Part shown: in pieces, positions 1 to 64,000 of the stretch
Layout of the letters: the number at the start of each line of letters is the position of its first letter
How positions within the stretch are numbered: the stretch's first letter is position 1
Assembly: GCA_018822105.1 (NCBI GenBank)
Contig: JAHJLB010000033.1
Location: 23,377 to 87,376 of the forward strand
Source: Pseudomonadota bacterium
GTDB taxonomy: Bacteria; Desulfobacterota; Desulfovibrionia; Desulfovibrionales; Desulfovibrionaceae
Direction: 5' to 3'
DNA length: 64,000 nucleotides
The notes under the pieces: generated by a model
Seen by the model: only the letters and a program-made list of their open reading frames with translations
Told to the model about the DNA's origin: nothing
Databases searched by the model: none
Program-made: the position numbers and the translations under genes

Positions 1-1749
1 CGTGACCTTGGCGGACTTGAAGGCCAGCAGCTCCTCCACCGCCCCGGCGTAGACCCTGCCCGTGTAGGCGTCCACAGTGACCACCTGGCCGGGCTGGATG
101 GACCGGGTGGCGCCGCCCAGGCCCAGGATGGTGGGCACGCCGAATTCGCGCGCAAGCGAAGCCATGTGCCCGGTGATGCTGCCGGAGTCCGCAAGGATGG
201 CCTGGGCCTTCTGCATGACCACCATGTACTTCGGGGAGGAGTGCGGGGCCACGAGCACCCCGCCCTCGGGAAAGCCGCCCAGTTCGTCGTCCGCGGCCAC
301 GATATAGGCCGGGCCGCAGCCCACGCCGGGCTGGGCCACCTCGCCGCCCTGGGCCAGCGCCTCCCGTCCGTCGATGACCGGCATGCCGGCGGGAACACCC
401 TGGACGCCCGCCACCAGGCTTAAGGGCCGGGACTGCAGCACCAGGAGCGCGCCCTGTGGCGTCAGGGCCCATTCGATGTCCTGGGCCGTGCCGTAGTGCC
501 GCTCCAGCCGGAGGGCATAACCGGCCAGGACGCCTATCTGCGCAGGGTTGAGGCAGGGCCGGGTCTGCATGTCCTGGGGCACCGGATCCTCCACGAGCCG
601 GCCCGCCGGCGCGCAGACCAGGCGCACGGGCTTATGCGCCGTGCGGATGTCCTCCAGGGCCAGTGTTTCGCGCGCCACGGACACGCTGTCCGGGGTCACC
701 ACCCCGTCCACGGCATAGGGGCCCAGTCCCCAGACGGCGTTGACGAGCACGCGGTCGTCGGATGCGTTGAAGGGATGCCGGCTGTACATGACCCCGCTGG
801 CCACGGAGTCGATCATCTCCAGGCAGGCCACGCTCATGGCCATGTCCTCGTCCACCACGCCCTTGAGCATGCGGTAGGAGATGGCCCGGGGGGTGTACAG
901 GCTGGCCAGCACGTAGCGGTAGCTGGTCAGCAGGCGCTGCCGGGGCACGTTGAGCACCGAGAGGTACTGCCCGGCATAGGACAGGGCGCTGTCCTCGCCC
1001 AGGGCGCTGCTGCGCAGGGCGACGCGCAGGTCCTGCGGCGGGAGGCCGCATTCCCCGGCCAGCCTTTCGTGGGCGGCCTCGATCTCCCGCTCCAGCTCCG
1101 AAGGCATGGCGGCGCTCAGGATGGCCTGCTGGATCTCCTCGCTGGCCGCCTCCAGGGAGTCCTGGGCCTCGGGGATGATGCCCAGCTTGATGCGCTTGAT
1201 CTCCTCCCACAGCCCGGTGCGCTCGTAGAAGAAGCGGAAGGCGCTGGTGGTGATGGCGAAGCCGCGCGGCACCGGGAGCCCGACGCGGTTCTTCACCTCG
1301 CCCAGGTTGGCGCTCTTGCCGCCCACGGCGTCCACCATCTCCCTGGTGACCTGCTCGTAGCCGAGGATGTGCTCCCTCGCCTCGACCTCCTTGCGCGATT
1401 CCATGGCCTCCTTGATGCGCGCCTGGATCTCCTCCACCTTGGCCCGCAGGGCCGGGTTGGGCTTGCCCGCGAGGCTCTCGAAGCTTGCGGCCATGCGCAG
1501 GGCGTGGAACACGGCGCGCGTGGCCTGGGCGCGCACATAGGACATGCCGAAGAGCCGATCCCCCTGCAGCGTGAACTCCATGTCCGAGACGATCTTCAGC
1601 AACTCCGAGTTGGACTCGAGCAGTTCCTGGAAATGCTTATACTTTTTGCGAAACAGCTCCTGGACGGCCTGGCTTTCCGCGCCCTTTTGCCCGGGGCGGA
1701 ACACGGCCCGGAAGAGCTTGCCGAGACTTGTCAGTATTTCACTTTCCAC
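1..1749 (-). CDS. PEP-utilising enzyme family protein (PpsA/PPDK-like N-terminal ATP-grasp domain + phosphohistidine swivel domain); 3' end lies beyond base 1
   Basis: Uninterrupted minus-strand frame from GTG 1749 (GAAGGGGAG 8 nt upstream) to base 1. Translation reads VESEILTSLGKLF...GGKSANLGE...SGSITGHMASLAREFGVPT. Missing from the ORF track only because there is no stop in the window. Confidence 0.85.
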   Translation of the reverse strand, partial: MESEILTSLGKLFRAVFRPGQKGAESQAVQELFRKKYKHFQELLESNSELLKIVSDMEFTLQGDRLFGMSYVRAQATRAVFHALRMAASFESLAGKPNPALRAKVEEIQARIKEAMESRKEVEAREHILGYEQVTREMVDAVGGKSANLGEVKNRVGLPVPRGFAITTSAFRFFYERTGLWEEIKRIKLGIIPEAQDSLEAASEEIQQAILSAAMPSELEREIEAAHERLAGECGLPPQDLRVALRSSALGEDSALSYAGQYLSVLNVPRQRLLTSYRYVLASLYTPRAISYRMLKGVVDEDMAMSVACLEMIDSVASGVMYSRHPFNASDDRVLVNAVWGLGPYAVDGVVTPDSVSVARETLALEDIRTAHKPVRLVCAPAGRLVEDPVPQDMQTRPCLNPAQIGVLAGYALRLERHYGTAQDIEWALTPQGALLVLQSRPLSLVAGVQGVPAGMPVIDGREALAQGGEVAQPGVGCGPAYIVAADDELGGFPEGGVLVAPHSSPKYMVVMQKAQAILADSGSITGHMASLAREFGVPTILGLGGATRSIQPGQVVTVDAYTGRVYAGAVEELLAFKSAKVT

Positions 1750-1767
1750 AAACCACTCCCCTTCGTG

Positions 1768-1817
1768 AATCGCGCAAGCTTGTTGCGCCGCTAATCGCGC
1801 AGCGCGCAATCGCGCAG
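1768..1817. promoter_or_regulatory. Cluster of AATCGCGCA (TGCGCGATT on minus strand) motif copies upstream of the ppsA-like gene
   Basis: Exact AATCGCGCA at 1768-1776, 1793-1801 and 1808-1816. The 15-mer CGCGCAATCGCGCAG at 1803-1817 recurs exactly at 4473-4487. The cluster lies 20-70 nt upstream of GTG 1749. Confidence 0.35.
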
Positions 1818-1848
1818 TTTCACGCAAACGCTTCGCGCAGCGCGGTCC

Positions 1849-4395
1849 TCACCCTGAGCCCGGGCTTGCCGAGGAATACTGCGTTGACGGGCCCCGGCCT
1901 GTCTTGCGCAGCACCCCGGCCTGCACCAGGGCCTGGAGATCGTACTGGGCCGTGCGCTGGGAGACCCCGGCCCCGAGGGCTGTCTGGTAGTCCAGGCGGG
2001 TGAAGCTGCGGCCCCCGCTGGCCAGGCCGAGGGCGATGTCCTGGCGCGGATTGCCGCCCCTGACGGACAGGGGCGCCTCCGCCGGGGCGGCCTGCGCGGT
2101 TCCTGCCGGCGCCGTCTCCGTGGGCGCCTCCTGCTGGCGCGGCGCGTAGGACTGGGGCTCTGCGCTTTCCCAGTGCACCTGCGGCGAGAGCCCGGCGTCG
2201 TCGAACACGAGGTCCTCGGCGTAGAGCAGGTCCCCCTCGGCAAAGGCCAGGGCCCGGATGATGCAGTTCTTCAGCTCGCGCACATTGCCGGGCCAGTTGT
2301 GGGCCATGAGCTTCTCCAGGGCCCCGCGCGTGAGGCCGACCTCGCTGCGCCGGGCCTGGGCCGAGGATTCCTTGAGAAAATGGCTGGCCAAAAGTGGGAT
2401 GTCGTCCATCCTCTGGCGCAGGGAGGGGGTCTGGATGGTGATGACCTTCAGCCGGTAGTAGAGGTCCTCTCGGAACACGCCGCGCTGCACCAGGTCCATC
2501 AGGTCCACGTTGGTGGCGGCCACCACGCGCACGTTGAACTCGACCTCCTGGTCGCTGCCCAGGGGCCGGATGCGCCGCACGGACAGTGCGCGCAGCAGGG
2601 CCTTCTGGACCTTGTCCGAGGCCGTGCCGATCTCGTCCAGGAGCAGGGTGCCCCCGTCGGCCGCCAGGAACGCGCCCTTGCGGTCGCCCTTGGCCTCGGT
2701 GAAGGCGCCCTTGACGTGGCCAAAGAGGGCGTCGAGGAGCAGGTTCTCGTCCAGCCCGCCGCAGTTCAGCGAGATGAACGGGCAGGCGGAGCGGCTGCTG
2801 AACTTGTGGATGGCCTCGGCCGTGAGTTCCTTGCCGGTGCCGGTCTCGCCCACGATGAGCACGTCCGCCTCGACGCTCGCGGCCTTGCGGATCATGCTCT
2901 GCAGCGCGGCCATGTAGGGGCTCTGGCCCAGGAGGTCCGGGGCCTCGCCCACCAGCCGCCAGCCCAGGTTCGAGGGGATCTCGCTGTCAAAGGACACCTT
3001 CTGGCGCTGGGAGACCATCTGGATGTGCTCGTCGCGCTGGCGGATCTGCTCCTGCTTGTCCTGGATGGCCAGGATCATCTGGTTGAGCGCGTTCTTCAGC
3101 ACCACGGATTCGCGGTCATAGCTGTCCAGGCGCACCGGCCGCAGGCTCTTCTCATGGAACATGGCGCTGATCTCGGCGGCCAGGCTGAGGATGGGCCGGG
3201 TGATGACCCGGCTGATCAAAACCACGAGGATGGCGATGAGGACCACCACCACGAGGGTGATCACGGCCATGACGTCCATGTGGCGCATCTCCGCGGCATC
3301 GGCCAGGCGGCTGCGGTCCACATAGGCTATGCCGCCGACGACCTCGGCGTCCTTGTCCGTGTGCGTGCGGAAACGCACCGGCACATGGACGAGGAAATGC
3401 TGTTCGCTCAGGGTGCCTGAGGCCGTGGGCAGGGAATCGGCCTCCATCAGCCCCGGCTGCCCGGCCTGGGTCTCCACCACCATGCGCCAGTAGCCCTCGT
3501 GCTTCGGCGAGGGCCGGAAGGCCTTGTCATACCCGGGTATGCCGTAGTCGCCGGTCATGCCCAGGCGGGCGATCTCCACCGACAGGTCCCGGCCCGGCTC
3601 CTCGGAATTCTCCGACTGGAAGAGCATCCAGCCCTGCTCGTCGAAAAAGAAGCTGAAGCGGTTCTCGCTGGTGCGGGCGAAGGAATACAGCGGGGACTTC
3701 GGCGAATTGTACAGCGACAGGATGTTGCGCAGGGCCTGGGCCCTGACGGAGACCACGAGGTGGCCGCGCAGGTTCGACTGGCGGTCGAACACGGGGGTGA
3801 GCATGCGGTACACGGCCAGGGTCCTGGCGTGGGGGGATTCCGGAAAGACCGAGGACGGGTACACCGTCTCCGTGAGCCTGGCCAGGCGCACCGTGCCCGG
3901 GCGCATCTCGCGCACCTTCTGGGCCAGGTCCACCGGGCTGTTCCTGATGTCCTGGTGCTGGCCCAGGGGGACCTCCGCCAGGACGCCCCCCTCGGCCACG
4001 AACAGCAGTGTCTCCGCCGCGTTGTGGCCCACAAAGGCCACCTCGGCGACCACGTTCGGGTGGTGCACGCCCCATCCCTGGAAGGCCGCGCGCAGGCGCT
4101 CGCGCCCCGTGTCCTGGCCCTGGGCCAGCCCAAGCATGTCCCTGCGGAGAAACTCCAGCAGGTCCTCCACCTGGCGGGCCTGGGCCAGGTTCTGCGTCTG
4201 CGCGGTGCGGTGCAGGGACTGGTTCAGGTACTTGGTGGAATACCAGTTGGTCACATACCCGGTAAAGATCAGGATGAGCGCCATGGACGGCAGCAGGGAC
4301 ACCAGCAGCTTCTTCTGCACGCTCCAGGTGGCGAACAGATGCCGACCCTGGACAGCGGCGCTTTCGGCCCTGGCGCGGTTGGAACTCCAGACCAC
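1849..4395 (-). CDS. Membrane-anchored sigma-54-dependent transcriptional activator (TM, ~320-aa extracytoplasmic sensor, TM, HAMP-like linker, AAA+ core, C-terminal winged-helix-like domain)
   Basis: ORF 1849..4491. AAA+ motifs GETGTGKE, GAFTEA, LLLDEIG and WPGNVRELKN; two hydrophobic spans (LLVSLLPSMALILIFTGYV, VMAVITLVVVVLIAILVVLI). Start is uncertain: GTG 4395 (AAGGGG upstream) is preferred because ATG 4491 would place the repeated DNA motif inside the coding sequence. Confidence 0.85.
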   Translation of the reverse strand: MVWSSNRARAESAAVQGRHLFATWSVQKKLLVSLLPSMALILIFTGYVTNWYSTKYLNQSLHRTAQTQNLAQARQVEDLLEFLRRDMLGLAQGQDTGRERLRAAFQGWGVHHPNVVAEVAFVGHNAAETLLFVAEGGVLAEVPLGQHQDIRNSPVDLAQKVREMRPGTVRLARLTETVYPSSVFPESPHARTLAVYRMLTPVFDRQSNLRGHLVVSVRAQALRNILSLYNSPKSPLYSFARTSENRFSFFFDEQGWMLFQSENSEEPGRDLSVEIARLGMTGDYGIPGYDKAFRPSPKHEGYWRMVVETQAGQPGLMEADSLPTASGTLSEQHFLVHVPVRFRTHTDKDAEVVGGIAYVDRSRLADAAEMRHMDVMAVITLVVVVLIAILVVLISRVITRPILSLAAEISAMFHEKSLRPVRLDSYDRESVVLKNALNQMILAIQDKQEQIRQRDEHIQMVSQRQKVSFDSEIPSNLGWRLVGEAPDLLGQSPYMAALQSMIRKAASVEADVLIVGETGTGKELTAEAIHKFSSRSACPFISLNCGGLDENLLLDALFGHVKGAFTEAKGDRKGAFLAADGGTLLLDEIGTASDKVQKALLRALSVRRIRPLGSDQEVEFNVRVVAATNVDLMDLVQRGVFREDLYYRLKVITIQTPSLRQRMDDIPLLASHFLKESSAQARRSEVGLTRGALEKLMAHNWPGNVRELKNCIIRALAFAEGDLLYAEDLVFDDAGLSPQVHWESAEPQSYAPRQQEAPTETAPAGTAQAAPAEAPLSVRGGNPRQDIALGLASGGRSFTRLDYQTALGAGVSQRTAQYDLQALVQAGVLRKTGRGPSTQYSSASPGSG

Positions 4396-4419
4396 TTTGC
4401 CCCCCTTGCCCCTTACCCG

Positions 4420-4487
4420 GCGCGATTTCGCGCAAACAGGGCATTTCAAACCGTGGATGTGCTTGCGCAATACGCGCAATCGCGCAG
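4420..4487. promoter_or_regulatory. Candidate upstream activator sites: inverted repeat GCGCGA-TT-TCGCGC plus TGCGCAATACGCGCAATCGCGCAG
   Basis: Inverted repeat with 6-nt arms at 4420-4433. The stretch 4464-4487 contains the exact 15-mer also found at 1803-1817. The cluster sits 55-122 nt upstream of the sigma-54 promoter at 4542. Confidence 0.4.
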
Positions 4488-4541
4488 ACATCTTCCTGCA
4501 CGACTATGATATCTCCAATGATTCCGTCAAGCTTTTTCGCG

Positions 4542-4557
4542 TGGCACGGCCATTGCT
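4542..4557 (+). promoter_or_regulatory. Sigma-54 (-24/-12) promoter
   Basis: TGGCACGGCCATTGCT matches TGGCAC-N5-TTGCW at every conserved position. It lies 121 nt upstream of ATG 4679 and is divergent from a sigma-54 activator gene. Confidence 0.8.
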
Positions 4558-4678
4558 TTATGAAGAATCACGAAACGTGGATCAAGCCAGCCCGGTGGGT
4601 ATACGTCCGCACCATTGCGGCTGGAGAACGTGTGGCAGGGGTCAATTGGGATTGTCAATTGAGAGAGGAGGAACCGAA

Positions 4679-4978
4679 ATGAAAGCTCGCTTCATCAAGC
4701 TGCTCACCTGGGGCATGTTTCTGTGCCTGTCGTTGCCTGGGCTGGCGCTGGCCGCAGGCGGAGGCAAGGTCGAGAACATCGTCATCGTGGCCGACACGCG
4801 CAAGTTCACGGGCTGGGAGGCCTGGTGGACCAACCTGTACAACGAGAGCCACCTGTACTTCGCCCTGCTGACCATGGCGCTCATCCCGACCATCGGCGTG
4901 CTGTTCGGCACCTTTGCCGACTTCCTCATGAGCTTCATCGGCATCGACCTGAAGTCCCGCGAGATCGCGGACCACTAA
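4679..4978 (+). CDS. Small secreted/membrane protein (signal peptide + one C-terminal TM), function unknown
   Basis: ATG 4679 preceded by GGAGGAAC. Translation MKARFIKLLTWGMFLCLSLPGLALAAGGG...ALLTMALIPTIGVLFGTFADFLMSF. First gene downstream of the sigma-54 promoter. Confidence 0.7.
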   Translation: MKARFIKLLTWGMFLCLSLPGLALAAGGGKVENIVIVADTRKFTGWEAWWTNLYNESHLYFALLTMALIPTIGVLFGTFADFLMSFIGIDLKSREIADH

Positions 4979-5006
4979 ACCAGGCCAAACAAGAGGAGAG
5001 TGCGAT

Positions 5007-6053
5007 ATGGAATGGTTGTACGTGCTCATGCCCATCGCGGGCGTGAAAATCTTCTGGCCCGGCCTGATCATCCTCGGCGTGGGCGTCGGCATCATCGGCG
5101 GGTTCTTCGGCATGGGCGGCGCCTGGATGGTCACCCCCGGCCTGAACATCCTGGGCTTCCCCATGGCCTTCGCCATCGGCACGGACATCGCCCACATGGC
5201 GGGCAAGTCCCTCATCTCCACCATGCGCCACGGCAAGTTCGGCAACGTGGACTACAAGCTGGGCATGATCATGCTCGTGGGCACTGTGGTGGGGTTCGAA
5301 ATCGGGGCCCAAATGATCATGTGGCTGGAGCGCCTGGGCAACGTCGAGAAGGTCGTGCGCTACATGTACATCGTCCTGCTCGGCTGCATCGCCTGGATGG
5401 TCTTCCACGACATCAACGTGAAGAAGCGCGCCGAGGCCAAGGTGCGCGCCTCCGGCGGCGACATCAAGGACGCCAAGGGCGTCGAGTGGCACAAGACCTT
5501 CCACGCCATCAAGATCCCGCCCATGATGCACTTCAATGAGGCCGGCATCTACTGCTCCATGTGGCTCCCGGTCGCGGTGAGCTTCCTCACCGGCTGGCTG
5601 GCCGGCATCCTGGGCATCGGCGGCGGGCTCATCCGCATGCCCTCGCTCATCTACCTCGTCGGCTGCCCGACCCACGTGGCCGTGGGCACCGACCTCTTCG
5701 AAGTCGCCATCTCCGGCATCTACGGCGCGGGCACCTACACCTACAAGGGCCGCACCGAGCTCGTGGCCGCAGTGATCATGCTCGTGGGCGCCTCCATGGG
5801 CGCGCAGGTGGGCGCAGTGGCCACCAAGTACATCAAGGGCTACGGCATCCGCTACGCCTTCGGGCTGGCGGTCATCGGCTGCATGGTCTCCATCCTGCTC
5901 AAGCTCGCGGCCAAGCAGTTCAGCCTGCCCCTCCTGGACGACGTCTCCACCGCGGTGGTCCTGGGCGTCGTCTCAAGCCTCTCCCTGTACATCCTGATCC
6001 GCTTCATCGCGGGCTGCAAGAGGGAAGTGGCCATGAAGGCGGCCAAGGGCTAG
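5007..6053 (+). CDS. TauE/SafE (DUF81) family anion exporter-like membrane protein
   Basis: 348 aa, polytopic. GGFFGMGGAWMVTP and GILGIGGGLIRMP repeats are typical of DUF81. AGGAGAG SD at 4993-4999. Confidence 0.85.
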   Translation: MEWLYVLMPIAGVKIFWPGLIILGVGVGIIGGFFGMGGAWMVTPGLNILGFPMAFAIGTDIAHMAGKSLISTMRHGKFGNVDYKLGMIMLVGTVVGFEIGAQMIMWLERLGNVEKVVRYMYIVLLGCIAWMVFHDINVKKRAEAKVRASGGDIKDAKGVEWHKTFHAIKIPPMMHFNEAGIYCSMWLPVAVSFLTGWLAGILGIGGGLIRMPSLIYLVGCPTHVAVGTDLFEVAISGIYGAGTYTYKGRTELVAAVIMLVGASMGAQVGAVATKYIKGYGIRYAFGLAVIGCMVSILLKLAAKQFSLPLLDDVSTAVVLGVVSSLSLYILIRFIAGCKREVAMKAAKG

Positions 6054-6114
6054 GGCGCTGCCGCACATTGCGCTGGCACACACTCGCACTTTGAACAACC
6101 GAAGGAGACTCGAT

Positions 6115-6726
6115 ATGACCGGCAAAAGCATGTGGCGCACCCTCCTCGTGGCCCTGCCTATGGTGCTGCTCCTGGGCTGCACTGACTACGGCAAGGTCGA
6201 CCAGGGCCGGGTGATCAAGTTCGACGAGGCGACCAAGACCATGACCTTCATCCGGGACAAGGCCAACGACACACAGAACCCGGACTACACCCATCTGCCG
6301 CCCGTGACCTACACGCTGCCCACCAACCCCGACGAGATCGGGCCGCTGCCCAAGGCGGGCGGGCGCATGAAGATCGACAACAAGAAGAACCAGATCATCA
6401 TTTTCGACCCGGCCACGCAGAACTTCAAGACCATCGACTTCACCATGGTCGACTTCAAGGAGAACATTGACAAGGAGCATCCGCTCGTGTTCGACAAGGA
6501 AGCTGGCAAGGCCAAGAAGTTCCCCGTGGTGGACAAGGAAAAGAAGACCGTGACCATCTACTCCGGCCGCCAGAAGACCCTCTCGGTCATCGCCCTGCCG
6601 GAAGAGTACTTCGCCCTGCCGGATAGCACCTGGGACTCCGGCGACGAGGCCCGCGTGTACTACAAGGAAGAGGGCAAGGCCCTGCGCTTCATGAACATCA
6701 GCAAGACCAACATCTTCAAGAAGTAG
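6115..6726 (+). CDS. Lipoprotein of unknown function (DUF4881-like)
   Basis: ATG 6115 follows GAAGGAG. Lipobox LLLGC after a hydrophobic signal; Lys/Asp-rich soluble body. The track ORF starts at TTG 6091. Confidence 0.75.
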   Translation: MTGKSMWRTLLVALPMVLLLGCTDYGKVDQGRVIKFDEATKTMTFIRDKANDTQNPDYTHLPPVTYTLPTNPDEIGPLPKAGGRMKIDNKKNQIIIFDPATQNFKTIDFTMVDFKENIDKEHPLVFDKEAGKAKKFPVVDKEKKTVTIYSGRQKTLSVIALPEEYFALPDSTWDSGDEARVYYKEEGKALRFMNISKTNIFKK

Positions 6727-6798
6727 ACGGCGAACGGCGGGCGGGCCGGGGACCACCAACCCGGTTCGCCCCCACATCAGAACACAAAGGAGTCTGGC

Positions 6799-7050
6799 AT
6801 GGGCATCTTCCGCGACGATTCCGAAGCCCCTCGGATCAACATGAACGGACGCCAGAAGCTCTTCATCCTGGCCATTGATTTCGCCATCATCAGCGAACTG
6901 TGCATCGCCATCTCCGTAGCCTCCGCAAACATGGACACCTTCACCCCATCCTTCATGCGGATATTCTTCGCCATGTTCCTGCCCACGCTTTTGGCCGGGT
7001 TTTACGGCCACCGCAAGCTGCGCGACAACACCCAAAGCGCCGGGTCATGA
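6799..7050 (+). CDS. Small two-TM membrane protein, unknown function
   Basis: AAAGGAG SD, 83 aa with two hydrophobic helices. Its stop overlaps the next start (ATGA at 7047). Confidence 0.6.
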   Translation: MGIFRDDSEAPRINMNGRQKLFILAIDFAIISELCIAISVASANMDTFTPSFMRIFFAMFLPTLLAGFYGHRKLRDNTQSAGS

Positions 7051-7868
7051 GCTTCCAGTCCCTCGCCGCCTGGCGCAGGCTCTCCGGCCTGCTCGGCGGC
7101 TGCATCTTCCTCCTGATTCTGGCCGCCCTGGTGGACGGCATGATCTCCGGAGGCCTCAAGGACCCCTTCCAGCACGACCTGCTGCCGGGCCAGAGCGTCA
7201 AGCTCAGCAAGCCCATGCCCAACGGCGCGGAACGCCTGGAAGAGCTTGTCCTGCGCCCCTCCGACGCAAAGATTTCCGTGCGCTTCGAAGAATTGTTCAC
7301 CGGCTTCTGGATGGGCGGCACCCTTTGGCGCGCCGAGGCCACGCTGGCCCGGGACATCCCGGTGGGCCAGTACACCGTGACCGCCTTCCACCAGAACGGC
7401 ACCGCGGTCAGCCCGCCCCAGGCCTTCACCCTGCGCGTGCATCCCAGCGCCCAGGCCATCCTGGACGCGTCGGGTTCGCTCACCACGCGCATCCTGGGCC
7501 TGCAGCCCTACTTTCTGGCCCTCTGCCTGCTGCCCCTGGCCCCGCTGCCCCTGGCCGCCTGCTTCTGGCTCTCCCGCAGCATAGCCAGGACCCTGCGCGC
7601 CCAGCGCATGTGCGAGATCTACCGCTCCATGACCGCGCCTGCAGGATCGCCAGATGGCCCGCCGGGCGGCCAGCGCATCTTCTTCTGCCCGGGCCAGGGC
7701 CACGGCCTGGCCCCAGGCAGCGTGGTGGAGGTGCTGGACGAGGACGGGCAGGCCGTGCTCGGGATTGCGGATGTTACTGAAACCATTCATGAAGACGTCA
7801 CAGCCGTCCTGCGCGAGGGGCTCCACGTGCGCCCCGGCGCCCTGGTCCGGCTGCCCCCGGCGCCATAG
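7047..7868 (+). CDS. Membrane protein (N-terminal TM, middle TM pair, soluble C-terminal beta-rich domain), unknown function
   Basis: ATG 7047 is translationally coupled to the preceding gene. Balanced composition (MSFQSLAAWRRLSGLLGGCIFLLILAALV...). The upstream part of track ORF 6900..7868 is the wrong start. Confidence 0.7.
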   Translation: MSFQSLAAWRRLSGLLGGCIFLLILAALVDGMISGGLKDPFQHDLLPGQSVKLSKPMPNGAERLEELVLRPSDAKISVRFEELFTGFWMGGTLWRAEATLARDIPVGQYTVTAFHQNGTAVSPPQAFTLRVHPSAQAILDASGSLTTRILGLQPYFLALCLLPLAPLPLAACFWLSRSIARTLRAQRMCEIYRSMTAPAGSPDGPPGGQRIFFCPGQGHGLAPGSVVEVLDEDGQAVLGIADVTETIHEDVTAVLREGLHVRPGALVRLPPAP

Positions 7869-8054
7869 GCCTTTCATTCCCCCCGGCCCTGGCCGGGCCG
7901 GACCTGCGGCCCGGCACCCCCCCCGGTCCCTCCCCGACCGCAAGACGACGCCATTTCGCCTGAACCCGCCCCTTGCCCCCTTCCCTTGAAAACCGTATTC
8001 AGGTAGACGGCTGCGTTCCAAAAAGTTCAGTTTGTTTTTAGGGGGTTTGATGAC

Positions 8055-9926
8055 ATGATTGAGGCGTACATCGGCCTGCTGATCTTCTGGCCCCTGGCCG
8101 CCGGGCTCGCCTGCCTGGGCCTTCGCGGTCCTGGCGCGCGCTCGGCGCTGGTCCTGGCCACCGGCGCTGTTCTGGCCGCCGGCGCGGTCGGCCTGGCCAC
8201 CCAGACCCCGCTGGCCCTGAACCCGGCCTTCCTGTCCTGCGCAACCGCGCTGCACGTGGCCCAGGCCGCGGCCTTCCTGTTTCCGGCCTACTTCCTGTTC
8301 CAGGGCATCCGCGAGAAGCACGGGCTGGTCATGCTCTTCGCCAGCGCCCAGCTGGCCCTGGCCGCCTATGGCGAGTTCGGGCTGCCCGCGCCCCGGGCGG
8401 CCCAGGACGCCGTGTTCTGCGACGGCCTGGCCCTGGCCCTGGTGCTGGTGGCCTCCCTGGTGGGCTCGCTCATCAGCATCTTCGCCCTGCCCTACATGCA
8501 GCGCCATGAGGAGCACCTGCACCTCAAGACCTCGCGCCAGCCGCAGTTCTTCCTCATCCTGCTGGCCTTCCTGGGCCTCATGAACGGCCTGGCCCTGGCG
8601 GGCGACCTGCGCCTGTTCGCGGCCTTCTTCGAGGGCACCACGCTGTGCTCGTATTTGCTCATCGGCCACGACCGCACCGCCGAGGCCAAGAAGAGCGCCC
8701 TGCGCGCCCTGTGGATGAACTGCATGGGCGGCATGTTCCTGCACGCGGGCATCCTCCTCGCCCAGAAGCAGTTCGGCCTGGCCGGCATCCGCGAGCTGGC
8801 CAGCCCGGCCCTGTGGGCCGGCGCCACCCTGCTCCCCCTCGCGCTCATCCTTGTGGCCGCCTGCGTCAAGGCCGCCCAGCTGCCCTTCCAGGCCTGGCTG
8901 CTGGGCGCCATGGTCGCGCCCACGCCGGTCTCGGCGCTTCTGCACTCCAGCACCATGGTCAAGGTGGGCGTGTTCGTGTGCCTGCGCCTGGCCCCGGTGC
9001 TTGAAGGCACCACCACCGGACGCATCCTGACCCTGGCCGGGGCCTTGACCTTCCTGGGCGCTTCCGCCCTGGCCCTGGGCCAGAGCAACGCCAAGAAGAT
9101 CCTGGCTTACTCCACCGCCGCCAACCTGGGGCTGATCATCGCCTGCGCGGGCATCGGCACGCCCACGGCCATCGCCGCGGGAGTGGTGCTGCTGGTCATC
9201 CACGCCGTGACCAAGGGGCTTTTGTTCCTCTGCGTGGGCGACATGGAGCAGACCGTGGGCAGCCGCGACCTGGAGGACCTGCGCGGCATCCTCGCCAAGA
9301 CCCCGCTGACGGCCCTGGCCGCCAGCGCCGGCGCCATGGCCATGATCCTGCCGCCCCTGGGCATGCTGGCGGGCAAATGGGCCGCCCTGGAGGCCGCCAG
9401 CGCCAGCCCCGCGGCCATGGTCATGCTGGCCGTGGGCAGCGCGCTGGGCGTGGTCTGCTGGGTGCGCTTCAGCGGCACCCTCATGGGCGGCGTGGCCGTG
9501 GGCCCGCAGCCCGCGCACGCCTCCGGCCTCACCAGCGGGCCCATCCTGGCCCTGCTGGCCGGGGCCGTGGGCCTGGGCATGGCCGCCCCCTGGCTCAACG
9601 CCCTGCTCCTGCCCGCGGGCCAGGGCAGCCCCCTGGCCGGAGGCTGGGGCCTCCTGCCGCCACTGTTCGCCACGGCCATGCTGGCCTGGATCGCCGGCCT
9701 GAAGGTGCTGGGCCGCCAGAGCCTGCAGCCCCTGGCCGCCCCGTACGTCGGCGGCCTGCCCCAGGCCCGGCCGGGCAGCTTCGTCGGCGCCCTGGGCCGC
9801 AACTGGACCCTGTCCGAGGGCAACGAGTACGCCCCGGAGCTCTTCGGCGAAGCGAAACTGACCAGGCTGGCCGGAGCCCTGGCCATCGCCCTGCTCCTCG
9901 CCCTGGTGGGAGGTGCGCTCATATGA
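8055..9926 (+). CDS. echA: Energy-converting [NiFe] hydrogenase membrane subunit EchA (NuoL/HyfB-like antiporter subunit)
   Basis: 623 aa, polytopic. GGGGG SD. First of six genes in the order L-like, H-like, B-like, C-like, D-like, I-like, which is the Ech gene order. Confidence 0.85.
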
Positions 9927-10777
9927 ACCTGAACACGTTCTTGCTCGCCCTGGCCGGGCTCGTTTTGGCACCGCTTCTGGGCGGCCTGGCGGCCGGCGTG
10001 GACCGCGTGGTCACGGCCCGGCTGCAGTCGCGCCTGGGCCCGCCCCTGCTGCAGCCCTTCTTTGATGTGGGCAAGCTCATGAGCAAGGCCATCGCCCCGG
10101 CCAGCCACTGGCAGGGGCTCTTCGTGCGCTGGGCGCTCGCCGCCTCCCTGGCCTCGGACGTGCTCCTGGCCGCCGGGGGCGACGTGCTCATGTGCTTCTT
10201 CGTCCAGGCCGCCAGCGCGAGCTTCGTGGCCCTGGGCGCCTTCTGCGGCAGCTCGCCCTACTCCAAGCTCGGCGCCCAGCGCGAGCTGTTCCAGCTCCTG
10301 GCCTACGAGCCGGTGTTCCTGGTGGCCATCCTCTGCATGGCCAAGGCCGCAGGCGGCTTCGACGCCTTCAGCATCATGGCCGCCCAGGGTCCGCTGCTGC
10401 TCAGGCTGCCCCTGGTGGTGCCGGGCCTCGTCTTCGTGGTGCTGGTGAAGCTGCGCAAGAGCCCGTTCGACATCGCGGCCAGCCACCACATGCACCAGGA
10501 GGTGGTGCGCGGCGTGTACACCGACTACGCCGGGCGCGACTTCGCCCTGCTGGAGCTCGCCCACTGGGCGGACGTCACCGTGGTGCTCTGGATCTGCTCC
10601 TTTCTGTGGGCCACGGGCCCGCTGCAGATGCTGGCCACGGGCCTGGCGTTCCTGTTCGCGGCGCTCATCATCGACAACATCAGCGCGCGGCTGACCTGGC
10701 GCACCATGCTGAAGCGCACGGCCCCCCTCACCCTGATCCTGGCCACGGCGAACCTCGTCTGGCTGTATCTGGAGTAA
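9923..10777 (+). CDS. echB: Ech hydrogenase membrane subunit EchB (NuoH-like)
   Basis: ATG 9923 overlaps the echA stop (ATGA). Translation [46 protein letters not shown]. The upstream part of the track ORF is spurious. Confidence 0.85.
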   Translation: MNLNTFLLALAGLVLAPLLGGLAAGVDRVVTARLQSRLGPPLLQPFFDVGKLMSKAIAPASHWQGLFVRWALAASLASDVLLAAGGDVLMCFFVQAASASFVALGAFCGSSPYSKLGAQRELFQLLAYEPVFLVAILCMAKAAGGFDAFSIMAAQGPLLLRLPLVVPGLVFVVLVKLRKSPFDIAASHHMHQEVVRGVYTDYAGRDFALLELAHWADVTVVLWICSFLWATGPLQMLATGLAFLFAALIIDNISARLTWRTMLKRTAPLTLILATANLVWLYLE

Positions 10778-10781
10778 GCCC

Positions 10782-11225
10782 ATGTTCGGATCATTTCTCA
10801 GAGCCTCCCAGGTCAAGAGCCCCTGGCTCCTGCACTTCGACTGCGGCTCGTGCAACGGCTGCGACATCGAGACCCTGGCCTGCCTGACCCCGGTGTACGA
10901 CGTGGAGCGCTTCGGCGTCATCAACGTGGGCAACCCGCGCCACGCCGACGTGCTCGTGGTCACCGGCACCGTGAACCCCAGAAACGCCGCGGTTCTGAAA
11001 AACCTCTACGACCAGATGCCGACGCCCAAGCTGGTCATCGCCGTGGGCGCCTGCGGCTGCTCCGGCGGCGTGTTCCGCGAGGCCCCCAACGTCCTGGGCG
11101 GCATCGACAAGGTCATCCCCGTGGACGTGTACGTTCCCGGCTGCCCGGCCAAGCCCGAGGCCATCATGGACGCCGTGGTCACAGGCCTGGGCAAGCTCAA
11201 GGCCATTCTGGAGGCAAGCAAATGA
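10782..11225 (+). CDS. echC: Ech hydrogenase small subunit EchC (NuoB-like, [4Fe-4S])
   Basis: Motifs CGSCNGCDIE...GACGCSGG...PGCPAKPE. Confidence 0.9.
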   Translation: MFGSFLRASQVKSPWLLHFDCGSCNGCDIETLACLTPVYDVERFGVINVGNPRHADVLVVTGTVNPRNAAVLKNLYDQMPTPKLVIAVGACGCSGGVFREAPNVLGGIDKVIPVDVYVPGCPAKPEAIMDAVVTGLGKLKAILEASK

Positions 11226-11647
11226 GCATCGAAGCATTGCCCGTCGCACCGGCTGACCTGCTGGCCGCGGCGACCCGACTGAAGAACGACGGCTACCGGT
11301 TCGTCACCATGACAAGCGTGGAACTCGACCAGACGAACATGGAGATCCTGTATCACTTCGACAAGAGCCTGGCGCTGAAGAACCTGCGCGTGCCCGTGGA
11401 GAAGGGCGGCGAGCTGCCCTCCATCTCCGGCGTGGTCTTCGCCGCCTTCCTGGTGGAGAACGAGATCCGCGACCAGTACGCCGTCCGCTTCGAGGGGCTG
11501 GTGCTGGACTACCAGGGCAAGCTCTACGCCGAGACCGCGCAGACGGCCGCCAGCTCGCCCTTCTGCAGGTACCACGTCAAGGCCGAGCCCGATCCCGGGC
11601 CCGGCTCCGCGCCCGGCGGTCAGCCCGGCAGTCTGGAGGGCAAGTAG
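11222..11647 (+). CDS. echD: Ech hydrogenase subunit EchD (NuoC-like)
   Basis: ATG 11222 overlaps the echC stop. Translation MSIEALPVAPADLLAAATRLKNDGYRFVTMTSVE; Pro/Gly-rich C-terminal tail. Confidence 0.8.
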   Translation: MSIEALPVAPADLLAAATRLKNDGYRFVTMTSVELDQTNMEILYHFDKSLALKNLRVPVEKGGELPSISGVVFAAFLVENEIRDQYAVRFEGLVLDYQGKLYAETAQTAASSPFCRYHVKAEPDPGPGSAPGGQPGSLEGK

Positions 11648-12724
11648 ATGGCCCGCACGGTGATCCCCTTCGGCCCGCAGCACCCGGTGCTGCCCGAGCC
11701 CATCCACCTGTCCCTGGTCCTGGAGGACGAAAAGGTCGTGGAGGCCCTGCCCACCCTGGGCTACGTGCACCGCGGCCTGGAGATGCTGGCCGTGAAGCGC
11801 GACTACAACCAGATGATCCAGATCGTGGAGCGGGTCTGCGGCATCTGCTCCATGATCCACTCCCTGTGCTACTGCCAGGGCATCGAGGAAATGATGGGCC
11901 TTGAGGCCCCGCGCCGGGCGCGCATGCTGCGCGTGGTCTGGAGCGAGCTGCACCGCCTGCACTCCCACCTGCTCTGGCTGGGGCTGTTTGCCGACAGCTT
12001 CGGCTTCGAGAGCCTCTTCATGCAGCTCTGGAAGATCCGCGAGCGCGTCATGGACCTGAACGAGGCCACCACCGGCAACCGCGTCATCGTCTCGGTGAAC
12101 GTGGTCGGCGGCGTGCGCGCCGATCTGGACGAGGGCCAGGTCCGCTGGATCAAGGACACGCTTGTCGAGGTCGAGGCCAGCATCAGAAGCCTGCAGTCCA
12201 CCATCATGAACGACTCCACCGTGTGCAAGCGCACCAAGGGCATCGGCGTGCTCACCAAGCAGGCCGCCCATGACCTGGGCGCGGCCGGCCCCATGCTGCG
12301 CGGCAGCGGAATAGCCCAGGACATGCGCCAGCTCAAGTACGCCGGCTTCGACGAGCTCGCCTTCGAGCCCGTGGTGGAAACCGCCGGCGACTGCTGGGCG
12401 AGGAGCGCCGTGCGCTTCCGCGAGGCCCTCCAGTCCATCGACCTGGTGCGCCAGGCCCTGGACAAGCTGGAGCCCGGCGACCTGGCCGTGAAGGCCAAGG
12501 GCAGGCCCGAGGGCGAGGTCATCACCCGCGTGGAGCAGCCCCGGGGCGAGTGCCTTTACTACCTGAAGGGCAATGGCAGCCTGTTCCTGGAGCGGGTGCG
12601 CATCCGCACCCCCACCTTCGCCAACATCCCGCCCCTGGCCGCCATCCTGCCGGGGCTGGACTTCGCCGACGTGCCGGTGGTGGTCCTGTCCATCGACCCC
12701 TGCATCAGCTGCACGGAGAGATAG
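11648..12724 (+). CDS. echE: Ech [NiFe] hydrogenase large subunit EchE (NuoD-like)
   Basis: N-terminal RVCGICSMIH and C-terminal DPCISCTER Ni-binding motifs; 358 aa. Confidence 0.92.
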   Translation: MARTVIPFGPQHPVLPEPIHLSLVLEDEKVVEALPTLGYVHRGLEMLAVKRDYNQMIQIVERVCGICSMIHSLCYCQGIEEMMGLEAPRRARMLRVVWSELHRLHSHLLWLGLFADSFGFESLFMQLWKIRERVMDLNEATTGNRVIVSVNVVGGVRADLDEGQVRWIKDTLVEVEASIRSLQSTIMNDSTVCKRTKGIGVLTKQAAHDLGAAGPMLRGSGIAQDMRQLKYAGFDELAFEPVVETAGDCWARSAVRFREALQSIDLVRQALDKLEPGDLAVKAKGRPEGEVITRVEQPRGECLYYLKGNGSLFLERVRIRTPTFANIPPLAAILPGLDFADVPVVVLSIDPCISCTER

Positions 12725-12728
12725 CGCC

Positions 12729-13139
12729 ATGAGAATGCTGCCCACCGTCCTCGCCAACCTGTTCGCCAAGGCCGCCACGCGGAACTATCCGCACTTCGTG
12801 CGCGAGAGCTTCGAGCACGCCCGCGGCGAGCTCGTCAACGACATCAAGGGGTGCATCTTCTGCGGCACCTGCGCCCGCAAATGCCCGTCCCAGTGCCTGA
12901 CCGTCGCCAGGGGCGCCGCCGGGGACAAGACCGAGGGCGCCTGGACCCTGGAGTTCTTCGCCTGCGTGGGCTGCGGGGTGTGCGTGGACGCGTGCCCCAC
13001 GCGCTGCCTGAGCCAGAAGGCCACCCACCGGCCCGTGGCCGTGGAGCGCGCGGTCATCACCCTCACCGGACGGCTGCCGGAAAGGCCCGCCAGGAAGGAC
13101 AACGCCGCGGGCAAGGCCGCAGACAAGACCGAGGCCTAG
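12729..13139 (+). CDS. echF: Ech hydrogenase 2x[4Fe-4S] subunit EchF (NuoI-like)
   Basis: Ferredoxin motifs CIFCGTCARKCP and CVGCGVCVDACP. ATG 12729. Confidence 0.85.
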   Translation: MRMLPTVLANLFAKAATRNYPHFVRESFEHARGELVNDIKGCIFCGTCARKCPSQCLTVARGAAGDKTEGAWTLEFFACVGCGVCVDACPTRCLSQKATHRPVAVERAVITLTGRLPERPARKDNAAGKAADKTEA

Positions 13140-13361
13140 GCCCGCCCAGGGGCCAGGCCCAAGAAGGCCAACGTCCGGCCCGTGGCTGGGCGGGCGCATA
13201 TTCGGCTCTCGCGGTCGGTGGCGGGTGCGCGGGTCAGAACCGGCAGATCGGGCCGGCGGACCGGGTCAGCAGATGGGGTCGGCCGGGTCGGGCCCCAGGG
13301 GCTCTCCGCCCGGCTGGGCCGTGAGGATGCTGTCCACCAACTGGCGGACCTCCGGCAGGCA

Positions 13362-13517
13362 TCATTTGCCCTTGGGATTCTTTGTGGCGCACCGGCTCTG
13401 GCCCGCCTTCAGGGTGGCGCGGATGCGCTCCAGGAGCGTGGACCGGCCGTGATCGGCCAAGTCCTGTTCGATGTCCCTGACTGTAAGGCCGAAGCAGTGG
13501 CAGACAAGTTCATCCAT
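13362..13517 (-). CDS. Small BFD-like domain protein (51 aa)
   Basis: MDELVCHCFGLTVRDIEQDLADHGRSTLLERIRATLKAGQSRCATKNPKGK. GAGAGG upstream of the ATG. Below the size cut-off of the ORF track. Has 3 Cys, not the full 4-Cys set. Confidence 0.5.
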   Translation of the reverse strand: MDELVCHCFGLTVRDIEQDLADHGRSTLLERIRATLKAGQSRCATKNPKGK

Positions 13518-13673
13518 GTGCGGCAACCTCTCGGAAACGCGTACTTCCCTTTGCGCCGAAACTCAAGCCCTGCCGCGCGGGCGCGACCGCTCCTTGACGC
13601 CTTGCCGAGAGGCTCCTACAGAACCATTGTGCCGGCGACGCAATGCCGCGCGCCAAGCTTTTGGAGGCCCACA

Positions 13674-14156
13674 ATGATCCTGGACGCATTGGCCAACTGG
13701 CAGCTCTATTCCGCCCTGCCCGCCTGGAGGCAGGCCTTTGCCTGGCTGGCGGCCCTGGCGCCGGACACGGCCCCGGGCGAGCACATGATCGAGGCCGGGC
13801 AAAGCGGCCGCGACCTTTACGCCGTGGTCTTCGACTTCGACACCAAGAACCTGCTGGACACCACCCTGGAGGCGCACCGGGTCTACGCGGACATCCACAC
13901 GCCCCTCACCGGGCCGGAGGTCCACGCCCGCTTCACCCTGGAGGAGCTGGCCGTGAAGACGCCCTACGACGCGGCCCAGGATGCCGAGCTCTACCAGCAC
14001 CCGGACCGCTTCAACGCCCTGTTCACCCTGCACCCCGGCCAGTTCGCCCTGTACCTGCCGCACGACGCGCACCTCTCCCAGTGCAAGACCAGCCCGGCCC
14101 CCAGAAGCCTGCGCAAGGCCGTGGTCAAGGTCCGCGCCGACCTCCTGCGGCCCTAG
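13674..14156 (+). CDS. YhcH/YjgK/YiaL (DUF386) family protein
   Basis: GGAGG SD then ATG 13674. Translation MILDALANWQLYSALPAWRQAF...LEAHRVYADIHTPLTGPE. The upstream part of the track ORF is non-protein-like. Confidence 0.75.
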   Translation: MILDALANWQLYSALPAWRQAFAWLAALAPDTAPGEHMIEAGQSGRDLYAVVFDFDTKNLLDTTLEAHRVYADIHTPLTGPEVHARFTLEELAVKTPYDAAQDAELYQHPDRFNALFTLHPGQFALYLPHDAHLSQCKTSPAPRSLRKAVVKVRADLLRP

Positions 14157-14162
14157 ACGACC

Positions 14163-15335
14163 GTGGCGCAGAGCCCAGTGGACCCGCCCCCGGCGCACGG
14201 CCGGCCGGCGCTGGCGCAGATCTTCCGCTGCTTCCTGCGCGTGGGGGCCACGGCCTACGGCGGCCCGGCCATGATGCCGCTCATGCGCGAGCACATCCTG
14301 CGCCGCGGCTGGCTCACGGACGAGGGCTTCAAGGTCGGACTCTCAGTCTGCCAGGCCGTGCCCGGCGGCACCCTCATGCAGATGGCCGCCTACACCGGCC
14401 TGACGCTGCGCGGCCTGCCCGGCGCGTTGGCGGGGTTCGTGGGCTTCGGCCTGCCCGCCTTCCTGCTCATCACCGGGCTCTCGGCCCTGTACCACGCCCT
14501 GCAGGGCCTGGCCCTGACCGCCTCGGCCATGCAGGGCCTGTCCGCCGTGGTCCTGGGCATCATCGCCCTGGCCGTCCACGACTTCCGGCTCAAGTACGCC
14601 CGGGGCGCGCGACGCATGGGCCTGACGCTGCTGGCCTGCGGCCTGTTCCTCTACGGGGTCGGCCCGGCCTGGATCATCCTGGGCGCGGCCCTTGCCGGGC
14701 CGGTGGTCTTCCGCGACGAGACCGCCCCGCCGGTCAGCCTGCCGAGCGCCAGGGTGCCCGTGCGCGGGGTGCTCATTCTGGCGGGCGTGGCCGCGGGCTG
14801 GCTTGGGGCGACCCTGTTCCTGGCTCCGGTCCTGTTCAAGCTCTCCGTGTCCATGGGCCGGGCCGACCTCATCGCCTTTGGCGGCTACGGGGTGTTCCCG
14901 GCCCTGTACCACGAGGCCGTGGACCTGCGGCAGTGGATGGGCGCGGCCACCTTCATGGACGGCATGGCCCTGGCCCAGGTGACGCCCGGCCCGTTCATGC
15001 TCGGGGCCTGCTTCGTGGGCTACCACGTGGCCGGGCTCTGGGGCGCGCTCACGGCGGGCATCTGGATCTTCACGCCGTCCTTCTTTATCCTCATGCTCAC
15101 GGTGCCCAGCGCGGGCCGGCTGCTGGCCTGGCAGCCCTTCCGCCGGGCGCTGGCGGGCGTGCTCTCGACCCTGGGCGGGCTCATCCTGGCCGTGGGCATA
15201 GAGCTGGCCCGGGGCATGGACTGGTCCGTCCCCAAGGCCGCGCTTTGCCTGGCGGCGGCCGTGGCCCTGTGGAAGCGGGTGGACCCCATCTGGGTGGTGC
15301 TCTGCGGGGTGGGGCTGGGGGTCTGGCTGTTCTGA
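14163..15335 (+). CDS. chrA: Chromate transporter family protein (two CHR domains)
   Basis: 390 aa. FLRVGATAYGGPAMMPLMREHIL...GLSVCQAVPGGTLMQMAAY and a second repeat LAQVTPGPFMLGACFVGY. Confidence 0.85.
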   Translation: MAQSPVDPPPAHGRPALAQIFRCFLRVGATAYGGPAMMPLMREHILRRGWLTDEGFKVGLSVCQAVPGGTLMQMAAYTGLTLRGLPGALAGFVGFGLPAFLLITGLSALYHALQGLALTASAMQGLSAVVLGIIALAVHDFRLKYARGARRMGLTLLACGLFLYGVGPAWIILGAALAGPVVFRDETAPPVSLPSARVPVRGVLILAGVAAGWLGATLFLAPVLFKLSVSMGRADLIAFGGYGVFPALYHEAVDLRQWMGAATFMDGMALAQVTPGPFMLGACFVGYHVAGLWGALTAGIWIFTPSFFILMLTVPSAGRLLAWQPFRRALAGVLSTLGGLILAVGIELARGMDWSVPKAALCLAAAVALWKRVDPIWVVLCGVGLGVWLF

Positions 15336-15437
15336 GGGCCTGGGGTGACCTGGTGGAGTGGCGGGCTGTCGCCCTCTTGGCCTTCGCCCTGCGCGACCGC
15401 CTCCGGCGCCAGGGGCGATATGCCTATATCCCGGGGG

Positions 15438-16106
15438 CTAGAGCGCGCCGGTGATGCGGCCGTCCTCCAGCAGGAGCACGGCATCCGCGCAGGACTTGAG
15501 CCAGTCCACGTCGTGGCTGGCGATGACCAGGGTCGTGCCCTGGTCGCGCCGGGCCGCCAGGGCCGCGGCCTTGACGTGCGCCGTGCTGGCGCGGTCCAGG
15601 CCCGCGGTGGGCTCGTCGAGCAGCAGCGCCTCGGGCCGCAAGACCAGCCGCGCGGCCAGGGCCACGCGCCGGGCCTCGCCCCCGGAGAGCTCGCGCCAGG
15701 GGCGCTGGCCAAAGGCCGCGAAATCCAGGCCCACCAGGGCCAGGGCCTGGGCCAGCAGGGGCTCCGGCGCGTCCTGTCCGCGCAGGCGCAGGCCATAGGC
15801 CACGTTGGCCGCCACGGAGCGCTTGAGCAGGCAGGTGTCCTGGCCCAGGAGCACGGCCCGGCGGCGCAAGAGGTGCCCGACGCGCAGGGCCGCGGCGTCC
15901 ACCCTCTGGCCGTCGAAAACCAGCTCGCCCGCGCGCGGCGCGAGCAGAAAGCCCAGCAGCCCCAAGAGGGTGCTCTTGCCGCTGCCGTTGTGGCCGGCCA
16001 GGCCCAGGATGCCGCCGCGCGCCACGTCCAGCTCCGGCACGGAGAGCACCACCGCGCCGTTGTAGGCGGCCTCCACCCCGCGCAGCCGGTACAGGGGCGC
16101 GCTCAC
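15438..16106 (-). CDS. tupC: Tungstate-type ABC transporter ATP-binding protein
   Basis: GTG 16106 overlaps the tupB stop (GTGA). GHNGSGKSTLL, LSGGEARRV and LLLDEPTAGLD. The upstream part of track ORF 15438..16583 is a different gene's shadow. Confidence 0.85.
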   Translation of the reverse strand: MSAPLYRLRGVEAAYNGAVVLSVPELDVARGGILGLAGHNGSGKSTLLGLLGFLLAPRAGELVFDGQRVDAAALRVGHLLRRRAVLLGQDTCLLKRSVAANVAYGLRLRGQDAPEPLLAQALALVGLDFAAFGQRPWRELSGGEARRVALAARLVLRPEALLLDEPTAGLDRASTAHVKAAALAARRDQGTTLVIASHDVDWLKSCADAVLLLEDGRITGAL

Positions 16107-16861
16107 GGCCTGCCCCCACGGCCCGCCGCGCCGGAAGCAGACCTGCCGCCCTGCCGGACGCCCGGGGAGCCATTGGCCCTGCCGCGCAGCAGCCCCACCA
16201 GCAGGTTCACCACCAGGGCCACGATCATGAGCACGATGCCCAGGGCGATGCCCGTGGCGAACTCGCCCTTGCCGGTTTCCAGCGCGATGGCCGTGGTGAT
16301 AGTGCGCGTCTGCCACTTGATGTTGCCGCCCACCATCATGGCGATGCCGACCTCGGAAACGATGCGGCCGAAGGCCGTGGCCGCGGCCAGGGCCATGGCG
16401 AAGCGCGCCTCCAGGAGCGTGGCCGCCAGCAGCTGCCAGCGGTCCGCGCCCAGGGAGAGCACGGCCCGGGTCAGGCGCGTGTCCGTGGACTCCACGGCCG
16501 TGGCGGTCATGGCGATGATGATGGGCAGGCCCAGCAGTGTGAGGCCCAGGGCCATGCCCGGCACGCTGAACAGAAGGCCCCACTGGCCCAGGGGCCCGCG
16601 GGCGGTCAAGAGCGCGTAGACGATGAGGCCGATGACCACCGTGGGCAGGGAGAGCATCCAGTCCACGAACAGGCGCGCGCCCCGGCGGCCGGGAAAGCGG
16701 AAATGCCCCAGGGCGAATCCCAGGGGCAATCCCAAGATGAGGCTTGCGGCCAGGGCCAGGGCCGTGACGCTGGCCGTGGTCCAGACCGCCGAGAAGGTCT
16801 CGGGGTCCAGCGCCAAAAGCAGCGCCACGGCCCTGGTGAAGCCGTCGGCAAAATAATCCAT
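16103..16861 (-). CDS. tupB: ABC transporter permease (TupB-like)
   Basis: 252 aa, polytopic. Sits between the binding-protein and ATPase genes. Confidence 0.85.
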   Translation of the reverse strand: MDYFADGFTRAVALLLALDPETFSAVWTTASVTALALAASLILGLPLGFALGHFRFPGRRGARLFVDWMLSLPTVVIGLIVYALLTARGPLGQWGLLFSVPGMALGLTLLGLPIIIAMTATAVESTDTRLTRAVLSLGADRWQLLAATLLEARFAMALAAATAFGRIVSEVGIAMMVGGNIKWQTRTITTAIALETGKGEFATGIALGIVLMIVALVVNLLVGLLRGRANGSPGVRQGGRSASGAAGRGGRP

Positions 16862-16885
16862 ATGCCTCCGCTGTGGTCCGCCCCC

Positions 16886-17701
16886 CTACTTGGCGTTGGG
16901 GGTAAAGAGCTGCTTGCCCTCAAGCTTGAAGTCGGCGATGGCCTTCTGCCCGGCCTTGGACAAAAACCAGGCCTCAAGCTTCTTGGCGGCCGCGTGCTTG
17001 ATCTTGTCGCACCTGGGCGCCAGCTGGATGATGCTGTACTGGTTGAGCAGGGCCTTGTCACCCTCGGAGAGGATGGCCAGGCCGGACTTGCCGTGGTCCT
17101 TGGCCTCGAAGGAGATCCAGGTGCCGCGGTCGGTGAGGGTGTAGGCGCCGCGCTCGGCGGCCATGCGCAGGGTGGCCAGCATGCCCTGGCCCACGCCGAT
17201 GTACCAGGACTCCTTGTCCGGCAGCGGCAGATCGGCGACCTTCCAGAGGCCCTTCTCCATCTTGTGCGTGCCGGAGTCGTCGCCGCGGCTGGCAAAGGGG
17301 GCCTTGGCCCCGGCGATGGCCTTCAGCGCGTCAGCCACGCCCTTGCCCTTGATCCGGGCCGGGTCCTTGGCCGGCCCCACCAGCACGAAGTCGTTGTACA
17401 TGAACTCCATGCGCGAGACGCCATGCCCCTCGTCGATGAATTTCTTCTCCGCGCCGGGCGCATGCACCATGAGCACGTCCACGTCGCAGTTCTTGCCGTG
17501 CTCCAGGGCCTTGCCCGTGCCCACGGCGATCCAGCGCATCTCCAGGCCAGTGTCCTTGAGGATCTTCGGCACCAGGGCGTCGAGCAGCCCGGTGTCCGCG
17601 GTGCTGGTGGTGGTGCCCACCAGGATGGTCTCGGCGGCCAGGGCCGCGCCGGCAAAGGCCAGGGTCAGGCCCAGGGCCAGGATGAGGGACAGTCTGCGCA
17701 T
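16886..17701 (-). CDS. tupA: Periplasmic tungstate-binding protein TupA
   Basis: ATG 17701 with GGAGAG SD. Signal peptide MRRLSLILALGLTLAFAGAALA. VGTTTSTADTGLLD (TTTS motif) and SRGDDSGTH. Confidence 0.85.
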   Translation of the reverse strand: MRRLSLILALGLTLAFAGAALAAETILVGTTTSTADTGLLDALVPKILKDTGLEMRWIAVGTGKALEHGKNCDVDVLMVHAPGAEKKFIDEGHGVSRMEFMYNDFVLVGPAKDPARIKGKGVADALKAIAGAKAPFASRGDDSGTHKMEKGLWKVADLPLPDKESWYIGVGQGMLATLRMAAERGAYTLTDRGTWISFEAKDHGKSGLAILSEGDKALLNQYSIIQLAPRCDKIKHAAAKKLEAWFLSKAGQKAIADFKLEGKQLFTPNAK

Positions 17702-17741
17702 GATGCTCTCCTTCTTGTTTGTGTTGGGCGCAAGCCCGAGG

Positions 17742-18593
17742 CTATTCGTACTTTTTGGCGTAGGTCGCGTCATTGTACAGGGCCGCGCCGTGTTCGCGCT
17801 TGCCGAAGCGGGCGATGATCTTCTGGCCCGCGGGGGAGCTGACGAAGTCGATGAACTTGGCGGCCGTGGCGCTGCCCGGGGTGGCCCCGTCCGGCTGGCG
17901 CAGGGTGTGGTAGGTGTTGATGAGCACGCCATCGCCCCGGAACAGGATGGCCAGCTTCCTGGCCGCCTTCTTCTCGGCCACCCAGGTGCTGCTGTCGGTC
18001 ATGAAATAGCCCTGCTCGACGTTGGCGCGCATGAGGGCGTCCTTCATGAAGCCCTTGGCGATGATGTACCAGCCGCCCTCCGGGCTGATCTCCGCGGCCT
18101 TCCAGATGGCCAGCTCCTTCTTGTGCGTGCCGGAATTGTCTCCGCGGGAGAAGAATTTGGCCTCGGCCTTGGCGATGCGGGCGTAAGCCTCGGCGGCGCT
18201 CTTGGCCTTGGCTATGCCCGCCGGGTCCTTCTTCGGGCCCACGATGTAGAACTCGTTGGAGCCGATGAGCGCGTGCTGGACGGCCCAGCCCTCGGCCAGG
18301 GCGGCCTTCTCGGCCTTGGGGGCGTGGACCATGATCATGTCCACGTCCTTGGCCCGGAGCAGGTCCAGGGACTCGCCGGAGCCGGCCTTGACCCAGTTGA
18401 GCCTGGCCTTTTCCTTCGCGCCGAAGGCCTCGCCCAGGACCTTCAGCAGGCCCAGCTCGCCGGGACTGCCCGTGGCCAGGGTGAACTCAGCCGGTCCGGG
18501 GCCATAGGATGCGGTGACTTTCGGGGCGGCCTGCGCCGCGGCGGCGCAGAGGAGAACGGCCAACAGGACGAAGACGGGAACCAGCTTGCGCAT
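17742..18593 (-). CDS. Second TupA-like periplasmic oxyanion-binding protein (divergent paralogue)
   Basis: ATG 18593. Signal peptide MRKLVPVFVLLAVLLCAAAAQA. Has LATGSPGELGLLK in place of the TTTS motif but keeps SRGDNSGTH. Confidence 0.8.
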   Translation of the reverse strand: MRKLVPVFVLLAVLLCAAAAQAAPKVTASYGPGPAEFTLATGSPGELGLLKVLGEAFGAKEKARLNWVKAGSGESLDLLRAKDVDMIMVHAPKAEKAALAEGWAVQHALIGSNEFYIVGPKKDPAGIAKAKSAAEAYARIAKAEAKFFSRGDNSGTHKKELAIWKAAEISPEGGWYIIAKGFMKDALMRANVEQGYFMTDSSTWVAEKKAARKLAILFRGDGVLINTYHTLRQPDGATPGSATAAKFIDFVSSPAGQKIIARFGKREHGAALYNDATYAKKYE

Positions 18594-18703
18594 GATGCAT
18601 TGACCTCCGGCAAAGGGTGGGGGGCGCGCCGCAACGGCGGCCACGTATGCCACGAATGACATACAACGCCGGAGGAAGTAAAGGGCCTGCCGTCATGTCG
18701 CGT

Positions 18704-19681
18704 TCAGGCACCGCCCGAAGTCCCGTTGACCACGTTCTGCGGCCGGCCCGCGAGAAAGGCCTCCAGGTTGGCCGCCACGCCGGCCATGAGCCGGGTGCGG
18801 GCCTCGCGCGAGGCCCAGGCCACGTGGGGGGTGATGAGGCAGTTGGGCGCCTTGAGCAGCGGATTGTCGGGGCGGATGGGCTCCTGGCGCACCACGTCCA
18901 GGGCGGCCCCGGCCAGGCGGCCCGAGGCCAGGGCCGAAGCCAGGGCGGCCTCGTCCACCAGCTGGCCGCGCGCGGTGTTCACCAGGCGCGCCGTGGGCTT
19001 CATGAGCCCGAGCCGCCGCGCGTCCACCAGGTTCTCGTTGTCCGCGGTGAGGGGGCAGTGCAGGCTGACCACGTCCGAGGCGGCGAAGAGCTCGTCCAGG
19101 CCGCAAAAGGCGAAGCCCCGGAGCGCGGGCGCTGGCTTGGGCCTGGGGGCGTAGGCCAGCACGCGCATGTCGAAGGCCTGGGCCAGCCCGGCCACGCGGC
19201 TGCCGATGGCCCCGAAGCCCACCACGCCGAAGGTCTTGCCGGAAAGCTCCTGCACCGGCTCTTCCCAGAAGCAGAAGTCCGGCTGCGCGCCCCAGCGGCC
19301 CCCGGCCACGGCCCGGGCGTGGAGGGAGGTGTGGCTGAACATCTCCAGTACCACGGACAGCACGTGCTGGGCCACGGAGGGCGGCGAATAGCCGGGCACG
19401 TTGCACACGGGGATGCCGCGCGCGCGCGCCGCGGCCGTGTCCACCACGTTGAAGCCCGTGGCCAGCACCAGGATGCACCTGAGGTCCGGCAGGGCCTTGA
19501 TGGTCGCGGCGTCGAGCACGGTCTTGTTGGTCAGGAGCACGTCCGCGCCCTGGGCCCGCTCCAGCACCAATTCAGGCGGGGTGCGGTCAAAGACGATCAG
19601 CCCGCCCTGGCGGGCCAGGGCCTCCCAGGACACGTCCTGGCCCATGGTGTGGCCGTCCAATACCACCAGCCGCTTGCCCAT
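18704..19681 (-). CDS. D-isomer-specific 2-hydroxyacid dehydrogenase (glycerate dehydrogenase-like)
   Basis: 325 aa. NAD fold GVVGFGAIGSRVA. Catalytic region NTARGQLVDE...ITPHVAW. Confidence 0.85.
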   Translation of the reverse strand: MGKRLVVLDGHTMGQDVSWEALARQGGLIVFDRTPPELVLERAQGADVLLTNKTVLDAATIKALPDLRCILVLATGFNVVDTAAARARGIPVCNVPGYSPPSVAQHVLSVVLEMFSHTSLHARAVAGGRWGAQPDFCFWEEPVQELSGKTFGVVGFGAIGSRVAGLAQAFDMRVLAYAPRPKPAPALRGFAFCGLDELFAASDVVSLHCPLTADNENLVDARRLGLMKPTARLVNTARGQLVDEAALASALASGRLAGAALDVVRQEPIRPDNPLLKAPNCLITPHVAWASREARTRLMAGVAANLEAFLAGRPQNVVNGTSGGA

Positions 19682-19738
19682 TCCCGGCTCCTTTGGACCA
19701 TGGCGCGCCGTCGGCGCCCGGCGTTGGGGTTCAGCCCC

Positions 19739-20515
19739 CTAGGGCTTGAAGATGAGCCCCTGCCCCGTGGGCAGGCTGAGCACCCGGCAGCCGCGCCTGG
19801 CCGCAAACTCGTCAAAGGCGCGCTTCTGGGGCTCGTGCAGCTCAAAGCCGTAGTCGTCGAGGACAATGACCGCCCCGCTGACCAGCTTGTCCCAGAAGAA
19901 CTCCGCGGCGGCGATTTCCGGGGCCACGCAGTTCATGTCGATGGCCAGGTAGGCGACCTTTTGCGCAGTGACCTGGGACAGGGTCTCCGGCACGGTGCCG
20001 GGGATGACGCGCACGTTCTTGAAGGGCGCGAAGGTCTCGCGCACGGCGTCCAGGCACTCGGTGTAGCCCCCGGGCACGCGGCCCAGGCGGCGCTCCTCGT
20101 CGTTGATGTGCGTCGCGGCCAGGCCCTGGAAGGTGTCCAGAAGCCACAGGGTCTTGGGCAGGGAGCCGAAGTCCACATAGTGGATCAGCCCGCGGCTCAT
20201 GCTGCCCCGGTTCACGCCGCACTCCACAAAGTCGCCCTCCAGGGTGCTGGCCTTGTACGCGGCCCAGTAGACCACGGAATGCCGCCAGGCGGGATTGTCG
20301 TTTGCGGTCATGCCCGTGGCCCGGGCCAGGGCGTAGGACTCGACAAACAGCTTGTCGCGCAGAAAGTCGGCGTTGTGCCGGGTCACAAGCCCGTCGCTGT
20401 TGTAGGTCGCGCCCGGGAAATGGATGAACTTGTTGGGGGCTCCGATGCAGCGCAGGATCTTGGCGACCTGCTCCGGCAGCGCGCCCAGAAGGGCGCGGCG
20501 TATGGTCCGTATCAT
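19739..20515 (-). CDS. TylF (macrocin O-methyltransferase) family class I SAM-dependent methyltransferase
   Basis: ATG 20515 with GAGGAGG SD. GDFVECGVNRGSMS and AYLAIDMN. The upstream part of track ORF 19739..20938 is spurious. Confidence 0.8.
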   Translation of the reverse strand: MIRTIRRALLGALPEQVAKILRCIGAPNKFIHFPGATYNSDGLVTRHNADFLRDKLFVESYALARATGMTANDNPAWRHSVVYWAAYKASTLEGDFVECGVNRGSMSRGLIHYVDFGSLPKTLWLLDTFQGLAATHINDEERRLGRVPGGYTECLDAVRETFAPFKNVRVIPGTVPETLSQVTAQKVAYLAIDMNCVAPEIAAAEFFWDKLVSGAVIVLDDYGFELHEPQKRAFDEFAARRGCRVLSLPTGQGLIFKP

Positions 20516-20749
20516 ATGTCTTGCCTCCTCGGCATGTGTCGTCTTCTCCGGCCACAGGTTGCCGGCCGCCAGCCGGCGCGGGCTTTGCCACCCCGGGAAA
20601 GCACCGGGGGACCCTACCCCCGGAGTCGGCTCCTGGCAAGTTCCGACATTGCCAAAGCAGCCCCACCCCCTTGACATTTCCCGGCAATCCGGCGAAATAG
20701 AAGCGCCTCGGCTCAGCAGAGCCGCAAAAGAATGCACGGAGGAACGATC

Positions 20750-20893
20750 ATGCTCGGCGAACTTTTGAAGGACATGGCCCACAGCACCACCCAGGGGACC
20801 GTCGGCGTCTCCCTGATCTTCATCTACATGGCCTGGATCATCATCGTGGCCCTCATCCGCATCAAGCAGGGCAAGGCCGAAGGCCACCACTAG
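20750..20893 (+). CDS. 47-aa single-TM small protein
   Basis: MLGELLKDMAHSTTQGTVGVSLIFIYMAWIIIVALIRIKQGKAEGHH. GGAGGAAC SD 5 nt upstream; TTGACA at 20671; hairpin terminator downstream. Below the ORF-track cut-off. Confidence 0.5.
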   Translation: MLGELLKDMAHSTTQGTVGVSLIFIYMAWIIIVALIRIKQGKAEGHH

Positions 20894-20942
20894 CCCCGCC
20901 GCCGGGAGCCCCTCCCGGCCTGACCGCCAGCGAGCCAAAAGG

Positions 20943-20985
20943 CTGACCGGGTCGCCCAGGGCAACCCGGTCAGACTTTATTTATA
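20943..20985 (+). terminator. Intrinsic terminator
   Basis: CTGACCGGGT...ACCCGGTCAG 10-bp stem followed by ACTTTATTTAT. Confidence 0.65.
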
Positions 20986-21034
20986 AAAACGCCACGGCGC
21001 CCACCGCGCATGGCCAAAATTCAGGAGCCGCACC

Positions 21035-21463
21035 ATGACCCGCCTGCCCGCCATGCTCGTGGTTTTCGCCTTCCTTGCCGCGGCCTGCGCCCTTGGCCCC
21101 GCCAGCGCCTTTGCCGACGCCTCCGCAAACCTGACCCTGAAGGAGCTTAAAGACTCCGGGGGCCAGGCCATGACCAGCGGGCAGGTCAAAACCTTTCTCC
21201 TCAAGGGTACGGTCCACTGGACGAACAAGGAGAAGAGGGACACGCTGAAATTCTTCGATGACGGCACCCTCAAGGCCACCAATCAAAGGAACTTCCAGGC
21301 CAGGGGCACGTGGTCCGTGGATGCCGAGGGCATCTTCAGCATGGTGCAGAACTGGTCCACGCAGGAAAAGACTTCAGGCAAGGCCTACGCCAAGGGCGAC
21401 GCGTGCTATTTGTTCAGCCCCGATGCCAGCGACGGGTCCACCTGGGTGTATTTCATGGAATAG
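21035..21463 (+). CDS. Secreted protein of unknown function
   Basis: 142 aa. Signal peptide MTRLPAMLVVFAFLAAACALGPASAFA; balanced composition; terminator downstream. Confidence 0.7.
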   Translation: MTRLPAMLVVFAFLAAACALGPASAFADASANLTLKELKDSGGQAMTSGQVKTFLLKGTVHWTNKEKRDTLKFFDDGTLKATNQRNFQARGTWSVDAEGIFSMVQNWSTQEKTSGKAYAKGDACYLFSPDASDGSTWVYFME

Positions 21464-21489
21464 CGCGCACCAGCGCGCCTAGAGACGCC

Positions 21490-21530
21490 AAAGGCGGCCG
21501 GAGAATCGCTCTCCCGCCGCCTTTTCCTTT
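21490..21530 (+). terminator. Intrinsic terminator between convergent genes
   Basis: GGCGGCCGGAGA...TCTCCCGCCGCC stem (one mismatch) followed by TTTTCCTTT. Confidence 0.6.
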
Positions 21531-21555
21531 ACCGGGCCAGCAACCGCGCCCGCCC

Positions 21556-22146
21556 CTAGCGGTCGCTCCACTCCGCCTCCAGGGCCGCCAGCTCCTCGGA
21601 CGTGAAGGCCGGGGCGTCGAGGAGCCCTGCGCGACGGCGCTGGGAAAAGGCCTCGTACAGGATCACCGCGGCGGCCACGGACACGTTCAGGCTCTGCACC
21701 ATGCCCTGCATGGGGATGTAGAGCTCCTGCGCCACGGCCTCCACCAGCTCGGGCGAGGCCCCGCGGTGCTCGTTGGACAGAATCACCGCCGTGGGCCGCG
21801 TGAAGTCGAAGTCGTAGAGTGGCCGCGCCGTGCCGGAAAAGCCCGTGCGGATGACCTGGTACCCGCCGGCGGAGAACTCCGCCAGCATGCCCGCGCTGCT
21901 GTCGTGGCAGGCGCGCTCCACCCACTTCTTGGCCGAGGCCGAGGACTTCTTGCCCAGCTCCGGCCATTTCTCCGTGGTGTAGTAGAGGTGCACGCGGTGC
22001 AGGCCAAAGGCGTCGCAGCTGCGGAGAATGGCCGAGACATTGTGCGGGTCCCAGATGTTGTCCATGACCAGGGTGAAGTCGCGCTGGCGGCGCGCCAGGA
22101 CGCTTCGGATGCGCTCTGCGCGCTCAGGGGTGATGAATCCTCGCAT
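21556..22146 (-). CDS. SpoU/TrmH family RNA 2'-O-methyltransferase
   Basis: VMDNIWDPHNVSAILRSCDAFG...ILSNEHRGAS...IPMQGMVQSLNVSVAAAVILYE. Start is ATG 22146 or GTG 22170. Confidence 0.8.
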   Translation of the reverse strand: MRGFITPERAERIRSVLARRQRDFTLVMDNIWDPHNVSAILRSCDAFGLHRVHLYYTTEKWPELGKKSSASAKKWVERACHDSSAGMLAEFSAGGYQVIRTGFSGTARPLYDFDFTRPTAVILSNEHRGASPELVEAVAQELYIPMQGMVQSLNVSVAAAVILYEAFSQRRRAGLLDAPAFTSEELAALEAEWSDR

Positions 22147-22276
22147 GGGCGGGCTTCTATCCGAGAACACGCCCCCAGCGCAAGGGGCCTTCCGGGTGCT
22201 CTTTCCTGTTGACTAATCCGCCAATCATGAGAAAGTGAACAATAGCAAGGAAACGACGTCAATCCGCGGGGGAGGC

Positions 22277-22672
22277 ATGCGCGCACTCATTGTCGAAGAT
22301 GAATTTCTTGGCCGCAAGGTGCTCACGTCCTTTATCAAATCACTTTTCGAAGTGGATGCGGCTGTCGACGGCAAGGAGGCGGTCACGGCGTTCTGCCAGG
22401 CCCACGAGGAGGGCCGGCCCTACGATCTCATCCTCATGGACATCATGCTTCCGGAGCTGGACGGGGTGGCGGCCATGACGCAGATACGCGCCCTGGAGCA
22501 GGAGAAGAAGCTCCAGCCCCGGGTCAAGGTGCTCATGACCACCGCCCTGGATGACGCCAGGACCGTGATCCGCTCCTTCCACGACGGCGAGGCCGCGGGC
22601 TACCTCGTCAAGCCGCTGACCAAGGACAAGCTCTTCGCCGAACTGCGGAAGCTTGGCTTCGTCACGCCATAG
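22277..22672 (+). CDS. CheY-like single-domain response regulator
   Basis: GGGGGAGG SD then ATG 22277. MRALIVEDE...DLILMDIMLPELDG...GYLVKP. Confidence 0.85.
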   Translation: MRALIVEDEFLGRKVLTSFIKSLFEVDAAVDGKEAVTAFCQAHEEGRPYDLILMDIMLPELDGVAAMTQIRALEQEKKLQPRVKVLMTTALDDARTVIRSFHDGEAAGYLVKPLTKDKLFAELRKLGFVTP

Positions 22673-22692
22673 CAACCGTTGCCGGAGGCCTT

Positions 22693-23421
22693 GTGAGCGA
22701 CGCGTTGGCAGAGGAATTCTTCGCCGAGGTGGGCGACAAGTACTACCCCCAAGTGCTGGAGGGCCTGGAGCGCTTCGGCTCGGGCGATGTGGCGGGCGGC
22801 ATCGAGGTGCTCTCGCGGCCCCTGCACACCATCAAGGGCGTCACCGGGTTCATGCCCGGGTTCGAGTCCGCCAGCGCCTTCACCCACAAGGTCGAAAGCT
22901 TTCTCAAGAAGCTGCAGGCTGGCGCCCTGCCGCACAGCGCGGACAACATCTCCCTGGCCGCCCACGGCGTGAACTCCATCTTCGTGGTCATCGATCAGAT
23001 CCGCGTCTCGGGCGCCCCTGACCTGGACGAAATGGCCGCCGTGGTCGAGGTGCTGGACGCCGCCAGCGGCGAGGGCGCCGGGGGCAAGGCCGCGGCCGGC
23101 GCCTCCTGCCTGCGCGTGGAGCAGGAGCAGGGCCGCGCCGTGGTGCGCATGAGCGCCACGCGCATCCACCGCAAGCAGCAGCGCGACCAGATCGTCGGCG
23201 CCATCATCACGCAGCCCCAGGAGACCCCCGTCGTCCTGGACCTGTCCGTGGTCAAGACCTTCGGCTCCTCGGCCTGGGAGGACATCGCCGACCTGGCCGG
23301 GCACTGGAGCCTCAGCGTGCGCGGGCTCTCCGGGGCCGCGCGCGAGACCTTCTACGCGGGCGGGATGGACGCCCTGCTGGCCGTGCTGCCTGCGGACCAG
23401 CCCACGGAGGCGGGCCAGTGA
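22693..23421 (+). CDS. Hpt (phosphotransfer) domain fused to a STAS-like domain
   Basis: GTG 22693. Hpt motif RPLHTIKGVTGF. The C-terminal PVVLDLSVVKTFGSSAWEDIADLAGHWSLSVRGLSGAARETF resembles SpoIIAA/STAS. Confidence 0.7.
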   Translation: MSDALAEEFFAEVGDKYYPQVLEGLERFGSGDVAGGIEVLSRPLHTIKGVTGFMPGFESASAFTHKVESFLKKLQAGALPHSADNISLAAHGVNSIFVVIDQIRVSGAPDLDEMAAVVEVLDAASGEGAGGKAAAGASCLRVEQEQGRAVVRMSATRIHRKQQRDQIVGAIITQPQETPVVLDLSVVKTFGSSAWEDIADLAGHWSLSVRGLSGAARETFYAGGMDALLAVLPADQPTEAGQ

Positions 23422-25055
23422 AGGACATCATCGCCCAATGCGTGGAGCCCATGGAGGACATGGTGCTGCGGCTGGAGGAGGGCCAGGCCGGGCCGGAGGC
23501 CGTGCGCGAGGCCCTGGACGTCCTGGGGATCACGCACCTGAAGCTGCCCTCGGCCCAGCTCACCACGCTGCTCGACATGTTCGGCGACGGCATCACCCCG
23601 GTGAACGAGGGCCTGGTCACCGCGCTTTTGCGCATCTGCGAGGCCCACAGGAAGTTCCTGCTGACCCTGGCCGGGGTGCTCGACCAGCCCCGCGTGGCCG
23701 CCCCTGCGCCCGCCCCCCGGCCCGAGCCGGCCGCGCAGCCCGAGCCTGTGCAGCCAAAGCCTGTGCAGGCCCCGCCGGACGGCCTCGAACCGCCGCAGGC
23801 CGCGCCCGCGGATGAGGCCGAAAAGCATGCCGAGCAGGCCCTGCAGACCGGCAAGCAGGGCATCAGCAGCGTCCGCGTGCCCACGGAGCGCCTGGACAGC
23901 CTCATCGAACTGGTGGGCAAGCTCATGGTCACCTTTGCCGTGCTTTCGCAGTCCGGCACGCGCGGAGCCACCCTCTCGGCCTCCACCCTGGCCGAACTGG
24001 ACACGGTCATCAACGGCCTGCAGACGCAGGTGGACGCCATCCGCCTGGTGCCGCTGCGCCAGATCTTCCTGCCCATGAACCGCTTGGTGCAGAGCCTGTC
24101 GCAGAAGATGCAGAAAAAGGTTCGCTTCACCATAACCGGCGACGAGCTGGCCCTGGACAAGACCATTGTGGAGAGCCTGAACGAGCCCCTGGTGCATCTG
24201 CTGCGCAACGCCCTGGACCACGGCGTGGAGACCCCGGAGGAGCGCCTGGCCGCCGGCAAGGATGAAACCGGCAGCGTGGGCCTCGCAGCCTACCGCAAGG
24301 GCGACACGGCCTACGTCGAGGTCTCCGACGACGGCAAGGGCCTGAGCGCCGCGCGCATCCGCGCCAAGGCCGAGGAAAGGGGCCTTGTGGAGCCCGGCGC
24401 GGAGCTGAGCGAGGCCGAGACCATCCAGTTCATCCTGCGCTCCGGCTTCAGCACCGCGGAGACCGTCACCGACGTCTCCGGCCGGGGCGTGGGCATGGAC
24501 GCCGTGGCCAACGCCGTGCGCGCCACCCTGGGCGGCGACATCCTCATCGAGAACCTGCCCTCGGCCGGCTCGCGCTTCACCCTGTCCATCCCGCTCTCGC
24601 GCTCGGTCAACGAGGGCATCGTGGACGCCCTGGTCTGCCGCGTGGGGCCGGAGACGCTCATCATGCCCTCCCGCGACGTGCTCGAAATCTACGCCCCGAA
24701 GGCCGGGGACGTGGTGGCCCTGCCCGACGGCGGCGAGGCCGTGAGCGTGCGCGGGCAGATGTACCATCTGCTGCGCCTGGGACGCCACCTGGGCCTGGCC
24801 GAAGACGGCGCGGACGTCACCCGCGGGCTCATCGTCACCGTGTGCATGGGCGAGGCGCGCGCCGCGCTCCTGGTGGACGAGGTGCTGCGCCAGCAGCAGG
24901 TGGTGGTCACGGGCTTCACCGTGCCCGTGCAGGACATCTTCGGCCTGCCCATCCTGGGCTTCGGCATGATGGGCGAAAGCGACGCCCTGGTGCTGGACAT
25001 CGAGAAGCTGCTGGGCAGCCTCTCTGGCCAGCCCGCTGCGCCTGGCGCGGCTTGA
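23418..25055 (+). CDS. CheA-like histidine kinase lacking a canonical P1/Hpt domain (P3 dimerisation, P4 HATPase, P5 CheW-like)
   Basis: Start overlaps the previous stop (GTGA). VRVPTERLDSLIELVGKLMV, HLLRNALDHGVE, DDGKGL, GRGVGMDAV and a C-terminal CheW-like segment. Confidence 0.8.
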   Translation: MKDIIAQCVEPMEDMVLRLEEGQAGPEAVREALDVLGITHLKLPSAQLTTLLDMFGDGITPVNEGLVTALLRICEAHRKFLLTLAGVLDQPRVAAPAPAPRPEPAAQPEPVQPKPVQAPPDGLEPPQAAPADEAEKHAEQALQTGKQGISSVRVPTERLDSLIELVGKLMVTFAVLSQSGTRGATLSASTLAELDTVINGLQTQVDAIRLVPLRQIFLPMNRLVQSLSQKMQKKVRFTITGDELALDKTIVESLNEPLVHLLRNALDHGVETPEERLAAGKDETGSVGLAAYRKGDTAYVEVSDDGKGLSAARIRAKAEERGLVEPGAELSEAETIQFILRSGFSTAETVTDVSGRGVGMDAVANAVRATLGGDILIENLPSAGSRFTLSIPLSRSVNEGIVDALVCRVGPETLIMPSRDVLEIYAPKAGDVVALPDGGEAVSVRGQMYHLLRLGRHLGLAEDGADVTRGLIVTVCMGEARAALLVDEVLRQQQVVVTGFTVPVQDIFGLPILGFGMMGESDALVLDIEKLLGSLSGQPAAPGAA

Positions 25056-25077
25056 CACCCCGAAGCGGCCGGACTAA

Positions 25078-25250
25078 CGATATCCTCATTCGGCGCCCGC
25101 AAGGGCGAAAAGGGAATCCCGTGCAATTCGGGAGCGGACCCGCCGCCGTGAGCCCCGCAAAGAGTCGGCCCCCCCGCGCGCCACTGGAAGCAATTCCGGG
25201 AAGGCCGGGGCCGATGGGGTGAGTCGGAAGACCTGCCGGATGCGACTTGG
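25078..25250 (+). promoter_or_regulatory. Cobalamin (B12) riboswitch aptamer
   Basis: AAAAGGGAATCCCGTGCAATTCGGGAGCGGACCCGCCGCCGTGAGC core, B12 box GCCACTGG (25180-25187), and GAGTCGGAAGACCTGCCGG closing segment. Boundaries approximate. Confidence 0.85.
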
Positions 25251-25308
25251 GTTTCCTGTCGGCAACGAGGGCTTTTGCCCGGCAGGACTTGAAGGGGACG
25301 AATACGGG

Positions 25309-25347
25309 CACCCCTTTCCGCTTGAAGCGCGGGAAGGGGTGTTTTTT
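25309..25347 (+). terminator. Riboswitch expression-platform terminator (attenuator)
   Basis: CACCCCTTTCCGC (25309-25321) pairs with GCGGGAAGGGGTG (25329-25341) with one mismatch, followed by TTTTTT. Lies 38 nt before the cbiK ATG. Confidence 0.75.
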
Positions 25348-25384
25348 CGCCCCCGCACCAGCCCCTCCGCAGTGGAGGTCCTTC

Positions 25385-26290
25385 ATGCGTCTTCTTCCCT
25401 TCCCTTTGGCTTTCCGTCTCCTGCTGCTCGCCGCCCTGGCGTTGCCTCTGGCCCTGCCCCTTGCCATGCCCGACATGGCCCAGGCCGGGCACAAGGCCCC
25501 GGACAAGCGCGGCATCCTGCTGGTGGCCTTCGGCACCAGCGTGCCCGAGGCCGTTCAGGCCATCGACGCCATCAGACAGCAGGCCGAGGCCGCCTTTCCC
25601 GGCCTGCCCGTGCGCCTGGCCTACTCGTCCAGGATCATCCGCGACAAGCTCGCCGGGGAAGGCGCCGCGAAGAAATCCCCGGCCCAGGCCCTGGCCGACA
25701 TGGCCGCCGAGGGCTTCACCGAGGTCGCCGTGCAGTCCCTGCACTCCATCCCCGGCCGCGAGTATTCCGACATCAAGGCCACGGCCGAGGCCTTCCAGGC
25801 CATGCCCAAGGGCCTCAGGAAGGTCAGCGTGGGCCGCCCCCTGCTTTACTCCCACGCGGACATCGCCAAGGCCGCCGAGGCCGTGCTGGGTTTCCTGCCC
25901 GGGCACAAGAAGGGCGAGGCCGTGCTGCTCATGGGCCACGGCACGGACCACCCGGCCAACGCCGCCTACGCCGCCCTGCAGCTGGCCCTGTGGAAGCGCG
26001 ACCAGAACATCTTCATCGCCACGGTGGAGGACACCCCCGGCCTGGGCGAGGTCATCCCGGAGCTGAAGCGCCAGGGCATCCGCAAGGTGTTCCTGGTGCC
26101 CATGATGTCCGTGGCCGGCGACCACGCCCACAATGACATGGCGGGCAAGGAGGACGACTCCTGGGCCTCCAGGCTCACGGCCGCTGGCATCAGAAGCGAG
26201 CCCGTGCTGGTGGGCCTGGGCAGCCGCCCGGCCGTGGCCGCGCTGTGGATCGACCACCTGCGCGACGCCGTGAAGGAACTGGACCGCTAG
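25385..26290 (+). CDS. cbiK: Periplasmic CbiK-type sirohydrochlorin cobaltochelatase paralogue (CbiK-P)
   Basis: ATG 25385. Signal peptide MRLLPFPLAFRLLLLAALALPLALPLAMP. Chelatase body GILLVAFGTS...LLMGHGTDHPANAAY...VPMMSVAGDHAHNDM. Confidence 0.85.
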   Translation: MRLLPFPLAFRLLLLAALALPLALPLAMPDMAQAGHKAPDKRGILLVAFGTSVPEAVQAIDAIRQQAEAAFPGLPVRLAYSSRIIRDKLAGEGAAKKSPAQALADMAAEGFTEVAVQSLHSIPGREYSDIKATAEAFQAMPKGLRKVSVGRPLLYSHADIAKAAEAVLGFLPGHKKGEAVLLMGHGTDHPANAAYAALQLALWKRDQNIFIATVEDTPGLGEVIPELKRQGIRKVFLVPMMSVAGDHAHNDMAGKEDDSWASRLTAAGIRSEPVLVGLGSRPAVAALWIDHLRDAVKELDR

Positions 26291-26291
26291 C

Positions 26292-27407
26292 ATGACCACC
26301 GGCGCCAGGGACAGCCGCGCGCAGGGGCGCGACCTGAGAACCAGGGTTCTCTGGATCAGCGTTATCTGTGCGGCTTCCCTGGCGTCCGGCATAGTGGCCT
26401 GCGGCCTGGGCAGTTTTCCCAGCACCCCGGCCCAGACCCTCATCGCCCTGCTCCAGGCCTTGGGCCTTGGCGCGGGCCAGTCCGTGGACCCGGCCCTGTC
26501 CGTGGTGGTGGTGGACATCCGCCTGGCGCGTGTGGCCCTGGCCTGGCTCACGGGCGCGAGCCTGGCCGTGGCCGGGTGCGTGTTCCAGGGCGTGCTGAGA
26601 AACCCCCTGGCCGACGCCTTCACCCTCGGCGTGTCCGGCGGCGCGGCCTTCGGGGCCTCGGTGGCCATCCTCTCGGGGCTGGGGTCCGGCCTGGCGGGCG
26701 GGACCTTTCTCGCCGCAATGGGCGGCGGGGCCGGCATCCTGCCCGTGTTCGCCCTGGCCGGGGCCCTGCTGGCCCTGGCCGCCGTGCTGGCCCTGGGCCG
26801 GGCGGGCGGCGGAGCGGACGGCGGCCTGCGCCGCGAAACCCTGGTCCTGGCGGGCATCGTGGTCTCCACCTTCCTCTCGGCCCTTATCTCGCTCCTGAAG
26901 AGCCTGGACGAAGAGAGCGTGGCCAGCATCGTCTTCTGGATCATGGGCAGCTTCCAGGGCCGCGGCTTCGAGCACGTGCGCCTGGCCCTGCCTTACATGG
27001 CCGTGGGCCTGGGGCTGGTGGCCTGGCGCGCGCGGGAGCTGGACCTCCTGTCCCTGGGCGAGTCCCAGGCGCGGATGCTCGGCCTGGACGCCGGACGCTC
27101 CAGGCTGTGGCTGCTCGTGGGCGCGAGCCTGCTCTCCGGGGCGGCCGTGGCCGTCTCCGGGGTCATCGGCTTCGTGGGGCTGGTGGTGCCGCACCTTCTG
27201 CGCCAGGTGGTGGGCGCTGGGCATCGCACCCTGCTTCCGGCCTCGGCCTTCCTGGGCGGGCTGCTGCTCCTGTGGAGCGACGTGCTGGCGCGCAGCATCC
27301 TGCCCGGCGGCGCGGAGCTGCCCGTGGGCGTGGTCACGGCGCTCCTCGGCGGGCCGTTCTTCTGCCTGCTCCTGGGCCGGTCCGCACGCCTGGGGAGGGG
27401 CGCATGA
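26292..27407 (+). CDS. FecCD-family ABC permease (BtuC-like corrinoid/iron-chelate type)
   Basis: 371 aa, polytopic. LRNPLADAFTLGVSGGAAFG and GVIGFVGLVVPHLLR motifs. Confidence 0.85.
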   Translation: MTTGARDSRAQGRDLRTRVLWISVICAASLASGIVACGLGSFPSTPAQTLIALLQALGLGAGQSVDPALSVVVVDIRLARVALAWLTGASLAVAGCVFQGVLRNPLADAFTLGVSGGAAFGASVAILSGLGSGLAGGTFLAAMGGGAGILPVFALAGALLALAAVLALGRAGGGADGGLRRETLVLAGIVVSTFLSALISLLKSLDEESVASIVFWIMGSFQGRGFEHVRLALPYMAVGLGLVAWRARELDLLSLGESQARMLGLDAGRSRLWLLVGASLLSGAAVAVSGVIGFVGLVVPHLLRQVVGAGHRTLLPASAFLGGLLLLWSDVLARSILPGGAELPVGVVTALLGGPFFCLLLGRSARLGRGA

Positions 27408-28207
27408 TCCGCGTCACGGCCCTGCGCTGCGGCTATGGCCACGCTGGCGGGTGGCGGGAGGCGCTCCACGGCGTCGACCTGCGCCTGGCGCGCGGCGAGA
27501 TGGTGGGCCTGCTCGGCCCCAACGGCTCGGGCAAGACCACCCTGCTCTCGGCCCTGGCCGGGCTTGTGCCCGTCAAGGCCGGGGGCATCGAGGTGGGGGG
27601 GGCGGACATCAGCCGCCTTTCGCCCCGGCAGCGCGCCCTGCGCGTGTCCTGCGTGCCGCAGCGCGCCGAGGTTGCGCCGGGCTTCAGCGTGCGCGAGCTG
27701 GTGCTCATGGGCCGCTTTGCGCACACGGGCCTGCTTTCCGGCTACGGCCCGGAGGACCACGCCGCGGCCGAGGCAGCCCTTGGGGACGTTCACGCCCTGG
27801 ACCTGGCCGAGCGCCAGGCCGCGGAGCTTTCCGGCGGGGAGCTCCAGCGGGTGCTGCTGGCCCGCGCCCTGGCCCAGGGCCGCGAGCTGCTGCTTTTGGA
27901 CGAGGCCGCCTCGGCCCTGGACATGGCCCGCCGGGTGGAGGCCTACGACCTCCTGGCCGCGCTGCACGAAAGCGGCAGCACCATCCTTTCGGCCATGCAC
28001 GACCTGAATCTGGCCGCCCTGTACTGCCCGCGCCTGGTGTTCCTGAAGCGGGGCCGCATCGCCCTGGACGGGCCGACCACGGAGATATTCACGGAATCGA
28101 ACCTGAAGGACATCTATGAGACGGACATCCGCGTGGCGGCGCACCCGGTCACCGGCGCGCCCCAGGCCCTTCTGGTGCCTGGCGCTCGCGCTGCTGCTCT
28201 GGGCTGA
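27404..28207 (+). CDS. ABC transporter ATP-binding protein (BtuD/FepC-like)
   Basis: ATG 27404 overlaps the permease stop. GPNGSGKTTLL, LSGGELQRV, LLLLDEAASALD. Confidence 0.85.
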   Translation: MIRVTALRCGYGHAGGWREALHGVDLRLARGEMVGLLGPNGSGKTTLLSALAGLVPVKAGGIEVGGADISRLSPRQRALRVSCVPQRAEVAPGFSVRELVLMGRFAHTGLLSGYGPEDHAAAEAALGDVHALDLAERQAAELSGGELQRVLLARALAQGRELLLLDEAASALDMARRVEAYDLLAALHESGSTILSAMHDLNLAALYCPRLVFLKRGRIALDGPTTEIFTESNLKDIYETDIRVAAHPVTGAPQALLVPGARAAALG

Positions 28208-29099
28208 CCCGGCCCTGGCGGCCGGGCCCGCGGCAGGGGTCAGCGTCACCGACGACCAGGGCCAGGCCATCGCCCTTGCGCGCCCGGCCCGGCGCGTCAT
28301 CGCGCTGTACGGGGCCTTCAACGAGATCCTGGACGGCCTGGGCCTGGCGCATGCAATCGTGGCGCGCACCAGCGCCGACAGGCTGCCCGCGGGCATCGCG
28401 CGGCTGCCGGTCATCGGCACGCACATGCGCCCGAACATCGAGGCCGTGCTGGCCCAAAGGCCCGACCTGGTGCTCCAGCTGGCGGGCCGCAAGGAGGCCT
28501 CCCTGCCCGTGGAGGCCCTGAGGAGGCACGGGCTGCGCGTGGCCGTGTTCCACGCGTCGACCTTCGCCGAGCTGTTCAGCGTCATCCGCCGCGTGGGGGT
28601 GCTCACCGGGGCCCAGGACCGGGCCGAGGACATGGTGCGCGGCCTGGAGGCGCGCCTGGACGCCCTGGACGCCAGGCTCGCCGCCACAGCCGAACGGCCG
28701 CGCGTGTTCTTCGAGGTGCGCTCGCCGAACATGCTGGCCGCCGGGCAGGCGGGCCTGGTGGGGGAGATCATCCGCCGCGCCGGGGGCGAGAACTGCGTGC
28801 AGGACAGGGCCAAGTTCGCACGCCTGGGCGAGGAGGAGATCATCCGCCTGGAGCCTGCGGCCTACCTCATCCAGCGCGGCCCCATGAACCCGGCGCCGCT
28901 GGCCCTGGACAGGCGCCCGCGCCTGCGCGCCATCCCCGCCGCCCAAAACGGCCGGGCCTGGTTCGTGGACGAGCAGAAGTACTCGCGGCCCGGCCCGCGC
29001 AACGTCGACGCCGCGGAGGAGCTGGCGCTGCTGCTGCACCCGGAGCTCAAAGGCCCGGCCCTCCTTCAGACGAAACCAACACGCAAGGACAGGAAATGA
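28116..29099 (+). CDS. Periplasmic substrate-binding protein (BtuF-like, cluster A type 2)
   Basis: 327 aa. Arg-rich N-terminus plus hydrophobic signal ...FWCLALALLLWADPALA. The only ATG/GTG start overlaps the ATPase gene by 92 nt. Confidence 0.75.
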   Translation: MRRTSAWRRTRSPARPRPFWCLALALLLWADPALAAGPAAGVSVTDDQGQAIALARPARRVIALYGAFNEILDGLGLAHAIVARTSADRLPAGIARLPVIGTHMRPNIEAVLAQRPDLVLQLAGRKEASLPVEALRRHGLRVAVFHASTFAELFSVIRRVGVLTGAQDRAEDMVRGLEARLDALDARLAATAERPRVFFEVRSPNMLAAGQAGLVGEIIRRAGGENCVQDRAKFARLGEEEIIRLEPAAYLIQRGPMNPAPLALDRRPRLRAIPAAQNGRAWFVDEQKYSRPGPRNVDAAEELALLLHPELKGPALLQTKPTRKDRK

Positions 29100-29802
29100 C
29101 CCGCTACGGAACACTCTTCGGCATCGGCGTGGGCCCCGGCGACCCGGAGCTCATCACCTTGAAGGCCGTGAACAGGCTGAAGAAGGTCGATGTGGTCTTC
29201 GCCGCCGCCTCCACCAGGAACGAGGCCTCCCTGGCCCAGAGCATCGCCGCCCCGCACCTGCGGCCCGGGGTCGAGGTCATCCGCCTGGACTTCCCCATGA
29301 CCCGGGACGAGGCCGTGCTGGAAAAGGCCTGGCGCACCAACGCCGACATCGTGGCCGGGCAGCTGGCCCTGGGCAGGTCCGCCGCGTTCCTGACCCTGGG
29401 CGACCCGCTGACGTACAGCACCTTCGGCTACCTCCTGCGCACCCTGAACGGCCTCTTGTCCGAGATCCAGGTGCAGGTCATCCCGGGCATCACCAGCTAC
29501 CAGGCCGCCGCGGCGCATACGAACCGGGTGCTGGCCGAAAGCGGCGAGAGCCTGGCCGTGGTCTCGGGCGTGGCTTCCGAGGACGAGCTGACGCGCATCC
29601 TGTCCGCAGCGGATTCAGCGGTGATTTTGAAGGCCTACAAGAACCTGCCGGCCATCCGCCGGGTGCTGACCAAGCTGGGCCTGGCCGACTCGGCCGTGTT
29701 CGTCACCCGCCTGGGGCACGAGGGCGAGGAGGTCATTACCGGCCTCAATAACGTGCCGGACAAGCCGAGCTATTTCTCGCTGGTCCTGGTGCGGCGGGGA
29801 GG

Positions 29803-29806
<4 letters not shown>
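29096..29806 (+). CDS. cbiL: Precorrin-2 / cobalt-factor II C20-methyltransferase
   Basis: GIGVGPGDPELITLKAV...FLTLGDPLTYSTF...IPGITS. ATGA overlap with the preceding gene. Confidence 0.85.
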
Positions 29807-31857
<2,051 letters not shown>

Positions 31858-31921
31858 GAGCACCTCCAAGTATGGAGATCGTTATCAGAAATGCGCGCGC
31901 CGCCGCAAGGGGCTCCCCCCG

Positions 31922-32040
31922 CTATTCCACCAGCAGCATGTGCAGATCGCAGACGTTGGTCATGGTCGGGCCGGTCTTGTACAGGCCCCGGGTGGCCGCG
32001 AAGAAGTGGTAGGAGTCGTTGGCCTTGAGCGCGGCGTGCG
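31922..32040 (-). pseudogene. Possible 3' gene remnant (about 40 protein-like codons, no usable start)
   Basis: ...VTHAALKANDSYHFFAATRGLYKTGPTMTNVCDLHMLLVE*. Upstream in the same frame is Pro/Arg-rich and overlaps the next gene. Confidence 0.2.
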
Positions 32041-32463
32041 TTACCTCTTCCGGCGGGCAATGGCCCAGGCCGCAAGGCGCGGCCCGAAGTACAGGGTCAA
32101 AAGCACCAGCACCCAGAGGCGCCCGGCCAGGAGGTTGTAGTCCGCCAGCAGGATCTGCCAGGACAGGCCGCGGACGTAGCGGCCGAAGCCGAACTCGAAG
32201 GCGATTGTCAGGATGGTCCAGAACAGGCCCAGAAGCGCGAGGCGGACGCGGGTGCGGGGGCTGCGCAGGTCGGCCCGGGGAAAGAAGCGGCCCACGAACC
32301 AGTGGATGACACCCAGGAACAGGGCGCAACCGGCAAGGGTGCCCAGCACATGGGCCACGCCCTCGCCCGCGAGCGGCTGCAGGAGCAGCACGCGCAGCGC
32401 GCCCAGGCCCACGGCCAGCGCGGCCAGGCCCAGCCAGGTCAGGATTGCGTAGGCCCAGAACAT
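32041..32463 (-). CDS. Four-TM membrane protein, unknown function
   Basis: ATG 32463. MFWAYAILTWLGLAALAVGLGAL...WVLVLLTLYFGPRLAAWAIARRKR. It is the only protein-like part of track ORF 32041..34890. Confidence 0.65.
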   Translation of the reverse strand: MFWAYAILTWLGLAALAVGLGALRVLLLQPLAGEGVAHVLGTLAGCALFLGVIHWFVGRFFPRADLRSPRTRVRLALLGLFWTILTIAFEFGFGRYVRGLSWQILLADYNLLAGRLWVLVLLTLYFGPRLAAWAIARRKR

Positions 32464-32474
32464 GCAGATCCCCC

Positions 32475-34814
32475 CTAGCCCAGGGCGTGGACGCGCGGGC
32501 CCTGGGCCGTGTCCTCCACGCGGTAGCCGCTGGCGGCCAGCTTCTCGCGCAGGGCGTCGGAGGCCGCGAAGTCCTTGGCCTGGCGCGCGGCCTGCCGCGC
32601 GGCCACCAGGGCGCGCACGTCCTCGGGCAGGCAGTCGCAGGCGATGGGCATCTGGCCCAGGTCCAGGATGCCCAGCACCGTGTCCGCGGCCTCCAGCTGG
32701 TGCAGGCACTGGCCCGCGGCCGCGCCGGAAAGCCCGCCCGCGGCCAGCCAGCCGTTGACGAGCTTCACGAAGGTGAACAGCTTGGGCCAGTAGCGGTGCA
32801 GGGACAGGTCGTCCTCCAGGGCCGCGGCCAGGCCGGCCTTGAGGTCGAACACGGCCTGGGCCACATCCTCGGACACGTCCGCCGCCCTGGGCCTGCCCTT
32901 GGCCGGGGCCTCCCCGGCGGCCAGGCGCAGCCCGCAGGCGGCCTCCTGGACCTTGTGCCAGTTGCGCGCCCACATGGACAGGCTCTGCCTGGATGCGGCC
33001 AGGGGCTTGTGGTAGTCTGCGGAGAGCAGCCACAGGCGCAGGGCCCCCGCCTGTCCGCCGGCGGGGCCGCCGGCCTGGGCCATGAGCTCGTCCAGGCTCA
33101 GGGCAACGCCCTCCTCGCGGGCCAGCTTCCTGTCCGCCAGCCAGGCCCGCGGCTCCACGCCCGCCGCGCTCCAGAGGGCGCGCAGGTTCTCCAGGTGCGG
33201 GAACTGGTGGTCCTCTCCGGCCACCAGCACGTCCACCCGGCCCAGGGCGGAGAGCCCGGCCACGGCCACCTGCACGAACCAGCTGGGCCGCACGTTGCCC
33301 CACTCGGTCTCGACGACGTCGCCCAGCTTCAGGTCCTGCAGGCTGGCGCGCTTGAGCAGGGTGAAGTCCAGGGGGTTGTCCTTCACGTAGTCGCCCAGGT
33401 CCACGGTCTTGCCCACGGAGAGCATGTCCATGTCCATGAGCCGCATGTTGCCGTAGCGGGCGTCGCGGCGCACGTCGAAATACACGCTCCTGAGCTTCTC
33501 GTAGGCCTGGCCCTTGCCCAGGAGCTTGCGGCAGAGGTCCAGGGCCTGGGGCACCGAGGACGAGGCCGGCTCGAAGACGGTCTCCGGCAGCAGGCGCAGG
33601 GCCTTGGCCCGGGCCCTGATGCGCTCCGTGACCCCGGCGACGTACTCCGCGCGGGACTGCCCCGCGGCCCGGGCCGAGGACAGGGTGCGGTCGTCCAGGT
33701 CGGCCAGGCCCACGGCGTGGCGCACCGTGGCCCCGCGCGCGGCCAGATGCCGGGCCAGGACATCGGAGAGCACCAGCCGCCGCCAGACGTCCGGGTCGTC
33801 CGGGTCGTCCAGGCTGGGGCCGATGGTGTAGATGTTCAGGGGGCCCGCGGCGTCCACCAGGGCCTTCTTGCCCGTGGCCAGGTTCATCAGGCGCAGGCCG
33901 TCCAGGGCCTTGGGCGCGAACAGCGGGGTGGACAGGTAGCGCTCGCCGTTGTCCGGAAAGATGACCACGATGTAGCCGCCCTGGCCTTCGGCCTCCAGGC
34001 TGGCGGCCAGCTGAAGCGCCCCGGCCATGGCCGCGCCGGAGCTCATGCCCACGAACAGGCCCTCCTCCCGCGCCAGCTGGCGGCAGGTGGAGAAGGCCTG
34101 CTCGTCCTCCACGTGGAGGATCTGGTCCAGGGCCTTCTTGTTGTAGATGCCCGGCGGATAGGACTCGTGCATGTTCTTCAGGCCCTGGATCTTGTGCCCG
34201 GCAAAGGGCTCCACGGCCACCACCCTGACCCCGGGGTGCTCGTGCAGGCGCTTGGCCAGGCCCATGGCCGTGCCCGAGGTGCCCAGGGTGGCCACGGCGT
34301 GGGTCACCTCGCCGCCGGTCTGCTCCCAGATCTCCAGCCCCGTGCCGTTGTAGTGGGCCTCGATGCTGGCGGGGTTGTTGAACTGGTCCATGAGCACGTA
34401 GGTGTCCGGCTCGGTGCGGGCCAGGCGGTAGGCCTCCTCGATGGCCCCGTCGGTGCCCATGCGGCCCGGGGTCAGGCGTATCTCCGCGCCGTAGCCGCGC
34501 ATGATGCGCTTGCGCTCCTCGCTGGCCGAGTCGGGCATGAGCAGGAGGATCTTGTAGCCCTTCACCGCGGCCACCATGGCCAGGCCCACGCCGGTGTTGC
34601 CGCTGGTGGCCTCGATGATGGTCTTGCCGGGCTTGAGCTCGCCGGAGCGCTCCGCCGCCTCGATCATGGCCACGGCCACGCGGTCCTTGATGGACCCGCC
34701 GGGATTCATGGACTCGAGCTTCGCCATGATTTTGACGTTGGCATGCGGGTTCAGGCGGCGGATCTCCACCAGGGGCGTGTTGCCCACGAGCCTCAATATG
34801 TCCGTGCGCTGCAT
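32475..34814 (-). CDS. Cysteine synthase (CysK/CysM-type PLP enzyme) fused to a full-length but motif-degenerate cysteinyl-tRNA synthetase-like module
   Basis: ATG 34814 (AAGGAA upstream). N-terminal part: GNTPLVEI...NPGGSIKDR...TSGNTG...GTSGT. C-terminal ~470 aa are colinear with CysRS (NPLDFTLLKRA, FPHLEN, DALREKLAASGYRVEDTAQGPRV) but lack HIGH and KMSKS. Confidence 0.85.
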   Translation of the reverse strand: MQRTDILRLVGNTPLVEIRRLNPHANVKIMAKLESMNPGGSIKDRVAVAMIEAAERSGELKPGKTIIEATSGNTGVGLAMVAAVKGYKILLLMPDSASEERKRIMRGYGAEIRLTPGRMGTDGAIEEAYRLARTEPDTYVLMDQFNNPASIEAHYNGTGLEIWEQTGGEVTHAVATLGTSGTAMGLAKRLHEHPGVRVVAVEPFAGHKIQGLKNMHESYPPGIYNKKALDQILHVEDEQAFSTCRQLAREEGLFVGMSSGAAMAGALQLAASLEAEGQGGYIVVIFPDNGERYLSTPLFAPKALDGLRLMNLATGKKALVDAAGPLNIYTIGPSLDDPDDPDVWRRLVLSDVLARHLAARGATVRHAVGLADLDDRTLSSARAAGQSRAEYVAGVTERIRARAKALRLLPETVFEPASSSVPQALDLCRKLLGKGQAYEKLRSVYFDVRRDARYGNMRLMDMDMLSVGKTVDLGDYVKDNPLDFTLLKRASLQDLKLGDVVETEWGNVRPSWFVQVAVAGLSALGRVDVLVAGEDHQFPHLENLRALWSAAGVEPRAWLADRKLAREEGVALSLDELMAQAGGPAGGQAGALRLWLLSADYHKPLAASRQSLSMWARNWHKVQEAACGLRLAAGEAPAKGRPRAADVSEDVAQAVFDLKAGLAAALEDDLSLHRYWPKLFTFVKLVNGWLAAGGLSGAAAGQCLHQLEAADTVLGILDLGQMPIACDCLPEDVRALVAARQAARQAKDFAASDALREKLAASGYRVEDTAQGPRVHALG

Positions 34815-34904
34815 GGCTGTTCCTTGGGTTGCGGGCCGGCGGCCCCCTGGGAGGCGCTGGCCCGCGAATTGCATTTCCTTCCCCAAACACAAGGGGTCGG
34901 CCTG

Positions 34905-36674
34905 ATGACTGCGTATCCGCATTTAAGAGAAAACATCACTGCCCTTGAGCGTGCCAACCCGGCGCTGTACGCTTGGCTCTCAAAATTCGCCTTCGACGAA
35001 GAATCCCTGAAAACGGGCGTCTTTGTCAACCAATGGGGGCTCATCGACTGGCGCATGCCCTGCGGCGCGGGCATCTTCGAGGCCCTGCCGCCCGCCGGGC
35101 TGTACCGCGAATGGCTGGACATCGAAAAGCCGGACCTCTCGGCCACGGTCATCATCGGCACCAACCTTGGCTACGGCCTGAACCACGTCCTCGTCAACAC
35201 GCCGGACACCCACAAGGTGCTCGTTGTGGAGCCGAACCCCGCCGTGCTCCTGGCCTGCCTGGGCCAGACCGACTACCGCCCGTTCATGGACAACATGAAG
35301 CTGCACTTCGTCCTGCCCACGGAGGAATACCTCGCCGAGGTCGTGAAGAACCTCGACCTGCAGTACGTCTACGGAAAAATTTACCTGCGCGCGGACCTGC
35401 CCAGCCGCCAGATCGGCCCGGAGTACGCCCAGTGGATGAACACCGTCAAAAACCGCCTGGAGAACTTCAGCGTGGAGATGGTCACCCTGCGCCTGCGCCA
35501 GGACGTCATGGTCGGCAATGAGCTGAAGAACTACCGCCGCGCCCTCACCGACGGCAACCTCAAGTGCCTGAAGGACAGCGCCGCAGGCGTGAGCGCCGTG
35601 ATCCTGGGCGCCGGCCCGTCCATCAGCCAGTTCGCCCCGGAGCTGGTGAAGAACCGCGGCTACGCCCTGTACGTCACGGCCCTGCAGACCCTGCCGGTGC
35701 TCCGGCCCTATGACCTCAAGCCCGATTTCTGCCTGGCCCTGGACTACGACGACAGCATGCTCTCCCTCTACGACCGCCTGGACATGGACTGGGCGAAGGA
35801 CATCCCCCTCATCTACTCCACCAAGGTCAACCCCGAGGTCGTGAGCCGCTATCCCGGCCCCACGCTGCCCCTGTGGACCCTGGGCGGCCTGGCCACCTTC
35901 GTGCTCCAGGACCGCGAATTCGTCCTCGACGCGGGCGGCAACGTCTCCGTCACCCTGGTGCGCCTGCTGCGCTGGATGGGCATCAGCGGCATCCTCATGG
36001 CCGGCCAGGACTTCGCCTGGAAGGGCGAGGTGACCCACGCCGAAGGCCACCACGCCCGGCCCTACACCATGCAGTTCGACCCCCAGCGCCACCAGGTCCT
36101 GAAGAACCTCTGGGGCGAGGACATCTACTCCAGCGTCCAGTACCTGACCAGCAAGCGCGACCTGGAGAACGACATCAAGAAGTCGCCCTTCCGCATCTAC
36201 AACCTCTATGGCGGCGGGGCCATCATCGAGGGCGCGCCCGCCCTGACCCTGGGCGAGGCCCAGACCAAGGGCTGCCTGGCCTCGGCCCCGGGCAGCAAGG
36301 AGCGCTTTCTCAAGCTCCTGGCCCAGGCCCGCACCCCCGGGCAGGACATCTGCTTTGAGCCGCGCAGCCACATCTGGACCAATTCCATTCGCAACGTGGA
36401 AAAGCGCCTGCACAGGCTGTTCAAGCACAGCAGCGCCAACCAGGAGCAAGTGCACAACCTCCTGGAGCAGGCCCTGTTCTTCGTGCGCCAGGATCCGCTC
36501 TACCTGCCCTACCTGTTCAACGAGACCCTGGACCTGGCCGGGCTGGCCAAGACCCGGCGCAGCTACGAGCACAAGGACCAGTTGGAGTTCAAGCGCATCG
36601 CCAGGAGCATCCTGGCCAAGGTGCGCGAGGTGGACCGCTGCGTGGCCGGGCTGGGCCGCCACAAGGCCGCCTGA
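34905..36674 (+). CDS. Motility-accessory-factor (Maf) / DUF115 MptE-like family protein
   Basis: ATG 34905. AVILGAGPSISQF...YVTALQTLPVLRPYDLKPDFCLALDYDD. Only the last 590 codons of the 1409-aa track ORF are protein-like. Confidence 0.75.
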   Translation: MTAYPHLRENITALERANPALYAWLSKFAFDEESLKTGVFVNQWGLIDWRMPCGAGIFEALPPAGLYREWLDIEKPDLSATVIIGTNLGYGLNHVLVNTPDTHKVLVVEPNPAVLLACLGQTDYRPFMDNMKLHFVLPTEEYLAEVVKNLDLQYVYGKIYLRADLPSRQIGPEYAQWMNTVKNRLENFSVEMVTLRLRQDVMVGNELKNYRRALTDGNLKCLKDSAAGVSAVILGAGPSISQFAPELVKNRGYALYVTALQTLPVLRPYDLKPDFCLALDYDDSMLSLYDRLDMDWAKDIPLIYSTKVNPEVVSRYPGPTLPLWTLGGLATFVLQDREFVLDAGGNVSVTLVRLLRWMGISGILMAGQDFAWKGEVTHAEGHHARPYTMQFDPQRHQVLKNLWGEDIYSSVQYLTSKRDLENDIKKSPFRIYNLYGGGAIIEGAPALTLGEAQTKGCLASAPGSKERFLKLLAQARTPGQDICFEPRSHIWTNSIRNVEKRLHRLFKHSSANQEQVHNLLEQALFFVRQDPLYLPYLFNETLDLAGLAKTRRSYEHKDQLEFKRIARSILAKVREVDRCVAGLGRHKAA

Positions 36675-36696
36675 ACTTCAGGAATACCTGATTGTT

Positions 36697-36734
36697 GCGC
36701 CCGCCGGGAACCCTTCCGGCGGGCGCTTCCTTGT
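36697..36734 (+). terminator. Intrinsic terminator
   Basis: GCGCCCGCCGG / CCGGCGGGCGC 11-bp stem followed by TTCCTTGT. Confidence 0.6.
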
Positions 36735-36779
36735 CCCCGGCCGGGTTGCATGCGCCCCGGATTCGCCCTATAAGGCCGC

Positions 36780-37397
36780 ATGTCGAGTCGCACCCCCTCC
36801 CCCCTGGCCGCCTGGGCCCTTTTGTCCCTGCCGCTGCTCCTGGCCCTGGGGGCCTTCTACGGCTTCCTCGGCTCCGAAGACGCCATCAACGCGCATTTCA
36901 GCGCCTGGCGGCCCGAGCACCCCGCCGCCGTGACCGCCCTCAAGCTCTGCACCGACTGGGGCAACCCGGCCTTCTACCTCGTCTACGCGGGCATCCTGGC
37001 GCGCGGGCTCATGGCCCGCCGCCGCGACCTGACCATGATGGCCCTGGGCTGGCTGGCCGCGCAGCTCCTGGTGTCCCTGGCCCTGGAGCGCCTGCTGAAG
37101 ACCGCCATCGGCCGGCCCCGTCCCGATGTGGGCGGCCCCTTCCGGCCCTGGTCCCTTGACGCCGGGCACCACTCCCTGCCCTCGGGCCACACCACGGAGA
37201 TCCTGGTGCAGACCCTGCCCCTGGCCCTGCGCGCCGGGGCCTGGCTGGCCCCTCTCGGCCTGGGCCTCGTGGCCGGCGCCATGGGCGCGAGCCGCGTGCT
37301 CCTGGGCTGGCACCACCCAACCGACGTCCTGGCCGGCTGGCTGCTGGGCAGCCTGGGCGGAGCCCTGGCGCACCGCCTGGCGAGGAGATGGACATGA
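36780..37397 (+). CDS. PAP2-family membrane phosphatase
   Basis: Acid-phosphatase motifs KTAIGRPRP, PSGH and SRVLLGWHHPTD. Confidence 0.85.
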   Translation: MSSRTPSPLAAWALLSLPLLLALGAFYGFLGSEDAINAHFSAWRPEHPAAVTALKLCTDWGNPAFYLVYAGILARGLMARRRDLTMMALGWLAAQLLVSLALERLLKTAIGRPRPDVGGPFRPWSLDAGHHSLPSGHTTEILVQTLPLALRAGAWLAPLGLGLVAGAMGASRVLLGWHHPTDVLAGWLLGSLGGALAHRLARRWT

Positions 37398-39064
37398 CCC
37401 TGCTGGACCGTCTCTGGAGCCTGATCCACCGCCGCCCCTGGCTTGCCCTGGCCGTGCTCGCGGCCACGCAGACGGCCTTCACCCTGTCCGCGCGCGCGCA
37501 GTGGTTCTCCGACGAGGTGCGCTACGCCGACGCCTACGCCGGGCTGCTGCGCGGCCGCTGGCTGGTGCTGTCCCTGAACGGCGTGGCCTACCCGGACAAG
37601 CCGCCCCTGTACTTCTGGTTCCTGCGCCTGCTCGACGCCCTGCCCGGCATGGACGACCCGGCGGTGTTCCTCCTGGGCGCGGCGGCAAGCGGCCTGCTGG
37701 TGCTCTACGCCACGCTCCTCTGGGCGCGGGTGCTGGGCCTGCGCACCGAGGCCGGCCCCCTCGCCGGGCTGATCCTGCTCTCCACGCTCTTCTTCGCCGG
37801 GCTGCTGCACTACTCGCGCATGGACCTCTTCTTCACGGCGCTGATCCTCTGCTCCCAGGCGACCTTCTGCCTGGCCTTCCGGCCTGGCGAGGAGGCGCGG
37901 CGCGGCCGGCTCTGCGCCCTGGCCCTGGTCCTGGCCGGGCTGGCCACCCTGACCAAGGGGCCCCTGGGCCTGCTCTTCCCGGTGCTGACCACCCTGCTGT
38001 TCCTCGCCTGGCGCGGACGCGGGCGGGAGTTCTTCCGCGCCCACATGCTGCCGGGCCTGGGCGCGCTCCTGGTGCTGGTCTTCTCCTGGGTGCTGGCGGC
38101 CTATGTGGTGGAGGGGCCGGGGTTCCTGCACAAGATCTTCTACGAGCAGATCTTCCAGCGCGCCACCAAGACCTTCCACCACGCCGAGCCCTTCTACTTC
38201 TACCTGGTGGCCTTTCCGCCCTGCTGGCTGCCCTGGACCCTGGCGCTCCTGGCCCTGCCCGTGCGCCGGCTCCTGGACGGGGCCTTCTGGCGCGGGCTGT
38301 GGGCCGGGCGCAAGGGCTCCTCCCCCGGGGCCGACGCCCGGGCCTGGCTGTGGATCTCCTTCCTCAGCGGGCTGGCCCTGCTCTCGCTGCTGAGCGGCAA
38401 GGTGGTGGTCTACATCCTGCCGCAGCTGCCCCCCCTGGCCCTGCTGCTGGCCCTGGCCCTGCTGGACGAGGACGCGCCCCGGCCCTGGCAGCGGCTCTGG
38501 ACGGCCTCGGGCCTCCTGTTCCTGGCCCTGGCCGCCGCGACCACCCAGGCCGCGCGCTTTCTGCCCGTCCCCATGCCCCTGCCCGGAGCCTGGGCCGTGG
38601 CCGCGGGCTTCGCCGCCTGCGGGCTGGGCCTGCTGGCCCTGCGCGGCCAGAACGCCCGGCGCGCGCTCACCGTGCTGGCCCTGCTGACCATCCTCTGGGT
38701 GCAGCCAGCCAGCCGGATCCTGGCCCCCGGGCTGGACGCCATCATGAGCCCCAAGCCCCAGGCCGACGCGCTCAAGGCCTATGCCCAGCGCGGCTACCTG
38801 CCCGTGGCCCACGACATCTACCAGGGCATCTACTCCTACTACCTGGGCGGCGTGGTGCGGGAGACCGCGGGCTTCAACATCCTGGACGAGCTGGTGGCCG
38901 GGCAGGACGTGGTGCTGGCCATCAAGAAGAAGAAGTGGGACGCCTGGGACACGCGGCCCAGGCACATGACCATCGTGCTCACGCAATGGCTGGCCGGACA
39001 GCCGTACTACATCGCCGTGAGCCGCAAGGACGGGACGCCCCCCGAGCCCCTGCCTGTGCCCTAA
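37394..39064 (+). CDS. GT39/ArnT-like glycosyltransferase (dolichyl/undecaprenyl-phosphate-sugar dependent)
   Basis: Polytopic. FSDEVRYADAY...YPDKPPLYFWF. ATG 37394 (GAGGAG 6 nt upstream, ATGA overlap with the PAP2 stop) or ATG 37388. Confidence 0.8.
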   Translation: MTLLDRLWSLIHRRPWLALAVLAATQTAFTLSARAQWFSDEVRYADAYAGLLRGRWLVLSLNGVAYPDKPPLYFWFLRLLDALPGMDDPAVFLLGAAASGLLVLYATLLWARVLGLRTEAGPLAGLILLSTLFFAGLLHYSRMDLFFTALILCSQATFCLAFRPGEEARRGRLCALALVLAGLATLTKGPLGLLFPVLTTLLFLAWRGRGREFFRAHMLPGLGALLVLVFSWVLAAYVVEGPGFLHKIFYEQIFQRATKTFHHAEPFYFYLVAFPPCWLPWTLALLALPVRRLLDGAFWRGLWAGRKGSSPGADARAWLWISFLSGLALLSLLSGKVVVYILPQLPPLALLLALALLDEDAPRPWQRLWTASGLLFLALAAATTQAARFLPVPMPLPGAWAVAAGFAACGLGLLALRGQNARRALTVLALLTILWVQPASRILAPGLDAIMSPKPQADALKAYAQRGYLPVAHDIYQGIYSYYLGGVVRETAGFNILDELVAGQDVVLAIKKKKWDAWDTRPRHMTIVLTQWLAGQPYYIAVSRKDGTPPEPLPVP

Positions 39065-39173
39065 ACCTTTGCCCATATTGGCCGATCAGTCCACATGCGG
39101 TGAAACGCCGCGACGCTGGGGGCGTCTGTCATGCAGGCCCCAGTGATCGCGCCATCACCGCAGGAGGCCATTG

Positions 39174-39782
39174 GTGCGTAAACTCTGCCTGACCGCCCTG
39201 CTCTGCCTGACCGCGCTGTCCGCTTGCGGCTGCGCGGCCATGCCCGTTTTCATGGTCGGGGACGTGCTGGCCGTGGCCGAGGCCGGGAAGACGGGCTTCG
39301 ACATGGCCGCAGGGCTGAACACGCGCCAGAGCATAGAGCAGGACATGAGTCCCGACGCCCAGACCGAGGCCCGGCTGCGCGCCGTGCTGCAGGCCCAGGG
39401 CGGGATGCTGGCCCGCGCCACCCCGCACGTGAGCCAGGGCCGCGCCTATGTGGTGGGCTCCTACGGCAGCGCCAAAGAGTTGGAGCGCGCCCAGGCGGCC
39501 ACGCGCAACGTCAAGGGCGTACGGGAGATGACGCTGTGCCTGTTCCCGGCGGGCTCGGGCCGCGCGCGGCAGACCGGCGTCACCGACGGCGAGGTGCGCG
39601 ACAGCATCCTGCGCATGAGCGGGGTGCGCACGCGCGAGGTGCGCGTGCAGGTGGTGGAGGGCAACGCCGTGCTGGTGGGCCTGGTGCGCACGGCCGCCGA
39701 GCGCGACCGCCTGAGCCAGTCCGCGCACGACGCCGGGGCCGCCACCGTGCGCAACTACGTGCGGCTTCTGGCCGCGCGGTAG
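39174..39782 (+). CDS. BON-domain lipoprotein
   Basis: AGGAGG then GTG 39174 (TTG 39171 also possible). Lipobox LTALSACG. Two BON-like segments (GVREMTL..., VRVQVVEGNAVLVGLVRT). Confidence 0.75.
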   Translation: MRKLCLTALLCLTALSACGCAAMPVFMVGDVLAVAEAGKTGFDMAAGLNTRQSIEQDMSPDAQTEARLRAVLQAQGGMLARATPHVSQGRAYVVGSYGSAKELERAQAATRNVKGVREMTLCLFPAGSGRARQTGVTDGEVRDSILRMSGVRTREVRVQVVEGNAVLVGLVRTAAERDRLSQSAHDAGAATVRNYVRLLAAR

Positions 39783-39807
39783 GTTCCTTCCACACACATT
39801 TCGGCCC

Positions 39808-39852
39808 AAAAAAAGCGGCCCCGCCAAACCGGCAGGGCCGCCCTTCTGTTTC
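39808..39852. terminator. Bidirectional intrinsic terminator
   Basis: GCGGCCC (39815-39821) pairs with GGGCCGC (39835-39841). Flanked by A7 on the left (T7 for minus-strand transcripts) and CCTTCTGTTT on the right. Confidence 0.75.
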
Positions 39853-39868
39853 GCTCTTGCTTACCGGT

Positions 39869-40018
39869 TTACTGCGCTGCTGGCGGCGTGACCGAGACCA
39901 GCTCCCAATTGTCGATGGTGTTCGAGCTTCTCCACTTCACCTTCACGCAGTGGCCGATCTCCGGCGCGTACCAGCAGGCTTTTCGCCCCGAGACACGCCT
40001 GAACGCAATGTCGTCCCG
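39869..40018 (-). pseudogene. 3' remnant of a displaced gene (about 49 codons, no start)
   Basis: ...DDIAFRRVSGRKACWYAPEIGHCVKVKWRSSNTIDNWELVSVTPPAAQ* ends 15 nt before the T7 terminator. Host-like GC. Upstream in-frame stop at ~40027; no ATG/GTG/TTG giving more than 23 aa. Confidence 0.4.
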
Positions 40019-40019
40019 A

Positions 40020-40574
40020 TCACATAGGCATCAATCGTTCCTGTTTGCACCGGTCAAGTACTTCATTAAGATTTGCGAAGGTCTCGTTACGTATCTTCTC
40101 TACATATAATGCTTCTTTAAAATCAAGAACAGCCTTGTCTACGCGCTTGAATCTGTCTGGCTCCACTTGCAAAGCAAATGAATTCACCTGCCTTTCCCAG
40201 AACCACTCCGCGGAACAGAATTGGATATATTCCGGATTGACAGTCTCAAGTTCTTTCAGCGCCTCAAACAGCCTTCGCCCCAAAGCACTGTTCTCGATAC
40301 AGAGCGCAACGTAGGCAATCCTGTACTCCACCTTGGCGGTAGAACCTACTATTTGAAATGACTTGAGATCGTACGCTTCTTTCTGCCCGTTGCAGGAAAA
40401 ATGCCCATAACAACTTTGCATGGTGAAGCAATACGGCAATGTATTGAGTCCATTAACGAGGCCGATTATTGGGACGTCAATCATGTCGTCGGTGAGACAG
40501 CACAGTGCGTTATGCCTTTGCGCTCGATAATGCGAATTTTCCGCAAAGTCCTTTCGTGCAGTGAATGTTTCCAA
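40020..40574 (-). CDS. Orphan protein in AT-rich islet, no family recognised
   Basis: 184-aa ORF with normal amino-acid composition (…IIGLVNGLNTLPYCFTMQSCYGHF…). GC visibly far below the flanks (one 60-nt line counted at 35%). The only start is TTG 40574 with poor SD spacing, so it may be 5'-truncated. Confidence 0.5.
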   Translation of the reverse strand: METFTARKDFAENSHYRAQRHNALCCLTDDMIDVPIIGLVNGLNTLPYCFTMQSCYGHFSCNGQKEAYDLKSFQIVGSTAKVEYRIAYVALCIENSALGRRLFEALKELETVNPEYIQFCSAEWFWERQVNSFALQVEPDRFKRVDKAVLDFKEALYVEKIRNETFANLNEVLDRCKQERLMPM

Positions 40575-40636
40575 CTCACCAGATCCTATTCAAGGCATGC
40601 GCAAACCAGACTTTGCGGTTCTTGCCGACGCCGGGC

Positions 40637-41581
40637 CTAGGGCCTGCAGCCGCCGCTCCCGCAGGCGAAGATGCGCTCGATGACCTTCAGGACCTCCAGC
40701 CCGTCCTCGCCGGTGATGGGCGCCGGCGTCTTGTGGCGCACGGCCGCGAGGAAGGCCGTCAGCTCCTCCTTCACCGGCTCGCGGTAGACCATGGGCCACT
40801 CGCGCACGGAGTAGCTCTTGTCGTAGGTGGAGAACTGGCTGTATTCCTTCACGTCCTGGGTCACCAGGTCGGCGGCGATGAACTTCGACTTGGCCGCCAC
40901 GCGGATCTTGCGCGACTTGTACGGCGTCACCCAATTGGTGTTCACGTTGGCCAGCACCCCGTTGGCCATCTGCGCGGTGATGAGGGCGTTGTCCTCGTGC
41001 CCGCCGGTGCTCGAGGTCATGACCGCGTACACCTGGCTGAACTCCGAGCCGGTCAGGAAGCGGATCAGGTCGATGTCGTGGGAGCCCAGGTCGCGGATGA
41101 CGCCCACGTCCTGGATGCGCGGCGGGTACGGCCCCACGCGCTCGATCTGGATGGAGATGACGTCGCCGCTGTCGGCGCCCACCAGTTCCTTGACGCGCTG
41201 CACCGCCGGGTTGAAGCGCTCGATGTGGCCGACCATGAGCGGCACGCCCGCCGCCTTGGCCGCGGCCACCAGCTCCGCGCCCTCGGCCGAGGTGGCGGCC
41301 AGGGGCTTTTCGATGAGCAGGGCCGCGCCGCTGGCGATGACCTTGAGGCCCACGGCGTGGTGCAGGCTGGTGGGCACGCAGACGCTCACGGCGTCCAGGC
41401 CCCTGGCCAGGAGGTCGTCCAGGTTGGTGAACGTGGGCACGCCGAAGCGCGCGGCCACCTCGTCCAGGGCCGCCTGGTCCGTGTCCACCACGCCCATGAC
41501 CTCAACCCCGTGCATCTCGCTGTAGTTGCGCAGATGCACCTTGCCCATCCAGCCCAGGCCGATGACGCCGACTTTCTGCAT
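40637..41581 (-). CDS. Gfo/Idh/MocA family NAD(P)-dependent oxidoreductase
   Basis: ATG 41581. MQKVGVIGLGWMGKVHLRNY...EKPLA...GHIERFNP. Confidence 0.85.
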   Translation of the reverse strand: MQKVGVIGLGWMGKVHLRNYSEMHGVEVMGVVDTDQAALDEVAARFGVPTFTNLDDLLARGLDAVSVCVPTSLHHAVGLKVIASGAALLIEKPLAATSAEGAELVAAAKAAGVPLMVGHIERFNPAVQRVKELVGADSGDVISIQIERVGPYPPRIQDVGVIRDLGSHDIDLIRFLTGSEFSQVYAVMTSSTGGHEDNALITAQMANGVLANVNTNWVTPYKSRKIRVAAKSKFIAADLVTQDVKEYSQFSTYDKSYSVREWPMVYREPVKEELTAFLAAVRHKTPAPITGEDGLEVLKVIERIFACGSGGCRP

Positions 41582-41708
41582 GTGTGCTCTCCCGTTGCAT
41601 GTGCGGATCCGCCCGCTCTGCGGGCTGCGGGTTTCGTACATGCTCCGCCCCGGCAATGCAACCGCCGCCCGGCTTGCCCACCTGGGCGATTCACGCTATC
41701 CCCAGGCC

Positions 41709-42851
41709 ATGAACATCCCCACCAATCCACGCGGCCCCGTCTGGATCAGCGCGGGCGAGGCCTCCGGCGACATCCACGCGGCCTCGCTCTTGTCCGCCCT
41801 GCGCGAACGCGAGCCCGACCTGCGCGCCATCGGCATGGGCGGCCCGGCCCTCTCGGCCGCCGGCTGCGACGTGCGCTTCCCCATGCGCCTCATCTCGCTT
41901 GTGGGCCTCACCGAGGTGCTCTCCGGCCTGCCGCGCATCCTGAAACTCCTGGGCGAGGTCAAGGACGCGCTCATCCGCACCAGGCCCCGCGCCCTCATCC
42001 TCATCGACTGCCCGGACTTCCACTTCCGCGTGGCGCGCATGGCGAAAAGACTCGGCATCCCGGTGTACTACTACGTGAGCCCCCAGGTCTGGGCCTGGCG
42101 CTCCGGGCGGGTGGAGTTCTTGCGCCGCTTCACGCGCCGGGTGCTGTGCATCCTGCCATTTGAAAAAGGCTTCTACGCCGGGCGCGGCATGGACGTGGAC
42201 TACGTGGGCCACCCGCTCATGGACCAGATGCCCCTGGCCGAGCTGGACGCCCTGGCCCCCGACCCGAACCTGCTGGGCCTGCTGCCGGGCAGCCGCCGCA
42301 AGGAGGTCAGCGCGCTGCTGCCGGAGTTCGCCCGCACGGCCCTGCTGCTGCGGCGCGGGCTCCCGGACCTGCGCGTGGCCATGGCCCGGGCCCCGGGGCT
42401 GGAGCCGGAGTTCCTGCGCAGCTTCCTGCCGCCGGAATTGCCGGTCACAATCTTCGAGCCCGGGGAGCGCTACCGCATGATGCGCCTGTGCCGCGCGCTG
42501 CTGGCGGCCAGCGGCACGGTGACGCTGGAGGCGGCGCTCATCGGCACGCCCCTGGTCATGTCCTACCGCTTCTCGCGCCTGAGCTACGCCATCGGCAAGA
42601 TGGTGGTGAAGGTCAAGTTCGGCAGCCTGCCGAACCTCATCCTGGACCGCGAGGTGTACCCGGAGCTCATCCAGGACCGGGCCAGGGCGGAGCTCTTCGC
42701 CGCGCGCCTGCGGCCCTGGCTTGAGGACCAGGGGGCCAACGACGCGGCGCGGGCGGACCTGGCCGACCTGCGGGCCAGGGTGGGCGGGCCGGGCGCGGCG
42801 GGCCGCGCCGCGGAAATCATCCTGAACGACATCCGCGCCCTGGGGCGCTAG
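41709..42851 (+). CDS. lpxB: Lipid-A-disaccharide synthase
   Basis: ATG 41709. VWISAGEASGDIHAASLL...IDCPDFHFRVAR...YYVSPQVWAWR...GLLPGSRRKEV...ASGTVTLEAAL. Confidence 0.9.
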   Translation: MNIPTNPRGPVWISAGEASGDIHAASLLSALREREPDLRAIGMGGPALSAAGCDVRFPMRLISLVGLTEVLSGLPRILKLLGEVKDALIRTRPRALILIDCPDFHFRVARMAKRLGIPVYYYVSPQVWAWRSGRVEFLRRFTRRVLCILPFEKGFYAGRGMDVDYVGHPLMDQMPLAELDALAPDPNLLGLLPGSRRKEVSALLPEFARTALLLRRGLPDLRVAMARAPGLEPEFLRSFLPPELPVTIFEPGERYRMMRLCRALLAASGTVTLEAALIGTPLVMSYRFSRLSYAIGKMVVKVKFGSLPNLILDREVYPELIQDRARAELFAARLRPWLEDQGANDAARADLADLRARVGGPGAAGRAAEIILNDIRALGR

Positions 42852-42864
42852 AAAAAGGACACAC

Positions 42865-43173
42865 ATGGAAGCCGTGCGCGTGTACGCGGACATCCAGGGG
42901 CTCTCGCCCGAGGCCTATGAGGAGATCCGCCAGTCCATGCCCTTTGACCAGGTGGTGTACAAGGACCGCACCCTGGGCGTGGACTTCGAGGGCCACTACA
43001 TCGACGTGGAGCCCTTCCTGAACGACGTGGCCCGGCTCCTGGACGAGGACGGCTGGGGCAAGCTCGACTACATCGACCAGATCGACTACGCCCTCACGCG
43101 CTATGTCATCAAGAAGGGCGAGGTGCGGGCCGTGAACGTGATGCTGGACAACGTTATGGAAGGGGCGAGGTAG
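42865..43173 (+). CDS. Conserved-looking hypothetical protein (102 aa)
   Basis: Balanced acidic composition. Tightly spaced after lpxB and before yccF. Confidence 0.6.
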   Translation: MEAVRVYADIQGLSPEAYEEIRQSMPFDQVVYKDRTLGVDFEGHYIDVEPFLNDVARLLDEDGWGKLDYIDQIDYALTRYVIKKGEVRAVNVMLDNVMEGAR

Positions 43174-43175
43174 GC

Positions 43176-43574
43176 ATGAGGCTCATCGGCAATCTCATCT
43201 GGTTCCTTTTCGGCGGGCTGCTCATGGGCCTGGGCTGGTATCTGCTGGGCCTCGTCATGTTCATTTCCATCATCGGCATCCCCTGGGGCCGGGCCTGCTT
43301 CATGCTCGGGAGCTTCTGCCTGTGGCCCTTCGGCCGGGAGATCGTGAGCCGCCGCGACGTCACCGGGCAGGACGACATCGGCACCGGCACGCTGGGGCTC
43401 ATCGGCAACGTCATCTGGTTCTGCTGCGGCGGGGTCTGGCTGGCCATAGGCCACCTGGCCTCGGCCCTGGCCTGCTTCATCACCATCATCGGCATCCCCT
43501 TCGGCCTGCAGCACCTGAAGCTTGTGGGGGCGAGCATGGCGCCCATCGGGAAGACGGTGGTGGAGAGGGGATAG
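43176..43574 (+). CDS. yccF: YccF-domain inner membrane protein
   Basis: Duplicated GNLIWFLFGG...SIIGIPWG and GNVIWFCCGG...TIIGIPFG repeats. Confidence 0.85.
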   Translation: MRLIGNLIWFLFGGLLMGLGWYLLGLVMFISIIGIPWGRACFMLGSFCLWPFGREIVSRRDVTGQDDIGTGTLGLIGNVIWFCCGGVWLAIGHLASALACFITIIGIPFGLQHLKLVGASMAPIGKTVVERG

Positions 43575-43725
43575 GAGAGGGAAGGTGAATTTCAATAGAT
43601 TTTTGCTATGGCAATGTGCTCGATTGCATAAATTCCCCGCTTCAAGTATCTAGCCATATCGTCGTAGCAATATCGTCTTCGACTCAGCCGTAAGACCAAC
43701 CGACATCAAAATGGCGAGGCAGCAA

Positions 43726-45213
43726 ATGTTTAAAAGTGAAATTCGCGACAGTACGATTAACGCGCTCCTCGAAAAAGCTAGCGGCAGAAAGTACGGGCAG
43801 TATCTTGCGAAGGTCATTCTGAAACGAATTCGTGGCTTCTCGAATGAACCTGTCTCTTTTGATTTTCCTGTTACAGCACTGATTGGACCAAACGGTGGCG
43901 GGAAAACAACAATCCTTGGTGCCGCTGGCTGTGCCTATAAGAATATCAGCCCAGGCATCTTCTTTGCAAAAAGTGGTAAATATGATGAAAGTATGCAAGA
44001 CTGGTCAATTGAATATGAATTAATTGACAGAAACATTACAAGCAAGGATTCTCTACGGCGTACAGCAAATTTTAGAAACCGTCGGTGGAAAAGATATCCA
44101 ATAGATAGGGAGGTTTTGCTCTTCGGTGTATCTAGAACAGTTCCTGCGAATGAACGTAAGGAATTATTACGTTGTGCATCGAGTAGCTTCTCAGTTCCAG
44201 AAGCACATATTGAGGAACTGACCGATGCAGTGCACAGCGCAGTCTCTCGTATTCTTGGAAAGGACATTAGCGGCTACAAGAAACTCAAGATAGACAAGGC
44301 CGGGAGAGTCGCCTTGCTTACCGGGAAAACAAAAAGTGGAACTGGGTACTCAGAGTTCCATTTCGGTGCAGGAGAATCAAGCATCATCCGGATGGTATCA
44401 GAAATTGAGCTCGCCAGAGAGCAAGCTTTGGTTCTCATAGAAGAGATCGAGAACGGACTACACCCTGTTGCCACAGTCAGGATGGTTGAGTACCTCATTG
44501 ATGCCGCTGAGCGCAAAAAAATACAATGCATCTTTACTACGCATTCAAATGATGCGTTAAAGCCTCTACCAAAAAAGGCGATCTGGGTCGCAGTTCAAGA
44601 TCGCATTTTCCAGGGGAAACTTGACATCAAGTCTTTGCGCGCAATTACGGGTCAAATCGAAGCGAAGCTTGTCTGCTTTGTAGAAGACGCATTCGCAAAA
44701 GAGTGGGTTGAGGCAATGCTGCGACAAGCGTGCGGAGTTTCCATTGGCAGCATTCAAGTGCATGCGATGGAAGGTGATGGAATTGCAGTTGCAATCAATA
44801 GGAACCACAACAAAGACCCATCAATTACTGTCCCTTCCATATGCTACATCGACGGCGACTCCAAGCAAGATGCCCCCGAAGAGAACAGAATATACAGACT
44901 GCCAGGAGAATCGCCAGAATCGTACATATTTGACAAAATCATGGAGACATGGGGAGCAATAGGCGGAAAGCTTAGCGTAGCACTTCTTCAACGCTTTGAA
45001 GACACTGACCGAATCAAATCTGTATGTGAAGAAATTCGATTACTTTGCATGGATTCACACCTACTATTCTCCCAGATAGGTGAACGATTGGGGCTAGTCC
45101 CTGAAGCAACTGTAGCTGCAGCTTTTGTAAATATTTGGGCGCAGGCATACCCTGATGAGGTCAACGCCATACTTGAACCTGTTCGTAGCGTACTGCCAAC
45201 CGAGTCTGACTAA
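43726..45213 (+). CDS. ABC-type (AAA_15/21-like) ATPase fused to a Toprim/DUF4435-like C-terminal module; OLD/PARIS-like candidate defence protein
   Basis: Walker A GPNGGGKT (43885-43908), FGAGESS, Walker B LVLIEEIENGLHP, TTHS. The C-terminus has FVED and YIDGDS acidic motifs. ATG 43726 has GAGG 6 nt upstream; ATG 43711 is also open. The whole gene is AT-rich. Confidence 0.8.
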   Translation: MFKSEIRDSTINALLEKASGRKYGQYLAKVILKRIRGFSNEPVSFDFPVTALIGPNGGGKTTILGAAGCAYKNISPGIFFAKSGKYDESMQDWSIEYELIDRNITSKDSLRRTANFRNRRWKRYPIDREVLLFGVSRTVPANERKELLRCASSSFSVPEAHIEELTDAVHSAVSRILGKDISGYKKLKIDKAGRVALLTGKTKSGTGYSEFHFGAGESSIIRMVSEIELAREQALVLIEEIENGLHPVATVRMVEYLIDAAERKKIQCIFTTHSNDALKPLPKKAIWVAVQDRIFQGKLDIKSLRAITGQIEAKLVCFVEDAFAKEWVEAMLRQACGVSIGSIQVHAMEGDGIAVAINRNHNKDPSITVPSICYIDGDSKQDAPEENRIYRLPGESPESYIFDKIMETWGAIGGKLSVALLQRFEDTDRIKSVCEEIRLLCMDSHLLFSQIGERLGLVPEATVAAAFVNIWAQAYPDEVNAILEPVRSVLPTESD

Positions 45214-45268
45214 GCAAGCCCAAAGCGAGGTCAGCAACAGAGATGCCCCCCCCGCCCCCCCAACGAAC

Positions 45269-45306
45269 AAGGCCCCCACGATCGCTCGCAGGGGCCTTTC
45301 GTTTTT
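45269..45306 (+). terminator. Intrinsic terminator at the right edge of the AT-rich islet
   Basis: AAGGCCCC / GGGGCCTT stem followed by TCGTTTTT. Confidence 0.65.
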
Positions 45307-45329
45307 CCGGCGCCGTCAGGGAAGGCGCG

Positions 45330-46634
45330 CTACACGTCCGCGCCTTCGGGCACGGTTTCCGTGTTCAGCAGGCCCGCGCGCTCCAGCAGGTGGAAGACCA
45401 GCGACAGGAGCATGCCCACCACCGTGGCCAGCGCCATGCCCTTGAGCTGCACCGTGCCGAGCTTCACCGCCGCGCCGCTGATGCCCACGATGAAGGTGAT
45501 GGCCGTCAGGATCAGGTTGATGGGCTTGGAATAGTCCACCTTGGCCTCCACCAGCATGCGGATGCCCGAGGCCGCGATGACGCCGAACAGCAGGATGGAC
45601 ACGCCGCCGATGACCGGGGCCGGGATGGACTGGATGAAGGCGGAGAGCTTGCCGATGAAGGCCAGGGCGATGGAGATCACCGCCGCCCCGCCGATGACCC
45701 AGACCGAGTACACGCGGGTGATGGCCATGACCCCGATGTTCTCGCCATACGTGGTGGTCGGCACGGAGCCGAAGAAGCCGGAGAGCACCGTGGACACGCC
45801 GTCGCTCATGAGCGAGCGGTGCAGGCCGGGGTTCTTGATCAGGTCGCGGTCCACGATGTTGCCCGTGACCACCAAATGCCCGATGTGCTCGCTGATGACC
45901 ACCAGCGCCGCCGGGATGATGATGAGCACGGCGTTCAGGTCGAACCTGGGCACGTACACCGTGGGCAGGGCCAGCACGGGCGCGGCCAGCATGGCGTCGA
46001 AGGTGACGATGCCCAGGCCGAGGGAGGTGGCGTAGCCGGCCAGGATGCCGATCAGGACCGGGATGATGGCCAGGAAGCCCCGGAACAGGAGCGAGCCGAA
46101 GGCCACGGTCAAGAGCGTGACCATGGAGACGATGATGGCGTTCATGTCATAGCCGCCGGTCTTGGCGTCGGGCATGATGCCCGCCATGCCCGTGGCCACG
46201 CTGGCCAGCTCCAGGCCGATCAAGGCCACGATGGGCCCCATGGTGGCCGGGGGCAGCACGGTCTTGATCCAGTCGGACCCGAACTTCCAGATGATCAGGG
46301 CCACCAGGATGAACACGCAGCCCGAGGCGATGAACCCGCCCAGGGCGAAGGAGTAGTTGCCGCCCCAGAGGGCCTGGTTGGCGCCCAGCACCACGAACAC
46401 CGGCGAGAGGAAGGCGAAGCTGGAGCCCAGGAACGCGGGCGCCCTGCCCTTGCACAAAAAGAGGTAGATGAGCGTGCCGATGCCGTTCATCAGGAGCACG
46501 ATGGAGGGATCGATCTTGAACAGGGTGGGCACCAGGACGCTCGCCCCGAACATGGCGAAAAGATGCTGGAAGCTTAGGGGGATGCCTTGAAGGAAGGGGA
46601 CCTTCTCCTCGACCTGGATGATTCTCCTGCTCAT
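45330..46634 (-). CDS. uraA: Uracil/xanthine permease (NCS2 family)
   Basis: 434 aa. LSFQHLFAMFGASVLVP...GENIGVMAITRV. Adjacent to upp. Confidence 0.85.
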   Translation of the reverse strand: MSRRIIQVEEKVPFLQGIPLSFQHLFAMFGASVLVPTLFKIDPSIVLLMNGIGTLIYLFLCKGRAPAFLGSSFAFLSPVFVVLGANQALWGGNYSFALGGFIASGCVFILVALIIWKFGSDWIKTVLPPATMGPIVALIGLELASVATGMAGIMPDAKTGGYDMNAIIVSMVTLLTVAFGSLLFRGFLAIIPVLIGILAGYATSLGLGIVTFDAMLAAPVLALPTVYVPRFDLNAVLIIIPAALVVISEHIGHLVVTGNIVDRDLIKNPGLHRSLMSDGVSTVLSGFFGSVPTTTYGENIGVMAITRVYSVWVIGGAAVISIALAFIGKLSAFIQSIPAPVIGGVSILLFGVIAASGIRMLVEAKVDYSKPINLILTAITFIVGISGAAVKLGTVQLKGMALATVVGMLLSLVFHLLERAGLLNTETVPEGADV

Positions 46635-46677
46635 GTCTTGGCTCCGTGTGGGTTGTATGGGCCGTCAGGGAAAATCC

Positions 46678-47304
46678 CTATTTGGTGCCGAAGATCTTGT
46701 CGCCCGCGTCGCCCAGGCCGGGCAGGATGTAGCCCTGCTCGTTCAGGCGCTGGTCGATTGAGGCGCAGTAGATGTCCACGTCCGGGTGCTTTTCGGTGAT
46801 GCGCCTGAGGCCCTCGGGCGCGGCCACCAGGAACAGGCCGCGGATCTGCCTGCAGCCGGCCTTCTTCAAGAGGCCGATGGTGGCCTCCAGGGTGCCGCCC
46901 GTGGCCAGCATGGGGTCGAGGATGATGGCCATGCGCGCCTTGATGTTGCGCGCCAGCTTCACATAGTACTGCACGGGCTCCAGGGTCTCCTCGTTGCGGT
47001 AGAAGCCCACCACGCTGACCTTGGCCCCGGGCACCATGTCCAGCACCCCGTCCATCATGCCCAGTCCCGCGCGCAGGATGGGCACCACGGTGATCTTCTT
47101 GCCCTTGATGCGCTCGGTCTCCACCTCGCCGGCCCAGCCCTTGACCAGGCGCTTCTCCACCTCCAGGTCCTTGGTGGCCTCGTAGGTCAAAAGCCGCGCG
47201 ATCTCCTTGGTGGCGTCGCGGAACAGGCTGGTGCTGACGTCGTGCTTGCGCAACAGGCCAAGCTTGTGCCTGACCAGGGGATGCTCGACCACATAGACGG
47301 CCAT
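46678..47304 (-). CDS. upp: Uracil phosphoribosyltransferase
   Basis: [15 protein letters not shown]...ILRAGLGM...[11 protein letters not shown]...[17 protein letters not shown]. Confidence 0.92.
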
Positions 47305-47538
47305 GGGGGGTCTCCTTCGCGTTGGGGGCGGCGCTGAATTTTGCAGCCGTGCCGTTGTAGAAAGCTCCTGGCTTCAGGTCAAGGGGGGGCGGGAGGAAAC
47401 AGGGGTATTTCGGAAAAGCAGGCGGGCGGTCTGCGGGATCGCCTTTGATTTCTCCGTGTTGGTGCGCGCTGTTGCCTTGCGCGCGGGCCAAGTCTCAGAT
47501 ACGTCATGACCTATCTTGCGGAGCGCAAAGGAGCGGGC

Positions 47539-48813
47539 ATGTCACCAGCGGACTTTTGGGTTGTCGTAGCCGCCATTCTTACAGCCACCATTGGATTGGT
47601 CAACCGGCACAGGATCCAGCGCTTTTTCCAGCGGAACTTCTCTCCGCTGCGCCTTCCGGCCAGCGACGGCTTCACGGTCCTGGTGGCGGACCTGGAGCGC
47701 GACCCGGACTGCACGCGCACCAACCATCTGGTGGAGGCCCTGGGCAAGCTGGGCGGCTTCCACGTGCGCACCACGGCCACGGTCCTGACCTGCGCGCCCG
47801 TAGCCGGGGACCTGGCCGGGGCGCAGGCCCGCCTGCGCGACAGGGCCCAGGCCCTGCTGCGCGAAAACAGCGCGGACGTGCTGGTCTGGGGCCGCCACTA
47901 CGAAAATACCTTCCAGCTTGGTTTTGTCGCCCGCCAGGGCGACGCCCAGGCCGAAGCCGGGCTGACGGGCTACGACATCAAGCCCGACTTCACCCTGCCG
48001 AACGAACTCACCGCCGGGCTGCGCGCCCTGCTGGAGCTCACCATCCTGACCAGCATCCGCCCTGCCACCAAAGAAACTGGCACCTACCTTGTTGATAAAA
48101 TTCGGCCACTGGTGCTCAGGCTGGAGGCCTACCTCATCGGCACAGAGAACGTGAAGGGAGCAACGGACCTGACCGAGGAGCAACTGGCCACGGCCTGGCA
48201 CTCCCTTGGCCTGGCATATTCCACCCTCGGCCAGCAGGCCGGGGACAACGACGCGCTGGGGCAGGCCCTCGACGCCTATCACAAGGCCTTGGCCCACATT
48301 TCACGGGAAGCGCAGGCAAAGACATGGGCCAGGACCCAAGGCAATCTGGCGGTTGCACTGCGAACGCTTGGCGAGCGCGAGAACAGCACGACGCGACTGG
48401 AGGAGGCTGCAGGCGTCTATCGCGAGATTCTTGGAGTGTTCACACAGGAGGCCGCCCCCCTGGCCTGGGCCACGACCCAGAACAACCTGGGCAATGCCCT
48501 GGCTATTCTTGGCGAGCGCGAGAGCGGCACAGAGCGCCTGGAGCAGGCCGTGCAGGCCTATGCGGAGGCCCTCAAGGAATACACCCGCCAACGCGCGCCC
48601 CTCAGCTGGGCCACGACCCAGAACAACCTGGGGACTGCCCTGTGGAGCCTTGCGGAAAAGTCGCAGGACCCGGCCCAGGCCCGCGAAGCCCTGAAGCATT
48701 ACGAGGCCGCGCACGGGGTCTTTTCCCAGGCCGCGCCCTATTATCGCGAAGTCGTTGAAGGAAATATGCGCAAGGTGCAGGCGTTCATCGATAAGCTGGA
48801 AAAGGGGCGCTAG
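47539..48813 (+). CDS. Membrane-anchored TPR-repeat protein with unassigned N-terminal alpha/beta-like domain
   Basis: AAGGAG 5 nt before ATG 47539 (ATG 47506 also open). TM segment FWVVVAAILTATIGLV. Repeated W(A/S)xTQxNLGxAL TPR units. Confidence 0.75.
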   Translation: MSPADFWVVVAAILTATIGLVNRHRIQRFFQRNFSPLRLPASDGFTVLVADLERDPDCTRTNHLVEALGKLGGFHVRTTATVLTCAPVAGDLAGAQARLRDRAQALLRENSADVLVWGRHYENTFQLGFVARQGDAQAEAGLTGYDIKPDFTLPNELTAGLRALLELTILTSIRPATKETGTYLVDKIRPLVLRLEAYLIGTENVKGATDLTEEQLATAWHSLGLAYSTLGQQAGDNDALGQALDAYHKALAHISREAQAKTWARTQGNLAVALRTLGERENSTTRLEEAAGVYREILGVFTQEAAPLAWATTQNNLGNALAILGERESGTERLEQAVQAYAEALKEYTRQRAPLSWATTQNNLGTALWSLAEKSQDPAQAREALKHYEAAHGVFSQAAPYYREVVEGNMRKVQAFIDKLEKGR

Positions 48814-48855
48814 CGCCGCCCGCGCGCAGCCGCCCCCGGCCCTGCCCTGCGCGCT

Positions 48856-48923
48856 TCTCCGCCCGTGCCTCCGCCCGTGTTTCCGCCCGTGTTTCCGCCC
48901 GTGCCTCCGCCCGTGCCTCCGCC
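48856..48923. repeat. 12-nt direct tandem repeat, 5 full copies plus one partial (YYTCCGCCCGTG)
   Basis: Units at 48856, 48868, 48880, 48892 and 48904 (10/12 positions invariant) plus CCTCCGCC at 48916. Intergenic, about 105 nt upstream of the candidate sigma-54 promoter. Confidence 0.9.
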
Positions 48924-49026
48924 GCGCGCCCCTCCCAGAGCCCATCCGCGTCCTGCATGCCCGGACTTGTCCTGCGCGGCAGCTCCTGCATTCCAGGACC
49001 AGCGCGCCAGGGGCCCTGGCCCGTCC

Positions 49027-49042
49027 GGGCAATCCCCTTGCA
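49027..49042 (+). promoter_or_regulatory. Candidate sigma-54 promoter (weaker -24 element)
   Basis: GGGCAATCCCCTTGCA has correct GG-N10-GC spacing and a perfect TTGCA -12 element; the -24 element is GGGCAA rather than TGGCAC. Lies 110 nt upstream of ATG 49152. Confidence 0.35.
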
Positions 49043-49151
49043 TTCCAGCGCCTTGCCCGACCGCCTCCCTTGGCAGGCTTCTTGATAGGCCAGGGGCCTG
49101 GGCCTCTTGACCGACCACTGTCCCGACGACCCCGGCGCGGCCCCTGCGCCG

Positions 49152-49518
49152 ATGATGAGCGAGGTGCGCATGAACATGCCGGGAACGGACCCTGTGCCTG
49201 CGGAATGCCGGGGGCTGGACCTCGACAAGGCCGCCCTGCGCCTGCCCGCCAAGATGGGCGCGCTGTTCCTGGCCGCCGGGGAGCAGCGCCTGCGCGAACT
49301 GGACCAGGCCATGGCCGAGGGCAGCGCCAGCGCGGTCATGGACGCCGCCCATTCCCTGGCCAGCCTGACCGGGCTGGTGCCGGTGCAGGCCCTGGCGTCC
49401 TACGCCCGGGAGATCTACGCCGCCGGGGAGCAGGGCGAGCTTTCGGCCGCCAGCCACGCCCACCAGCGGCTGCGCATCGTCATGAGCTGGATCTTCGCCA
49501 ACCTGCGCAGCCGGGGCC

Positions 49519-49538
<20 letters not shown>
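49152..49538 (+). CDS. Hpt-domain phosphotransfer protein
   Basis: MMSEVRMNMPG...VMDAAHSLASLTGLVPVQAL (Hpt-like H-S-L-x-S). Start ambiguous (49152 or 49173; the track ORF starts at TTG 49107). Confidence 0.6.
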
Positions 49539-51111
<1,573 letters not shown>

Positions 51112-51370
51112 CCCGGCGCGGCGGCAGCCCCAGGCCGCAAGCATATTTTCCGAACGCCATGCAGAGCGCCCGCGGCCTGCCGCGGAGGGTCAGTGGTGAC
51201 CTCCGCGACATCGTCTGGCCCATCCTGACGACGCCCGGGCGCCTCTCCATACGAGGCCGCGCATCCTCCCCCCCGCGCGGCCTCCTCCCCTCCAGCCTCC
51301 GGCGGGCCCTGCGGTCCGCCGGAGGCTCAAGGGGAACCACGCTGCCCGCGGCCGGGCCCAGGAGCCGGAC

Positions 51371-53581
51371 ATGAGAAACCTCTTCTTCAGCTCGCTGCGC
51401 AACAGCCTGGTCACCCTCGTGCTCCTCGCCGTGCTGCCCGCCCTGGGCGTCATCCTCTATTCGAGCCTGGAGAACCGGGCCAGAGCCATCAGGGATGCCG
51501 AGACCGAGGCCCTGCGCGTGGTCCAGTTCCTGGCCAACGAGCAGCAGCTCATCACCATGCGCGCGGAGCAGCTGCTGTCGCTCCTGGCGCAGATGCCCCA
51601 GGTCAAGGCCAAAGACGGCCAGGCAACCAGCGGCATCCTGCGCAGCATGCGCACGCGCAGCGCCGTCTTCGCCAACATCGTGGCCGCGGACGCCGAAGGC
51701 CGGATCTTCGCCTCGGCCCTGCCGCTGGACCGCGCCATGCGCCTTTCGCGCGGGCAACTCTTTGACCAGACCATGGAGAGCGGCCAGTTCACCGTGGGGG
51801 ACTTCGACCTGGGGCTGCCCGGCACGCCCTCGGAGCCGCTCATCCATTATTCGTACCCCATCAGCGGCCCGGACGGCCAGGCCCAGGGGGTGCTGACCAC
51901 GGCGCTGCGGCCCGACCGGTACGAGCGCATCTTCAACGTCGCGGCCCTGCCGCCGGGCTCGGTTTTGTCCATCGCCGACCAGAAGGGCACGCGCATCTAC
52001 CGCTATCCGGCGGCCGAAGCCACCAGCCCGCCCGGCCACAAGCTCGTGGTGGACCTGTGGAACGTCATCAGCGGCCATGACGCCCTGGGCACGGCCACGG
52101 TGCCCCTGGCCGACGGCGTCGTGCGCATCGTGGCCTATGCCCAGCTGCGCCTGCGCCCGGAGGCGCAGCCCTATCTGTACATCTCCGTCGGGATCCCGCA
52201 GAAGCAGGCCCTGGCCGGGGCCATCGGCGCCCTCTACCGCGACCTGCTGTTCCTGGCCGGCGCCGCGCTGCTGGCCCTCCTCGTGGCCTGGGTGGTGGGC
52301 GGAATCGTCATCAGCCGCCCCCTGGAGCGCCTGGCCGAGGTGGCCACGCGCCTGGGCGGCGGCGACCTGGACGCCCGCAGCGGCGCCCCCGAGGAGTTCG
52401 GCGAGTTGGCCCTCCTGGCCAGGACCCTGGACAACATGGCCGAGGCCCTGTCCGAGGACATCACCGCCCGCGAGGCCGCCGAGGCGGAGCTGCGCAAGGG
52501 CGAGGCCCTGCTGCGCATGATCCTGGAGGCCCTGCCCCTGGGGGTCTGGATGTCCGACCACACGGGCCGCATCCTATACGTCAACGAGGCCAGCCGCAGG
52601 ATCTGGGGGCCGCAGGGCGACGCCATGCCGGACCTTGCGGACGGGCTGCAGGCCTGGAGGCACAAGTCCGGCGAGGCGCTGCCCCCGGAGGACTTCGTTT
52701 TGGCGCGGGCCATAGCCGACGAGGAGCCGCCGCCGGAGCAGGTGCTCGACATCGAGGAGCCCGGCGGGACCGGGCGCGTGGTGGTCCGCTGCGCCGCCAT
52801 CCCCATCCGCGACGGGGAACACGGCCTGCGCGCCGTCATCGTCGTGCTGGAGGACATCACCGAGCGCACCCAGCGCGAGCAGGCCAGGGATTCCGTGGAG
52901 CACATCCTGCGCCACGACCTGCGCAGCCCGCTGGTGGGCTTCATGAGCCTGCCGCAGCTGCTGCTGCCCCAGCCGAACCTCACCGACGAGCAGCGCGGCT
53001 GGCTGACCCGCCTGCACACCTCGGCCGGCGGCATGCTGCGCATCCTCGACGCCTACCTGAAACTTTCGCGCATCGAGCGCGGCAGCCTCATCCTTGAGCC
53101 GGTCCAGGCGGACCTCGTACAGCTGGTGCAGCTGGTGCGCGAGGACCTGGGGCACCTGCCCCAGGCCAGGAACAGGCACGTGCTGGTGACCCTGGGCAAG
53201 CTTCCGCTGCCCCCAGGCGCGCAATTGCCCCTGCAGTGCGAGGAGACCCTCTGCGCCACCATGCTCTCCAACCTCGTGAAGAACGCCCTGGAGGCCTCGC
53301 CCGAGGGCGGCGTGGTGGAGGTCGACCTCCAGGACCTGGGCGAGACCGTCAGCGTGTCCGTGCGCAACAAGGGCGAAGTGCCCCGGGCCATCCGCGGGCG
53401 CTTCTTTGAAAAGTACGTCACCGCCGGAAAGGAGAACGGCACCGGCCTGGGCGCCTATTCGGCCAGGCGCATCGCCGAATTCCACGGCGGCGGCATCGGT
53501 CTCGACTGCTCCGTGCCCGGCCAGACCACCGTGGCGGTGCGGCTGCCCAAGATTCCGCCCGCCAGGGACGGGCGCCGATGA
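51371..53581 (+). CDS. Sensor histidine kinase (TM, Cache-like periplasmic domain, TM, HAMP, PAS, HisKA, HATPase)
   Basis: 736 aa. RPLERLAEVATRLGGGDLDAR (HAMP), HILRHDLRSPL (H-box), NLVKNALEA, GTGLGAYS. Confidence 0.88.
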   Translation: MRNLFFSSLRNSLVTLVLLAVLPALGVILYSSLENRARAIRDAETEALRVVQFLANEQQLITMRAEQLLSLLAQMPQVKAKDGQATSGILRSMRTRSAVFANIVAADAEGRIFASALPLDRAMRLSRGQLFDQTMESGQFTVGDFDLGLPGTPSEPLIHYSYPISGPDGQAQGVLTTALRPDRYERIFNVAALPPGSVLSIADQKGTRIYRYPAAEATSPPGHKLVVDLWNVISGHDALGTATVPLADGVVRIVAYAQLRLRPEAQPYLYISVGIPQKQALAGAIGALYRDLLFLAGAALLALLVAWVVGGIVISRPLERLAEVATRLGGGDLDARSGAPEEFGELALLARTLDNMAEALSEDITAREAAEAELRKGEALLRMILEALPLGVWMSDHTGRILYVNEASRRIWGPQGDAMPDLADGLQAWRHKSGEALPPEDFVLARAIADEEPPPEQVLDIEEPGGTGRVVVRCAAIPIRDGEHGLRAVIVVLEDITERTQREQARDSVEHILRHDLRSPLVGFMSLPQLLLPQPNLTDEQRGWLTRLHTSAGGMLRILDAYLKLSRIERGSLILEPVQADLVQLVQLVREDLGHLPQARNRHVLVTLGKLPLPPGAQLPLQCEETLCATMLSNLVKNALEASPEGGVVEVDLQDLGETVSVSVRNKGEVPRAIRGRFFEKYVTAGKENGTGLGAYSARRIAEFHGGGIGLDCSVPGQTTVAVRLPKIPPARDGRR

Positions 53582-54570
53582 AGGCCTTCCCGGCCCTGGC
53601 CCGCCTGGCGGCCGCGCTGCTCTTGGCGCTGCTCCTGGCCGCCCCCGGCCTGGCCCTGGAGGCCGCCGGCGCGACGACCGGGGCCCCAGGCGCTTCCGAC
53701 AAGCACGCCAAGGCCCCGGCTCCCGGGCCCGGCAGCGCGGAGCCGCCCGCCGGAAGCGTATGGACCGAGCCCAGGACCGGCATGATCTTTTGCTGGGTGC
53801 CCTCGGGATGCTTCGTCATGGGCAGCCCCGAGAACGAGTTCGGCCGCAACCTGGACGAGGGGCCGCAGCACGAGGTCTGCCTGGCCGGCTTCTGGCTGGG
53901 CCAGACCGAGGTCACCCAGGGACAGTGGCGGGCCATCATGGGCAACAACCCCTCGCTCATCGCCAATGGCGCTGACTACCCCGTGGACCAGGTCTCCTGG
54001 GACATGGCCAAGGCCTATGCCGCGGCCCTGGGCAAGAAGACCGGCGGGGGCTTCCGCCTGCCCACCGAGGCCGAGTGGGAATACGCCGCCCGGGCGGGCA
54101 CCCGGACGCCCTACGCCTTTGGCGAGGCCATCTCCCACGACGAGGCCAGCTTCGAGAAGCGCTACAGCCTGCCCGCCCAGCCTGCCGTCTCCAAGCGCAA
54201 GTCCCGCAAGGGGCGCCGCAAGGCAAGAACGGCCGCGCCCAAGGTCAGGATCTGGCCCAACATGCACACCAACGTGGCGGGCAGCTTCCCGGCCAACGCC
54301 TTCGGCCTGCGCGACATGCACGGCAACGTCTGGGAATGGTGCGAGGACGTCTACGACGCGCGGTACTACGCCAGGTCCCCGCGCGAGAACCCGCTCAACG
54401 ACGGCGAGGGTGACGCGCGCGTGCTGCGCGGCGGCTCCTGGGTGACCAAGGCCGAAACCCTGCGCTCGGCCAACCGCAGCCGGGGCTGGCCCGACCTGCA
54501 CACCGCCTTTTACGGCCTGCGGCTGGTGCGCCCCGCCGCGCAGCCCGGCCCCGCCCTCCCCCGCCCCTGA
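53578..54570 (+). CDS. Secreted FGE-sulfatase (SUMF1/EgtB-like) domain protein
   Basis: ATGA overlap with the kinase stop. Signal peptide ...LLLAAPGLALEA. GFRLPTEAEWEYAARAG, HGNVWEWCED and RVLRGGSW, plus a basic insert SKRKSRKGRRKART. Confidence 0.85.
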   Translation: MKAFPALARLAAALLLALLLAAPGLALEAAGATTGAPGASDKHAKAPAPGPGSAEPPAGSVWTEPRTGMIFCWVPSGCFVMGSPENEFGRNLDEGPQHEVCLAGFWLGQTEVTQGQWRAIMGNNPSLIANGADYPVDQVSWDMAKAYAAALGKKTGGGFRLPTEAEWEYAARAGTRTPYAFGEAISHDEASFEKRYSLPAQPAVSKRKSRKGRRKARTAAPKVRIWPNMHTNVAGSFPANAFGLRDMHGNVWEWCEDVYDARYYARSPRENPLNDGEGDARVLRGGSWVTKAETLRSANRSRGWPDLHTAFYGLRLVRPAAQPGPALPRP

Positions 54571-54663
54571 CCCTGGGCCGCGCGGCCCGCAGGCAGGGGA
54601 TGGGCCTTTCCGGGCCACATGCTGCCCTCAACAACCGGGCCGACGCGCCCCTGGGAGCTCTCC

Positions 54664-55755
54664 ATGTTCACACTGCAGGACCCTTTCCATGACCTGCTGC
54701 TCGCCGCGGCCCTGGCCCTGGGCCTCGCCCTGGCCGCACTGCTGGTCCACGCCCTGGCCCTGCGCCTCTTGCGGCGCATGGCCGCAAGCCGGGACGAGGG
54801 GTTCTGGGGGCCGGCCCTGGAGCTGGCCAAGGGGCCCACCCGCCTGGCCGCCGTGCTGCTGGCCCTGGCCCTGGCCCAGACCGCCCTGCCCCTGCCGGAT
54901 TCCGCCCGGATCCTGGTCCAGAAGGCCCACTCCCTGTGCTGGATCGGCGCCTGCTCCTGGCTGCTGTTCGCCACCGGGGGCATCTTCGCCCTGTGGCTAC
55001 AGCGCTCCTACGACATCCGCTCCGGGGACAACCTGCACGCGCGCACCCGGCTGACCCAGATCCGCATGTTCCGGCGCGTCTTCTCGGTCGTGGTGGCCGT
55101 GGTGGCCCTGGCCGCGACGCTCATGGTCTTCGACGCCACGCGCAGCATGGGCGCCAGCGTCCTGGCCTCGGCCGGCATCGCCGGGGCCGTGGCCGGCCTG
55201 TCGGCCCAGAGGTTTTTGTCCACCATCTTCGCCGGGATGCAGATCGCCATCACCCAGCCCATCCGCCTGGACGACGTGGTGGTGGTGGAGGGCGAATGGG
55301 GCCGCGTGGAGGAGCTCACCCTGACCTACGTGGTGCTGCGCATCTGGGACCAGCGCCGCCTGGTGGTGCCGGTGACGCACTTCCTCGACAAGCCCATCCA
55401 GAACTGGACGCGCTCTTCCGCCGAGATCCTGGGCAGCGTGTTCCTGAGCGTGGACTACCGCGCCCCGGTGGCGGCCCTGCGCGCCGAGCTGGAGCGCATC
55501 TGCCGCGAGGAGGCCGGGGAGCTCTGGGACGGACGGGTCTGCGGGCTGCAGGTGACCGATGCCGGGCCAGCCGTTCTGACCCTGCGCGCCCTGGTCAGCT
55601 CAAGGGATTCCTCCAGCAATTGGGACCTGCGCTGTCTGGTGCGCGAGCAAATGGTGTGCTATGTCCAGAATGCTCATCCCGGGGCCCTGCCCCTGGCCAG
55701 GGTTTCCCTGCATGAGCCAAGGCAGCTGCACGCCAAGGAGCCGGAACATGGGTAA
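54664..55755 (+). CDS. MscS-family mechanosensitive channel
   Basis: GGGAG 6 nt before ATG 54664 (ATG 54619 also open). ...AGLSAQRFLSTIFAGMQIAITQPIRLDDVVVVEGEWGRVEELTLTYVVLRIWD. Confidence 0.8.
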   Translation: MFTLQDPFHDLLLAAALALGLALAALLVHALALRLLRRMAASRDEGFWGPALELAKGPTRLAAVLLALALAQTALPLPDSARILVQKAHSLCWIGACSWLLFATGGIFALWLQRSYDIRSGDNLHARTRLTQIRMFRRVFSVVVAVVALAATLMVFDATRSMGASVLASAGIAGAVAGLSAQRFLSTIFAGMQIAITQPIRLDDVVVVEGEWGRVEELTLTYVVLRIWDQRRLVVPVTHFLDKPIQNWTRSSAEILGSVFLSVDYRAPVAALRAELERICREEAGELWDGRVCGLQVTDAGPAVLTLRALVSSRDSSSNWDLRCLVREQMVCYVQNAHPGALPLARVSLHEPRQLHAKEPEHG

Positions 55756-58700
55756 ACGCGCCGCCGAGGTCCTCGACGAGACCTGGTACAAGGACGCCGT
55801 GATCTACGAGGTCCACGTGCGCTCGTTTTTCGACTCGACCCAGAACGGCCACGGCGATTTTCCGGGGCTCAAAAGCAAGCTCGACTATCTGCAGGACCTG
55901 GGCGTGAACGCCCTCTGGCTGCTGCCGTTCTACCCCTCGCCCCTGCGCGACGACGGCTACGACATCGCCGACTACTGCGACATCCACAAGGACTACGGCA
56001 CACTGGCCGACTTCCGGGCGCTGCTGCGCGAGGCCCACAGCCGGGGCATCCGGGTCATCACCGAGCTGGTCCTGAACCACACCTCGGACCAGCACGCCTG
56101 GTTCCAGCGCGCGCGCCGGGCCAAGCCCGGCTCCCCGGAGCGCGACTTCTACGTCTGGAGCGACACCCCGGAAAAGTACGCGGGCACCAGGATCATCTTC
56201 AAGGACTTCGAGACCTCCAACTGGAGCTGGGATCCCGTGGCCGGCGCCTACTACTGGCACCGCTTCTACAACCACCAGCCGGACCTGAACTTCGAGAACC
56301 CCCAGGTGGAGGCCGAACTCCTGCGCGTGGTGGACTTCTGGCTGGCCATGGGCGTGGACGGCCTCCGGCTCGACGCCGTGCCCTACCTCTACGAGCGCGA
56401 GGACACCAACTGCGAGAACCTGCCCGAGACCATCGGCGCGCTGAAGAGGCTGCGCGCCCATGTGGACGCCAGGTTCCCTGGCCGCATGCTCCTGGCCGAG
56501 GCCAACCAGTGGCCCGAGGACGCGGCCCGCTACTTCGGCGAAGGCGACGCCTGCCACATGACCTTCCACTTTCCGCTCATGCCGCGCATGTTCGTGGCCC
56601 TGGAGATGGAGGACCGCTCGCCCATCGTGGACATCCTGGAGCAGACCCCGGAGATTCCGGAAGCCTGCCAGTGGGCCATCTTCCTGCGCAACCATGACGA
56701 GCTGACCCTGGAGATGGTCTCCGAGGAGGAGCGCGACTTCATGTACCAGGTCTACGCCCACGACCGCCGGGCGCGCATCAACCTGGGCATCCGCCGCCGC
56801 CTGGCCCCGCTGTTGCGCAACGACCGGCGCAAGATCGAGCTCATGAACGTGCTGCTCATGACCATGCCCGGCTCCCCGGTCATCTACTACGGCGACGAGA
56901 TAGGCATGGGCGACAACTACTACCTGGGCGACCGCAACGGCGTGCGCACGCCCATGCAGTGGAGCCCGGACCGCAACGCCGGGTTCTCGCGGGTCAATCC
57001 GCAGCAGCTCTACCTGCCCGCCGTCATCGACCCGGAATACCACTACCAGTCCGTCAACGTGGAGAACCAGCAGCGCAATCCCTCCTCGCTGCTCTGGTGG
57101 ATGAAGCAGCTCATCGCCCTGCGCAGGCGGCACAGGGCCCTGGGGCGCGGCGGCATGCGCTTTCTGCGCCAGGACTCGCCCAAGGTCATCTCCTACCTGC
57201 GCACCCTGGGCGAGGAATGCCTGCTGGTGGTGGCCAACCTCTCGCGCCACCCCCAGGCCACCCGCCTGGACCTCTCCACCCACGCCGGCCGCACCCCGGT
57301 GGAGGTCATGGGGCGCACGCGCTTCCCCGTCATCACCAGCGCGCCCTACCCGTTGACCATCGGGCCGCACGGCTACTACATCCTGGAGCTGCGCGTCCAA
57401 AGCCAGCCCCACGGGCCGGACCGGCCCTATCCGGTGCTGCGGCGCCAGGATTCCGGCGGCTGGCGCTTCCTGGACACCAGGCTCAAGACCACCCTCCAGG
57501 GCGTCATCCTGCCCGAATACCTGCGCCGCAGGGCCGAGGAGGCCGGCACCGGCCCGCAGATCATCTCCACCACCCTGCACGACGTCCTGCCCGTGGGCAC
57601 CGCGCGCGCGCCCTCCTGGATCGGCGTGCTGGAGGTCAAGTTCGCCGGCGGCGGCAGCGAAAGCCGGACCCTGCTGCTGTCCTTCGTGGATGCCGAGCAG
57701 GCCCGGCACATCGCCCGGGAGGAGCCCGGCCGGTACATCTGCACCCTGGGCAGGCCGCTGGACGAGGCCGGCGCGGCTCCCGCCCTGGCCACGGGCAAGG
57801 ACGAGCTGGAGGGCGCCCTGGTCGAAGGCGCCGAGGAGCGCCGGGCCCATGCCGGGCTGCTGCGGCTGTTCACCCAGCGCCGCCGCATCCGGGGACGCGA
57901 TGGCGAGTTCGTGGTGCTCCAGGGCCGGCTCGGCAAGAAGATCCGCATGCTCGTGGACCAGCAGCCGGAGTCCGAACTGGTGCCGGACGTCTCCGCCAAT
58001 GCGCTCATCGCCTATGGCCGCCAGGCGCTGCTGAAGATCTTCCGGCGCACCGCCGAGGGCGGCAACCCCGACCTCGAGGTGGTGCGCCACCTGACGGAGA
58101 CCGTCGGCTTCAAGCACACGCCGGAGTTTTTGGGCGCGCTCCAGTACCTGCGGCCCGGCCACGAGCCCGTGGTGGTGGCCATGCTGCGCGGGTATGTGCA
58201 GAGCGAGTCCACGGCCTGGGACATCTGCGCCACGGCCCTGGGCCTCTACTTCCACCGGGTGCTGGCCGAGGAGCAGGAGCTGCCGCCGCCCAGGCGCTCG
58301 GCCACGGCCCTGGCCACGGCCCCGGGAGCGGAGGACGCCCTGGACCTGGCGGAGGGCATGCCCGGCCACATCCTGCCCGACGAGCACAGCATCGCCGTCA
58401 TGGCCCGCATCGGCCAGCGCACGGCGCAGATGCATCTGGCCCTGGCCCAGGACTCCGAAGACCCGGCCTTCGCCCCGGAGCCCTTTGACAAGACCTACCG
58501 GCGCGCGGTCTACCAGGACGTTTTCGGCAAGACCCGGCGCATCCTGGACCGCCTGGAGCAGGCCCACCCGTCCCTGCCGCCCCAGGAGGCCCTGCTGGCG
58601 GAGCAGGTCCTGGCCCTGCGCGAAGGCCTTGCCGACAGGCTGCGGCGCTTCCGCGACACCCCGGTCCAGGGCCTCAAGACCAGGATCCACGGCGAGTACG

Positions 58701-59184
58701 ATCTGCGGCACCTCCTGTTCACCGGCCGCGACTTCATGATCGTGGACTTCGAGGGCCGCACCACGCGGTCGCTCTCGGCGCGCCGGCTCAAGCGCTCGCC
58801 CCTGCGCGACGTCTGCGACCTGCTGAGCGCTCTGGGCCATGTGGCCGAGGCCGGCCTGCGCGACCACTGCAGCATCCGTCCCGAGGACGAGCAGCGGCTG
58901 CGCCCCTGGGCCGAGCACTGGCACACGCGCATGGGCGGCCATTTCCTGCGCAGCTACCTGGAGGCCGCAGGACAGGCCGGGTTCCTGCCGCAAGACGGGG
59001 CCGATCTCGACCTGGTGCTGACGACCTTCCTCCTCGACCAGGCCTTCTTCGCCCTGGGGCGGGCCCTGGAGCACTGGCCCGGCGGCCCCGAGCCCGGCTG
59101 GGAGGCCTCGAACCTGTGCGGGCTTTTGCGCAACATGCTTTGGCTCTTGTCGCACCGGGGAGCCCAACCAGAGGAGGAGCGGAC

Positions 59185-59188
<4 letters not shown>
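55748..59188 (+). CDS. treS: Trehalose synthase fused to maltokinase (TreS-Mak/Pep2)
   Basis: ATG 55748 overlaps the mscS stop. WYKDAVIYEVHVRSF, GVDGLRLDAVPYL, FLRNHDELTLEM, then a ~550-aa kinase-like C-terminal half. The 1146-aa call excludes the spurious upstream part of the track ORF. Confidence 0.88.
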
Positions 59189-61536
<2,348 letters not shown>

Positions 61537-61721
61537 CCAACTGCGGCGCGCGCGCCCTCGGCGATCATCTGGCACACCTGTGAGCGGCTTACGCCCAGGG
61601 TGAAGGCCGCCTGGGTCATTGCGGACACAACGCGCCCGCCGGTGCCATTCCAAAAGAAAGGGGGCGTTCCTGGAGCCATGGGCAGGCCACAGGTTGGGAA
61701 TAGAATTGGCAACCAACTCGA

Positions 61722-61760
61722 ATACAAAGAAAAAGCGGTTAGGTCTGGCACCTAACCGCT
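61722..61760 (-). terminator. Intrinsic terminator of the tRNA operon
   Basis: AGCGGTTAGG / CCTAACCGCT 10-bp stem. On the minus strand it is followed by TTTTTCTTTGT. Confidence 0.75.
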
Positions 61761-61771
61761 TGATTTTGCTC

Positions 61772-61849
61772 TGGCGTCCCCAAGGGGATTTGAACCCCTG
61801 TTAACGGCGTGAAAGGCCGTCGTCCTGGACCAGGCTAGACGATGGGGAC
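61772..61849 (-). tRNA. tRNA-Glu (anticodon UUC), CCA encoded
   Basis: Reverse complement GTCCCCATCGTCTAGCCTGGTCCAGGACGACGGCCTTTCACGCCGTTAACAGGGGTTCAAATCCCCTTGGGGACGCCA folds as a cloverleaf. Near-identical to the E. coli tRNA-Glu layout. Confidence 0.95.
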
Positions 61850-61857
61850 TTTTTGAT

Positions 61858-61931
61858 TGGCTGGGGGACGAGGAATCGAACCTCGATTGGCGGAGCCAGA
61901 ACCCGCAGTATTGCCTTTATACGATCCCCCA
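61858..61931 (-). tRNA. tRNA-Gln (anticodon CUG), CCA encoded
   Basis: Reverse complement TGGGGGATCGTATAAAGGCAATACTGCGGGTTCTGGCTCCGCCAATCGAGGTTCGATTCCTCGTCCCCCAGCCA. Acceptor, D, anticodon (loop TTCTGGC) and T arms all pair. Confidence 0.93.
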
Positions 61932-61948
61932 GCACGTTGCGAGGAGCC

Positions 61949-61978
61949 CTGATACAGATTTCCGGGGTCGCTTGTCAA
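61949..61978 (-). promoter_or_regulatory. Sigma-70-type promoter for the tRNA-Gln/Glu operon
   Basis: Minus strand TTGACA (61978-61973), 18-nt spacer, TATCAG (61954-61949). About 17 nt upstream of the tRNA-Gln 5' end. Confidence 0.5.
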
Positions 61979-62006
61979 CCCCGAACTTCCGGCTCCGCGC
62001 GGAAAT

Positions 62007-62360
62007 CTACAGCGCGCGCGCCAGGCGGCGGGAGCGCTTCTTGAGCTTGTTGATCTTGCGGCGCAACTTGGTGCGCTCCTGGCGGGCCTCCACGGTGCCC
62101 TTCTGCACACGCATCTCGCGGATGGTCTTCTTGATGGTGAAGATCTGGTCCTTGTACGGCGACACGCCGCCCTCGCCGTCCACGATGCCGAAGACGTCCT
62201 TGACGGCCTTGACCAGGTCGTCCTTCTGCATGCCGCTGGCCCCGACGATGGAGGGGATCTTGGCCACGATCATCTGGCGCAGTTCCTTGGCGGTCATCTT
62301 GTCCAGGGACTTGGTGAGGCCCAGGCTCTCAAAGGTGATCTCGGTGACTTCCTGACTCAT
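62007..62360 (-). CDS. Small protein with a highly basic C-terminal tail, unknown function
   Basis: ATG 62360 (GGAGAA SD) overlaps the upstream stop (ATGA). MSQEVTEITFESLGLTKSLDKMTAKELRQMIV...RTKLRRKINKLKKRSRRLARAL. Confidence 0.7.
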   Translation of the reverse strand: MSQEVTEITFESLGLTKSLDKMTAKELRQMIVAKIPSIVGASGMQKDDLVKAVKDVFGIVDGEGGVSPYKDQIFTIKKTIREMRVQKGTVEARQERTKLRRKINKLKKRSRRLARAL

Positions 62361-62905
62361 TTTCTTCTCCTTGACGCCCGGTTTGGGCGAGTATTCGCAT
62401 TCTGATCGGCACTCGGTGCGGCGCTCGGCGCGGCGCCCTCGGTGAACCACTTGACATAGGCCAGGTAGCAGCGGCCCACGGGAGAATCCGGGTCCAGCTT
62501 GCCCACCAGGCCGCCGAGACTGGGAGGTCTCTTGAGCCTCTGCGGCGGAGCCTTGGGCCCCTCCTTTTGGCTTTCGCCCAAAGGAACTCTGCCACCTAGC
62601 AGCTCGAAGCGCACCTTGTCAAAGACTTCTTGCCCCAAAAATCCATTCACCCGGGACAGGATCTCCGGGACGAAATACGTGAGCTCCTGGGCGGCGATGG
62701 CATCCTGGGTGTGCAGGATGAGCGTGCCCTCCCTGTGCCCCAGGGGCTGGGCCAGCTCGGCCACCTCCGGCCCCACCACCTCGGCCCACGCCGGCCACAG
62801 GCGCACCAGGCGCAGGCCGCCCTTCTTGTCGAAGCGCGTGAGGGAGCGCAGCAGCGTCTCGCCGAACAGGCGGCGGTGGCGCGACTCCCGTCCGGGGTGC
62901 TGCAT
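62357..62905 (-). CDS. DUF721 (DciA-like) domain protein
   Basis: ATG 62905. ...LVRLWPAWAEVVGPEVAELAQPLGHREGTLILHTQDAIAAQELTYFVPEILSRVNGFLG. The rest of track ORF 62357..63994 is antisense to recA. Confidence 0.7.
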   Translation of the reverse strand: MQHPGRESRHRRLFGETLLRSLTRFDKKGGLRLVRLWPAWAEVVGPEVAELAQPLGHREGTLILHTQDAIAAQELTYFVPEILSRVNGFLGQEVFDKVRFELLGGRVPLGESQKEGPKAPPQRLKRPPSLGGLVGKLDPDSPVGRCYLAYVKWFTEGAAPSAAPSADQNANTRPNRASRRRK

Positions 62906-63124
62906 GCGGCGGCGCGCCCTCACGGGCGGCTCCGGCGGGGAAGATTGCGGCGTGCGCGCTCGTGCTGCATCCCCCCTTTCTATCCTCAAGCGGAAGCGGA
63001 CGCAAGGACCGCCGCGGCCGCGCCACCGTGCGCCGCCCCCCCCTTCTCGCCTGTTGCCGCCCGGCGCGTGATCTGATATCCAGCCTGATTCGCGTCCACC
63101 AAGCGACACACCGGAGGTTCCCCC

Positions 63125-64000
<876 letters not shown>

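Follow-up and report, generated by a model that had tools for sequence, protein, structure and literature searches.

Gene organization and domain architecture

The window (the whole stretch of DNA analysed, 64,000 nucleotides) carries on its minus strand a gene in which a cysteine synthase is fused to a module resembling cysteinyl-tRNA synthetase (CysRS); the features of the locus are listed in Table 1. The open reading frame runs through 32475..34922 of the window sequence without interruption. The ATG at 34814, with AAGGAA 5 nt upstream, was assigned as the start codon, yielding a product of 779 residues, which the closest homologues match in length; a longer form starting at 34922 was ruled out by homologue length and by the ribosome-binding site. 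In the coding frame, GC3 was 0.97 for the N-terminal half and 0.98 for the C-terminal half, versus 0.44 - 0.76 in the other two frames. Since GC3 is high in one frame across both halves, both are coding in that frame, and a frameshift is absent.

The coordinates given for a single fused gene in a preliminary description of this DNA proved exact. The alternative raised there, two genes split by a frameshift, was refuted by the single reading frame, the uniform codon bias and more than 80 independent full-length copies. We consider it scarcely credible that the fusion stems from a sequencing error, or that its C-terminal half is still an active CysRS working through non-canonical motifs: the former is countered by the same single reading frame, of 745 - 820 codons, in over 80 independent assemblies (complete genomes included) and by a codon bias that is uniform across the junction, the latter by the joint absence of three catalytic signatures with deletion of the KMSKS loop.

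Pfam searches returned PALP at residues 7-288 (E 1.7e-73), tRNA-synt_1e at 325-612 (8e-28) and CysS_C at 729-771 (1e-7). In the AlphaFold2 model (pTM 0.61) the linker between the modules is disordered, and no fixed interface through which the C-terminal half could control the synthase was predicted. Fusion copies carry the plain annotation 'cysteine synthase'; several from a JGI source are labelled 'cysteinyl-tRNA synthetase', a name that is misleading for these proteins.

Table 1. Features of the fusion locus, with positions in the window; E. coli numbers refer to CysRS.
Feature	Position	Strand	Basis
Whole fusion gene, 779 aa + stop (TAG 32475-32477)	32475..34814	-	single ORF, AAGGAA, homologue length, GC3
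CysK/CysM-family PLP cysteine synthase domain, residues 1-299	33918..34814	-	PALP, TIGR01136, Foldseek, invariant catalytic residues
PLP-binding lysine K43 in GGSIKDR	34686..34688	-	invariant column
Substrate (Asn) loop T70-S-G-N-T-G75	34590..34607	-	T70, S71, G72, N73, T74, G75 all invariant
Glycine-rich PLP-phosphate loop G178-T-S-G-T182	34269..34283	-	G178, T179, G181, T182 invariant
Short flexible linker, residues 290-304	33903..33947	-	AlphaFold2 pLDDT <50
Pseudo-CysRS module, residues 305-779	32478..33902	-	collinear with full-length CysRS (phmmer), TIGR00435
I331, position of Zn ligand C28	33822..33824	-	alignment to E. coli CysRS
D340-P-D-V343, position of HIGH (E. coli H37-H40)	33786..33797	-	alignment to E. 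coli CysRS
Most conserved block of the C-terminal half, residues 435-517, counterpart of the CP insertion in CysRS	33264..33512	-	run of invariant columns
F538-P-H540-L-E-N-L544, equivalent to FPHHENE	33183..33203	-	H234 retained, Leu in place of H235 and E238
KMSKS-loop region R562-L574, RKLAREEGVALSL, without KMSKS	33093..33131	-	alignments; length varies across family
C-terminal alpha/beta anticodon-binding domain, residues ~720-779 (E. coli 403-461)	32478..32657	-	CysS_C match
Anticodon-contact residues R740 (R423), R744 (R427), F749 (W432), D753 (D436), R756 (R439)	32547..32597	-	alignment
140-aa membrane-like ORF, 11 nt after the fusion stop	32041..32463	-	sequence

The cysteine synthase module

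The N-terminal module passed the cut-off of the cysKM family model TIGR01136, which covers fold-type II PLP enzymes (366 bits, cut-off 344), and stayed below those of the equivalog models for cysM (TIGR01138, 359 versus 394) and cysK (TIGR01139, 325 versus 351). With Foldseek, TM-scores of 0.84 - 0.89 to CysM and CysK structures were obtained. K43, T70-G75, G178/T179/G181/T182 and S258/S259 were invariant across 26 sequences; from general knowledge of CysK, we take K43 to be the Schiff-base lysine, and S258/S259 to supply the serine in contact with the pyridine N. The dN/dS of the module was 0.15 - 0.33. By sequence and fold the module is an intact CysK/CysM-family PLP enzyme, in line with its earlier description as complete; the SIKDR, TSGNTG and GTSGT motifs cited for it were all found. 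Its subtype and substrates are predictions: it leans to CysM rather than CysK, and we infer that it is competent as an O-acetylserine (or O-phosphoserine) sulfhydrylase. Insertion of the C-terminal tail into the CysK active site, in the manner of the CysE tail, was considered and rejected on the ground that the extreme C-terminus is not conserved.

Loss of the catalytic sites in the CysRS-like module

In a phmmer search against the PDB, the C-terminal half aligned with residues 19-456 of the 461 residues of E. coli CysRS (1LI5; E 5e-31). Together with the tRNA-synt_1e and CysS_C matches, this bears out the whole-length collinearity with CysRS put forward in the preliminary description, whose E. 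coli CysRS strings agreed with the translated E. coli cysS. On the cysS model TIGR00435 (EC 6.1.1.16) the half scored 136 bits and failed the cut-off of 340. Canonical CysRS (E. coli CysS; structures 1LI5 and 1U0B) thus shares with it the collinear stretch, the domain order and the anticodon-contact residues, but has HIGH, KMSKS and four zinc ligands, where the module has a single zinc ligand.

Catalytic loss was surveyed over 83 fusion copies from Desulfovibrionales, with positions given in E. coli CysRS numbering. HIGH is missing in 83/83, with H37 replaced by Asp, Gly or Glu and H40 by Ala, Val or Ser; its absence from the window protein, where H37-H40 aligns with DPDV, had been described correctly. 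The KMSKS positions are gapped, deleted or non-conserved in all 83 copies, and the window protein has either GVALS or a gap opposite KMSKS; its absence was likewise anticipated, although the RKLAREE that had been placed at this site lies a few residues upstream of it. The residues C28, C209, H234 and E238, which we take to be the zinc ligands of E. coli CysRS, read I, V, H and L in the window protein, i.e. one of the four is kept. Newberry et al. are said to have found in 2002 that CysRS recognises cysteine via a thiolate-zinc bond. The four ligands were assigned from the established picture of CysRS, from PMC5660078, where C28 and C209 are named, and from 93 standalone CysRSs with HIGH and KMSKS, which read CCHE at these positions. 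Among the fusions, position 28 is never Cys (Met, Pro, Ile, Val, Phe or Leu) and neither is position 209 (His, Val, Leu, Met, Gln or Ile), as the substituted cysteine positions noted earlier (Ile and Val in the window protein) had suggested; E238 is Leu, Phe or Ile in 83/83.

With HIGH and KMSKS absent, ATP would no longer be bound by the C-terminal half, and with three of the four zinc ligands hydrophobic, zinc-based selection of cysteine would be lost. The module has the full CysRS fold but cannot plausibly activate cysteine; that it is unable to adenylate cysteine, as had been proposed, agrees with the absence of HIGH, KMSKS and three of four zinc ligands in 83/83 copies. Binding of free cysteine in the manner of CysRS, the second ligand proposed there, is not supported, the zinc-thiolate site now being made of variable hydrophobic residues.

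Two catalytic functions outside aminoacylation were considered for this half and rejected. An MshC-like ligase is contradicted by a score of 55 bits on TIGR03447 (cut-off 485) and by the absence of the catalytic motifs. The CysRS-type persulfide synthase (CPERS) activity, a PLP-linked activity that the preliminary description mentions for CysRS enzymes, requires the PLP-binding lysines K73/K76 (KIIK) and K266/K269 (KMSK) (PMC5660078; Akaike et al. 2017). All four are gone: in the 83 fusions, position 73 is Arg, Gln or His, position 76 is Ala, Ser, Glu or Thr, and KMSK is deleted.

Some residues around the former active site persist. The block equivalent to the CP insertion ends in R509-P-S-W512-F-V-Q515-V516, in which W205 is kept, E208 is changed to Gln and C209 to Val. 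Across the family, W205 and Q208 (always Gln in place of Glu) are invariant in all 83 fusions, as are G29, D69 and N237, and H234 is kept in 82, a pattern more of remodelling than of decay. Such a site might have free cysteine, O-acetylserine or some other thiol or metabolite as its ligand, with feedback on the attached synthase, for which HisZ, an adenylation-dead HisRS paralogue mediating the inhibition of HisG by histidine, is a precedent (PMC9437257). We nevertheless hold a small-molecule sensor of this kind to be improbable, as three of the four ligands of the cysteine-binding zinc are gone, T68 is mostly Ala among the 83 fusions, the lining of the former zinc site is not conserved in identity, and a metabolite sensor gives no reason why the anticodon contacts described below are so strictly conserved.

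Retention of the anticodon-binding parts

Retention was counted over residues that are conserved in canonical CysRS. In the catalytic domain 17/60 are retained (Rossmann-N 9/26, Rossmann-C 6/23, SC/KMSKS 2/11), versus 16/24 in CP and 6/7 in the anticodon domain (Fisher p against the catalytic parts 0.003 and 0.005, respectively). The losses in the C-terminal half are selective and spare the anticodon-reading parts. At the contact positions R423, D436 and R439 are present in all 83 fusions, position 427 is Arg in 78 and Lys in 5, and position 432 is Phe in 69 and Tyr in 14; these frequencies match those in 93 intact CysRSs. R427, D436 and the aromatic residue 432 contact G34 in 1U0B, as described in PMC12684709 and PMC13449415. 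We infer that the C-terminal half has retained tRNA-Cys binding through the GCA anticodon, although the C-terminal domain could owe its conserved Arg and Asp residues to folding and not to RNA. The preliminary description had offered tRNA-Cys or cysteine as possible ligands; the conserved anticodon contacts speak for the former, and the latter is unsupported.

The C-terminal half is still under selection: it is kept full-length in the approximately 600 matching stretches found in species-representative genomes, identity across the order Desulfovibrionales is 43 - 83%, and its dN/dS is 0.32 - 0.58. Over the last 60 codons dN/dS is 0.30 - 0.75, no lower than in the remaining C-terminal half. It evolves faster than the N-terminal half, with a mean identity to the window protein of 0.57 versus 0.76 and a higher dN/dS. 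This rate would fit a C-terminal half that binds no ligand and is a structural relic or scaffold, kept only because the synthase has come to depend on it for folding, solubility, oligomerisation or localisation, a role that would also go with the flexible linker, with the lack of a conserved partner gene, and with the variable hydrophobic residues that fill the zinc site, as simple core packing would give. We nonetheless regard a pure scaffold as rather unlikely: it leaves unexplained why surface RNA contacts (R427, D436, the aromatic residue 432, R423, R439) are conserved as in active CysRSs, with buried catalytic residues free to change while these contacts stay, and why a 475-residue appendage is full-length in hundreds of species.

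Distribution and evolution of the fusion

Mapping of the phylogenetic distribution, as proposed in the preliminary description, revealed a large family spanning the order Desulfovibrionales, and relatives in which the fused CysRS is intact. In P0135, from a bacterial metagenome-assembled genome (MAG), and in P0161, from a Nanoarchaeota MAG and named only 'cysteine--tRNA ligase', the CysRS half has all motifs and scores 451 and 517 bits on TIGR00435, respectively; both share architecture and junction with the window protein, but their CysRS halves pass the cysS cut-off. The synthetase is partly decayed in P0132 (300 bits on TIGR00435) and in P0128; all four are more distant fusions. In a neighbour-joining tree the degenerate copies form one monophyletic group, which adjoins a clade with P0135, P0143, P0128, P0130 and P0132; among these nearest CysRS neighbours, P0135 is an intact fusion. 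P0161 is placed elsewhere and is probably an independent fusion event.

Since fused CysRSs that are intact or partly decayed still occur, the fusion probably preceded the loss of catalysis. An ancestral fusion would have joined a cysteine synthase to a working CysRS, and the lineage of the Desulfovibrionales would later have lost catalysis, presumably because charging was taken care of by a separate cysS.

Genomic context

The 140-residue ORF downstream of the fusion had no Pfam match. Among loci where ORF calling recovered the fusion gene in full, it was tightly coupled (gaps of 1 - 18 nt) in 9, all Humidesulfovibrio/Desulfocurvus-like, and it is probably co-transcribed with the fusion in this clade only. 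A divergent Maf/MptE-like gene lies upstream of the fusion in 43 analysed loci and is absent for the Desulfomicrobium and Desulfohalobiaceae copies; it was treated as family-level synteny and not as a functional link. No operon partner conserved across the order was found among the analysed loci. No second cysS or cysK was present in the window or within 9 kb at 84 loci, no tRNA-Cys gene in the window or at 58 loci, and no cysE or other cys gene was linked to the fusion in 58 - 84 loci. Near the fusion gene, no T-box, riboswitch or other Rfam element was detected, a simple sigma-70 consensus scan gave no promoter-like site, and terminator-like matches were within chance expectation. Elsewhere in the window, one cobalamin riboswitch and two tRNAs were matched by Rfam.

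Proposed function

We propose that the fusion is an active cysteine synthase joined to a catalytically dead, tRNA-Cys-binding pseudo-synthetase, probably acting as a sensor or a tether, and give this reading about an even chance of being correct. The N-terminal module would make cysteine from sulfide with PLP. The C-terminal module, keeping the tRNA-facing parts, namely the CP block, the stem-contact core and above all the anticodon-reading residues, would link the making of cysteine to the status of tRNA-Cys: it might sense the tRNA and tune the synthase to which it is joined, or else keep tRNA-Cys tethered at the site of cysteine production. A sensory or regulatory role is suggested by analogy with other pseudo-synthetases. 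By gripping the anticodon, a dead CysRS would be in competition with the genuine CysRS, which fits sequestration or sensing and is awkward for simple delivery.

A more specific and tentative version, possible in our view, is that tRNA-Cys is read at the protein level by the module, which is wired directly to the synthase: charged or uncharged tRNA-Cys, bound by its anticodon, would switch the synthase, or a tRNA-bound substrate would reach the PLP site. If true, the switch would be a post-translational counterpart of T-box or GCN2 logic, and the presentation of a tRNA-bound substrate a new tRNA-dependent route to Cys-tRNA.

Chemistry on the tRNA itself would have the C-terminal half hold tRNA-Cys while the PLP domain acts on the esterified amino acid, for instance by turning O-phosphoseryl- or O-acetylseryl-tRNA-Cys into Cys-tRNA-Cys, as a SepCysS analogue of fold type II, or by making a persulfide of Cys-tRNA-Cys. 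Beta-replacement is chemistry that CysK/CysM and SepCysS have in common, and the kept anticodon-reading head and CP block, joined by a flexible tether to the PLP module, would suit such a reaction. We judge it very improbable all the same. The N-terminal half is indistinguishable from an ordinary cysteine synthase acting on free substrates, and the relatives whose fused CysRS is fully active speak for an original arrangement in which free cysteine was made first and then charged. The SepCysS pathway is described in PMC5424206, and dedicated surveys, this one among them, report bacterial SepRS/SepCysS from groups such as Parcubacteria and Chloroflexi, with Desulfovibrio absent from their texts, which leaves the reaction with no known precursor-loading enzyme; a SepRS/SepCysS-type pathway was accordingly dropped as unsupported by the published surveys.

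Returning to the tRNA-Cys-binding pseudo-synthetase, the fusion has an aminoacyl-tRNA synthetase (aaRS) fold without catalytic motifs, covalently joined to the biosynthetic enzyme of the cognate amino acid, and may by analogy be seen as a variant of the pseudo-aaRS theme to which HisZ comes closest. HisZ is likewise derived from an aaRS, inactive in aminoacylation and attached to an enzyme of cognate amino-acid synthesis (PMC9437257). It is, however, a class II protein and a separate regulatory subunit of the ATP-phosphoribosyltransferase HisG, whereas the module described here is class I and covalently attached to the enzyme of the last pathway step. HisZ uses its former active site to sense free histidine and presumably lacks an anticodon-binding domain; in the fusion the amino-acid site is destroyed and the anticodon head kept. 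MshC, the Cys:GlcN-Ins ligase of mycothiol synthesis, is also a CysRS paralogue recruited outside translation, but an active ATP-dependent ligase, whereas the window protein is without catalytic motifs. In Desulfobacterales, which are sulfate-reducing Thermodesulfobacteriota, the non-canonical paralogue CysRS* attaches Cys to the SelC* tRNA (PMC9437257). Its pattern is the opposite one, active and without an anticodon-binding domain, where the window protein is inactive and has kept the domain. The HisRS-like domain of GCN2 and T-box riboswitches sense uncharged tRNA and thereby control amino-acid supply. They resemble the fusion in the tRNA-status reading proposed for it, but GCN2, a kinase of eukaryotes, has many tRNAs as ligands, T-boxes consist of RNA, and neither is fused to a biosynthetic enzyme.

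A full-text literature search found no paper on a CysK-CysRS fusion, in agreement with the preliminary description, which knew of no characterised example; nor were publications on P0135 or P0161 found, and these intact fusions appear to be uncharacterised. In a 2022 review (PMC9437257), only MshC and CysRS* are given as CysRS paralogues. The fusion, which hundreds of Desulfovibrionales species carry, would add a third kind to these two and would join the few pseudo-synthetases that regulate amino-acid metabolism, such as HisZ and the HisRS-like domain of GCN2. Fused CysRSs that are intact, partly decayed or dead form a natural series documenting how an aaRS becomes a pseudoenzyme, and the retention of the anticodon residues offers a sharp and cheap handle on the direct reading of tRNA status by a biosynthetic enzyme. 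The fusion suggests that cysteine synthesis and tRNA-Cys are connected in a way not yet described. Sulfate reducers live in sulfide, and in these organisms it may show cysteine synthesis that is limited by demand and not by the supply of sulfur.

Gene structure and cysteine synthase domain

The open reading frame of the fusion gene (32475..34922, minus strand) runs without interruption, and the ATG at 34814, with AAGGAA 5 nt upstream, yields a product of 779 aa, equal in length to the nearest homologues. GC content at third codon positions (GC3) amounts to 0.97 over codons 1-305 and to 0.98 over the codons that follow, vs 0.44-0.76 in the other two frames, so that a single frame is coding along the whole gene. 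With this frame, this start and the Pfam domains listed in the table, the coordinates and the fusion set out in the preliminary description are correct. Its assignment of the N-terminal half (residues 1-299) to the CysK/CysM-type enzymes holds as well, the cysteine synthase domain being intact by model score, invariant residues and fold. This half passes the CysK/CysM subfamily model (366 bits, curated cut-off 344) and lies narrowly under both equivalog cut-offs (cysM, 359 vs 394 bits; cysK, 325 vs 351 bits). A 26-sequence alignment shows no variation at K43 (the PLP lysine), in the TSGNTG and G-T-S-G-T (phosphate) loops or at S258/S259, and in the AlphaFold2 model (mean pLDDT 83) the half reaches target-normalised TM-scores of 0.84-0.89 to crystal structures of CysM and CysK. 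We see no reason to doubt that it is an active cysteine synthase, which would use either O-acetylserine or O-phosphoserine as acceptor, and either sulfide or another sulfur donor. As the linker (residues 290-304) is disordered in the model and the pTM is 0.61, no fixed inter-domain geometry is predicted.

Loss of catalytic determinants in the CysRS-like half

The C-terminal half (residues 305-779) was aligned with residues 19-456 of the 461 residues of E. coli CysRS (1LI5; E 5e-31) and hence represents a complete synthetase body, bearing out the full-length colinearity proposed earlier. For residue assignments (E. coli numbering throughout), E. coli cysS was translated from NC_000913 and aligned with the fusion family. 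In the window protein, C28 is replaced by Ile, HIGH (37-40) by DPDV, T68 by Ala, KIIK (73-76) by RTLS, E208 by Gln, C209 by Val and E238 by Leu, KMSKS is without counterpart, and W205 and H234 are retained. We take C28, C209, H234 and E238 to be the zinc ligands of the E. coli enzyme, an assignment reportedly made by Newberry et al. in 2002. It is supported by PMC5660078, which names C28 and C209 as residues binding zinc in the active centre, and by the presence of C, C, H and E at the four positions in 93 standalone CysRSs with both HIGH and KMSKS. The determinants for ATP and zinc and the KMSKS motif have thus disappeared from the CysRS body, and the missing signatures and substituted Zn/Cys positions of the preliminary description are confirmed.

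The same losses are shared by 83 extracted degenerate fusions, none of which has Cys at position 28, HIGH, or Cys at position 209; E238 is replaced by L, F or I, and the KMSKS loop is lost or unconserved. G29, R42, D69, W205, Q208, P233, H234 and N237 are essentially invariant. Since the residues at positions 28 and 209 are varied and mainly hydrophobic, the former metal site looks like packing rather than a new ligand site. Two suggested activities fit this half poorly. A persulfide synthase activity of the CysRS type, which requires K73, K76, K266 and K269 (PMC5660078), does not suit it, as 0/4 of these lysines survive in the 83 fusions, and binding of free cysteine in the manner of CysRS is unlikely without the zinc site.

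Distribution and selection

Full-length fusions of 56-87% identity were found by protein search in Humidesulfovibrio, Pseudodesulfovibrio, Salidesulfovibrio, Paucidesulfovibrio, Maridesulfovibrio and others, annotated as 'cysteine synthase' or, misleadingly, as 'cysteinyl-tRNA synthetase'. Two peptide patterns found only in the degenerate half (AYEKLRSVY and WG[NS]VRPSW[FY]) were run against a collection with one genome for each species, where they matched at least 599 stretches, 595 of them confirmed; the best 80 of these belong to Desulfovibrionaceae, Desulfomicrobium and Desulfohalobiaceae. The fusion protein is widespread, and purifying selection acts on it: in comparisons with eight close relatives, dN/dS ranges from 0.15 to 0.33 in the synthase half and from 0.32 to 0.58 in the pseudo-CysRS half, ratios probably inflated because the extreme GC3 depresses synonymous rates. 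The C-terminal half is constrained, but less so than the N-terminal half.

Selective retention of anticodon contacts and CP block

Positions of E. coli CysRS conserved in at least 80% of the 93 intact standalone CysRSs were checked in 18 degenerate fusions, with domain boundaries that are reportedly those of the 1LI5 and 1U0B papers. Retained were 9/26 conserved residues in the N-terminal Rossmann half, 6/23 in the C-terminal Rossmann half, 2/11 in the SC-fold/KMSKS region and 0/4 in the helical bundle, vs 16/24 in the CP insertion and 6/7 in the anticodon-binding domain at the C-terminus, where the seventh residue, R427, is Arg in 78% of the 18. Retention is higher in the anticodon domain (Fisher p = 0.005) and in the CP block (Fisher p = 0.003) than in the catalytic parts taken together (17/60). 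It is thus selective, favouring the anticodon contacts and the CP block.

In the 1U0B complex of CysRS with tRNA-Cys, G34 is hydrogen-bonded by Arg427 and Asp436 and stacked by Trp432, with Arg423 part of a water network, and Arg427, Trp432, Asp436 and Arg439 are named as the residues to be mutated for an altered anticodon specificity (PMC12684709, PMC13449415). R423, D436, R439 and D451 are kept in 83/83 fusions; position 427 is R in 78 and K in 5, and position 432 is F in 69 and Y in 14, a pattern matching that of the 93 working CysRSs. The window protein has R740, R744, F749, D753 and R756 at positions 423, 427, 432, 436 and 439. Taken together, the last 60 codons have a dN/dS of 0.30-0.75 (same eight relatives), so that the anticodon domain as a whole does not evolve unusually slowly; its conservation is centred on the contact residues.

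Intact and intermediate fusions

A library of 50%-identity representatives was searched with the C-terminal half only. Three of the fused homologues have an intact CysRS half: P0135 (HLGN, KMSRS, 4/4 zinc ligands), P0143, which resembles it, and P0161 from a Nanoarchaeota (DPANN) MAG. Intermediates have lost HIGH and KMSKS, with the zinc ligands intact in P0128 and C209 changed to Ser in P0130 and P0132. Scores on the curated cysS model (cut-off 340 bits) descend from 517 bits (P0161) over 451 (P0135), 300 (P0132), 136 (window protein) and 132 (P0127) to 113 (P0123). In a rough, distance-based, midpoint-rooted neighbour-joining tree, the fully degenerate proteins group in a single clade with a long branch, nearest to a clade of P0135, P0143, P0128, P0130, P0132 and some standalone CysRSs. 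P0161 is placed among ordinary CysRSs; lying apart from the bacterial fusions, it probably arose by a fusion of its own. In the simplest history, fusion to a working CysRS would have come first and catalysis been lost later; as the tree is distance-based and midpoint-rooted, we only infer this order. A degenerate pseudo-CysRS of 460 aa called standalone (P0124; Val start just ahead of the GPS motif, 9.4-kb JGI contig) clusters with Desulfohalobiaceae fusions and could reflect gene splitting or a frameshift, or be a truly free pseudo-CysRS.

Genomic context

Nothing in the neighbourhood is of help. Neither the window nor 84 loci, searched to 9 kb, contain a second cysS or cysK; the window and 58 loci likewise lack a tRNA-Cys gene, and no Rfam element occurs near the fusion gene. 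In 43 loci, all Desulfovibrionaceae, the upstream side carries the divergent Maf/MptE-like gene and then PAP2, PMT-type glycosyltransferase and BON genes; this block is syntenic in most loci of that family and absent from Desulfomicrobium and Desulfohalobiaceae loci. The downstream gene differs among loci, the 140-aa ORF, without Pfam match, being tightly coupled (gaps 1-18 nt) only in the closest clade of Humidesulfovibrio/Desulfocurvus-like relatives. Three separate lineages of the fusion have a nitroreductase-family gene (PF00881/PF14512) adjoining it: two genomes of Desulfovibrionaceae (Salidesulfovibrio onnuriiensis; uncultured Desulfovibrio MAG), an intact-fusion bacterium, and the Nanoarchaeota fusion. 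These nitroreductases are only 25-44% alike, and the adjacency, in few cases, is commoner than one would expect by chance.

Features of the fusion protein, the window and homologous loci
Feature	Position	Strand	Remarks
PALP	residues 7-288		Pfam, E 1.7e-73
tRNA-synt_1e	residues 325-612		Pfam, E 8e-28
CysRS C-terminal domain	residues 729-771		Pfam, E 1e-7
Fusion gene	window 32475-34814	-	779 aa
140-aa hydrophobic, membrane-like ORF	window 32041-32463	-	begins 11 nt past fusion stop, behind GGGGGGA stretch
Maf/MptE-like (589 aa), PAP2 phosphatase, PMT/ArnT-type glycosyltransferase, BON-domain genes	window 34905-39782	+	divergent from fusion gene
688-aa protein	window 29803-31869	-	N-terminal caspase (Peptidase_C14) and FGE-sulfatase (SUMF1-like), signal-like N-terminus
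Cobalamin riboswitch	window 25074-25254	+	98 bits
CbiK cobalt chelatase, FecCD permease, periplasmic binding protein genes	window 25223-29099		directly after riboswitch
tRNA-Glu(TTC) and tRNA-Gln(CTG) pair	window 61772-61931	-	
P0161 fusion gene	L086 8001-10307		
Nitroreductase genes	L001 10295-10849; L025 about 10416-10964; L004 10435-11118; L086 7293-7802		adjoin fusion genes

Comparison with known systems and proposed function

CysRS* and MshC are the sole CysRS paralogues listed in a review on aaRS duplications from 2022 (PMC9437257). CysRS*, active and without anticodon domain, is the mirror image of the window protein, and MshC is an active ligase, whose model the window protein fails (55 bits vs 485). 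Closest in logic is HisZ, likewise an aaRS paralogue that is inactive and is attached to the pathway making the cognate amino acid, although it belongs to the other aaRS class, is a separate subunit and senses the free amino acid. After these comparisons the C-terminal half was not filed as a CysRS; the whole protein is filed as a CysK/CysM-family cysteine synthase with what, against the open-access full-text literature, appears to be a new kind of pseudo-CysRS domain.

A SepCysS-like action of the fusion on a tRNA-bound substrate is conceivable; however, bacterial SepRS/SepCysS are reported from other groups, e.g. Parcubacteria and Chloroflexi, in two surveys devoted to prokaryotic cysteine-encoding systems, which mention neither Desulfovibrio nor the present fusion. 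In the reading we propose, the C-terminal half would still bind tRNA-Cys via its GCA anticodon, and charging would be left to a separate cysS. Such binding would couple cysteine synthesis to tRNA-Cys, with a sensor or a sequestering tether as the most plausible role.

Follow-up and report, generated by a model that had tools for sequence, protein, structure and literature searches.

The AT-rich islet lying between yccF and a uraA-like permease gene in the stretch of DNA analysed here (64,000 nucleotides, hereafter the window) very probably harbors an intact, horizontally acquired copy of a HEC-04 gene, whose product joins an ABC ATPase to a divergent Toprim domain and is distant kin of plasmid IbfA. 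The gene occupies a variable slot of a Humidesulfovibrio-like chromosome, bounded by the stop codon of yccF on one side and by a conserved terminator on the other.

The islet and the yccF-uraA interval

The features of the locus are listed below (positions of the window, strand in brackets).

43176-43574 (+): yccF, core gene and left anchor (132 aa; Pfam YccF, 1.7e-35; 75-91% identical in relatives L001-L013)
43575-43590 (+): left junction; similarity to the relatives stops about 10-15 nt past the yccF stop, in the G-rich stretch GAGAGGGAAGG (alignment, blastn of the islet against relatives)
43591-43725 (+): AT-rich 5' leader of the insert, with GAGG at 43716-43719 as the likely ribosome-binding site for ATG 43726 (sequence read)
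43726-45213 (+): HEC-04 family gene, 495 aa from ATG 43726 or 500 aa from ATG 43711 (PADLOC HEC-04 profile; 52% identity to the tested E. coli HEC-04)
45246-45261 (+): right junction, a C-rich tract where similarity to the relatives restarts (alignment, blastn)
45270-45306 (no strand assigned): core hairpin, probable bidirectional terminator common to yccF/cargo and uraA (fold energies, z-scores, conservation)
45330-46634 (-): uraA-like permease gene, core gene and right anchor (Pfam Xan_ur_permease, 8e-93; 89-92% identical in relatives)

The segment spanning about 43590-45245 (1.65 kb) has a GC content of 46%, against 68% for the whole window; in 200-nt steps the value is 39.5-49.5% over 43600-45100 and 60-78% in the flanks. 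The 60-nt lines falling within the islet (n = 27) range from 28% (the line at 43981) to 55%, with a mean of 46%, and the lines outside two islets have a mean of 68.9% (sd 7.2%). Every 1650-nt segment of the 64 kb with a GC content of 50% or less overlaps the HEC-04 islet. The same shift is seen at the third codon positions, GC3 being 0.43 in the islet ORF and 0.94-0.97 in lpxB, yccF, uraA and upp. The islet contains only one credible ORF, preceded by about 135 nt and followed by about 30 nt; genes for an integrase, a transposase or a helicase are absent from its ORF list. Moreover, the gene is missing from 13 genome and 11 metagenome relatives, all of which keep the lpxB-orf102-yccF synteny. 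On the basis of its GC3 (0.43 against about 0.95) and of its absence from all the relatives fetched, the HEC-04 gene is horizontally acquired. A reading made from the sequence only had already pointed out the abrupt drop in base composition, a line of 28% GC, a single ORF accompanied by neither integrase nor transposase, and a horizontal origin, and all these points are confirmed by the counts given above.

Two start codons may be considered for the ORF. ATG 43726 is preceded by GAGG with a 6-nt spacer, and the first position of the HEC-04 profile aligns to residue 6 of the ORF 43711-45213; both facts make ATG 43726, and hence a protein of 495 aa, the likelier choice. A simple scan, covering sigma-70-type consensus sites, revealed no sigma-70-like promoter in the leader (43591-43725). 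Retron RNAs and other structured RNAs were also sought: at E <= 1, no Rfam family was found in the leader, and the sole match in the region 42800-45800 (E = 0.47, at chance level) corresponds to the terminator hairpin.

For this hairpin (45270-45306), the predicted folding energy amounts to -21.8 kcal/mol (z = -3.8) when the + strand is folded and to -28.2 kcal/mol (z = -5.2) for the - strand; a simple terminator scan did not pick it up. Its stem is invariant in five relatives (L001, L003, L004, L006 and L012), and empty sites show a hairpin 35-45 nt after yccF. Since it is kept in relatives that do not possess the HEC-04 gene, it belongs to the core sequence and not to the insert; the hairpin proposed by the sequence-only reading is thus real, even though it is not the islet's own terminator.

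The comparison of the yccF-uraA junction in the relatives revealed that the flanks are kept and that the HEC-04 gene is replaced either by other cargos or by empty sites. About eleven different low-GC cargos are located in the same slot, from the yccF stop to the conserved terminator, with no integrase; almost every related genome carries a different foreign gene at this position. The recognised cargos include, besides HEC-04, an FRG/PDC-S15 protein, a DUF4747 protein with a membrane protein, a Panacea toxin-antitoxin pair, a Schlafen-AlbA2 ATPase and a DUF5677 protein; at least five other cargos (240, 372, 390, 157 and 234 aa) were recognised by neither Pfam nor PADLOC and may represent defence genes not yet described. 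Direct or inverted repeats and att-like or attC-like sites were searched for at the cargo boundaries of six loci, which yielded only short matches at chance level and the terminator stem. It is tentatively suggested, with considerable reserve, that the slot might represent an integrase-free, orientation-locked, single-cassette hotspot of Humidesulfovibrio-like genomes, in which the few dozen bases separating the yccF stop from its terminator are time and again exchanged for low-GC cargos, all placed on the yccF strand; the exchange, presumably by homologous recombination through the core flanks with expression from the transcript of the host gene, would be a mechanism undescribed for this lineage. 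A text search of PMC10121019 retrieved no wording on recombination-based exchange at hotspots. The locus is the more useful lead of this analysis, being a precisely bounded slot and a small, clean place for new defence genes, suited to the study of cassette exchange without a recombinase.

Assignment to the HEC-04 family

The motifs of the islet protein are listed below; its residue numbers count from ATG 43711.

43885-43908 (+): Walker A, GPNGGGKT (residue 59; K65 corresponds to K62 of the tested HEC-04)
44362-44382 (+): ABC signature-like FGAGESS (residue 218; SEFHFGAGESS invariant in 27 homologues; aligns to MSAGEQK of IbfA)
44428-44451 (+): Walker B, LVLIEEIE (E244/E245; invariant; aligns to the Walker B of PtuA, TsOLD and P2 Old)
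44536-44547 (+): H-loop, TTHS (residue 276, with H278; invariant; aligns to the THS motif of PtuA and TsOLD)
44653-45210 (+): predicted C-terminal Toprim plus helical domain (residues ~315-500; domain model, PDB fold matches, HEC-04 profile)
44677-44688 (+): FVED, acidic motif of Toprim strand 1 (residue 323; E325 corresponds to E319 of the tested HEC-04)
44767-44781 (+): MEGDG, after Toprim strand 2 (M353, G355, D356 and G357 invariant, E354 varying); from this invariance and its position in the model, a candidate second-metal ligand
44848-44862 (+): IDGDS, Toprim DxD motif (residue 380; D381 and D383 correspond to D375 and D377 of the tested HEC-04)

The PADLOC HEC-04 profile (PDLC04149) is matched over the full length of the protein (E = 1e-222, 738 bits, query 6-497 against profile positions 1-491 of 494). 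The HEC-04 protein tested by Payne et al. (bioRxiv 10.1101/2024.01.29.577857), from E. coli MOD1-EC5853 (WP_044502283.1), aligns to it over 396 aa (52% identical, 69% positive, E = 1e-149), the comparison involving the first ~400 of 490 residues, as printed in Table S2. When the C-terminal domain was searched alone, it still matched the HEC-04 model (7.8e-62) and no other sequence model. Judged from these matches, the islet gene is a member of an already described defence family and, as such, an ordinary one; the minimal or undescribed stand-alone variant that had been envisaged from the sequence only finds no room here. The motifs noticed in that reading (Walker A, FGAGESS, Walker B, TTHS, FVED and DGD) are all located where it had placed them.

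Members of the family are strikingly conserved: 27 homologues from several phyla are 62-74% identical to the islet protein (rising to 75% where the overlap is shorter), their catalytic residues are invariant, and the same is true of GPNGGGKT, FGAGESS, LIEEIENG (residue 242), TTHS, FVED and IDGDS. The exact protein, from either start codon, was found in no other record by an exact-sequence look-up. The genes of the family are AT-shifted in almost every host sampled. Homologues are present on 44 viral contigs, and some lie beside integrases. A rule according to which the gene always adjoins an integrase was considered and dropped, because, among the 44 viral-contig loci, only 2 carry in their flank a gene related to the two query integrases. 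No conserved partner gene was detected either, since the neighbours of seven homologues all differ, and their small ORFs resemble neither each other nor those of the window, in agreement with the absence of a partner previously claimed for the islet.

It is known that HEC-04 was discovered embedded in Hma (helicase-methylase-ATPase) systems, that this embedding is not a requirement (Payne et al. chose candidates expected to occur outside hma loci too), and that HEC-04 cloned alone lowers plaquing in E. coli, defence being lost in the K62A mutant and in the E319A/D375A/D377A triple mutant; IPTG was left out of these assays, since the system appeared to be toxic (10.1101/2024.01.29.577857). These four residues align to K65, E325, D381 and D383 of the islet protein. 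HEC-04 is reported to be active against T4 and T5, and not against T7 or lambda (PMC12111858). The anti-phage role formerly proposed for the islet gene is therefore borne out for the family (both HEC-04 and IbfA are involved in phage defence), and would extend to this copy by homology. Protection by the islet copy is predicted from a homologue that shares no more than 52% of its residues and whose assays used coliphages and an E. coli host; since about half of the residues differ from those of the tested HEC-04, the phage specificity need not match.

The relationship with IbfA is more distant. The two proteins can be aligned over 422 columns (hhalign, probability 99.4%, E = 3.8e-21, 39-494 against 22-502) with a tblastn identity of 25-28%, and IbfA scores far lower on the HEC-04 model (141 bits), which places it in a distant branch and not among the orthologues.

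It is improbable that the islet gene, although intact, is now a silent or decaying passenger of this host, devoid of any current function. The leader without a promoter-like site, a codon composition far from that of the host and a protein recorded nowhere else would be consistent with this idea. However, the ORF is full length with respect to the family profile and keeps every invariant residue, and the promoter scan covers sigma-70-type consensus sites only. In addition, the gene has the same orientation as yccF and precedes a terminator common to both, which makes read-through transcription from yccF available to it.

The assignment extends HEC-04, validated in E. coli, to the Desulfovibrionaceae, which is of modest value for the gene itself, and indicates that the family also occurs as a lone cassette between housekeeping genes and not only embedded in Hma. 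A soluble, compact member of 495 aa could serve biochemistry.

Fold of the protein, alternative assignments and possible mechanism

The best PDB match of the full-length model is a class 1 OLD nuclease (6P74, E = 3.5e-11), followed by PtuA and GajA. The N-terminal half (pLDDT 50-85) matches the folds of TsOLD, PtuA, GajA and SMC heads with E values from 1e-7 to 3.5e-11; its region 75-215, with a pLDDT of 50-78, is predicted to be composed mostly of short strands, with short helices at 82-85, 93-97, 146-155 and 172-182. The global TM of the full-length search is low (~0.33) because the orientation of the domains differs, and for this reason the C-terminal domain was modelled separately (pLDDT 93, pTM 0.88). 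Its top five PDB matches are to 6NJX, 6NJW, 6NK8 and 6NJV (TM 0.46-0.51, probability 0.99-1.00, E from 2e-3 to 9e-3), that is, the C-terminal regions of class 2 OLD proteins. Sequence searches are less informative, since single-sequence and profile searches of the PDB reached the ATPase core of PtuA and TsOLD only, and at E <= 10 the C-terminal domain matched no Toprim, OLD-like_TOPRIM (PF20469) or DUF4435 model of Pfam. Against viral predicted structures it gave nothing significant (best E = 0.07). According to the model, the C-terminal domain is a Toprim recognisable by fold only, an assignment that rests on modest fold matches and on motif conservation. The fusion of an ABC ATPase with a Toprim, as read from the sequence alone, is therefore upheld by the fold matches, and so is the remark that the protein is shorter than Old (495 aa against the 586 of P2 Old).

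It is also improbable that the protein is a canonical class 1 OLD nuclease, i.e., an orthologue of P2 Old, TsOLD or Vc OLD, nicking or degrading DNA. A solitary gene whose single product combines an ABC ATPase with a Toprim corresponds to the context definition of class 1 (PMC10568477), 6P74 and the OLD Toprim regions are the fold matches just described, and Pfam AAA_15 is matched at 2e-15. Nevertheless, P2 Old hits OLD-like_TOPRIM (1.2e-17) and PADLOC Old (712 bits), whereas the islet C-terminal domain matches neither at E <= 10; the 25 best of the 132 matches of the islet protein do not include PADLOC Old, just as the 25 best matches of P2 Old do not include HEC-04. The alignment of the family profile with P2 Old (hhalign, probability 93%) is limited to 77 columns at Walker B, and, besides the difference in length, the ATPases of these systems are referred to as structurally distinct by Payne et al. 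(10.1101/2024.01.29.577857).

A fused PARIS system, in which AriA is joined to an AriB-type DUF4435 Toprim and tRNA cleavage is triggered by anti-restriction proteins, is very unlikely. Such fusions are known (a PADLOC AriAB model exists), and the PADLOC AriA models do match the ATPase core (1.7e-20, residues 110-280), though this match is limited to the generic ABC core. The phenotype of IbfA, which aborts infection by a P22-like phage while phage DNA replication is unaffected and late expression is lost (PMC12111858), would also fit the inhibition of translation. On the other hand, no DUF4435 or AriB match was obtained with the whole protein (E <= 1) or with the C-terminal domain (E <= 10), and neither AriB nor PARIS is among the best 50 of 580 PDB fold matches, where the OLD C-terminal regions come first. 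Membership in fused PARIS was thus rejected, and the DUF4435-like nature attributed to the domain by the sequence-only reading is not supported.

Equally slight are the chances of the ATPase-Toprim of a type I-B retron (class 3 OLD). The PADLOC model ATPase-Toprim_I-B is matched at 1.1e-17 over residues 34-413, that is, into the Toprim region, and Retron Eco8 is one of the weaker hits of the fold searches; nonetheless, HEC-04 outscores this model about 12-fold (738 against 62 bits), the islet contains neither a reverse-transcriptase ORF nor an RNA family match, and no reverse transcriptase lies beside the homologues in seven other contexts. Lastly, a native housekeeping ATPase of RecF/SMC-like or transporter type, suggested by weak NCBIfam/Pfam matches to RecF, SMC_N and ABC_tran in the P-loop region only, is refuted by the presence/absence pattern and the composition of the gene (missing from all relatives; GC3 0.43 against 0.95), those matches being far below the curated cut-offs and the protein carrying a C-terminal nuclease-like domain.

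Under the preferred reading, i.e., a HEC-04 protein, the ABC ATPase head (K65, the AGES of the signature, E244/E245 and H278) might act as infection sensor and switch, and nucleotide binding would license the Toprim site (E325/D326, D356 and D381/D383) for metal-dependent cleavage of nucleic acid. The active-site residues are essential in the E. coli homologue, as its mutants indicate. Cleavage would block the development of the phage, the cell paying a price for it, as suggested by the toxicity of over-expressed HEC-04 and by the abortive phenotype of IbfA. By analogy with OLD nucleases, nicking or degradation of DNA seems rather likely, RNA or tRNA being a less probable substrate; the Toprim of HEC-04 and IbfA may cut RNA instead of DNA. 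The sparing of phage DNA replication by IbfA (PMC12111858) sits uneasily with a DNA-degrading mechanism. Transcription of the gene probably starts in the AT-rich leader of the insert or else continues into it from yccF. As for its arrival, a homologous replacement of cargo between conserved flanks appears probable, because nothing in the islet could move the gene and no flanking repeats were found.

Comparison with known systems

The closest system is HEC-04 itself (Payne et al., bioRxiv 10.1101/2024.01.29.577857), which the islet gene resembles in length class (490 against 495 aa), in being a single-gene system, and in encoding a compact ABC ATPase fused to a Toprim-plus-helical domain with the essential Walker A lysine and the E/DxD ligands conserved. 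It differs in that the islet copy belongs to a GC-rich member of the Desulfovibrionaceae and not to E. coli, and stands alone among housekeeping genes (lpxB, orf102, yccF, uraA and upp), outside any Hma system. IbfA of the IncI1/IncX plasmids (R64, pUA1135) shows the same domain order, its YVEDD and LDGDK motifs aligning with FVED and IDGDS; it is assigned to HEC-04 by PADLOC and confers a single-gene abortive-infection phenotype (PMC12111858). Unlike the islet protein, it is 518 aa long, plasmid-borne, co-transcribed with its neighbours and located next to a ProQ/FinO gene.

In class 1 OLD proteins (P2 Old, Thermus scotoductus OLD 6P74 and Vibrio cholerae Vc OLD, PMC12392090), both ATPase and nuclease residues are needed for defence, as in HEC-04, and the islet protein, whose best full-length fold match is 6P74, probably works in a similar way. 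They are, however, longer (528-586 aa), the islet protein has no PF20469 match, its similarity to P2 Old is confined to Walker B, and its ATPase insert is predicted, from secondary structure only, to be short and mostly beta, unlike the helical dimerisation domain described for TsOLD.

Class 2 OLD and Gabija proteins (Bp OLD 6NK8, Xcc OLD 6NJX and GajA 8SM3) provide the best structural matches of the C-terminal domain. With respect to these proteins, the islet protein is about 80-100 aa shorter, the GajA models match its ATPase core only (1e-12 to 1e-14), and no ORF for a UvrD/PcrA/Rep-like GajB helicase is present in the islet or in its flanks. Finally, PARIS (class 4 OLD) shares with the islet protein the coupling of an ABC ATPase sensor, whose core is matched by AriA models, to a Toprim effector; yet PARIS consists of AriA (53-55 kDa) plus AriB (35 kDa), or of a fusion with a 694-position AriAB profile, against a single protein of 495 aa in the islet.

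Identity of the islet gene

Between the yccF stop codon (43574) and a hairpin (45270-45306), the GC content in 200-nt windows is 39.5-49.5%, against 60-78% in the flanks. The 60-nt lines within this islet range from 28 to 55% GC (mean 46%, n = 27), the average of those beyond both low-GC islets of the window being 68.9 ± 7.2%, and a scan of all 1650-nt stretches disclosed no other one below 50% GC in the 64-kb window. The GC3 value is 0.43 for the islet ORF versus 0.94-0.97 for lpxB, yccF, uraA and upp, confirming the abrupt drop described in the sequence-only reading, whose motifs were all located where it had placed them. The ORF scan returned a single credible ORF:

43711-45213, + strand, islet ORF (495 or 500 aa)

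GAGG lies upstream of the ATG at 43726 at a 6-nt spacing, and this ATG coincides with position 1 of the HEC-04 profile, so that a 495-aa product is likelier than a 500-aa one; residues are numbered here from 43711.

In Pfam, the window protein matched ATPase families only (AAA_21, AAA_15 and AAA_23), with no Toprim or DUF4435 match, and no NCBIfam model was matched above its cut-offs. The PADLOC HEC-04 model was matched over its full length (profile positions 1-491 of 494; E = 1e-222, 738 bits); the runner-up models (AriA, retron I-B ATPase-Toprim, NsnB, AbiLi, GajA and PtuA) scored more than 650 bits lower and, with the only exception of the retron I-B model, were confined to the ATPase core. 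The isolated C-terminal domain matched HEC-04 alone. The source of this family is the work of Payne et al. (bioRxiv 10.1101/2024.01.29.577857), in which HEC-04, as a lone clone in E. coli, was active against phages, K62A and E319A/D375A/D377A each abolished defence, and the assays were run without inducer owing to apparent toxicity. The cloned protein is WP_044502283.1 of E. coli MOD1-EC5853 (490 aa from gene coordinates; Table S2, bioRxiv 10.1101/2024.01.29.577857). The window protein shares 52% identity with it over 396 aa (E = 1e-149), a comparison limited to the first ~400 residues printed in that table, and K62, E319, D375 and D377 align with window K65, E325, D381 and D383. The essential residues, folds and full-length architecture of HEC-04 are conserved. 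The window protein joins a known, experimentally supported family as a new member; given the full-length match and the identity to a tested protein, the earlier proposal of an undescribed stand-alone variant is not borne out, while the guess of an anti-phage effector was broadly right.

A full-length model was built from 27 homologues (mean pLDDT 74.7; confidence high for the C-terminal half, moderate for the ATPase). Its top PDB match was Thermus scotoductus OLD, a class 1 nuclease (6P74, E = 3.5e-11), ahead of PtuA from retrons and Septu, GajA from Gabija, and SMC heads. Residues 312-500 modelled alone (pLDDT 93, pTM 0.88) form a Toprim-type alternation of strands and helices and then a six-helix bundle, with FVED at the end of strand 1, MEGDG after strand 2 and IDGDS at the end of strand 3. 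The best five PDB matches of this domain were C-terminal Toprim-plus-helical regions of class 2 OLD proteins from Xanthomonas and Burkholderia, with TM-scores of 0.46-0.51 at probability 0.99-1.00 and E = 2e-3 to 9e-3; GajA, TsOLD and retron Eco8 matched more weakly. These matches support the coupling of an ABC ATPase to a Toprim domain already claimed from sequence, and repeat on the window protein the comparison of Payne et al. with 6NK8.

The yccF slot and its cargos

Judged by its YccF, the host groups with Humidesulfovibrio and other related Desulfovibrionaceae. The order lpxB-orf102-yccF is kept in 13 genome relatives (L001-L013) and 11 metagenome relatives, and the HEC-04 gene is absent from all of them. 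This absence, together with the GC3 values, upholds the horizontal acquisition proposed earlier: the islet gene is foreign to its host. In most relatives a low-GC patch starts within ~10-15 nt of the yccF stop and, where uraA comes next, stops at a C-rich tract before the same conserved hairpin. About 11 different cargos, all on the yccF strand, occupy this slot in close relatives; it corresponds to 43575-45262 in the window and starts near 6397 in L001-L013.

Cargos of the slot in relatives (yccF strand)
L001:6406-7128 (also L136), +, 240 aa, no family
L003, FRG-domain protein (PADLOC PDC-S15, 1e-36)
L004 and L139, DUF4747 and membrane protein
L012:6505-7623 (also L145), +, 372 aa, no family
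L006:6516-7688, +, 390 aa, no family
L007, SocA/Panacea antitoxin and 121-aa partner
L008, Schlafen-AlbA2/HATPase_c_4 protein
L013:6454-6927, +, 157 aa, no family
L137 and L138, DUF5677 protein
L144:6161-6865, +, 234 aa, no family

The five proteins of 240, 372, 390, 157 and 234 aa had no Pfam match above cut-off and no PADLOC family; the company they keep in the slot makes them candidate undescribed defence or toxin genes. The variable slot and these cargos are more original leads than the HEC-04 gene itself. In L137, a metagenome relative, a HicB-family antitoxin-like gene of normal GC (7842-8186, +; Pfam 1.7e-24) lies 3' of the DUF5677 cargo.

The hairpin, stable on either strand, had been read as the islet's own terminator; since the same hairpin ends different cargos, and empty sites (L005, L009 and L011) keep a terminator hairpin 35-45 nt past yccF, it is core sequence, and the cargo is located inside the yccF transcription unit. 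No integrase or other recombinase gene was found at the slot, nor any repeats flanking the cargo; exchange probably occurs by homologous recombination via the conserved flanks. In the window, L003, L004, L006 and L012, the cargo is bordered by a G-rich stretch that follows the yccF stop (window 43575-43590) and a C-rich one (window 45246-45261) ahead of the hairpin.

Two further features lie nearby:

40020-40574, - strand, second low-GC islet: one gene, 184 aa, GC 46%, GC3 0.51
39171-39782, BON-like gene (by sequence reading), and 40637-41656, Gfo/Idh/MocA-like oxidoreductase, its flanks
42865-43173, + strand, 102-aa ORF ending 2 nt ahead of the yccF start

The 184-aa protein has no Pfam or PADLOC family; in relatives this islet is missing and its flanking genes abut, L004 having a different low-GC patch there. 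The 102-aa ORF lacks a Pfam family, has counterparts at 78-85% identity in every relative and apparently encodes a conserved small protein transcribed together with yccF.

Homologues and their contexts

The family is moderately large, with more than 2160 clusters (90% identity) at E ≤ 1e-5 among 8000 candidates examined, and 121 representatives (50% identity) at E ≤ 1e-30 in an exhaustive search. The window protein shares 62-74% identity, over almost the full length, with members from Acidobacteriota, Alpha-, Beta- and Gammaproteobacteria and Cyanobacteriota (highest identity 75%, over a shorter overlap), and 44 viral contigs of IMG/VR carry homologues (46-74%). At the matched gene, GC was lower than in the flanks (34-70%) in 24 of 25 loci sampled from L081-L135 and L088-L131, by 2-18 points and whatever the host GC, which points to either frequent transfer or a lasting AT bias of the family.

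Neighbour genes differ in every context examined (Geothrix, an Acidiferrales MAG, Burkholderia, Acidiphilium and three other contigs) and include phage-type integrases, an Mrr-type restriction enzyme and ordinary housekeeping genes; no similarity was found between the small ORFs flanking the homologues. The window gene is without a partner gene, as the sequence-only reading had stated. Two homologues are convergent with an integrase ~50-70 nt downstream, and so border an integrated element, a placement recalling that of P2 old/tin:

L081:6549-7595, - strand, phage-type integrase (Geothrix limicola)
L085:6575-7576, - strand, phage-type integrase (Burkholderia guangdongensis)

Relatives of these integrases lie within the flank of only 2 of 44 viral loci.

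Proposed mechanism and comparison with known systems

In relatives, a single gene suffices, defence depends on the Walker A lysine and on the acidic residues of the Toprim, and over-expression is apparently toxic (HEC-04; bioRxiv 10.1101/2024.01.29.577857). The ATPase might sense an infection cue and then license the Toprim nuclease, whose cleavage would arrest the phage as well as the cell. The substrate is more likely to be DNA, since the closest folds belong to DNA nucleases, and Vc OLD, of class 1, is a DNA nickase (PMC12392090). An RNA target is possible in view of IbfA of IncI1 plasmids, assigned to HEC-04 by PADLOC, which aborts infection by a P22-like phage, leaving phage DNA replication unaffected, early transcripts up and late ones down, with no lysis (PMC12111858).

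L087:2501-4054, IbfA gene (518 aa), adjoining ProQ/FinO

IbfA aligns with the HEC-04 family profile over 422 columns (probability 99.4%) and scores only 141 bits on the PADLOC model, against 738 for the window protein, which is thus a core member, IbfA representing a distant branch.

On its genetic context, an ATPase-Toprim gene that stands alone would be classed as a class 1 OLD (PMC10568477). In the same Pfam search, P2 Old matched OLD-like_TOPRIM at 1.2e-17, and neither the window C-terminal domain nor IbfA did so even at E ≤ 10; P2 Old scored 712 bits on PADLOC Old, with HEC-04 absent from its best 25 matches, and the HEC-04 profile aligned with it over only 77 columns, at Walker B. The fused PARIS or DUF4435-like protein suggested earlier is rejected, the C-terminal domain having no DUF4435 match, a PADLOC match to HEC-04 only and no AriB entry among the best 50 of its 580 PDB fold matches. 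A retron is rejected as well, the ORF scan and the RNA family search having found neither reverse transcriptase nor RNA at the islet. The window protein probably works like the OLD nucleases; however, because the sequence tests (OLD-like_TOPRIM, PADLOC and the P2 Old alignment) fail, it lies outside the OLD clade as drawn by current sequence models.
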